A stretch of DNA of 23,904 nt. It comes from an uncultured virus (IMG/VR IMGVR_UViG_3300031952_000012). Lineage: Duplodnaviria; Heunggongvirae; Uroviricota; Caudoviricetes. The DNA lies in IMG/VR virus record IMGVR_UViG_3300031952_000012; one strand, written 5' to 3'. The notes beneath the pieces are model-generated. The model saw only the letters and a program-made list of their open reading frames with translations, was not told the origin of the DNA and made no database searches. The position numbers were made by a program, and so were the translations under genes. This document shows positions 1-23,904 of the stretch, one piece after another (within the stretch, counting starts at the first letter, position 1; each line of letters opens with the position of its first letter).

Positions 1-324
1 GGCGAGTCTGTAGTCTTTGTTTAGACCGGGGGTGAATCGACTTGCATCATATTCGCCCGCCTCGGTCGAGTAGACAAGCGCGGATGGATACGTCGCGACA
101 TCCTCGGGCTCGCTCCAATTCTCGATGACGCGTTTCAATCTCAACTCTCGACCGCCGGGCATCTGAATTTTTATCTGACTCAGATATTCTGAGAGACCCC
201 GAGTGAGCGCCGTTCTCGTGTCGGTCTCACAGTTAGCGGTCGGCTCAATGGGCGTGGTTCGATCGGACACGAGAACCGTGCCGACCTTCGAGGAAACCAC
301 CGCGCCTGTAGGAGTTGATGTCAT
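1..324 (-). CDS. Partial (runs off the left edge) putative tail-completion/tail-terminator-like virion protein
   Basis: Not in the ORF track. Manual translation from ATG 324 (ATGA overlap with the stop of 321..854) is open to base 1: MTSTPTGAVVSSKVGTVLVSDRTTPIEPTANCETDTRTALTRGLSEYLSQIKIQMPGGRELRLKRVIENWSEPEDVATYPSALVYS... Function is inferred only from its position after the neck genes. Confidence 0.6.
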   Translation of the reverse strand, partial: MTSTPTGAVVSSKVGTVLVSDRTTPIEPTANCETDTRTALTRGLSEYLSQIKIQMPGGRELRLKRVIENWSEPEDVATYPSALVYSTEAGEYDASRFTPGLNKDYRLA

Positions 325-854
325 TTTCCGGCGAGCCTCTTTAACGTGCGGTCGATTTGATTTTTGACCTCGGTGTTGATGGCAGTCTCTATCTCAGGAA
401 GACTGTTCCTCAAAACGTAGCGCCCTTTCAAGCCGACTCTTTTGTATTTTCTCGAGAGACAATAGGCGATTCCCTTCGCCTTTGGATAGTCGACGCCGAG
501 TCTTCGCATCGCCCAAGTCGCTACCGCAATTTGCCCAATCTGAGAGATGCCTTTGCCGGGTCGTCGACCGTACTCGATGATGGGCGCGTAGGGTGCGTTA
601 TTGAAGACCTTGCCGCCCTCTGCTGTGTCGGTATATTTCCATGAGCGTTTGTACTGACCCGTATTCACCGCGCCATAGATGCCCTGTCCCGCCGTTCCAT
701 GAGCGCCGCTCGGTGCTTTCATCGTGGCTTTTTGAAGTACACGCAACGAGCGCATGCCGCCCGATTTGATTCCTCGTCGAACGGTCGGCTCGTAGTCTTT
801 GCCGAGCTCGAGCATAAACTTGGCCCATTGGCCCATGGTGACGTAGTGAGCCAT
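321..854 (-). CDS. Neck/tail-completion protein (HK97 gp10-like / virion morphogenesis family)
   Basis: Basic 177-aa protein with 'VNTGQYKRSW', 'VFNNAPYAPIIEYGRRPG' and C-terminal 'GRYVLRNS', the pattern typical of HK97-gp10-like proteins. Third gene of the neck block. Confidence 0.7.
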   Translation of the reverse strand: MAHYVTMGQWAKFMLELGKDYEPTVRRGIKSGGMRSLRVLQKATMKAPSGAHGTAGQGIYGAVNTGQYKRSWKYTDTAEGGKVFNNAPYAPIIEYGRRPGKGISQIGQIAVATWAMRRLGVDYPKAKGIAYCLSRKYKRVGLKGRYVLRNSLPEIETAINTEVKNQIDRTLKRLAGK

Positions 855-1397
855 TTATTCGGGGTCTCCTACGCGAGCTCGGTCTTCGTGAACCTTCTCG
901 AGGTGAACCATCCATTGAAGTTTGCCGGCCGCATAGTGCGGCGCCGAGCGTGGATAGAATCTTCGTCGCGGTCCCGCCTTGCCATCGGGTCGCGGAAATT
1001 CGACCTCATAAAACATCTCTTCGTCGAGCGGTATCTGTGAGCCGTCCGAATCGCGCCCCATCAAATCGTCTTCGGTAAACCGCCCGCTGATTTCGTCGAG
1101 CATCACCGCGCCGATTTCATCGAGACCGACCGGCTGAACGATCTCGGTCAGACTGATGAGGTCATGAATGCGTGGTGTCGGGAGCAACACGAGCTCGGAG
1201 ATCTCAGAGAGTGTTCCAACGCCTCTCTCGCCGCCGCTCCATTTCGCTCTGACAATGCGAACCTTATAGGGGCGCAAACCAAATTTGCTCAACAGATCTC
1301 GGAGTTGATCTGCGAGCGGGATGAATCGCCGTGCCAGTGTTTTGTTTAACTGGACGCTGGTCGGGTCGAAGAATTTTGCCATTCGCCCTCCCGGCAT
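855..1397 (-). CDS. Putative head-closure (stopper) protein
   Basis: 180 aa with a beta-rich pattern, located between the adaptor-like and gp10-like genes. Its start overlaps the upstream stop. Confidence 0.5.
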   Translation of the reverse strand: MPGGRMAKFFDPTSVQLNKTLARRFIPLADQLRDLLSKFGLRPYKVRIVRAKWSGGERGVGTLSEISELVLLPTPRIHDLISLTEIVQPVGLDEIGAVMLDEISGRFTEDDLMGRDSDGSQIPLDEEMFYEVEFPRPDGKAGPRRRFYPRSAPHYAAGKLQWMVHLEKVHEDRARVGDPE

Positions 1398-1807
1398 CAG
1401 CCGTGTCGAACAGGTATGGAGCTAACACCAGAAGTAATAAAACCTCGATAGCGATTTGAGTATGCGTAAATTGGAACGCCTAAAAGATCGGCGAGTCTGA
1501 AACCCCATCGAACATACTCGTGTTCGAGTTGGTCGGGCTCGTTGTCGCGCAAATGCAAATCGGAAAGTTGAATCGCCGCGAGACGATCTTGAGACTCGAT
1601 CAACTTCGTCTCGAGATCGTCCATCACTTTCAAAATGCGTCGTACTCTGTCGACCGCTTCTTCGATGATCAAGTTCATCGCCGACTCAACCAAAAATGCG
1701 GTTTGCATCGGGCGAGGAATGCCGAATTGAATAGACGCCGCCGCCTGAATTTCAGGATAGCCAAGGTGAAAACGACAGCGTTCTTTTTCAGCGGCATCGA
1801 GAGGCAT
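1397..1807 (-). CDS. Putative head-tail adaptor protein
   Basis: 136-aa helical protein starting 'MPLDAAEKERCRFHLGYP'. First of the three neck genes after the capsid region; RBS GAGGA upstream. Confidence 0.55.
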   Translation of the reverse strand: MPLDAAEKERCRFHLGYPEIQAAASIQFGIPRPMQTAFLVESAMNLIIEEAVDRVRRILKVMDDLETKLIESQDRLAAIQLSDLHLRDNEPDQLEHEYVRWGFRLADLLGVPIYAYSNRYRGFITSGVSSIPVRHG

Positions 1808-1821
1808 AGGTCCTCAATTGA

Positions 1822-2145
1822 TCAAGCCTGCTTTTCTAGTTTCACACCTGCGGCAAGAAGTTTTTCGATTGCTCCCGGCCCATAACTCGAATCGTCGACG
1901 AGCGTGTCCTTCGGCAAAAAAGTGATATGGCCGTTGAAGGAAACGATCTTCGCCTCGAGCACCAAATATCTTCCCGTCAATGGGGCGGGCTGCACTAGCG
2001 GTGGCTCGACAGTGGGCTCGACTTTCGGAGGTGAATCCTCTTTGAGCAGTCTGGCAATTTCAGCAGGGCTTTGCGTTTTTACAACGGGAGGCGCATAAAT
2101 TTTATTTTCCACTTTTGTCTCCTCGACCATTCGAACCTTGGCCAT
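1822..2145 (-). CDS. Small virion-associated protein following the capsid gene (Pro-rich linker plus small C-terminal domain)
   Basis: Strong RBS (GGAGG-cacaaa-ATG). 107 aa at the typical post-capsid position. Confidence 0.6.
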   Translation of the reverse strand: MAKVRMVEETKVENKIYAPPVVKTQSPAEIARLLKEDSPPKVEPTVEPPLVQPAPLTGRYLVLEAKIVSFNGHITFLPKDTLVDDSSYGPGAIEKLLAAGVKLEKQA

Positions 2146-2159
2146 TTTGTGCCTCCGTC

Positions 2160-2640
2160 AAGAGTTAAAAAAGATGACAGGAGATACGATTCGCGATTTT
2201 TCATATCCGATCTTTGGTCCCCGATCGTGGGGGAAGAATCTGAAAAACAATCGAATCGTATCCCAGGAATTATGCCGAGAGGAATCACGCTCCGAGGAGT
2301 GAGAATCTTCTATGGCGCCCCATGAGCACTGACGAGGAGTGACCGACTCCGCGTGCAAGTTCATCTGTCGATTGTTGCTCTTGCGGTTCCATGGCACGAA
2401 GCCAGGGTTTGCGAGAGCAACGGATGGGGCACGAAGCCCCGAGTTCTCGATCTTTGCGTGAGCGTCTTGGTAGATGCTCGGATCGAGATAGGCGAACTGG
2501 CTCCTACGCGGGAGCACACAAGGGTCCGAAGACCATCGCCAGGAATGCTCAACACAATGGTTGAGCAAAGGTTTGTCGACCATCAGCATGCGAACTCATT
2601 ATCCGCCCGCGCCGAATCAAACACAAAGTCGGCGCGGGCT
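2160..2640 (-). ncRNA. Candidate large structured non-coding RNA (family not recognised)
   Basis: A 509-nt gap between the capsid stop (2655) and the next ATG (2145) is filled by at least 10 hairpins. Examples: 11-bp perfect stems 2605-2615/2629-2639 and 2183-2193/2252-2262, a GGUC-UUCG-GACC tetraloop hairpin, two GGC-UUCGU-GCC hairpins and a long-range closing helix. A U-tract follows the last hairpin on the minus strand. Confidence 0.6.
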
Positions 2641-2654
2641 TAAAAGAGGGAAAT

Positions 2655-4067
2655 TTATTCGCCGTGCTGAACAACGCAAGCTCGTTTGTAACGAGCATAG
2701 TCGCCGGTGGTGACGTCCGTGCGGACGGGCCAATCGCCGATGAACTTCCAGGCGGTAGAAACCTGATCTTGCAAACGGTTCAGAGGCGCTCTGAGAATCA
2801 TCTGAATCCGCTCTGTGAAGACTTCGATTCCGTTGTTCGTAATTCTTGGCTCTGCGGTTTTGCCCGTGATGCCTGCCTCGGTGATCAGCTCATCGAGGTT
2901 GGTGTAGTACTCACGAAGCATTCCCTGCCCGACAAACAGAGCGCGGTGAACTTTGACACCCGAGGTCGCGCCGGTATTGAAGAGCTCGCCGGCGAAGGCT
3001 TCGTCGGTCGAGTAGGTCGCCGTGAGGCCGCCATCGACGGTTTCAGGAATCGGGTTTTCGGAGTTCTGGAAATACACGGTGCCGAGGAGTTGACCGATTG
3101 TGAAATCCTTATACATGTAGTAATCGGGCAAGGCGGTCAGCAAACGCTGCCATTCTGGATCCGAGAACACTTGGGCTTCAGAGGTCGGGTCGAGGTGGCA
3201 GTGATACTTCCCGTCGGGCATCGGGGGAACGTTGCTGGTTCGGAAACGCGAAATCGCGGCTCGGATATCTGAGAGGCGAAGGAGGTCGGTGCTGCCGACA
3301 TCGTCAATTTTCATGCCGCCGCCGACGCGAACCAAATAGGTTCGATCTTCGGAGACGATATACGCGCGATCGGCAACCGTGACAGCGCCGCCCGCGATTG
3401 TGATCGTGCCAGGACCGACTTCGTCACCAGCCGTAGCGGCGGAGAAGCCGACAACGGTTCGAGAGACTTCAACGCCGGCGCCAGTCGTATCCCAAATCCG
3501 AATCTTCAGCGGATTGTTTGCGCTGACCGCATCGTATCGAACGGGGCTTCCAAGCGCGAGATCGGGCCGACGTGCTTTGGTGAGTCCGTTGAGTCGCTTG
3601 ACAGAGATGGTCGTGACAGCGCCCTGCGGGCCATCGGCAACCGTGTGTCCCGATTCAGCCGCGTTGAAGAGCCGATTCCTCGGGAGGCGGTTGAGTGACT
3701 GACCGGCAGAGAGACCGAGTTGCTGGGCGTTGCGCAAAAACAAATTGGCGATCGCGACCATCGAGGTCGGCATATTCGTATCGATCGCGTCCGCATAGAG
3801 ATTCAGAGTCGAGGACCATTGCTCGCTCGTGAACGTGCTGGGGACGGGGTCGGATCCTGGAACGAGCGGCTTGGTTTTCGGCTTGATGAGCCCTGCGCCC
3901 GTGAACGTCATGCTGTCGCCGACCTGGCCTGCCCACAACTCGGCAGTCGCCTCGCCGCGGAATAACAATCGAGGGAAAAGCGCATCGTGGAAGGCACGCT
4001 CAAGGGTGTTCTCCTGAACGATTGCTCGGATTTCTGGCGATTGAACAATAATTGAAAAATCAGTCAT
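2655..4067 (-). CDS. Major capsid protein (HK97 fold, with an inserted beta-rich domain)
   Basis: 470 aa, directly after the scaffold. Capsid-like segments 'GQVGDSMTFT', 'GKYHCHLDPTSEAQVFSDPEW', 'IGQLLGTVYFQ' and 'PLNRLQDQVSTAWKF'. Confidence 0.85.
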   Translation of the reverse strand: MTDFSIIVQSPEIRAIVQENTLERAFHDALFPRLLFRGEATAELWAGQVGDSMTFTGAGLIKPKTKPLVPGSDPVPSTFTSEQWSSTLNLYADAIDTNMPTSMVAIANLFLRNAQQLGLSAGQSLNRLPRNRLFNAAESGHTVADGPQGAVTTISVKRLNGLTKARRPDLALGSPVRYDAVSANNPLKIRIWDTTGAGVEVSRTVVGFSAATAGDEVGPGTITIAGGAVTVADRAYIVSEDRTYLVRVGGGMKIDDVGSTDLLRLSDIRAAISRFRTSNVPPMPDGKYHCHLDPTSEAQVFSDPEWQRLLTALPDYYMYKDFTIGQLLGTVYFQNSENPIPETVDGGLTATYSTDEAFAGELFNTGATSGVKVHRALFVGQGMLREYYTNLDELITEAGITGKTAEPRITNNGIEVFTERIQMILRAPLNRLQDQVSTAWKFIGDWPVRTDVTTGDYARYKRACVVQHGE

Positions 4068-4071
4068 GACT

Positions 4072-4155
4072 CGTCCTCGTCTTGTGGTTTGTTAGACTTC
4101 CCCGTTTGCCGTCATCGTTCCGGCGAACCCTTGTGTGACCCGCAAGACGAAGACG
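4072..4155 (-). promoter_or_regulatory. Hairpin sequestering the capsid-gene Shine-Dalgarno
   Basis: In the mRNA, CGUCUUCGUCUUGCGG (4155-4140) pairs with CCACAAGACGAGGACG (4087-4072, contains the SD GAGGA): 15 of 16 positions pair, including one G-U. Confidence 0.55.
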
Positions 4156-4160
4156 TGCTC

Positions 4161-5018
4161 TCAAATATTAAGCTTCAATCCCTGAGAAAGAAGATGTTCT
4201 CGATACTCTTGTGGGTTCATTTTTCGAGCATCTTTTTTCCCTAGTACCGCTGCGGTTTGTGTCAGCGTTCCAGGCTTGGGCGCATTGACATTGCTGCTCC
4301 CATTTCCCGTTGTCGCCGGCCGAACCACTTCGCTAAACAAAACTGGGTGTGACTCTCTCAGACTCGAGAAGTATTTCCGTTCATCGAATTTCGCTTGGTC
4401 TTGTTCGCTCAAACTCTCGACGTGTTTGGTCAGCATCCGAATCGCGACTTCGACCGCGACATCGTCTCTGATACCAGCCGTGAACGCCGCCGCCATCAAG
4501 GCCATCTCAGCGTCTTTTGCCTCGAGGCGTTGCTCGAGATCTTTTCGAGCTCGTGACTCTTGGCTCAATCTTTGATTCTGTGACTCATAGGTCTTCTGCC
4601 ACTTGCTGCGCTCTTTGAAGAGTTGACTCGCCTCTTTGTTGCTCTCGGGTTTGCTCTTATCCGAATCCACTTTCTGAACTTCTTGTCGTGGCGGTTGCGC
4701 TTTGACTTTGCCGCTCTTGACGCCTTGAATCAGCCCCTTGAATTCATCGACGCTCGATAAGCCGAGCTCTTTTACAATTGAATCGATTGCCTCTTTGCGG
4801 CCCTTTTCGCGTGCGTCATCTTTTGCTTTTTTGAATGCGTGTTGCGGAACGATAAAATTCTTTCCGTTCCCGGTCGTCGAGAATTCCGACTGTTGCCCGT
4901 TCCCATTTTGCTTTTCCGATTGCTCGGTCGGCATCGGTGGCTGAATAGGATCGATTGATACTGGTGCGCCGAGCGGTGGTGAACCGCTTGTCTGAACCTC
5001 TTGCGTCCCATCTAGCAT
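4161..5018 (-). CDS. Capsid scaffolding protein
   Basis: 285 aa with a disordered N-terminus and a charged coiled-coil middle. Ends '...PATTGNGS...DARKMNPQEYREHL'. Lies immediately upstream of the capsid gene. Confidence 0.8.
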   Translation of the reverse strand: MLDGTQEVQTSGSPPLGAPVSIDPIQPPMPTEQSEKQNGNGQQSEFSTTGNGKNFIVPQHAFKKAKDDAREKGRKEAIDSIVKELGLSSVDEFKGLIQGVKSGKVKAQPPRQEVQKVDSDKSKPESNKEASQLFKERSKWQKTYESQNQRLSQESRARKDLEQRLEAKDAEMALMAAAFTAGIRDDVAVEVAIRMLTKHVESLSEQDQAKFDERKYFSSLRESHPVLFSEVVRPATTGNGSSNVNAPKPGTLTQTAAVLGKKDARKMNPQEYREHLLSQGLKLNI

Positions 5019-5213
5019 GTCGTGTCCTTGTCTTGGGGTATCCCGTCTGTATTCACCGACTGTTCACCGCCGTCGTCACGTATCTGCAACGACAGAATGA
5101 CCGCCGACTATTTCAGAGCGCGATTCCGCCTTTTGGGGTGATTCGGCTCTCGATAGTTTGAGAGCCTACGGTTAAACAAACGCATTGTATAAGTGTGGAT
5201 AAGCGAGCGACTC
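5019..5213 (-). promoter_or_regulatory. Structured leader / putative promoter region of the scaffold-capsid operon
   Basis: TACAAT (-10-like) at 5189-5184, a perfect TTATCCACA at 5202-5194, and hairpins ACUAU-AGAGC-CGA...UCG-GCUCU-AUAGU and GUCGUUGC...GUGACGAC before the RBS AAGGA. No convincing -35 element. Confidence 0.4.
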
Positions 5214-5633
5214 TTATACGCTGGCGAATTTTTCGGTCAGTGCAACGACAGTGTTGGGCACGTAGCGAATGACTGCGCGGGTGACTGTATTCGGGAAGGT
5301 AATCGTCTTGCCGTCGACTGAGAGAGCCGCGATTCCAACTGCCGTCGAGGCGCCGCCGGGGGGAAGAAGAGGAGTCACAGCGGAGTCGCCCGCGAGATAG
5401 GTTCCGACGCTGGCGCCGGTTCCCGAGGTGACAACACGAGCGCTCTGAACGAGCAAGGCGCCGTTGCCTGGAATCGTCACGCCGGCAACGCCTGTGATCG
5501 TGCCCGTGTCATATTCGACGGCCGTGAACATCGTGCCGAGGTCGATCTTGGCGAGCGCGTCAGAGATCTTGTTGGGGTTGGCTTCGTTCAGAACATTCTT
5601 TAGGGTCTCGACAACGGTGGTTGTAGTTGGCAT
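5214..5633 (-). CDS. Putative head decoration/cement protein
   Basis: 139 aa, Thr/Val/Gly/Ala-rich with a beta pattern; RBS AAGGAG; head module. Function is positional inference. Confidence 0.5.
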   Translation of the reverse strand: MPTTTTVVETLKNVLNEANPNKISDALAKIDLGTMFTAVEYDTGTITGVAGVTIPGNGALLVQSARVVTSGTGASVGTYLAGDSAVTPLLPPGGASTAVGIAALSVDGKTITFPNTVTRAVIRYVPNTVVALTEKFASV

Positions 5634-5653
5634 TTTTGCTCCTTAAGGATTGG

Positions 5654-6031
5654 TTACGCTTTCTCGCCCAGAAAAACTTTTACGGTTGTTGCGGTCGCCA
5701 AAACACGAGTGAGATCGATTGCCGTGATCGGAACCGTTTGCGACATCAGAATCAAAAATGAGTCGAATGGAATTGCCTGCGTCGTGCCATCCGCGCTTGT
5801 CAAACGCGCTTTAACTTTGCCGCCGAGCGCTTTCAAAATTACCACATGCGCATTGACAAGCGTTCCGAATGGAACCGCAACCGGCGTATCGACCGAGAGT
5901 GTTATGTCCGAGGGTTGTTTGCTCTTCAACGCAAGCGGCTCATCAATCGGCGTCGCCAACGAAGGGTCGAGCGACGTCAACGAGAGCGGCGTGACGGTAT
6001 AGCTGCCGGATAAAACGAATTGGTCGGCCAT
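5654..6031 (-). CDS. Putative beta-sandwich virion (decoration-like) protein
   Basis: 125 aa with alternating hydrophobic beta pattern, in the head module. Confidence 0.5.
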   Translation of the reverse strand: MADQFVLSGSYTVTPLSLTSLDPSLATPIDEPLALKSKQPSDITLSVDTPVAVPFGTLVNAHVVILKALGGKVKARLTSADGTTQAIPFDSFLILMSQTVPITAIDLTRVLATATTVKVFLGEKA

Positions 6032-6061
6032 CTCAACTCACGAAAAAAGGTTCACAGCAAA

Positions 6062-6259
6062 TCAGCCCGGGCCAATCTTAAAAGGCGAGGGGTCGGGGGC
6101 CTGCGGCAACGAAGCCTGTGGAAGTTTTGATTCGGTGTCTTTGTTGTCGGCAACTTCGTCTTTGTATTTCCCATAGCGCTCATCGAAAAGTTCGGCTGCG
6201 CTTTTCTGAGAGGCGGCACCAGCGTTTGCGAATTCGACCCAGAGGGGTTGGTCAGGCAT
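6062..6259 (-). CDS. Small hypothetical protein (C-terminal PSPF motif), paralogue of 6296..6463
   Basis: RBS AGGAG. 65 aa ending LPQAPDPSPFKIGPG. Confidence 0.65.
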   Translation of the reverse strand: MPDQPLWVEFANAGAASQKSAAELFDERYGKYKDEVADNKDTESKLPQASLPQAPDPSPFKIGPG

Positions 6260-6295
6260 TGGCGTTCTCCTATTGGTGTTTCGTGCGCCCGCTTA

Positions 6296-6463
6296 TTACT
6301 TTGTCGCGCCGAACGGTGAAGGCGGACTCGGCAAGGCTGGCGTTGTGGGGGGTGGTGGAGTTTTTACTTCCGAGTATGATCCCATCGCGGAATCGTAAAC
6401 GTTGACGACTGATTTCTGACTCGACTGCTCGGCCTGTTTTGCAAGCTCAATTGCACAAGGCAT
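6296..6463 (-). CDS. Small hypothetical protein of 55 aa (not in the ORF track)
   Basis: RBS GGGGGAGGGA, then MPCAIELAKQAEQSSQKSVVNVYDSAMGSYSEVKTPPPPTTPALPSPPSPFGATK followed by TAA TAA. Aligns with 6062..6259 (E-hydrophobic-A...SQKS...[YF]D...GxY...LP...PSPF). Confidence 0.7.
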   Translation of the reverse strand: MPCAIELAKQAEQSSQKSVVNVYDSAMGSYSEVKTPPPPTTPALPSPPSPFGATK

Positions 6464-6491
6464 GCGTTCCCTCCCCCGCTCAAATCAAAAA

Positions 6492-6710
6492 CTAAAAAGG
6501 CTTCTTCTGAAAACTGTTTTGCTTGTCGACCATCGGCGGAATGTTTTCGGCATAGTGACCGTGCGGCGCTTGCGCCATTCCCGTCGTCAGCATCTCGCCG
6601 CATTGCGAACAAATGGGCGCGTCCTGACCGAAGCCTTCTTTGGCCGTTCCGAGTTCGAGTGCTCGTGTTCGCGGTGTCCTAATCGTTTTCACGCCGGGAT
6701 GAATCGCCAT
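6492..6710 (-). CDS. Small hypothetical protein (CxxC, ends KKPF)
   Basis: RBS GAGGGG. 72 aa containing 'CSQC' and 'HGH'. Confidence 0.6.
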   Translation of the reverse strand: MAIHPGVKTIRTPRTRALELGTAKEGFGQDAPICSQCGEMLTTGMAQAPHGHYAENIPPMVDKQNSFQKKPF

Positions 6711-6719
6711 TGCGCCCCT

Positions 6720-6932
6720 CTATTTCTTGATCTCAAACGGCAGGTTACTGTGTGTCAGCGGTCGAGATTCAAAATCTTTCCATACGATCATTCCAGGTTC
6801 ACCGGGGGCGAGTTCTTTCGATGGTTGCGATACGGGGTCTTTTAACGCCGGTCGCATTTGCGCATCAAAAGGAGATTCGACAGAAACTTTTTTTGAATCT
6901 CCCGCCCCTTTGAAATTGAATTCAATTCCCAT
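6720..6932 (-). CDS. Small hypothetical protein (ends LPFEIKK)
   Basis: ATG at 6932 gives 70 aa. An alternative GTG at 6980 overlaps the upstream stop, so the start is uncertain. Confidence 0.55.
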   Translation of the reverse strand: MGIEFNFKGAGDSKKVSVESPFDAQMRPALKDPVSQPSKELAPGEPGMIVWKDFESRPLTHSNLPFEIKK

Positions 6933-6976
6933 ATCGCTGACTCTATCCACAAATACAACCAGAGCGCAAGTACTCG

Positions 6977-7399
6977 TCACGCGACTTTGCCGCCGATACG
7001 TTTGTACACGTGTGCGATCAATAGATAAGGGTCATTGTGTTTCATGCCTTCGCCCTCGGGGTCGACCGCGTCTTTGGCATCGTTCCACTTGTCTTGATCT
7101 TCTTGTTCGGTAACCCATTCGGGGAAATCGTCGAGCGCGAAATCAAATCCCTGCATCTTCTCGACGAGCTCTTCGTCGGGATTTCCATCATCGATTTTCT
7201 TTGCTTCCTCTTCGACGATGGCCGAATAATCTTTCTCTTCTTCCTGCTCGCCCTCTTCTTTTTCCTCGGGCTCATCGACCTTGGGATTCTCTTTCGCGTC
7301 CTCGTCGGCCTCAAACTTTTGTTTCGCCTTCATGGGGAATGGCGGCTTCTTTTTATTCTGCTGAATGAACGCGTTCATTTTCTTTGCAGGAATTGGCAT
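6977..7399 (-). CDS. Acidic hypothetical head-region protein
   Basis: RBS AAGGGGA. Basic N-terminus, E/D-rich middle, and a C-terminal helical motif KWNDAK...YLLIAHVYKRIGG. Confidence 0.65.
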   Translation of the reverse strand: MPIPAKKMNAFIQQNKKKPPFPMKAKQKFEADEDAKENPKVDEPEEKEEGEQEEEKDYSAIVEEEAKKIDDGNPDEELVEKMQGFDFALDDFPEWVTEQEDQDKWNDAKDAVDPEGEGMKHNDPYLLIAHVYKRIGGKVA

Positions 7400-7475
7400 T
7401 TGTTTTTCCCCTTTAACGGTCGGTCAAAAGATAACAGCGAAACGGTACACCAAAACAATCTGTCGAGACAAGAAG

Positions 7476-7817
7476 TCATACGGCGATCTTCTTTTTGAAT
7501 CTGCCGAGCACATCGATTTGTCGCTCTCGATAGTGCTCTTTCAAATGTTGCGAGTGAGTCGTGACAATCAAATTCTCGAGACGGTTATCCCAACACCTGC
7601 CATTCTTATGATGCACGTCTTCTTCGGTTTTCAATTTGCGTCCGAGATGACACTCCATCATGAAGCGATGCTCTAAAATATATCCGCGCCGGCCAACCAA
7701 AACCTCGACGTACCCATCGTCCCGAATTTTGTATTTCCGTTTCGGGTGCCGTTGTCGAATTGCGTGCCGCAAAACTTTTAGAAATGACGGCCCCAATTTC
7801 GCCGGGCGTTTTCTCAT
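7476..7817 (-). CDS. Free-standing HNH (HNH_3-type) homing endonuclease
   Basis: Motif YILEHRFMME.HLGRKL...DVHHKNG...DNRLENL...HSQH. The likely start is ATG 7817 (ATGA overlap), giving 113 aa. Confidence 0.85.
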   Translation of the reverse strand: MRKRPAKLGPSFLKVLRHAIRQRHPKRKYKIRDDGYVEVLVGRRGYILEHRFMMECHLGRKLKTEEDVHHKNGRCWDNRLENLIVTTHSQHLKEHYRERQIDVLGRFKKKIAV

Positions 7818-8752
7818 AGCGCGGTTGCACGCTTTCCGTTTCGCCAAACCCAACCAGGAATTCCCCAGTCTCGTTTCCATGGCGACACAACCGCGCGGTC
7901 GTTCGGTCGATTGGGCGGGAATGCCCACTCTTGACCTTGCAATGATTCGGGTATCGCTTCGCCTTTCGGTGTCGCGGGCGGCATGAAAAACATTTCTCCG
8001 ACGCCCGCGACCTGCCCGTGCATTGCGAGTGAATCGATTGCCACTCTATCGTCATACGGGTTCCCGTCCTCGTCGACCATTTCCTCCCACTGCATTTTCA
8101 TTCCGGGAACTTCACGCGCTGTGTCTTCAATAGCGTCTCGGTGCGAAGCATTGTATGCCCACGCTGTTTCTGTACGGACTATTCTTTCAGCCTGCCACCA
8201 CTCGCCCTCGATGGCGGGGAGCACACGCCCGATTGCTTGGTCTTGATTCTCTCCCGTGAGCAGTGACATGGCGAGCTCTCGCTCAACCGCCTTCACGGTC
8301 TGTGCGCCATGTTTTGCCATGCTGCTCTCGTGCATGCGAAGCAAAGAGGTCTTTCTTTTGTCGATGATTCCGTAGAACCTCGACGCTTCCTCGAGGGGCA
8401 ATTCAATCGTGGCGCCCGTGAACTTCTTCTCGAGTCGCCCGACGTCCTTCAAGAGCCCGCTCACCGCTTCCTTCTGCGCCTCTCGCGTGACCGACCCGAG
8501 CTCGGCCGCCATCTTCGCCGATAGCGTTGCCTGCCCGTCTTTGATTTGAGCGAGTGCGAACCGCATTTGATGCGTGGTGAAAGTGTCCGCGCCGCGACCT
8601 AGTTGAGCTCTGAGCTTCGCCTCTTGCTCTATCGCGGCCTCGTGATACATGCGGCTGAGAGGGAATACGCCTCGGCGCATAGAGAGACGGAGGAGTCGTT
8701 GCCGATGCTCCTCCATCACTTGCTGATAGTACTTTTTTTTCGCCGATGCCAC
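7814..8752 (-). CDS. Minor head / head morphogenesis protein (Mu gpF / SPP1 gp7-like)
   Basis: Motifs 'AERIVRTETAWAYN', 'DDRV..DSLAMHGQV' and 'PPNRPNDR'. The last aligns with the family PPxHPxCRC motif but lacks the Cys/His residues. Confidence 0.8.
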   Translation of the reverse strand: MASAKKKYYQQVMEEHRQRLLRLSMRRGVFPLSRMYHEAAIEQEAKLRAQLGRGADTFTTHQMRFALAQIKDGQATLSAKMAAELGSVTREAQKEAVSGLLKDVGRLEKKFTGATIELPLEEASRFYGIIDKRKTSLLRMHESSMAKHGAQTVKAVERELAMSLLTGENQDQAIGRVLPAIEGEWWQAERIVRTETAWAYNASHRDAIEDTAREVPGMKMQWEEMVDEDGNPYDDRVAIDSLAMHGQVAGVGEMFFMPPATPKGEAIPESLQGQEWAFPPNRPNDRAVVSPWKRDWGIPGWVWRNGKRATAL

Positions 8753-8761
8753 GTGCCCCTC

Positions 8762-10552
8762 TTACTCCGAAAAAATTCGATTGAAGAAGTTTGCGTCGGT
8801 CGCAACCTTGCCGGGCAATGCTCGCAATGCGGCGAGCGATAATGCGGTTGTTCCGTCGATAGAAAAATCGCCGAGAGCGTTACCGCTCATTATGGTATTG
8901 GCTGCCACACCAACATTGTTAAAAGCGCCACCCATTGCATTTCCCGGAAGTGGATATGCGAGATTGACACCCCAACCAGCGTTATTGCTAATGTCGACAT
9001 TTGCACCGATTGCAATGTTGTTATAGGGGCACGTGATACGAATTGCATCGGAGAGTCCGTCAATAATTTTAGTGCTTGCCGCAAGCACTAACGAATTGAA
9101 GCCACGACTGCCCGATTGAATTGAACCCCATGTCGAGAGATCAAATGCAACAGACTTGCATCCCGAGATTGTTGTGACCGAGAATGCCAAACCATATCCA
9201 TGATTGCCTATGCGAAAAATCGTGCTGTTATTCCGCAGCACCACGTCATTAAAATTCAAAAAGGCATTTCCGCCATAAGCTATATCGAAAACCGGAAAAT
9301 TCAGCGTATCAAAATCCTGTATTACTGTGCCGTTTGAAAAGAACACATATGAACCTTCGTTCTTTATGGCCAAAGATCTCTGACCCAGCCCTGGTTGAAT
9401 AAAACTCGCCGATACATCGGCGATAATGCCAGCGCCGAAATTCATACCGGAATTGGCATTCACTGCGCTATCATGAACATTATACTGAAAGGTTGCTGTC
9501 GAGCCTTTCATTAAATAGCATTCAATTGTTTTTGTACCTGAAGATCTCGATTGCAAATAACAACTAGTTACATATATTTTAGCCATCCCATAAGCTGTAA
9601 TGACGCCCGTACAACCAGTCTGCACAGTGTGCCCGATTAACTGCAAAGCGCTGATTTCAATTCCGCGAATGCTGGAGAGCCTTACTCTATGATCTGAAAT
9701 TTTTAATCTGATCGGGTCTCCGTTGGGTGTTCCACTTGGCTGAACAATTGCTGCGGGCATAACTAACTCGAACGTGCACCCGTTACATGCCGCTATAAAA
9801 GAGTTGGTCGCGCAGACTTCGAGAGTGTCAATTGTATTTGATGCAATCGGAAAATATTTTCCGATCTGTGTACCGCTAGTCAATTTCACAAACTTCTTTT
9901 GGAGATCATTGACCGCCCAACCTGCGCCCGCGCTCGTTACGAATTTTCCGCTGACGCTTGTAAACGTTCCCGTCTGAATTCCTGTCGCTGGCGTGATCGC
10001 GGCCCAATCTTGACCGGCGATTTTCAATGTGACATTCGAGCTCTGAATATGCGTTGTGATCTCGATTGACTCAACGTAGGTTCCCGCTTTGATGTTGATT
10101 GTGAAATTGTGACTGAGCACGTGCGGGATGAGCGCGGTCGCGGCACCAATAGTTTTGAATGGCGCAAGAGCCGTTCCCGCGTTCGCATCGTTTCCAAGAA
10201 CCGCATCGACCCAGTATGTTGCGTCTGCCTGTGACACTATCTGTGAAGCGACGAGAATCCCAGAGAGCCGTGTCGTCGGCAATGTCCCCGACGTTTGCGT
10301 CAATGGAAGATTGCCCGATATCTGCGAGACGTTCACGGGTGGATTCTGTTGCGTCGAGATCGGATTGATTCCAACACCGGGAACGGCAGTGATTTTCAAA
10401 ATGCTATCGACGACCTGCGCGCCGCCGAGATTGGCAACGATATTTGCTTCGGTATCCTCGAATACAATTCCTTGTCCCGGGCGTAAAATTCCATAGTAGG
10501 GGTACGGAAGCGATATCGCAGCGCCGGAAATGTTCGTGATCATCATTGCCAT
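8762..10552 (-). CDS. Fibre/spike-like protein with a DUF1565-like cap and right-handed beta-helix (pectin-lyase-like fold)
   Basis: 'YWVDAVLGNDANAGTALAPFKTIGAA...TINIKAGTYVESI' cap motif and Asn/Gly/Ile-rich repeats ('ISNNAGWGV'). RBS AGGAG. Confidence 0.7.
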   Translation of the reverse strand: MAMMITNISGAAISLPYPYYGILRPGQGIVFEDTEANIVANLGGAQVVDSILKITAVPGVGINPISTQQNPPVNVSQISGNLPLTQTSGTLPTTRLSGILVASQIVSQADATYWVDAVLGNDANAGTALAPFKTIGAATALIPHVLSHNFTINIKAGTYVESIEITTHIQSSNVTLKIAGQDWAAITPATGIQTGTFTSVSGKFVTSAGAGWAVNDLQKKFVKLTSGTQIGKYFPIASNTIDTLEVCATNSFIAACNGCTFELVMPAAIVQPSGTPNGDPIRLKISDHRVRLSSIRGIEISALQLIGHTVQTGCTGVITAYGMAKIYVTSCYLQSRSSGTKTIECYLMKGSTATFQYNVHDSAVNANSGMNFGAGIIADVSASFIQPGLGQRSLAIKNEGSYVFFSNGTVIQDFDTLNFPVFDIAYGGNAFLNFNDVVLRNNSTIFRIGNHGYGLAFSVTTISGCKSVAFDLSTWGSIQSGSRGFNSLVLAASTKIIDGLSDAIRITCPYNNIAIGANVDISNNAGWGVNLAYPLPGNAMGGAFNNVGVAANTIMSGNALGDFSIDGTTALSLAALRALPGKVATDANFFNRIFSE

Positions 10553-10588
10553 TTGCGTGTCTCCTATCGTGAGTTTATGAAAGCGTAT

Positions 10589-10972
10589 TTATTTATCGCC
10601 CTCGGGCGTGACCTGCGAAGAGTCGACGCCTTCCTCTCTCGCCTCTTCATGAACGTTGTCATGACAACTTGCACAGATAGTGACAAGGTTCTCGAGCGTG
10701 CTCTTGTGCCCCATCTGGCTGAGCCATTTCGATTTGACGATGCCGCCCTTATGGTGCACGCCGATGTTTTCTTTTCCGCCGCAAACCTTGCACGTATATT
10801 TGTCGCGCCGCATCACTCCCAGTACTAGCGACGAAGAGAGCCCGCCTTCGCCGTCCGACTCGAGAGTCGTTCCCGCCTTGGCTGCTTCTTTGCGAATGCT
10901 GGCGAGCGCCTTCTCTTCCTCGGGCGACGTTTTCTTTTTGCTCTTCACATACTGTGCAAGTTCTTTGCTCAT
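10589..10972 (-). CDS. HNH endonuclease with Zn ribbon (HK97 gp74-like type)
   Basis: Motif RRDKYTCKVCG...VHH...ENLVTICASCHDNVH. Confidence 0.8.
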   Translation of the reverse strand: MSKELAQYVKSKKKTSPEEEKALASIRKEAAKAGTTLESDGEGGLSSSLVLGVMRRDKYTCKVCGGKENIGVHHKGGIVKSKWLSQMGHKSTLENLVTICASCHDNVHEEAREEGVDSSQVTPEGDK

Positions 10973-11385
10973 GCGCCCTCGCTCAATTGTGTCGCGACCT
11001 GTTCGGTAATAGTTTCCTTCGGTCCTTTGTCGATCTCAACTAAACACCACGATGGCGCTTTCGCCGCTTCGACTTCGAGCTCTTTCTCGCAACTCTTGCA
11101 CGCGTAGGCGCGCCCCATCGCAACAAATTTGCCATAGGTGAAATCGACCATCGGCACTTGCCCATCATTCTCGCGGGCGAGTTGCAATAGGAATTGTGGC
11201 GAGCGGCGAGAGACCTCTTTGATATCGCCGAACGTTCGCACGCAGACCTCAGCGGGCGCCCCACATTTATCGCAGGCGCGACCACCGAAAGCGTATTTGA
11301 TATGCGCTTCCTTTGGCGTCATCTGCCCGCCCATAAAAGTTTTGAGGTGATACGTCTTGCCCTGCCTCTGTCGTTTGACTGCCAT
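10969..11385 (-). CDS. Hypothetical Zn-finger protein
   Basis: CDKC and CKSC pairs. Likely start ATG 11385 after the RBS AGGGAG (138 aa). Confidence 0.6.
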   Translation of the reverse strand: MAVKRQRQGKTYHLKTFMGGQMTPKEAHIKYAFGGRACDKCGAPAEVCVRTFGDIKEVSRRSPQFLLQLARENDGQVPMVDFTYGKFVAMGRAYACKSCEKELEVEAAKAPSWCLVEIDKGPKETITEQVATQLSEGA

Positions 11386-11399
11386 GATTTTTTTCTCCC

Positions 11400-11861
11400 T
11401 TACGACTGGTGCACTACTCTCTCCCCGTACACATGACCGATATAATCCCACGCCACCGAGAATGGACCAACCCCAAATCGAATCGCTCTGTCATCGATGA
11501 AGAGGTCGACGCTCGGCTTCCCGCCCGCGCCATCATCGATTGCGTCAAACACTCCTGGTAAATATCTCGAGATGAAGTCGAGCATTTGTTTCGCGCGCGC
11601 TTGATGAATCGGCAGACTGCTATCGCGCCACCACTCGAGGTTGACTTTCTTTTTGCCGACCTTGACGAGCGGGTCGAGCGAAGGGTCGACGAGCAACGCG
11701 CTGCTCAACCGACCCGACCATAAAATCAAAAGATGCCCCGCCGCTTTGAGCTCAAGCAACGCCTCTCGCGCGCCGGGATTGAATTGCAACGGCGACTCGA
11801 GATCGTCGTACGCGCGATCCTGATTGACGATGACGCCATCGAAGTCGACCGCAATGATCAT
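11400..11861 (-). CDS. HAD-superfamily phosphatase
   Basis: Motif I IIAVDFDGVI, motif II LWSGR, motifs III/IV GKPSVDLFIDDRA. Start ATG 11861 (TGATG overlap). Confidence 0.85.
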   Translation of the reverse strand: MIIAVDFDGVIVNQDRAYDDLESPLQFNPGAREALLELKAAGHLLILWSGRLSSALLVDPSLDPLVKVGKKKVNLEWWRDSSLPIHQARAKQMLDFISRYLPGVFDAIDDGAGGKPSVDLFIDDRAIRFGVGPFSVAWDYIGHVYGERVVHQS

Positions 11862-12217
11862 CACATCTCCTGAGGAACGCACGCGTGAACGACCGCGATG
11901 AATAGCGCATCTTTTCTCCGGTCGTTCTCAGTCAACATCGAGTACGGGAGAATCGACGGATGCTCTTTCTTTGCGGCGTTGCTGACGATGCCGTATTTCC
12001 AACCGTCCTTTTCTTTTCGATGCAGCCAATTCTCATGCGCGCGCTCGGCAAGGGAAACACCGGGATTCTCGAGCAGGAAGATGACGCCTTCGATTGTCGC
12101 TTGTCTCATCCAATCGGGCGCGTCCTCCCATCTCGGCGACGTTGTCTCGCCGATCACCTCTCGATAGGCGCGGTTCGTCTCATGACAGATCTTTGCGATA
12201 TGCTCGACGTTCATCAT
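11861..12217 (-). CDS. RyR-domain protein
   Basis: AHENWLHRKEKDGWKYG....AKKEHPSILPYSMLTENDRRKD matches the RyR repeat signature. Confidence 0.85.
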   Translation of the reverse strand: MMNVEHIAKICHETNRAYREVIGETTSPRWEDAPDWMRQATIEGVIFLLENPGVSLAERAHENWLHRKEKDGWKYGIVSNAAKKEHPSILPYSMLTENDRRKDALFIAVVHACVPQEM

Positions 12218-14157
12218 GACATGTCTCCCGGCGGCGGCTCTTGTAGCTCTGAAGGTCGAATATCAATCGCGTTAATGATCTCACTGGCGGTGCTTTCTGA
12301 GAACGACATTGGAAACGCCCCGGTAATAACGGAGACAGCGGCTTCTCTCGAGAGCAGACCTGATTGAACGGACATGAGGATCTGCAAGAGACTGGCGATC
12401 TGCGCGCCGTTGAGAGCGGTCGATTGAATGTCCTTCTCGATCTCCGCTTCGTGCGTCTCTGGTTTTTGCGTTGACAATTCCTGGTTTCTAATGCTAGGCA
12501 TTCTGCCTAGCATCATGTTCTCGAGTTCGGCGTCTTTCTCGAACCGCTCCGACTTCAACTTCTTCAACATTCCCTGCGCATCTTCGATATGGAAATACTC
12601 GGCGACGAATTTCGTCGCGTGCTCATCGTCGATAAGCCCACTCATTTTTGCATTGCCCGCTGCGCTCGTCGCCGCTGTGACGTCTGTGAGAGTCGGGTCG
12701 AAGTACTGTGGCCATTGCAATTTGAGAGAGTAATTCGGACCGGCACCGAGCACGCGCGGCTTCTGAATCGAGACACCGTTCTCGTTTTTCGTGACGCTTG
12801 GCGGGAGATTGATGGTCTGTTTTAGGACCGACCCGTCCTCTTGCACGCTCCCCGCGCCGAGTTTCTGAATCGCCTTAATCATGTCGAGGATGAGAGGCTT
12901 CACGCCACGTTCTCCGTACTGCTCACGCATGACGTCGGCCTTGGCGAGCATGCTCGAGAACGCTCTCTCGATCTCTGTCGCCGTACGCTGTGACTGCTCG
13001 GGGTGCTCTAGCACGCACTGTGCGACCTCGAGAGCGTGCTTGCGAAGCATTTCGATCTTGCTCATTGCGATCTCGATGCCCTGCCCTGTGATCTCGAGGT
13101 ACTTCGCATCGCCGTTCGGAATGTGAAGCGCGTTATCGCTTCCCTTGATGATCTCGTCCATGCGAGCGACCGAGGTAATCACGAGGGTAGGATCGCAATT
13201 CGCCTGCGTGCCTTTTAATCCGCTCGACATGAGCGCATCGATTGCCTCGATGAGCGGATAGATGCCCTGACAATCGGGGTCGCCATCGATATCGTCTTGC
13301 ACCGGGAGGTTTTGCACCCATCGCACCGGGCAGAAACCGAAACCGTGAACGACTTCCTTTCGCGCGAGGTTCTCCCAATCGGGCTCTTCGCCATCGTCGA
13401 CGGGAACAGGATCCCAGAGCACGTCCGATGTTTTCGTGATGACGCGCCGATACCAGAAATCAATTGGCTGCCTGATTCCCGTTCTCGGGTCGAGAATCTC
13501 TTTCGTGAACATGTGTCGCTTCTCGATCGATTTGAGCACGAGCTCGAGCTCGTCTTCAAAGTCCGGGATCATCCAACGCGGGTCGTGAATCTCGATTCGA
13601 GGAAGCCCATCGATAAATTGAAACCCGATGACGACCGTCCCCATCGCGCCCCCGTACTCGCGGGCGAGCATCATGAGCGGCCAAAGGCGCGCCTCTTCGA
13701 CCAATGCGCCGACGAAATCTTCGGTGAGCGGATCGCCCTCGATACGAATTTGAGGGTGATGACGCTCTGAGAAAAGCAATCCCGAGAATCTATCGACGAT
13801 GACTTTTGGGAGAGCATAGGGCGCGGTTGGCTTTCTGAACTTGTTCGGCATCGCGCTTGTCAACATCGATTGAAAGCCGGGCGGGAGAAATCCTTTTGTC
13901 GCTATCGCCTCGATCTCGATCGGGTCGATGACCTCGTTGCCGTTCCAGTCGCATTTCCTCGTATCGTAATGCTGGCATCGATACCAGGCCCACAACCAAT
14001 TCAATTCTTGCTGACGCGGCGTCAGACCGAGTCTTGCGATGCGTTGATTGGTGACTGCCTGCGCGGCGCGATCGCCGAGTCGCCCGCCGAGTTTTTGCGC
14101 GATCGCTCCCACTAGTCTGCTCACTCGGCCCATATCGACGCGGGTTGCGCTGCTCAT
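12214..14157 (-). CDS. Portal protein (probably SPP1 gp6-like) with C-terminal extension
   Basis: 647 aa after the terminase. Segments 'LPKVIVDRFSGLLF', 'VVHGFGFCPVRWVQN' and 'LKLQWPQYFDPT'. Confidence 0.85.
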   Translation of the reverse strand: MSSATRVDMGRVSRLVGAIAQKLGGRLGDRAAQAVTNQRIARLGLTPRQQELNWLWAWYRCQHYDTRKCDWNGNEVIDPIEIEAIATKGFLPPGFQSMLTSAMPNKFRKPTAPYALPKVIVDRFSGLLFSERHHPQIRIEGDPLTEDFVGALVEEARLWPLMMLAREYGGAMGTVVIGFQFIDGLPRIEIHDPRWMIPDFEDELELVLKSIEKRHMFTKEILDPRTGIRQPIDFWYRRVITKTSDVLWDPVPVDDGEEPDWENLARKEVVHGFGFCPVRWVQNLPVQDDIDGDPDCQGIYPLIEAIDALMSSGLKGTQANCDPTLVITSVARMDEIIKGSDNALHIPNGDAKYLEITGQGIEIAMSKIEMLRKHALEVAQCVLEHPEQSQRTATEIERAFSSMLAKADVMREQYGERGVKPLILDMIKAIQKLGAGSVQEDGSVLKQTINLPPSVTKNENGVSIQKPRVLGAGPNYSLKLQWPQYFDPTLTDVTAATSAAGNAKMSGLIDDEHATKFVAEYFHIEDAQGMLKKLKSERFEKDAELENMMLGRMPSIRNQELSTQKPETHEAEIEKDIQSTALNGAQIASLLQILMSVQSGLLSREAAVSVITGAFPMSFSESTASEIINAIDIRPSELQEPPPGDMS

Positions 14158-14738
14158 GTCGGTTGCCTTTCTGTGGGCACTCGATACCGCAGGCCCTTGA
14201 TTTTCAATTTCGCGAGTTTGACTCGAATGAGATCGCGTTTGAGTTGCGATTCGTAGTCGGTGAGCACGGTGCCTGAGAGATGATCCATTTCGTGCTGGAT
14301 CGAGATCGCCAACGCCCCATCGCCCCCGATCTCAATTGCGTGACCGTCTAGACCAACGCCGGATAACGCTACAACGCTCGCCCTTTTGATTTTTACGACA
14401 TGATTGGGGAAAGATAAGCACCGCTCCTCTGAAATCAACTGAGCCCCGTTTAGGAGCTTGAGCGAGGGATTGACGATCGGGATGATTTCCTCGATGTCTG
14501 CCTTGCCTTCTGGTTGGCTGTGCTTGACTCGGATAGCGATGACGTTCACGAGCTCTCCGAATTGCGGCGCCGACAATCCCGAGCCGCCGAAACAAGCGAG
14601 CGTCTCGACGAGATCAGTCATGAGCGTTCGCAACCAGCAAACGTTTCCTTTGCGCAATAGGTCGAGGTGAATCTCGTCGACGGGCTCGCACCTCGACTCG
14701 AGTTTAGTCGTCGGCCAAATGAGCACGGGTCGAATCAC
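14154..14738 (-). CDS. def: Peptide deformylase-like protein
   Basis: All three PDF motifs are present: GSGLSAPQ, ERCLS (canonical EGCLS) and QHEMDHL, plus a basic C-terminal helix. Confidence 0.85.
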   Translation of the reverse strand: MIRPVLIWPTTKLESRCEPVDEIHLDLLRKGNVCWLRTLMTDLVETLACFGGSGLSAPQFGELVNVIAIRVKHSQPEGKADIEEIIPIVNPSLKLLNGAQLISEERCLSFPNHVVKIKRASVVALSGVGLDGHAIEIGGDGALAISIQHEMDHLSGTVLTDYESQLKRDLIRVKLAKLKIKGLRYRVPTERQPT

Positions 14739-15148
14739 TACTCACCTCTCGCGATGATTTTATCGGCGACGAGGTCGAGTTTCTGCACGAGCTCGACAAT
14801 GCGATCGACTTCGTTGAGCACCGCGAGTCGACCGTCGACGTCTGATTTTGCCTGCGTATCGTACGCCTTCATCGAGATCGCTTGCGCGTGTCCGAGCAAG
14901 AGAATCGAGAGTTGACGCGCCGAGCATTTCATATCGAGCGCAAGCGGGTCGGGATGAAGTGCTTGATTCGAACGAGCGCGAGTGGCATTCAAGAGCTTAT
15001 TCGCCATCGATATCACGGCGCTCGGCACAGGCGGAATGAGATCCATGGTTTTCAAGACGCAATTGAGACAGCGAATCTCGCCGAGCTTTTCGCAATATTG
15101 CCCCTCTTTGACGGGCGCTTCGCAGTCTATACAAACTTTTTCTGACAT
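14738..15148 (-). CDS. Hypothetical protein (N-terminal Cys cluster, C-terminal coiled coil)
   Basis: RBS AGGAGGGGG; CxxC...C...CxxC; 136 aa. Confidence 0.65.
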   Translation of the reverse strand: MSEKVCIDCEAPVKEGQYCEKLGEIRCLNCVLKTMDLIPPVPSAVISMANKLLNATRARSNQALHPDPLALDMKCSARQLSILLLGHAQAISMKAYDTQAKSDVDGRLAVLNEVDRIVELVQKLDLVADKIIARGE

Positions 15149-15167
15149 TGATTCCCCCTCCTGAAAA

Positions 15168-16664
15168 TCATCGCGACATCAAATCGATATAGCCTGATTT
15201 TACCTTCACGTCACCAATGCGAACGCCCTCGCGTGCGAACCACATCGCCATCAGACAATCGCCAGTATGAGCGTTCACGTCGTAATTGCATATTTCGTTT
15301 ACAAGCGGTTCGAGCGAGGCGTGCACTCGGCCGTTGCTACTGGGTATCGACCACTTGCCCATTGCCATTTCGGTCGAGAGAGACTCGACACCAAAATCGG
15401 GATGAACTTTATTGTTACCCGTGGTGAAAGGGATGATTGGAATAACTCCCAATTGAGCCTGACCGAATTGTCCCATCTCGTGGGCGAATTGCACAATGTA
15501 ATCTTGCGCCGCGTTGTTCTCGACGACACAGATTGATTGATAGCGCCGCTGAATGTCGAACAAGCGTTTGAGAATATCAATGCCCTTCCACTTCCCTCTC
15601 TCGACGTTGATGATTTCCCGGCACCCGTTTTGATAAACGAGAATCGTCACCATCGCGGTGAAGTCGTTCGCATCGCCTCTCTTGACGGCGAGGTCGACGC
15701 CCGTATAGACGCGGCATCCGTACGGGATGATGTCGAGCTGGAACGTGAGCGCTCTGCCCTCGCCATTCTTGAGCGCGATATCGAGCCACTCCTTTTTGAA
15801 CCTCGCCTCGGAATCGTCGCGCGCTATGCAGTCGAGTTTTCGCGGCGCTTGAATCGGGCCGAGCTCTTGACGCTTGAGTGCGATGCGCTCCTCGGACCAT
15901 TGGTCGGGCCACCGAGGTTTCCCATTCTCGTCTGTGATTGGATATCGAAATGCTTTCCATGCCGGCGTCTTTGCCAGGCGGTGCATGAAATCATCGGGAT
16001 GCCAGGCGGTGCCGACACAAATCACTCGCGCATTTTCTGTGAGGCGGTCGACGAGCGTTGACTCGTACCAATCCCAAAGGTCATCGCGCGCGCGTTTCGT
16101 TCTCGTGTTCTCGAAGTCGAGTAGGTCGTCGAGAATGAGGAGATCGATTCTCGCGCCCGTGATGTTTCCGTGAATGCCGCACGCGAAGACCGTCGGATCC
16201 TTTGAAAATACTTTGCGCTTCACCTGCATTTCAGTGTTGTTCCACGGCTCGTCGGGCAAGAGATCGGGAAAGATCTCGTGAAGCGTTTCCGATTTCTCGA
16301 TGTACTGCTGGATCGCATAACCGATTTTCACTGCCTGCGCCGAGGTGTTGCTAACGATTGCTACTCGCAACGCGGGATCGCTACCGATGGCAAAGAGAGT
16401 TCGCCCTATCGAGAGTTGGTTTGTCTTGCCGCTCTCGACGTGACTCCAGATAAGCAATCGATTGTGGCGATTGGCGAGCGAGTGCCAATGATTCTGCGGG
16501 ATGCTCTGTTGGATACGCTGACCCGTGCGCTCGTTGCGCAACACGGCCTGATTGAAGACGGCCGGAACCGTTCGGGCGAGCTCTAACTCTACTTGTCTTG
16601 CCGCCCGCGTCGCTCCCTTGAATAGGTCCGACCGCGAGTTAGTGAACTGGGTTGCCGGCGCCAT
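15168..16664 (-). CDS. terL: Terminase large subunit
   Basis: Walker A SHVESGKT, Walker B LLILDD, coupling motif VGTAWH, and RNase-H-like nuclease residues TGVDLA, NDFTA, VENN and GDCLMA. The likely start is ATG 16664; the ORF track uses GTG 16715. Confidence 0.92.
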   Translation of the reverse strand: MAPATQFTNSRSDLFKGATRAARQVELELARTVPAVFNQAVLRNERTGQRIQQSIPQNHWHSLANRHNRLLIWSHVESGKTNQLSIGRTLFAIGSDPALRVAIVSNTSAQAVKIGYAIQQYIEKSETLHEIFPDLLPDEPWNNTEMQVKRKVFSKDPTVFACGIHGNITGARIDLLILDDLLDFENTRTKRARDDLWDWYESTLVDRLTENARVICVGTAWHPDDFMHRLAKTPAWKAFRYPITDENGKPRWPDQWSEERIALKRQELGPIQAPRKLDCIARDDSEARFKKEWLDIALKNGEGRALTFQLDIIPYGCRVYTGVDLAVKRGDANDFTAMVTILVYQNGCREIINVERGKWKGIDILKRLFDIQRRYQSICVVENNAAQDYIVQFAHEMGQFGQAQLGVIPIIPFTTGNNKVHPDFGVESLSTEMAMGKWSIPSSNGRVHASLEPLVNEICNYDVNAHTGDCLMAMWFAREGVRIGDVKVKSGYIDLMSR

Positions 16665-17394
16665 TGCGGCCCCCCGTTGATTCGATGATGACCGCGTCCG
16701 CACTTGATTCGGCATTCACCTCTGAACTTGACTCGGTGAGCGCGGGATTCCAAACGGCGTCGGCGCCCATGCTTTTCGCCATCTCGATCGTGGCGAGCGC
16801 GCGTCGACATTCTGACTCTGCTTCCTCGACGGTGATATTCGTCAGCCCAATGATCTCGGTCGGCGCTCCGACGAGTAGGCGCTCTAACACGAGCGAGAGT
16901 TTGGCGCTCTCGTTGCCGTCCTTGATGAGCTTGCCGATTGTCGCAACGACTGCGAGGCCATCCTTAACGCCTAGCTGCTCTGTCTTGAGTTGCTCGCCGA
17001 GCTTCGCCGCGAGTTGAAAGGCGCCGCCTAGAAGCTTTTGAGAGCAGGCCATGAGCGCGATGCAATTCTCTCTCGCTCCTCGGACCATCTTCGTCTCGTG
17101 GGTGCGGATCTCTATCGCGTCTTGTCGAACGACCTCTGATTTGATGCTCACTGTCTCGAGGTTGCGCTTTGCCTTCTCTGACGCCACTCTTGATCTCGCC
17201 TCGAGTTGCTCTTGCTCGACGACATCTTTCGCGGGATCGAAGTACTTTGATTCCCAGCCGACCTTCCAGCATTTTGTGGCGGTTCGATACTCAACATTGC
17301 ATTTTTGCGCCACGTAACTAATATTGCCGGGCTCTTCTCGAAACGCCTCTAGCATCTGCTCGTAGAGTTCACGACTGATTGCTTTTCTGCTCAC
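16639..17394 (-). CDS. terS: Terminase small subunit (putative)
   Basis: N-terminal HTH-like segment (NISYVAQKCNVEYRTATKCW) and a helical middle. Overlaps the terL start; RBS GGGGGA. Confidence 0.7.
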   Translation of the reverse strand: MSRKAISRELYEQMLEAFREEPGNISYVAQKCNVEYRTATKCWKVGWESKYFDPAKDVVEQEQLEARSRVASEKAKRNLETVSIKSEVVRQDAIEIRTHETKMVRGARENCIALMACSQKLLGGAFQLAAKLGEQLKTEQLGVKDGLAVVATIGKLIKDGNESAKLSLVLERLLVGAPTEIIGLTNITVEEAESECRRALATIEMAKSMGADAVWNPALTESSSEVNAESSADAVIIESTGGRNGAGNPVH

Positions 17395-17396
17395 TC

Positions 17397-17499
17397 AAAT
17401 TCCCCCGCACTAGCAGTGATAAAATCAGGCTTATCCAATAAGACGATATCTTAGACCTAATTTATCCGGCAGTGCAACCGCTGTTATTCTGGGGGATTC
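17397..17499 (-). promoter_or_regulatory. Putative late promoter embedded in an RBS-sequestering hairpin
   Basis: TTGCAC (17477-17472), 18 bp, TAAGAT (17453-17448). Nested inverted repeats AUCCCCC/GGGGGAAU, GCACU/AGUGC and GAUAAAUUAGG/CCUGAUUUUAUC. Confidence 0.5.
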
Positions 17500-17505
17500 A
17501 ATCTC

Positions 17506-17682
17506 TCATCGCAGTCGCCCGCCGAGCAAATATGCGGATCGAAGTGCTTCTCGGATTGTTTCTATACTTTCCTCTTGCTGGTCTTCTTTAATCGACGGCA
17601 TCTCCTCCACCACACTCTTTGCGAGCGAAGTCATTGTCTCATCGTCCGCCATCGATCTCGCTAGAATTTCTTGTTGATTCAT
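17506..17682 (-). CDS. Small hypothetical protein, paralogue of 18243..18521
   Basis: Likely start ATG 17682 (58 aa). Shares QEILARSMADDETMTSLAK and EALRSAYLLG with its paralogue. Confidence 0.65.
   Translation of the reverse strand: MNQQEILARSMADDETMTSLAKSVVEEMPSIKEDQQEESIETIREALRSAYLLGGRLR
17617..17673. repeat. 57-bp perfect direct repeat (second copy 18372-18428)
   Basis: ctttgcgagcgaagtcattgtctcatcgtccgccatcgatctcgctagaatttcttg is identical in both places. A second shared block is 17505-17565 versus 18242-18311. Confidence 0.95.
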
Positions 17683-17769
17683 TTTTTCATTCCCCTTCAC
17701 CAACGATGGCTTTTATACGCCGCAAAATCCTGCTCTTCTCCGGTCCGTGAGTGAAGACCCACTCGACTA

Positions 17770-18003
17770 TCAAAGTCTTACGCGTTCGCAACCGAATGGC
17801 CGACCTAGTAGCGTGGAAACAGCCCGGCATGTCTGACAAGGGCGGGGCGACCAATGATGCGGGTCTCTCTCGATCACCGACGCCACGCTCTCCGCGAGAA
17901 CTCGCAACAAAGAATCTTCCCTTGCATTGCTGATTTCTTGTCGTTTCTTCTCCATTTCTATTCGAGCGGCATCGTTTTGATCTCTTCCCCATTCGCTGCT
18001 CAT
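17770..18003 (-). CDS. Hypothetical protein (HxW...CxxC...C)
   Basis: RBS AAGGGGA; 77 aa. Confidence 0.6.
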   Translation of the reverse strand: MSSEWGRDQNDAARIEMEKKRQEISNAREDSLLRVLAESVASVIERDPHHWSPRPCQTCRAVSTLLGRPFGCERVRL

Positions 18004-18020
18004 GATTCCCCTTCATTTCT

Positions 18021-18230
18021 TCATTTCTCGAGTCGCGAGATGCGTTGCGCCAGTAGGTCCAACTTCGAGTTGATCTTTAGCAGAAGTGCGTAGTGGTCGC
18101 CATTATCGAAAATACCTTCGACGTCGGAACATGACGAACATAACTTTACCATTTCATTTAACCCCGGCCTTTTGTGCTCGGTCACTACACGCTTGAGACG
18201 ACAGACTTCGCACTCACCTTTGATTCCCAT
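18021..18230 (-). CDS. Small Zn-finger/coiled-coil hypothetical protein
   Basis: CEVC and CSSC pairs with a C-terminal heptad; RBS GAGGGA. Confidence 0.6.
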   Translation of the reverse strand: MGIKGECEVCRLKRVVTEHKRPGLNEMVKLCSSCSDVEGIFDNGDHYALLLKINSKLDLLAQRISRLEK

Positions 18231-18242
18231 TTTTTCATTCCC

Positions 18243-18521
18243 TCATCGCAGTCGCCCGGCCTGGACGCCGAGCAAATATGCGGATCGAAGTGCTTCTAGG
18301 ATTGTTTCTATGCTTTCTATGCTTTCTCTTCGAGAAGATTGATGCTTGCGATTAAAGAAGTCTTCCACATCCTTTGCGAGCGAAGTCATTGTCTCATCGT
18401 CCGCCATCGATCTCGCTAGAATTTCTTGCCTCGCTGCCATTGCGGCGGCGTACTCTCTATCGCGTTCATCGACCGAGGCCTTGGCTTCATCGATCGTGCT
18501 CTGTGAAATCGTGACACTCAT
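18243..18521 (-). CDS. Hypothetical protein (paralogous family with 17506..17682 and 18779..19102)
   Basis: RBS GGAG; 92 aa; shares DNA blocks with both paralogues. Confidence 0.7.
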   Translation of the reverse strand: MSVTISQSTIDEAKASVDERDREYAAAMAARQEILARSMADDETMTSLAKDVEDFFNRKHQSSRRESIESIETILEALRSAYLLGVQAGRLR

Positions 18522-18541
18522 TTTTTCTCCGTTTCTATTGG
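18511..18541. repeat. 31-bp perfect direct repeat over RBS and start codon (second copy 19277-19307)
   Basis: gtgacactcattttttctccgtttctattgg occurs at both positions. Confidence 0.95.
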
Positions 18542-18561
18542 ATTCATTCTCTTTGTTTGAT

Positions 18562-18774
18562 TCATTTCATCCCTTCCACTCCGCAAATACTGCAGACAAA
18601 GATGGTCACCGAAGATCCTTCGACTTGTTTGGAATGTTCTGCGGCACGAAAATTATGTGTGCACCCATCTCGGAGCGTACCTAATTTTCTACGTTGGAGT
18701 TGAAGTCGATTCTGAAGTTTATCAATGTCTCGAGTCAGTTGTCGGCATTTAAATCTTCTGTCTTGAAGATTCAT
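18562..18774 (-). CDS. Small coiled-coil plus Zn-ribbon hypothetical protein
   Basis: Start ATG 18774 (70 aa); CTH...CSICG. Confidence 0.6.
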   Translation of the reverse strand: MNLQDRRFKCRQLTRDIDKLQNRLQLQRRKLGTLRDGCTHNFRAAEHSKQVEGSSVTIFVCSICGVEGMK

Positions 18775-18778
18775 TTCT

Positions 18779-19102
18779 TCATTCCCTTTGTTTGAGAGGT
18801 AGGTTCCAACCGACGTCAACGCCGAACCGATAGGCGACTCGCATCGCTGATAGGATCAATTCTATACTTTCCTCGCGATGATTGAGTTCATCGGTCGATA
18901 ACATCGACACCATCGATTCCACACTCTTTGCGTGTTCGCGCATCGATATTTCATACTCTCTCCGAATCTCGTACCGCTGCTTTATTGCCATTGCGGCGGC
19001 TTCCTTCATGTCGCTTTCATCGACTGAATCCGTTAACTTCTTCTTCTCCCACTCGATGACCTGCCCCACGAAGCTTTCGTCCGGGTCGTTTCTTGCGCTC
19101 AA
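18779..19102 (-). CDS. Hypothetical protein (third paralogue)
   Basis: Likely TTG start at 19102 (TTGA overlap, GGAGG upstream). SVDE.D..AAAMA, AKSVE and EESIE.IL.A.R.AY..GV are shared with the paralogues. Confidence 0.6.
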   Translation of the reverse strand: MSARNDPDESFVGQVIEWEKKKLTDSVDESDMKEAAAMAIKQRYEIRREYEISMREHAKSVESMVSMLSTDELNHREESIELILSAMRVAYRFGVDVGWNLPLKQRE

Positions 19103-19287
19103 TCGATCCTCCAATTTGACATGAACACAGTAAATTCCTCGAGGAGTCGTTGACGTTCACTGTTTGAACAGGAAGGATTGATGATATATCCTTGAACTCT
19201 ATCTAACAGACTCAAGATCGCAACTATGCTCGCTTCTTTTCTTTCAAGTCCTTCATCGGTCGTGCCCAATGAAATAGTGACACTCAT
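19099..19287 (-). CDS. Hypothetical protein sharing the MSVTIS N-terminus with 18243..18521
   Basis: Start ATG 19287 lies inside the 31-bp repeat; 62 aa. Confidence 0.6.
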   Translation of the reverse strand: MSVTISLGTTDEGLERKEASIVAILSLLDRVQGYIINPSCSNSERQRLLEEFTVFMSNWRID

Positions 19288-19300
19288 TTTTTCTCCGTTT

Positions 19301-19633
19301 CTATTGGTCAAAATCAAACACTATCCGCAATTCGTCCGCGGCTCTTCCCCCAAGCATAGCCTCCAAACTCGCTAAAATATAAAACCACGAAGGGTCGTTG
19401 TATCCCGCGTGGTTGTGCCAGGGACGACGTCTGTTTCGGGGTGACGCTTCGTCTGTTGGATAACCTCGTGGCGTTGGGAGTAATGCTGGGACACCTGCAT
19501 CGTTTATAACTTCACCACCCGTTAAGAAGGCGAAGCGAGCATAGTTGCGATCCGATAACGATTCGGGCGCGTTTAAACTAGCCCATACCCCATCGGTTTT
19601 GATCTCAACGTAAGGATTAATATCACAGCCCAT
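19301..19633 (-). CDS. Phage hypothetical protein (MGCDI...RNY..F...RIVFxFD type)
   Basis: RBS AAGGAG; 110 aa. Confidence 0.7.
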   Translation of the reverse strand: MGCDINPYVEIKTDGVWASLNAPESLSDRNYARFAFLTGGEVINDAGVPALLPTPRGYPTDEASPRNRRRPWHNHAGYNDPSWFYILASLEAMLGGRAADELRIVFDFDQ

Positions 19634-19663
19634 TTGTGTTTCTCCTTGTCATTTATTCCTTCG

Positions 19664-19996
19664 TCAGCGCACTACGAGGTTTCGATGTTCGCCATGAACC
19701 ACGAGCTCGGCGTCGATGATTAAAAAATGACAATGAGCTCTGAATGCCATGACCTGACCCGACGACAAATTCACCGCGCATTCCACTTGAGGAATATCTA
19801 TCTTCGGCACGAGAAACTTTCCCAACTTCATCCATATCGTGGTCGGCAAACCATCGTCGATCTTGAAGAGCGTTCCCGGCGGCATATGTTCAATGTGCCC
19901 CTTCCAATAGCGCGGCTGTTGCGGGTCGTATGCGAACTCGCCATTGATGTCGTGCGCGCGCGGCGTGTCTCTTATTTCACTTATCGTGAGTCCCAT
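19664..19996 (-). CDS. Hypothetical protein
   Basis: Abuts the upstream stop; RBS GAGGA; 110 aa. Confidence 0.65.
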   Translation of the reverse strand: MGLTISEIRDTPRAHDINGEFAYDPQQPRYWKGHIEHMPPGTLFKIDDGLPTTIWMKLGKFLVPKIDIPQVECAVNLSSGQVMAFRAHCHFLIIDAELVVHGEHRNLVVR

Positions 19997-20494
19997 TTAG
20001 TCTTCCTCTTGCTCTAGTTGTTCTCCCCTCGTCGGATGCAAAACTTTGAAGAGTTTCTTCTCTAACTCTTTCGCGACACGCTCTCTGATAATGCAATCGT
20101 CAGCGTGATTGGCGACCGCGGGCACTACTTCGAGCACTCCTTTGATCATCTTGATGGCAGTGATAATCGATTCGGCATCATCGTCGCGGTAATCTTTATC
20201 CAATGTCACTACCAAACCTTTATATTTGTCGGTCATGTTTTCTTCCTTTATCCTCTCAAGCTTTTCCCCAAGCCACGCAGCGTATTTGATGTCATCGGCA
20301 TGACAACGCGCGCAAACATCTTCGCTGTAGAATTCGACTTGGCCTTTATGATTATCGCATCCGTGGTACCTGCACTTCGTGTTGTCAATTTTAGTTATCC
20401 GAAATGGCCCAAGCTTTTCCTCAAGCCACGCAGCGTATTGATCGCGATCTTCTTCTGGATCATCTTGATTGATCCAATCGGCCATTTCACCCAT
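19997..20494 (-). CDS. Hypothetical mosaic protein (internal YAAWLxEKL duplication; possible internal start at MTDKYKG)
   Basis: 165 aa. A 30-bp repeat at 20257-20286/20410-20439 (29/30 identical). AAGGA precedes the internal ATG at 20236. Confidence 0.65.
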   Translation of the reverse strand: MGEMADWINQDDPEEDRDQYAAWLEEKLGPFRITKIDNTKCRYHGCDNHKGQVEFYSEDVCARCHADDIKYAAWLGEKLERIKEENMTDKYKGLVVTLDKDYRDDDAESIITAIKMIKGVLEVVPAVANHADDCIIRERVAKELEKKLFKVLHPTRGEQLEQEED

Positions 20495-20558
20495 GGTTCA
20501 CCCGCCGAAAAGAAATCGTAGTAAGTTCGCCACTTGCTAACTTCTTCGCAAAACTCAT
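20487..20558 (-). pseudogene. 23-codon remnant duplicating the N-terminus of 20571..20990
   Basis: RBS AGGGAG, then MSFAKKLASGELTTISFRRVNHG*. Bases 20524-20560 match 20956-20992 at 34 of 37 nt. Confidence 0.55.
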
Positions 20559-20570
20559 TTTATTCTCCCT

Positions 20571-20990
20571 CTATTTATATCCTTCTAAAGCATTAAGGTA
20601 ATGCGCCATGACGTAAGCCTCTTTACAAGAGCCTACTAAAAACGGTCCCTTACGAACGTAGTGATTATGGACTAACCATTTCCCGTAATAGAACCGAGTG
20701 TAAAATTCATTCAACTCCCCAACTTGAGGTCTTAGTCCCCACGGTCCTCGCATTCGCCAATGCAAATCTCGTTCAGCATCGACTACGGATTCTGGTATTG
20801 GTCGCCCGCGAGACCACTCGATTTGATCAGATAACTCGATAGCGAGTTTGTAATAAACACTCTCACCGTCAAATACGGCATTTAGAAAATCGCAAATATC
20901 TTTGTTCATTCTCATACTCTCTGTCGATAGGGTTTGCCGATGGGTCGCCGCCGTGAGTTCGCCACTTGCTAGCTTCTTAGAAAAACTCAT
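20571..20990 (-). CDS. Hypothetical protein (AT-rich)
   Basis: RBS GAGGGG; 139 aa. Confidence 0.65.
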   Translation of the reverse strand: MSFSKKLASGELTAATHRQTLSTESMRMNKDICDFLNAVFDGESVYYKLAIELSDQIEWSRGRPIPESVVDAERDLHWRMRGPWGLRPQVGELNEFYTRFYYGKWLVHNHYVRKGPFLVGSCKEAYVMAHYLNALEGYK

Positions 20991-20991
20991 T

Positions 20992-21363
20992 TCACCCCTC
21001 TCTTATTCTCTTGCCGTCGGCACTGAATAGATAACGCTCACTGTCAACGTTGACGACGGTGTTCAAGCGCTTGGCGATGCCCATCCCATGATTCTTTTCC
21101 AGCCCGAGACTGACCGCCGCGTCGAGGTGCTCGTGAATCTCCTTTTCTATCTCCTGCAATAATCTCTGAAACCCACCCTTTTTGATCGCGTCGATGAACT
21201 CCAACTTTTCCGTCGCCGCTCTCAACTCCGAGATGACCAACGTCGCACGCGCCGCGCGATACTTTTGATCATCTGTGAAACCCTCGAATGCCTCCTTGAA
21301 CAGCGGGCAATTATTCGATGCAGCCTTCACCATTTCGGTTGTATATTTCACTGTGTGTGCCAT
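20992..21363 (-). CDS. Hypothetical protein
   Basis: RBS AGGGAG; 123 aa. Confidence 0.7.
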   Translation of the reverse strand: MAHTVKYTTEMVKAASNNCPLFKEAFEGFTDDQKYRAARATLVISELRAATEKLEFIDAIKKGGFQRLLQEIEKEIHEHLDAAVSLGLEKNHGMGIAKRLNTVVNVDSERYLFSADGKRIREG

Positions 21364-21381
21364 GTGTTTTTCTCCCTATTT
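21361..21381. repeat. 21-bp perfect direct repeat over TAG-RBS-ATG (second copy 21571-21591)
   Basis: catgtgtttttctccctattt occurs twice, 210 bp apart, bracketing one gene. Confidence 0.95.
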
Positions 21382-21573
21382 CATATCAGAATTAGCAAGC
21401 CTTATCGCTATTGCGCAAGCACAAAATCCAGGGTTATCCTTATCTAATTGGAATTCGACTTTTGTACCATATGGAAACGTCACATCGGGATCTGCAACAA
21501 CATAATATCTGTCTGCAGTCTTAATCATATTGTACGTTTTCAATTTCGTGTGATTCAAAAAATATCCAAGCAT
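21376..21573 (-). CDS. Small AT-rich hypothetical protein flanked by 21-bp direct repeats
   Basis: RBS AGGGAG; 65 aa. Confidence 0.6.
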   Translation of the reverse strand: MLGYFLNHTKLKTYNMIKTADRYYVVADPDVTFPYGTKVEFQLDKDNPGFCACAIAIRLANSDMK

Positions 21574-21709
21574 GTGTTTTTCTCCCTATTTGTACTGCGA
21601 ACGCCATGTCGATGTCAACGAGAGCGGAAGCCCATTCGCCGATATCGCGCACCAACTTCATGCGCTCGACCGAAGCCACGAGGTAGAGTTGCTCGCCCGC
21701 GATTTTCAT
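21521..21709 (-). CDS. Small hypothetical protein
   Basis: RBS GAGGA; 62 aa. Reads through the repeat and overlaps the next gene by 53 nt. Confidence 0.45.
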   Translation of the reverse strand: MKIAGEQLYLVASVERMKLVRDIGEWASALVDIDMAFAVQIGRKTHAWIFFESHEIENVQYD

Positions 21710-21722
21710 TTCACTTTCCTCT

Positions 21723-21884
21723 CTAGTCTTCAGATATTTTTATTTCCCATCTAGTCAAAGAAGCGCGCAGGATTTTCCGACACTTCGCACAGATTGTATA
21801 ACGCACAGTCTTAGTGCAACACATACAGCGGCACTGGCTTATGACCTCGTCACATTCGGAACACTTCGCAATGAAATGGCTCAT
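21723..21884 (-). CDS. Small Cys-rich protein
   Basis: ATG 21884 (ATGA overlap, RBS GGGAG): MSHFIAKCSECDEVISQCRCMCCTKTVRYTICAKC..., 53 aa. Confidence 0.65.
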   Translation of the reverse strand: MSHFIAKCSECDEVISQCRCMCCTKTVRYTICAKCRKILRASLTRWEIKISED

Positions 21885-22198
21885 GGTTCTCCCTTTACCT
21901 TCATCGTCGACTTGTACGCCCTCTTCCTTCTCAGCAAATGCCCACGCACGGCTTCCTTTTCCGTCGCGTAGCGCACGCATTCGCCATCATCCGGTCCGCC
22001 AAAAACCATCGTCTCAAAAATAAGTGGCGCACCTTTGTCATTCTGACCGTGACTACTTCCAAGCCAAACGGTCGACACACGAATCTTGCCGCCCGTCAAA
22101 CCAATTACACGGTAAGTGTTATCGTTCAACAACTCGATCCACTTCTCAAAACTGATTGACTCTCCATGTTTGTCGCGCCAGTCGATTTCGGTTTTCAT
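21881..22198 (-). CDS. Phage hypothetical protein (VSTVWLG...FETMVFGG...RY.T..EA..GH type)
   Basis: ATG 22198 (ATGA overlap, RBS AAGGAG); 105 aa. Confidence 0.7.
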   Translation of the reverse strand: MKTEIDWRDKHGESISFEKWIELLNDNTYRVIGLTGGKIRVSTVWLGSSHGQNDKGAPLIFETMVFGGPDDGECVRYATEKEAVRGHLLRRKRAYKSTMKVKGEP

Positions 22199-22467
22199 CG
22201 TCCGCACTCCTTCAGGCACTTGTAAAAATAACAGGACGCTTCGGCGTTCTTGATCCCGATGAGGCGCCTCTCAACATCGGGCGCTTCGCCGGCGTCCTCT
22301 ATCCAAACATTTCCGTTCGCCGCCTTCGCCACCTGCTCGTCTTGCTCTATGACGAGACCTCCATCGCTCGAGATCTTGCACTCAAAACAGAGCGCGTCCT
22401 CGCGGCATATGACCGCCTCGATTCCACAGCCCGTGAATATGAGCATCGCCAACGCTAGGCTTTTCAT
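22195..22467 (-). CDS. Putative lipoprotein
   Basis: MKSLALAMLIFTGC: basic residue, hydrophobic core and lipobox-like Cys14. Six further Cys residues. Confidence 0.6.
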   Translation of the reverse strand: MKSLALAMLIFTGCGIEAVICREDALCFECKISSDGGLVIEQDEQVAKAANGNVWIEDAGEAPDVERRLIGIKNAEASCYFYKCLKECGR

Positions 22468-22478
22468 GATTGCTACCC

Positions 22479-22622
22479 CCGAATTGCGTAGTTTTACCTC
22501 TAACTATTTTAACAGCAACCTGCCGATTTCTAACGATTTTTGTAGGAACCTAAACATTTCAATTGCGTCGCAGCTTGCGTACGATTGCGTTGTTACGTAT
22601 TCTTGAGTCCTCCGAATTGCGT
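22479..22622. promoter_or_regulatory. Cluster of TTGCGT/ACGCAA repeats (putative operator or promoter region)
   Basis: TTGCGT at 22484, 22563, 22575, 22585 and 22617. The outer two extend to an 11-bp direct repeat CCGAATTGCGT (22479-22489 and 22612-22622). Confidence 0.45.
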
Positions 22623-22658
22623 GCCGCTCGATCTTTTCTGAGGAGGTCGGGCGGCATT

Positions 22659-22747
22659 TTCTTTTGCCCCGCGCGTGCGGGGAATGCTGAGATAAGTCAA
22701 CAGACAGATCAATGGGCACGGTTCAGCCCCGCGTGTGCGGGGAAACA
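22659..22747 (-). CRISPR. Cas-less type I-E-like CRISPR mini-array (full repeat, 31/32-nt spacer, 3'-degenerate repeat)
   Basis: Minus strand: TGTTTCCCCGCACACGCGGGGCTGAACCG (22747-22719), spacer TGCCCATTGATCTGTCTGTTGACTTATCTCA, then GCATTCCCCGCACGCGCGGGGCAAAAGAA (22687-22659). The architecture matches the E. coli I-E repeat GTGTTCCCCGCGCCAGCGGGGATAAACCG. Period is 60 nt. Confidence 0.85.
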
Positions 22748-23368
22748 TCATCGACATGACTCGATGTCTTTCAAAACCATTCCGTCTCTCACCATCATCG
22801 TGGGAGCCCATCCATGCTCGACGAAATTCAACGCCGCCTCTCTCGAGTAACCTTGCGTGACGAGATAGTCGACAAACGTTTCCTTCGTCGGAAATACCGG
22901 CGAGATGGGCGAGCCTTCGCTTACCGTTTCCCAGAGCTGATACCCCTCACCCTCGGGCGGTAACTCTTCCTCCCACGCTTCGTACTTTGCTTTGACCGCG
23001 GCATCGATGCCTGTACTATCACAGATAGTGCACCTTCCCCAACCGGGGAGACCTGCTATCTCGAGGAGTTTTTGTTTGAGACTGAACGTCTGTCCCCATT
23101 CTAGAAGCACCACTCCTTTGGGCTCGCCCGATAACGCGACGAATAACTCATGGAGTTCTTTTGCGCGTGCGTTTCTATTGGCATCCGTGGGGTTGGTCGC
23201 CGATATCTGAAACTCTTCCAACCATTTATTGAACCAGCGGTCACCCGCCGTTGCGCCTGTGCCGCCACAATGCGCGCATTGCTTCCAGTACGGATTCAGA
23301 AAACCTTGCCACACCTTGCGCAAAGGCCAATTGAAATCAAGAGGCACCCGATAGATTTCTCTTCCCAT
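22748..23368 (-). CDS. Hypothetical protein with DnaJ-type CxxCxGxG Zn-binding repeats
   Basis: CAHCGGTG and CTICDSTG; C-terminal PPEGEGYQLWETVSEGSPISPVF; RBS GGGAG. Confidence 0.7.
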   Translation of the reverse strand: MGREIYRVPLDFNWPLRKVWQGFLNPYWKQCAHCGGTGATAGDRWFNKWLEEFQISATNPTDANRNARAKELHELFVALSGEPKGVVLLEWGQTFSLKQKLLEIAGLPGWGRCTICDSTGIDAAVKAKYEAWEEELPPEGEGYQLWETVSEGSPISPVFPTKETFVDYLVTQGYSREAALNFVEHGWAPTMMVRDGMVLKDIESCR

Positions 23369-23413
23369 AATTTTTCTCCCTTGAGCGCCATGCGCTATTA
23401 ACTACCTGTGAAA

Positions 23414-23902
23414 CTATCGCTTTGAGAACTTTTTCTTTCCATACTGCTCTGAGATAGGCTCTCCCTGTCGGCAGAGTTTATTCGATATTTTCGAGATCGT
23501 CACCTCGTAATGGTAGACCTCGACGCCGATTCTCATTCCTATCGTACACGTGACGATTCGTCGACGGGCACCGCATCGCTGGCACCTTCCGACGTGCGCG
23601 CGAAGAGTCGCCGACCAACCCTCAGGGAGTTTCTCTTTGATCTCCTCGTAGATCTCGAATTGCTCGGGCGTGCACGAGATGTTGCCATGCTCGCTCGCGA
23701 ACTTGACGTCCTTGTCCTCGCAGTATTCCGAATCGCAAACGTCGACGGGGCGCATCGAACACCACCTCGGATACGTGTCGAGACCGTATCGAGTAAGCAT
23801 AATCTTCTTGAGCTCGGCGAGCGCCTGCTCGTGACCGAGGTGTCCTTCTCGCCATTGACGCAAGAGCGCTTCTTCCTTTTGCGCGTCGGCGTGTGAAATC
23901 AA
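23414..23902 (-). CDS. Hypothetical protein (start probably beyond the window edge)
   Basis: Open frame of 162 aa reaching the right edge; CQRC motif. Confidence 0.55.
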   Translation of the reverse strand: MISHADAQKEEALLRQWREGHLGHEQALAELKKIMLTRYGLDTYPRWCSMRPVDVCDSEYCEDKDVKFASEHGNISCTPEQFEIYEEIKEKLPEGWSATLRAHVGRCQRCGARRRIVTCTIGMRIGVEVYHYEVTISKISNKLCRQGEPISEQYGKKKFSKR

Positions 23903-23904
23903 AT

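Follow-up and report, generated by a model that had tools for sequence, protein, structure and literature searches.

What lies between the major capsid gene of an uncultured phage and the gene behind it, and what might it do there? The question is raised by a 23,904-nt stretch of DNA, referred to here as the window (Caudoviricetes; IMG/VR record IMGVR_UViG_3300031952_000012). On its minus strand, the gene of the major capsid protein (2655..4067; phrog_1357, E 2e-10), upstream neighbour of the locus and anchor of the family described below, ends at 2655. The next open reading frame (ORF), a gene of 107 aa (1822-2145), starts at 2145 behind a GGAGG ribosome-binding site (2152..2156). This leaves 509 nt between them (2146..2654, minus strand), in line with the original prediction, made from the sequence alone, of a non-coding region of about 480 nt after the capsid gene. 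The helices and repeats that it listed were all found in place, including an 11-bp hairpin at 2605-2639 and the arms of a rod at 2183-2193 and 2252-2262. GGCUUCGUGCC and UCACUCCUCG are each present twice, and near-identical copies of the whole element exist in L001-L004 (99-95% identity).

If the 143-aa ORF in the gap (2158..2589, minus strand) were a genuine small structural gene, the hairpins would be a by-product, and it speaks for such a gene that an ORF of 137-157 aa covers the gap in many lineages. Between the window and its relative L004, the differences in this frame are spread over the three codon positions as 4/9/6, whereas all four neighbouring genes show a third-position bias (capsid 21/7/106, p107 4/3/19, p136 13/7/44 and p180 3/2/37), as expected from the original non-coding assignment. 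The gap itself diverges by 19 of 432 nt (4.4%), the flanking genes by 7.7-15.6%. The open frame across the conserved hairpin described below as module A is not the same between lineages, two of which have no frame of more than 60 aa, and single-base length changes occur within the conserved module A sequence. A tblastn search with the 143-aa ORF returned nothing beyond 95%-identical copies, and no Pfam or PHROG family matched. The ORF is considered spurious, a real gene being ruled out for all practical purposes by the codon pattern, the frames and the lack of homologues.

The minus strand of the gap folds with -193.2 kcal/mol (z -6.23), and in the shuffle control that had been proposed along with the prediction the native fold was better than every one of 100 shuffles. 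Elements of ten further lineages gave z-scores of -2.5 to -11.1, and adjoining capsid coding DNA gave -0.2 to -4.1. The plus strand of the gap reaches a z-score of -6.92. The asymmetry of the UUCG loops shows the sense-strand RNA to be the functional molecule: the elements contain CUUCGG 76 times but CCGAAG only 6 times, compared to 22 and 23 times in flanking coding DNA. This part of the original strand argument was confirmed, while the part that relied on G-U pairs turned out to be uninformative, the helices of module A containing 17 G-U against 15 A-C combinations, counts that do not tell the strand by themselves. In the window clade, whose members are 95-99% identical, seven base pairs differ at both of their positions, and these pairs are spread over the two halves of the element. 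Compensatory changes above controls, as found in module A, in stem 2 of module B and in the window clade, mark a conserved structured RNA, and the proposed comparison of covariation with codon conservation came out in favour of compensatory changes without any codon pattern. The region 2146-2654 is a non-coding RNA element that forms part of the capsid message or follows right after it.

The element is not confined to the window. It was found after the capsid gene in dozens of related uncultured phages whose capsid proteins are 43-100% identical, and all 38 model matches among 80 capsid-anchored loci lie on the gene strand, 106-839 nt past the capsid stop codon, so that the predicted structured, gene-strand RNA is also conserved in related phages. 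Rfam 15 yielded no match over the whole window at gathering scores, RNase P, tmRNA and group I/II introns included, as had been anticipated; the families covered also include 6S RNA. At E<=10, the region 2000-2800 gave two snoRNA-type chance matches only, both on the other strand, and 20 other lineages gave three weak, unrelated matches at differing places, none of them to a riboswitch, ribozyme or intron. ARAGORN detected no tRNA or tmRNA gene in the window. Judged by these searches, the element is a new RNA family without an Rfam 15 match. A DNA search of cultured phages for the element returned no match. In the nearest cultured capsid relatives, Streptomyces phage Kromp, Ralstonia phage Raharianne and Komagataeibacter phage phiKX1, whose capsids are just 29-32% identical, the next gene follows the capsid gene after 0-59 nt, and the element is absent. 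A loose pattern scan of genome contigs returned at least 121 matches, of which the 121 listed never contained both flanking helices and 100 scored at most 31.4 bits with the module A model R1. The two best among the matches listed (L088 and L135) have no homologue of any window protein, the same holds for three intermediate-scoring metagenome matches (L207, L181 and L186), and no prophage host was found among the matches listed.

Even in close relatives the element is patchy, and capsids 69-70% identical to that of the window occur both with and without it. In a neighbour-joining tree of the capsids (Biopython, 60 of the 80 loci, built from distances and lacking support values), carriers occur throughout, and non-carriers group in two or three clades, a distribution which suggests that the element was inherited with a few losses. 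A sediment metatranscriptome (X1, share 0.06) contained seven contigs of an L004-like relative. One of them, 336 nt long, falls entirely within the element (2276-2608), and its depth resembles that of the capsid pieces; as a contig it gives neither ends nor strand nor true expression.

The most strongly conserved part of the sense-strand RNA is built around two modules. Module A is a hairpin at 2372..2423 (minus strand; core 2383-2412) that consists of an outer helix, closing G-C and C-G pairs, a 4x4 internal loop (AAAC opposite AACC), an inner helix CC-UG/CA-Y-GG with a bulged pyrimidine and a variable loop. In its unpaired nucleotides, the internal loop is near-invariant among relatives. Model R1 detects one copy in the window (60.3 bits, E 1e-13). 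In 40 distinct sequences, 80.2% of the cells are paired compared to 33-38% when the pairing is slid, and the covariation of 0.452 (0.128 in shuffled alignments) was reached by none of 500 shuffles. Even core pairs that appear invariant are altered on both sides in capsid-anchored relatives, and a comparison of the window with L004 shows three neighbouring module A pairs in which both nucleotides differ. Sequence and length of the apical loop vary freely among relatives, and on this the earlier idea that duplicated UUCGU loops serve as binding or kissing sites fails.

Module B is an H-type pseudoknot (2207..2233, minus strand) that caps a long 3' rod of about 84 nt (2181..2264, minus strand). 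The rod appears in the minimum-energy fold, carries a compensatory U-A to A-U change at 2255/2190 and has counterparts of 80-110 nt at the equivalent place in other lineages. The order of module B is C-run, A, CGAUC, G-run, loop, GAUCG and G, a pattern found in 26 of 40 lineages and in 97 of 1000 shuffles by a motif-specific scan, which replaced a generic pseudoknot scanner that was too permissive (167 of 200 shuffles matched). Stem 2 is 97% paired and covaries in an alignment that was fitted to the model (0.725 compared to 0.149; 0/500 shuffles). Stem 1 shows variants with changes on both sides; its linker varies in length and does not allow a column-wise count. MAFFT alignments of module B were structurally inconsistent, and model R2, built from four seeds, is narrow and missed the window's own module B.

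Behind module A, the rod with module B belongs to a 3' domain that is probably closed by a helix between GACAG (2365..2369) and CUGUC (2176..2180, both minus strand), as minimum-energy folds and changes read by eye indicate. Counterparts read by eye in other lineages are GGCAGC/GCUGCC, GGCGGC/GCCGCC, GGUGGC/GCCACC, GAUGGC/GCCAUC and GGAGGU/ACCUCC. A pairing test is not discriminating, as a helix of at least 6 bp can be formed by 31 of 31 cognate and by 855 of 930 non-cognate strand combinations. Small hairpins predicted within the domain (2270..2360, minus strand) include GGAGU/ACUCC at 2336-2350, and compensatory changes occur at 2349/2337 and 2315/2275 in the window clade. The original prediction had instead drawn a long-range helix between 2576-2596 and 2358-2371. 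That helix is absent from the minimum-energy fold, its sole variable position loses a pair in a 95%-identical relative, and it competes with the closing helix, which recurs in other lineages. Nor does the region behave as the single 480-nt unit originally proposed, given that the architecture common to the lineages, module A, closing helix and rod with pseudoknot, is restricted to the 3' 200-250 nt.

In the 5' half, the capsid stop codon is followed at a distance of 15 nt by hairpin 1 (2605..2639, minus strand), a perfect GC-rich stem of 11 bp that has no U-run behind it in the window. A strong first hairpin after the capsid stop codon is also present in other lineages and is followed by a U-run in L005 and L039. 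Behind it, the minimum-energy fold places an array of about five lineage-specific hairpins, several with UUCG-type loops (2425..2597, minus strand; 2546-2567, 2523-2534, 2500-2515, 2445-2488 and 2426-2440). A compensatory U-A to C-G change at 2532/2525 was seen in the window clade, and sequence conservation of the array was not found in distant relatives. An anti-Shine-Dalgarno pairing was considered and rejected as a feature of the family: CCCUCU after the capsid stop codon pairs with the GGAGG of the next gene in the minimum-energy fold, but does so in only about three lineages.

At the 3' border of the element in the window stands a U6 run (2167..2172, minus strand). It is separated by 3 nt from the closing helix and by 10 nt from the ribosome-binding site, and thus follows the 5-bp closing helix of a branched domain and not a plain hairpin. 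A U-run at the equivalent position of the scanned interval, followed by the ribosome-binding site of the next gene, was found in 15 of 30 lineages; elsewhere in the elements, the share of 40-nt segments with a U-run was roughly 0-0.4, depending on the lineage. Since the U-run is missing in the other 15 lineages, simple intrinsic termination is not the universal function. A simple terminator scan reported nothing on the minus strand at the element, and no promoter-like site was found in 1500-4500. The smallest members of the family, L192 and L019, comprise module A and a single rod bearing module B, behind which come a U-run and the ribosome-binding site, and they look like true terminators. 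In relatives with a short gap and no element, a GC-rich hairpin and a U-run stand just before the next ribosome-binding site in about 10 of 14 cases by our reading. That a plain terminator fills the same slot there points to a cis-acting role.

On this basis, we tentatively favour the view that the element may well act in termination or 3'-end formation and set how strongly the genes downstream are expressed relative to the capsid gene. It would be an elaborated form of the plain terminator found in the same slot of relatives. Such a cis-acting stop would allow expression of the capsid gene at a level far higher than that of the head-completion and tail genes behind it and would leave the capsid message with a heavily folded, nuclease-resistant 3' end. 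The two invariant modules could serve as a core for folding, or they could offer a docking site to a factor of host or phage origin. Candidates for it are RNA polymerase, a nuclease, a Nus-type factor and some phage protein, and the docked factor could set how often transcription stops or reads through. A near-invariant internal loop and a conserved pseudoknot, however, are superfluous in a plain terminator and are more typical of aptamers, ribozymes and protein-binding RNAs. It is conceivable, though rather doubtful, that the 3' core, with module A docked on the pseudoknotted rod, represents a new class of functional RNA fold, either a sensor or a self-processing RNA. A sensor would couple a phage or host signal, such as free capsid protein, a small molecule or polymerase, to read-through into the head-completion and tail genes; a self-processing RNA would release a very abundant, nuclease-resistant late RNA with its own job in assembly or counter-defence. 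A cis-acting role is outside the readings considered in the original prediction.

Those earlier readings pictured an abundant late RNA, possibly structural, packaged or a protein sponge. A rival explanation is a stable non-coding RNA that is cut from the late transcript, becomes abundant by way of the capsid message and acts in trans; it might take part in head assembly, form a multimeric RNA particle or serve to decoy a host protein or a defence system. We consider this possible but unlikely. Two invariant modules, a pseudoknot and many UUCG-capped hairpins exceed the needs of a terminator, structural selection extends over all 509 nt including the 5' hairpins, and a strong 5' hairpin together with a closed 3' domain would protect a processed RNA. 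Large ornate RNAs such as GOLLD and ROOL are reported to form RNA-only complexes (10.1101/2024.12.08.627333). The metatranscriptome contig inside the element would also suit such an RNA, but ends and abundance cannot be read from it, and RNA libraries can contain contaminating DNA. Moreover, the 5' half differs in sequence and layout between lineages, the region 1500-4500 offers no promoter-like site, and the constant position of the element against the ribosome-binding site of the next gene, together with its substitution by a plain terminator in relatives, fits a cis role. An improbable variant of cis control is a riboswitch-like sensor in which modules A and B together make up a binding pocket. 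A small molecule or ion bound there would strengthen or weaken the closing helix ahead of the U-run and in this way switch the downstream genes. The order of conserved structured core, helix with U-run and ribosome-binding site is that of a transcriptional riboswitch, the near-invariant unpaired loop nucleotides and the pseudoknot would suit a pocket, and in the window the segment after module A can pair upstream, in the long-range helix of the original prediction, or downstream, in the closing helix, as a switch would require. Yet the window and 20 other lineages lack any Rfam riboswitch match, the one informative substitution does not support the upstream pairing, half of the lineages have no U-run, and head-completion genes offer no obvious metabolite logic.

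The message could also be cut after the capsid gene by a self-cleaving ribozyme or at a nuclease site (RNase III, E or P), either of which seems quite improbable; that such a cut would uncouple the stabilities of the capsid and next-gene messages has the same low probability. To our knowledge, RNase III sites do not normally require about 20 invariant nucleotides, which weakens the case for a nuclease site. A place that separates a very highly expressed gene from low-copy ones would suit cutting, late messages of T7 are processed at RNase sites (PMC6938266), and pseudoknots and invariant internal loops are typical of small ribozymes. Against these points, no Rfam ribozyme matched even at E<=5-10, and ARAGORN saw no tRNA-like signal. 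It is very improbable that a selfish or mobile insertion, intron-like or a miniature element, sits after the capsid gene by chance. Its patchy presence at 69-70% capsid identity could be taken that way, and so could the HNH endonuclease gene that one lineage has after the capsid gene and ahead of module A, but the element is always found as a single copy at a single site in a single orientation, without flanking repeats, without an associated enzyme in nearly all lineages and without a match to group I or II introns, and the capsid tree suggests inheritance with a few losses.

Phages need hundreds of capsid subunits per copy of the adjacent head-completion and tail proteins, and how this excess is achieved in operons without separate promoters is mostly known from a few model phages. 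As an elaborated termination or 3'-end-forming element, the RNA would be a widespread and strongly conserved solution to this task, or possibly something more. With it, the short list of large structured RNAs from phages gains a new and well-supported family. The two near-invariant modules make it directly testable by mutation, termination assays and probing, and the consensus can be used for finding a cultivable carrier.

Several known systems invite comparison. The phi29 pRNA, a structured RNA that the phage itself encodes, is connected with head morphogenesis; the element differs from it in genomic place and has no Rfam match. GOLLD and ROOL are linked to phages or mobile elements, and HEARO is another large ornate RNA. 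Like the element, these RNAs comprise hundreds of nucleotides and many helices and have an unsettled function (for GOLLD and ROOL, 10.1101/2024.12.08.627333). The element, in contrast, matches none of them in Rfam, is conserved in layout over only about half of its length and keeps a fixed cis position beside a ribosome-binding site. The Mu-gpT-DE motif is a conserved structured RNA of unknown function that lies, like the element, downstream of a phage major head gene. Its Rfam accession is RF03012 (PMC7657543). No RF03012 match occurs in the window and 20 other lineages, the capsid here belongs to phrog_1357 and not to Mu gpT, and the element greatly exceeds that motif in size and carries two invariant modules. 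Transcriptional riboswitches and protein-dependent attenuators share with it the succession of structured core, helix with U-run and ribosome-binding site, but no known aptamer class matches, and the element stands between two genes of one late operon and not behind a promoter. The put RNA of HK022 and the nut sites of lambda are short conserved hairpins with critical unpaired nucleotides that act in cis on the transcribing polymerase. They are located just behind early promoters, whereas the element follows the capsid gene. T7, finally, carries a single terminator directly after capsid gene 10 as well as RNase cleavage sites (PMC6938266). This terminator, T-phi, is one simple hairpin for T7 RNA polymerase, whereas the element is a multi-hairpin domain of 420-680 nt with a pseudoknot, without a U-run in half of its lineages; the element-free relatives have just such a terminator after their capsid gene.

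The long open reading frames of the window all lie on the minus strand and together make up a phage head module: large terminase (15168-16715), portal (12214-14157), MuF-like protein (7814-8752), major capsid protein (2655-4067; phrog_1357, E 2e-10) and, beyond a gap after the capsid gene, small genes of 107, 136 and 180 aa together with an HK97 gp10-like tail-completion gene. Most genes abut; the exception is the 509 nt from the capsid stop (2655) to the next start (2145); the ribosome-binding site for that start is GGAGG at 2152-2156 (minus strand). A 596-aa frame (8762-10552, minus strand) with a weak pectinesterase-like/tail-protein match (PF01095, E 1e-5; phrog_4577) is placed between the MuF-like head gene and the portal region, an odd site for a tail-fibre-like protein. 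At 6031-6977, sizeable frames occur only on the plus strand (6118-6405 and 6462-6845), breaking the minus-strand head module.

The gap had been proposed to encode a large folded non-coding RNA on the minus strand, and every helix and repeat listed in the original prediction was found at its position. The fold energy of the minus-strand RNA is -193.2 kcal/mol, and 100 dinucleotide-shuffled sequences give -159.5 +/- 5.4 (z -6.23). For the plus strand z is -6.92, and the counts of G-U and A-C in the helices of the conserved hairpin, module A (17 versus 15), do not decide the strand. C(UUCG)G is an extra-stable loop; CUUCGG occurs 76 times versus 6 for its complement CCGAAG in the elements of 35 lineages (17 kb), and 22 versus 23 times in 54 kb of flanking coding DNA. 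This asymmetry in the elements identifies the gene-strand RNA as the functional molecule, in agreement with the predicted strand. In ten other lineages, the whole gap gave fold z values of -2.5 to -11.1 and an equal-length capsid coding stretch beside it -0.2 to -4.1 (15 shuffles each). In L016 and L038, two related loci, the last 425-509 nt of the capsid gene fold better than shuffles (z about -4), and structure may extend into the capsid gene in some lineages. One sediment metatranscriptome contains a relative resembling L004, a 95%-identical member of the window clade; a 336-nt contig from it lies within the element (2276-2608) at a depth similar to that of capsid pieces; the sequence is thereby seen to be present in an RNA library, and the contig says nothing of its ends, strand or level.

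The 143-aa open reading frame overlying the element (2158-2589, minus strand) is not a gene. Pfam and PHROG searches of it gave no match, and tblastn retrieved only near-identical copies. Between the window and L004, differences at first/second/third codon positions number 21/7/106 in the capsid gene, 4/3/19 in p107, 13/7/44 in p136 and 3/2/37 in p180, third positions carrying most differences in these four neighbours, and 4/9/6 in the 143-aa frame; the gap diverges at 19/432 nt, below every gene (7.7-15.6%). Among 21 lineages, the frame open across the conserved block varies, two having none above 60 aa, and the length of this block shifts by single bases (26-29 nt). The codon pattern, the differing frames, the single-base length changes and the lack of homologues rule the frame out as a gene.

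A search with the capsid protein retrieved 14 viral contigs. The gap is present at 95-99% identity in four of them; six others (capsid 60-64% identical) have just a block of some 30 nt in common (up to 100% identical), L005 (67%) carries a variant of this block, and L006 and L007 (69%) have almost no gap after the capsid gene. A pattern made from this block matched 35 viral loci, and a tighter, extended pattern 54 metagenome loci, of which 39 score 46.9-64.7 bits and 15 at most 35.1 bits with R1, a covariance model of module A. As a control, a looser sequence pattern gave at least 121 matches in bacterial and archaeal genomes; the flanking helices occur in 0 of the 121 among the matches listed, so the structure is not given by the sequence alone by chance. 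R1 scored 100 of these matches at 31.4 bits at most; phage context was absent from the best two of the 100 (L088 and L135) and likewise from three intermediate-scoring metagenome matches tested beside them.

Because the first sequences had been collected via conserved letters, a set free of motif bias was taken, consisting of 80 loci retrieved by capsid protein alone, five of which end too near the capsid gene to judge. R1 matches 38 of the 80, all on the gene strand and 106-839 nt past the capsid stop; the most distant carrier (L017) has a capsid just 43% identical. A 39th match, inside a capsid gene (E 0.31), was taken as false. The window holds one copy of module A. In four capsid-anchored loci with long gaps (L229, L252, L253 and L262), R2, a four-seed model of the second motif, module B, detects that motif and R1 finds no module A, and module A is divergent in L262 and L279, where its inner helix differs or a long insertion is present. 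The two models therefore do not cover the full breadth of the family. Cultured phages of the collection searched included no carrier.

Module A (2372-2423, minus strand) was resolved from the block in 40 distinct sequences, gathered through its conserved letters. An outer helix of variable sequence leads to two fixed closing pairs, then a 4x4 internal loop in which AAAC faces AACC, an inner helix of 4 bp with a bulged pyrimidine, and further variable pairs with a free loop. Standard pairs fill 80.2% of cells, versus 61.6% when shuffled and 33-38% with slid partners; the covariation score is 0.452 versus 0.128 and was reached by 0/500 shuffles, and single pairs are seen as all four Watson-Crick types. 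In weaker R1 matches of the capsid-anchored set, seemingly invariant core pairs are swapped on both sides (U-A to C-G or A-U, G-C to A-U, C-G to U-A). With the register fixed by these changes, the unpaired positions that are truly conserved come down to the bulge and the nucleotides of the loop.

When the region between module A and the following start codon was folded in about 35 lineages, a recurrent plan emerged: a short linker leads into a closing helix of 5-7 bp, whose two strands enclose 0-3 small hairpins and then an 80-110-nt rod; behind the second strand there is often ACC with a U-run, and the ribosome-binding site comes last. In the window, the closing helix pairs 2365-2369 with 2176-2180, the rod spans 2181-2264 and a U6 run lies at 2167-2172 (all minus strand). 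The closing boxes vary in step (GGCAGC/GCUGCC, GGCGGC/GCCGCC, GGUGGC/GCCACC, GAUGGC/GCCAUC, GGAGGU/ACCUCC; GACAG/CUGUC in the window); a comparison of cognate with non-cognate strands gave no discrimination, and the support for the helix is from minimum-energy folds and from changes read by eye. The rod tip bears the second conserved motif, module B (2207-2233, minus strand), an H-type pseudoknot ordered as C-run, (U)UA, a stem strand of 5-6 nt beginning CG, G-run, UA or a short loop, the complementary strand and G. Its pattern was found in 26/40 downstream regions versus 97/1000 shuffles, 8/40 upstream regions and 2/40 reverse complements, and the matches have common letters that the scan does not require. 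Stem 2 is 97% paired, with covariation of 0.725 versus 0.149 (0/500) in an alignment fitted to a model. Stem 1 is CCC/GGG in most, with variants read by eye: CGCG/CGCG (L031), CCGC/GCGG (L046), CGAG/CUCG (L188, L039), CCCA/UGGG (L025), CCG/CGG (L253) and GGGG/CCUC (L182 group).

The 5' 170-410 nt have no sequence or layout common to lineages except a strong hairpin directly after the capsid stop; the 5' half is nevertheless under structural selection despite having no conserved sequence. Among the members of the window clade (95-99% identical), seven base pairs have changed on both sides: three belong to module A, two to the small 3' hairpins, and one each to the 5' array and the rod. Another five single changes affect minimum-energy pairs. 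One of them preserves a wobble pair (C-G to U-G); the other four disrupt pairing, and several of these four are at the ends of helices or in long-range pairs that are themselves doubtful. The element holds exact direct repeats of 11 nt (2393-2403 and 2428-2438, the tops of GGCUUCGUGCC hairpins) and 10 nt (UCACUCCUCG, 2293-2302 and 2333-2342). Both are confined to the window clade and lack conservation in other lineages, which suggests that the variable parts grow by local hairpin duplication. In one lineage, L021 (with the identical loci L022, L034, L045, L172, L190 and L199), an HNH endonuclease gene (phrog_3106, E 9e-30; L021:741-1451) separates the capsid gene from module A, lying 49 nt upstream of the latter, and looks like a free-standing homing endonuclease inserted in the variable 5' part. 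CCCUCU just past the capsid stop (2645-2650, minus strand) pairs in the minimum-energy fold with GGAGG at 2152-2156, enclosing the whole element; this pairing, found in no more than about three lineages (window clade, L027 type), could couple translation across 500 nt.

The RNA, originally predicted as a candidate new ncRNA, matches no Rfam 15 family: there were zero matches at gathering scores across the window, no meaningful match at E<=10 in 2000-2800 and no matching family in 20 other lineages, and ARAGORN detected no gene in the window. Mu-gpT-DE, an element downstream of a major head gene, is among the models without a match in the window and these 20 lineages. Its name and accession, RF03012, are given in PMC7657543. 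Full-text searches yielded no description of such an element, an absence that is not proof. We class the element as a new RNA family and as a variant among the capsid-gene downstream/terminator-region RNA elements of phages; there is a genuine chance that the core represents a new functional fold.

Slot and orientation are constant, and at its 3' end the element reaches the ribosome-binding site of the gene that follows. In the same slot, about 10 of 14 short-gap relatives have, by our own reading, a textbook intrinsic terminator (GC-rich hairpin, U-run, ribosome-binding site). On a capsid neighbour-joining tree (60 of the 80 loci, truncated and near-duplicate ones dropped; a distance tree without support values), carriers are widely spread and the phages with short gaps group into 2-3 clades, a pattern suggesting an old element that has been replaced a few times. 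The smallest members (L192, L019) consist of module A and one rod bearing module B, then U-run and ribosome-binding site; a U-run follows the domain in 15/30 lineages, compared with roughly 0-0.4 of 40-nt windows per lineage elsewhere in the elements (mean undefined). The fixed slot, the terminators of short-gap relatives and the minimal members with their U-run therefore lead us to favour, tentatively, a cis-acting domain that may terminate transcription and form 3' ends. Against this, half of the lineages have no U-run, the window helix before it is just 5 bp on a branched domain, a simple terminator scan finds nothing at the window site, and a terminator would not need this degree of conservation. 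These weaknesses keep a stable trans-acting RNA live, which we consider unlikely, along with a riboswitch-like sensor and a processing ribozyme, which are more improbable still. For a sensor, the window segment that follows module A has two alternative partners, one upstream, in the predicted long-range helix, and one downstream, in the closing helix, a possible switch; the sole informative substitution lends the upstream pairing no support.

Under the favoured termination and 3'-end reading, the domain would apportion expression between the capsid gene and its downstream neighbours and would armour the capsid message, modules A and B serving as its folding core or factor-docking site. According to PMC6938266, phage T7 has its sole terminator immediately behind capsid gene 10, and its late messages are cleaved at RNase sites. 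It is this T7 logic, a terminator after the capsid gene and RNase-cut late messages, that the proposed logic of the element would match.

Follow-up and report, generated by a model that had tools for sequence, protein, structure and literature searches.

A phage-borne, cas-less type I-E CRISPR mini-array whose single spacer is exchanged among near-identical sediment phages

Viral mini-arrays are reviewed as having repeats identical to those of the host and spacers that target mostly related viruses (PMC11656645). Virus-borne mini-CRISPR arrays of this kind are described for SPV1 and SPV2 of Sulfolobales (Medvedeva et al. 2019, PMC6858448). Racr units are described as solitary repeats, often located just after a promoter and beside acr genes, and their I-E examples are shown to inhibit a I-E system (Camara-Wilpert et al. 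2023, PMC10651486). Viral Cracr RNAs are phage or prophage copies of CreR-type units that, in the account of Liu et al. (10.1101/2024.10.29.618823), repress P_casA, in type I-E systems as well; the definition given there includes 9 or more PAM-proximal bp common to the host CreR or CreA, and P_casA as the target. All three kinds of element have thus been described, and the concept presented here is already published. With the locus analysed in this work, the viral mini-array class gains a clean example of bacterial type I-E. Its best feature is a population-level swap of the spacer cassette in a leaderless one-slot array, within a single sediment phage population. The slot lacks a leader, so ordinary adaptation is probably not how its spacers are exchanged.

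The window, meaning the whole stretch of DNA analysed (23,904 nt, IMG/VR record IMGVR_UViG_3300031952_000012), comes from an uncultured sediment phage. All its plausible genes are on the minus strand. PHROGs assigned the large terminase, the portal and the major head protein (Table 1) as well as a tail-completion protein, so the window is part of a tailed phage. The array in it has the make-up of a virus-borne mini-array, with one spacer, host-type repeats and no cas gene in a genome that carries phage structural and packaging genes; it is not a complete CRISPR-Cas locus, having neither adjacent cas genes nor a conserved leader-repeat junction. The SPV1 and SPV2 arrays, as they are described, show the same combination of one or two spacers, host-type repeats, no cas genes and spacers that vary among close viruses, and in both cases the array must rely on Cas proteins of the host. 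Unlike SPV1 and SPV2, the carrier here is a bacterial tailed phage, the repeat is of type I-E and there is no leader-like junction. The locus shares with the described Racr units that it is a phage-encoded mimic of a CRISPR repeat without cas genes. It differs from them in having two repeats, a hypervariable spacer of canonical length, no conserved promoter and no recognised acr neighbour, and the SRUFinder rule, as given in PMC10651486, would set the phage unit aside as a mini-array. The locus also resembles Cracr, an I-E-type phage mini-array with degenerate repeats; Cracrs are described as reprogramming host Cascade with spacers that vary with the host strain. However, the sharing of at least 9 bp with a host CreR or CreA was not found here (0 of 401 genomes, 0 of 30 cse1 loci), and the Salmonella I-E Cracr spacers reported as tested in 10.1101/2024.10.29.618823 are 21–24 nt long, compared with 31–32 nt here.

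Table 1. Positions in the window of the mini-array, its neighbours and three phage structural and packaging genes
Feature	Positions	Strand	Basis	Remarks
R1 (repeat 1)	22747-22719	minus	read from sequence	29 nt, TGTTTCCCCGCACACGCGGGGCTGAACCG
Spacer	22718-22688	minus	read from sequence	31 nt, TGCCCATTGATCTGTCTGTTGACTTATCTCA
R2 (repeat 2)	22687-22659	minus		first 22 nt, GCATTCCCCGCACGCGCGGGGC, repeat-like; hairpin intact
Predicted mature crRNA	22667..22726	minus	sequence and the Cas6e cleavage rule	60 nt
Upstream gene	22748..23368	minus		206 aa; two CxxCxGxG motifs; stop abuts R1
Downstream gene	22195..22467	minus	N-terminus judged by eye	90 aa; signal-peptide-like N-terminus, lipobox-like FTGC
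Conserved non-coding stretch	22468..22658	minus	conserved in alignment	from R2 to the next gene
Large terminase	15168-16715	minus	PHROGs	
Portal	12214-14157	minus	PHROGs	
Major head protein	2655-4067	minus	PHROGs	

R1 directly follows the TGA (22750-22748) of the upstream gene on the minus strand. It shows the type I-E pattern in full, with a length of 29 nt, a CCCCGC-N4-GCGGGG stem (here CCCCGC-ACAC-GCGGGG) and an intact 8-nt 3' tail, CTGAACCG. In I-E repeats this tail becomes the 5' handle of the crRNA. R2 retains the hairpin and the first base past it, and its 3' tail is gone; the last 7 nt are AAAAGAA in place of TGAACCG. The hairpins and the GGGG|C cleavage context are identical between the two repeats. 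Repeat finding in the window gave 19-nt cores of R1 and R2 with 95% identity, 60 nt apart, and the pattern CCCCGCNNNNGCGGGG occurs twice in the window compared with 0.02 occurrences expected from shuffles. The minimum-free-energy fold contains both hairpins (z = -3.9). On the minus strand, neither hairpin leads into a U-run. An earlier note on this DNA had placed the unit right after the stop codon of the upstream gene, with the R1 tail and the R2 hairpin intact and the R2 tail lost. Reading of the sequence bears out all of this; the strand is to be given as minus, and the spacer is 31 nt long rather than 31–32 nt.

The repeat belongs to a type found in bacterial I-E arrays. A scan of one genome per prokaryote species, with the stem and the CTGAACCG tail fixed and the loop left free, gave at least 126 loci. 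Among the matches listed, 45 of 126 bacterial loci contain a 26-mer of R1, TTCCCCGCACACGCGGGGCTGAACCG, without any change, so that R1 agrees with these repeats at 26 of 29 nt and the differences are confined to the first 3 nt. In 28 of the 45 (again among the matches listed) the 26-mer is present in at least 3 copies, and some of the listed bacterial arrays reach 131–132 repeats with 61-nt spacing. In the two genomes searched for neighbouring genes (G002 and G004), the arrays adjoin cse1 and cas3-sized genes. Hyphomicrobium, Hyphomicrobiaceae and Hyphomicrobiales account for 19 of the 31 titled 26-mer loci among the matches listed. Acidobacteria and others also occur among the titled loci. Judged by the repeat alone, the host is probably a member of the Hyphomicrobiaceae. 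Rfam gave no family at gathering score for the unit; the best match, CRISPR-DR28 at R2, is sub-threshold with 16.6 bits compared with a gathering score of 35.

PADLOC detected no Cas family in the 34 window ORFs or in another 18 from the nearest relative, G001, and neither did PHROGs in the 34 window ORFs or Pfam in 12 window and 18 G001 ORFs. This type I-E CRISPR mini-array, carried by a phage and lacking cas genes, is genuine. This is what the earlier note had claimed from the letters, and the repeats as read, the 26-mer shared with I-E arrays and the lack of any Cas family in these searches agree with it; the near-identical bacterial I-E repeat that it had predicted is the one found in the 45 of 126 loci. 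The G001 record (39.5 kb, 44% complete) extends the view of the phage by an extra 17 kb with genes of replication and recombination; the products comprise a family A DNA polymerase, proteins that are gp32-like, RecA-like and SbcCD-like, and a DNA methylase. No integrase was seen in this 39.5-kb, 44% complete record.

Relatives were found by scans with R1, with R2 plus the trailer and with the spacer. They comprise four IMG/VR records, G001, G403, G404 and G405 (loci L130-L133 and L140-L143), and the metagenome contig L144. The related records are 13–44% complete, and the nearest, G001, is 99% identical to the window around the array. In an alignment of six phage records, window included (A1), R1, the R2 hairpin and the degenerate R2 tail are unvarying in 6/6, and about 300 nt downstream of R2 are identical except for two bases; the stretch 22468..22658 is identical in the 5 aligned records that extend to it. 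The flanks of the five relatives are 97–99.8% identical, and the conservation of the repeats is indistinguishable from this general near-identity, which leaves the hairpins with no separate signal of selection. The GGGGCAAAAGAAAA of the R2 tail and words of the trailer had 0 matches in the collected loci outside the family; in IMG/VR, words of the R2 tail and trailer are confined to the four family records.

The spacer behaves quite differently from its surroundings. Three unrelated spacer alleles, of 31, 32 and 32 nt, occupy the slot in these near-identical records: the 31-mer of the window is also present in G001 and L144, one 32-mer in G403 and G404, and the other 32-mer in G405. Variability of the spacer in related phages, which had been put forward as a thing to look for, is therefore pronounced. 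The first 4 nt of R2 vary together with the allele (GCAT, GTAT or ATGT), and these first repeat positions vary between host array types too. Every record has one spacer and one complete unit (6/6), with neither decay nor expansion. The upstream flank varies independently of the spacer; the window and G403 (L141) have the same upstream gene and different spacers, while the window, G001 and L144 have the same spacer and three different upstream flanks. Altogether four different upstream contexts are found at the array site, with a mosaic junction. The difference of 1 nt in length and the full replacement of the spacer exclude a conserved overlapping reading frame, since 31-nt and 32-nt spacers shift any frame; the relatives keep the hairpins and the tail, as the mini-array reading had required.

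The exchange is seen in contigs of other runs as well. The phage is present in 24 sediment runs, none of them listed as an RNA run. In independent contigs of three other sediment runs (X3, X5 and X8), comparison with positions 22300-22747 gave 14 substitutions and 3 indels, all within 22686-22717, and these differences correspond to the G403 allele. In the 31-mer unitigs of these three runs the depth of the repeat is 3–10x that of the flanks, which fits co-occurring arrays of the same repeat type.

Two features of the window spacer had earlier been taken to suit a regulatory or decoy role, the -35-like TTGACT (at positions 19–24 of the spacer) and the 60-nt period. Neither bears this out: TTGACT is not found in the other two alleles, and a period of 60 nt occurs in host arrays. 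Among 1933 units of the matches listed, the period is 61 nt in 1743, 62 nt in 112 and 60 nt in 28. The phage periods are 60 nt in the window and 61 nt with the other two alleles; the 60-nt phage period is uncommon yet natural.

The junction on the upstream side does not resemble that of a host array. AAGT or AAGA precedes the first repeat in 35 of 55 host arrays among the matches listed, while ATGA stands before R1 in the window and ATTT in G001. Ordinary leader-dependent integration by Cas1-Cas2 into the slot appears unlikely, because R1 lacks a host-type leader junction and relatives do not conserve the upstream flank. Furthermore, R2 never starts like R1, whereas integration would duplicate R1. 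If crossover with other arrays took place within the repeats, this would account for the first 4 nt of R2 moving along with the spacer. No conserved promoter is present upstream of the array, where the flank varies among relatives; the sole promoter-like site is weak (9/12), lies within the end of the upstream gene and is absent from the relatives.

No target was identified for any of the spacers in the collections searched. As the earlier note had seen, the window spacer has no other match in the window, here at up to 3 mismatches. The follow-up that it had proposed, a search for the target in phages, plasmids and host genomes including cas loci, gave none. In IMG/VR, the three alleles searched with every sixth position left free returned only the arrays themselves or chance matches, and the two exact halves of the window allele gave no target. 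In JGI metagenome contigs the window allele has two matches, both arrays, and it has no match in plasmids or, with up to 3 mismatches allowed, in 5 and subsequently 401 genomes sampled from the Hyphomicrobiaceae. With blastn against GenBank phages, the three alleles gave 16–21-nt chance matches with E = 3–10, none, and E = 0.3 for Aeromonas and Streptococcus phages. Partial and seed matches of the window spacer to the window and G001 stay at shuffle level. In ungapped comparison with the window, G001, G403-G405, L144 and four host cas loci, the three alleles reach at most 20/32, and shuffled spacers in the same comparison have a median of 19–20 and a maximum of 22; neither a self-target nor a host target stands above chance in this set. 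In the reverse direction, 1933 host spacers (among the matches listed) align to the phage with 22–23/32 at best and with no PAM, and the phage spacers are absent by BLAST from these 1933. Viral mini-array spacers, in the described cases, mostly match related viruses, whereas here the collections searched hold no match; the relatives are only 13–44% complete, and much of the gene pool of this phage family is therefore unseen.

CreR-type regulatory mini-arrays in I-E systems are something that Shmakov et al. reportedly described in 2023 (PMC10120712). The probable hosts, the Hyphomicrobiaceae, appear to control their I-E systems through CreR-like mini-arrays that are built like the phage unit. 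Cse1 is encoded in 33 of the 401 sampled Hyphomicrobiaceae genomes, and 9 of 30 cse1 loci examined have a CreR-like mini-array between cas3 and cse1. The host units have a first repeat with an intact CTGAACCG tail and a second repeat with a degenerate tail, just as the phage unit does. For 7 of 8 distinct host spacers there is an AAG-flanked site in the spacer's own locus that matches 10–12 of 12 seed positions, and these targets adjoin a -35-like TTGAC(T/A). Host I-E systems with this repeat type thus use AAG-flanked targets. The host spacers diverge widely among strains. By their sequence and position, the Hyphomicrobiaceae mini-arrays look like CreR-type I-E regulators. A CreR or CreA sits within a cas locus and acts against its own promoter or toxin gene. 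The host CreR-like units lie between cas3 and cse1, and their spacers match a site in the adjacent promoter (7 of 8), whereas the phage unit lies in a phage genome.

The suggestion that the phage unit encodes a CreA/CreR-like repressor guide was not borne out by seed tests in the hosts sampled (401 genomes and 30 cse1 loci). With up to 2 mismatches allowed, none of the 401 genomes has a host CreR with the tail-plus-seed pattern of the phage (window allele). Across the 30 cse1 loci, PAM-plus-seed matches of at least 9/12 number 4, 7 and 9 for the three phage spacers, while shuffled spacers give a mean of 4.9 matches and reach 11/12. The sole phage seed match of 10/12 has an ATG flank rather than AAG. 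In these 30 loci the phage spacers match neither the CreR-like units nor the cas8e promoters. The seed scan recovered 7 of the 8 host CreR-like targets, serving as its positive control. The Cracr reading is unsupported in the sampled hosts, although these may not include the true host.

We consider it about an even chance (roughly 0.5) that the unit yields a spacer-specific guide by means of host Cas6e and Cascade. The array would be co-transcribed with the minus-strand phage genes around it. Cas6e cleaves a repeat at the 3' base of its hairpin. Host Cas6e would cut both hairpins at this place and release one 60-nt crRNA, which is predicted to start with CUGAACCG, continue with the 31-nt spacer and finish in a 21-nt 3' handle that extends to the base of the R2 hairpin. 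The tail of R1 and the hairpin of R2, exactly the parts that would enter a Cas6e-made crRNA, are intact, as is the R1 hairpin. The crRNA would then join host Cascade and, by analogy with known viral mini-arrays, may guide it against an AAG-flanked protospacer in a rival phage or another mobile element. That the array is transcribed, processed by Cas6e and loaded into Cascade is inferred, and so is the kind of target. Most likely the spacer sequence itself matters, because the cassette is swapped wholesale among near-identical phages. A fuller version of this reading is that a probably lytic phage refills its leaderless slot, framed by two host-type repeats, by repeat-mediated recombination with host arrays, so that it would take over immune memories already formed by the host, and uses host Cascade against rivals. 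Refilling of the slot in this manner would explain the unrelated alleles, the co-varying first 4 nt of R2 and the absent leader; as a whole, we regard this version as rather unlikely.

An alternative that is possible, if somewhat doubtful, is an RNA anti-CRISPR. The unit might be a Racr-like decoy for Cas6e or Cascade subunits, or a Cracr (crlRNA) guide that represses a host promoter, that of cas8e or of another defence gene. As a class, a Racr is a single repeat without functional spacer and inhibits its cognate CRISPR-Cas system through binding to Cas6 and Cas7. Phage I-E Racrs (PMC10651486) and I-E Cracr arrays (10.1101/2024.10.29.618823) are reported with experimental evidence, and an immediate anti-defence benefit is plausible for a lytic phage; G001 shows no integrase in 39.5 kb. 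The design of the phage unit matches that of the CreR-like mini-arrays in 9 of 30 cse1 loci, and the turnover of phage alleles could track these strain-variable host spacers; however, the window-allele seed is in no host CreR of the 401 genomes, and the matches in the cse1 loci stay at shuffle level in a scan that recovered 7/8 control targets. Similarly, the TTGACT of the window spacer recalls the -35-like TTGAC(T/A) beside the host CreR-like targets but is missing from the other two alleles. A pure decoy leaves the wholesale replacement of the spacer at canonical length unexplained, and PHROGs, Pfam and PADLOC recognised no acr or aca gene beside the array. The anti-CRISPR explanation is weakened by these results, with the reservation that the true host may lie outside the sample. 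An answer to whether the RNA is guide, decoy or repressor would tell how phages exploit the CRISPR machinery of their hosts.

It is unlikely that the unit is a passive by-product, namely a fragment taken up from a host array or CreR unit, whose spacers are swapped by homologous recombination without selected function. Such an origin would agree with the lack of a host-type leader junction, which makes Cas1-Cas2 integration unlikely, with the change of the first 4 nt of R2 along with the spacer, as expected from import by crossover, with the mosaic junction and its four upstream contexts, and with the failure to find either target or promoter. However, no phage spacer equals any of the 1933 host spacers among the matches listed, and the same element class is described as functional in other viruses (PMC11656645). 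All 6 records keep one full unit, which also speaks against this reading, though they are too similar for this to weigh much. Far less probable still is that the unit is unrelated to CRISPR and consists of two fortuitous GC hairpins with a terminator or REP-like role, or of part of an overlapping coding frame. Three ORFs do overlap the region mechanically (22504..22719 and 22593..22811 on the minus strand, 22563..22850 on the plus strand), but the 1-nt change in length upon spacer swap destroys any frame. A hairpin that adjoins R2 is terminator-like solely on the plus strand, and the minus-strand hairpins have no U-run after them. Chance hairpins would also have to account for the 26-nt identity with repeats of many I-E arrays, the 60-nt spacing and a hairpin pattern that occurs twice where 0.02 is expected. 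The guide reading is preferred over these alternatives, and the remaining observations concern the sequence around the array.

The whole window has no megablast match to GenBank phages. The 206-aa protein encoded upstream of R1 belongs to no PHROGs, Pfam or PADLOC family, and its only hits in the Atlas are clusters of viral hypothetical proteins; in the relatives G001, L143 and L144 this gene is replaced or lies apart from the array. A 223-bp tRNA-like insert in G001 was considered and rejected, since ARAGORN found none, Rfam tRNA-Sec reaches no better than E = 0.12 and 5 host genomes contain no real match to it. The 90-aa protein encoded downstream also has no PHROGs, Pfam or PADLOC family. 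Between its gene and R2, the conserved non-coding stretch has a 9-bp stem with a 15-nt loop at 22621-22657 and a repeated ACGCAATTCGG(A/G)GG motif.

On the upstream side of the array, the gene neighboring repeat 1 is separated from it by an insert in G001, the 39.5-kb relative that carries the same spacer. From its sequence, this insert looks like a tRNA- or tmRNA-like RNA. It includes an acceptor-like stem of 9 bp (GGAAGCCAG / CTGGCTTCC, then TCA) and a pair of hairpins resembling T-arms, GGTTCGATTCC and GGTTCGACTCC. The predicted fold of the insert has a z-score of -2.4. ARAGORN calls no gene in the insert, the Rfam search gives tRNA-Sec at just 20.7 bits (E = 0.12), and there is no real match in five host genomes. 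In two other close relatives with the array (L143 and L144), only the final 16-30 nt of the insert are retained, ending 4-5 nt upstream of repeat 1. The insert might be an attachment-site fragment, or a natural tRNA-like element with a role in driving the crRNA precursor or in its processing.

Coordinates of the array-flanking features, the host mini-arrays and two further phage genes
Feature	Position	Strand	Remarks
tRNA-/tmRNA-like insert, 223 bp	L002 (G001 locus) 1848-2075 = G001:C1 about 21207-21431	minus	between upstream gene and repeat 1
206-aa protein, upstream gene	window 22748-23368	minus	two CxxCxGxG motifs
Non-coding stretch, 190 nt	window 22468-22658		after repeat 2
90-aa protein, downstream gene	window 22195-22467	minus	N-terminus MKSLALAMLIFTGC
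Phosphoheptose-isomerase-like protein	window 11400-11882	minus	PHROG 1238, E = 2e-14
Peptide-deformylase-like protein	window 14154-14738	minus	PHROG 2890, E = 5e-16
CreR-like units between cas3 and cse1 (host)	L161 8291-8806; L163 11132-11690; also L175, L179, L181, L183, L184, L186		

The non-coding stretch downstream of repeat 2 does not differ in any relative whose sequence extends that far. The motif ACGCAATTCGG(A/G)GG occurs twice in this stretch, at 22476-22489 and 22609-22622, and the hairpin at 22621-22657 is terminator-like on the plus strand only. The downstream operon may have an operator or promoter here. The 90-aa protein encoded beyond it has no family match; its N-terminus resembles a signal peptide that carries a lipobox-like motif. 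The protein is a possible small phage lipoprotein; members of this class often have a part in superinfection exclusion. The two motifs of the 206-aa upstream protein, CAHCGGTG and CTICDSTG, are as in DnaJ-type zinc fingers. No family is found for this protein in Pfam, PHROG or PADLOC, and the ESM Atlas returns viral hypothetical clusters only.

Of 30 type I-E cse1 loci in the Hyphomicrobiaceae, the likely host group, 9 have CreR-like regulatory mini-arrays directly behind the stop codon of cas3. Their spacers are 23 or 32 nt long and diverge widely in sequence among genomes. For seven of eight units the pairing site of the spacer is AAG-flanked and adjoins the -35-like box in the promoter of cse1.

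Arrays related by repeat are also seen on other IMG/VR contigs. A 47.5-kb viral contig (L135, about 1497-1700) has a mini-array of three repeats of the same type as in the window. Its spacer 1 is a partial reverse complement of the sequence covering the ribosome-binding site and start some 130 nt further downstream (CGCACCACCA...GATGCGATCTAT), and would be a possible source of a self-regulatory crRNA-like RNA. On a 4.1-kb contig (L129, about 560-800), a two-spacer mini-array of this repeat type has a copy of the direct repeat CCAATGGCTGGCAA on either side, an arrangement that resembles an insertion with duplication. The same stem is found in an array on a very large 'viral' contig (L134, 469 kb), where the repeat loops are variable and the tails switch back and forth between CTGAACCG and sequences unrelated to it. 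Elsewhere in the window, the phosphoheptose-isomerase-like and peptide-deformylase-like genes both lie within the phage packaging and head module.
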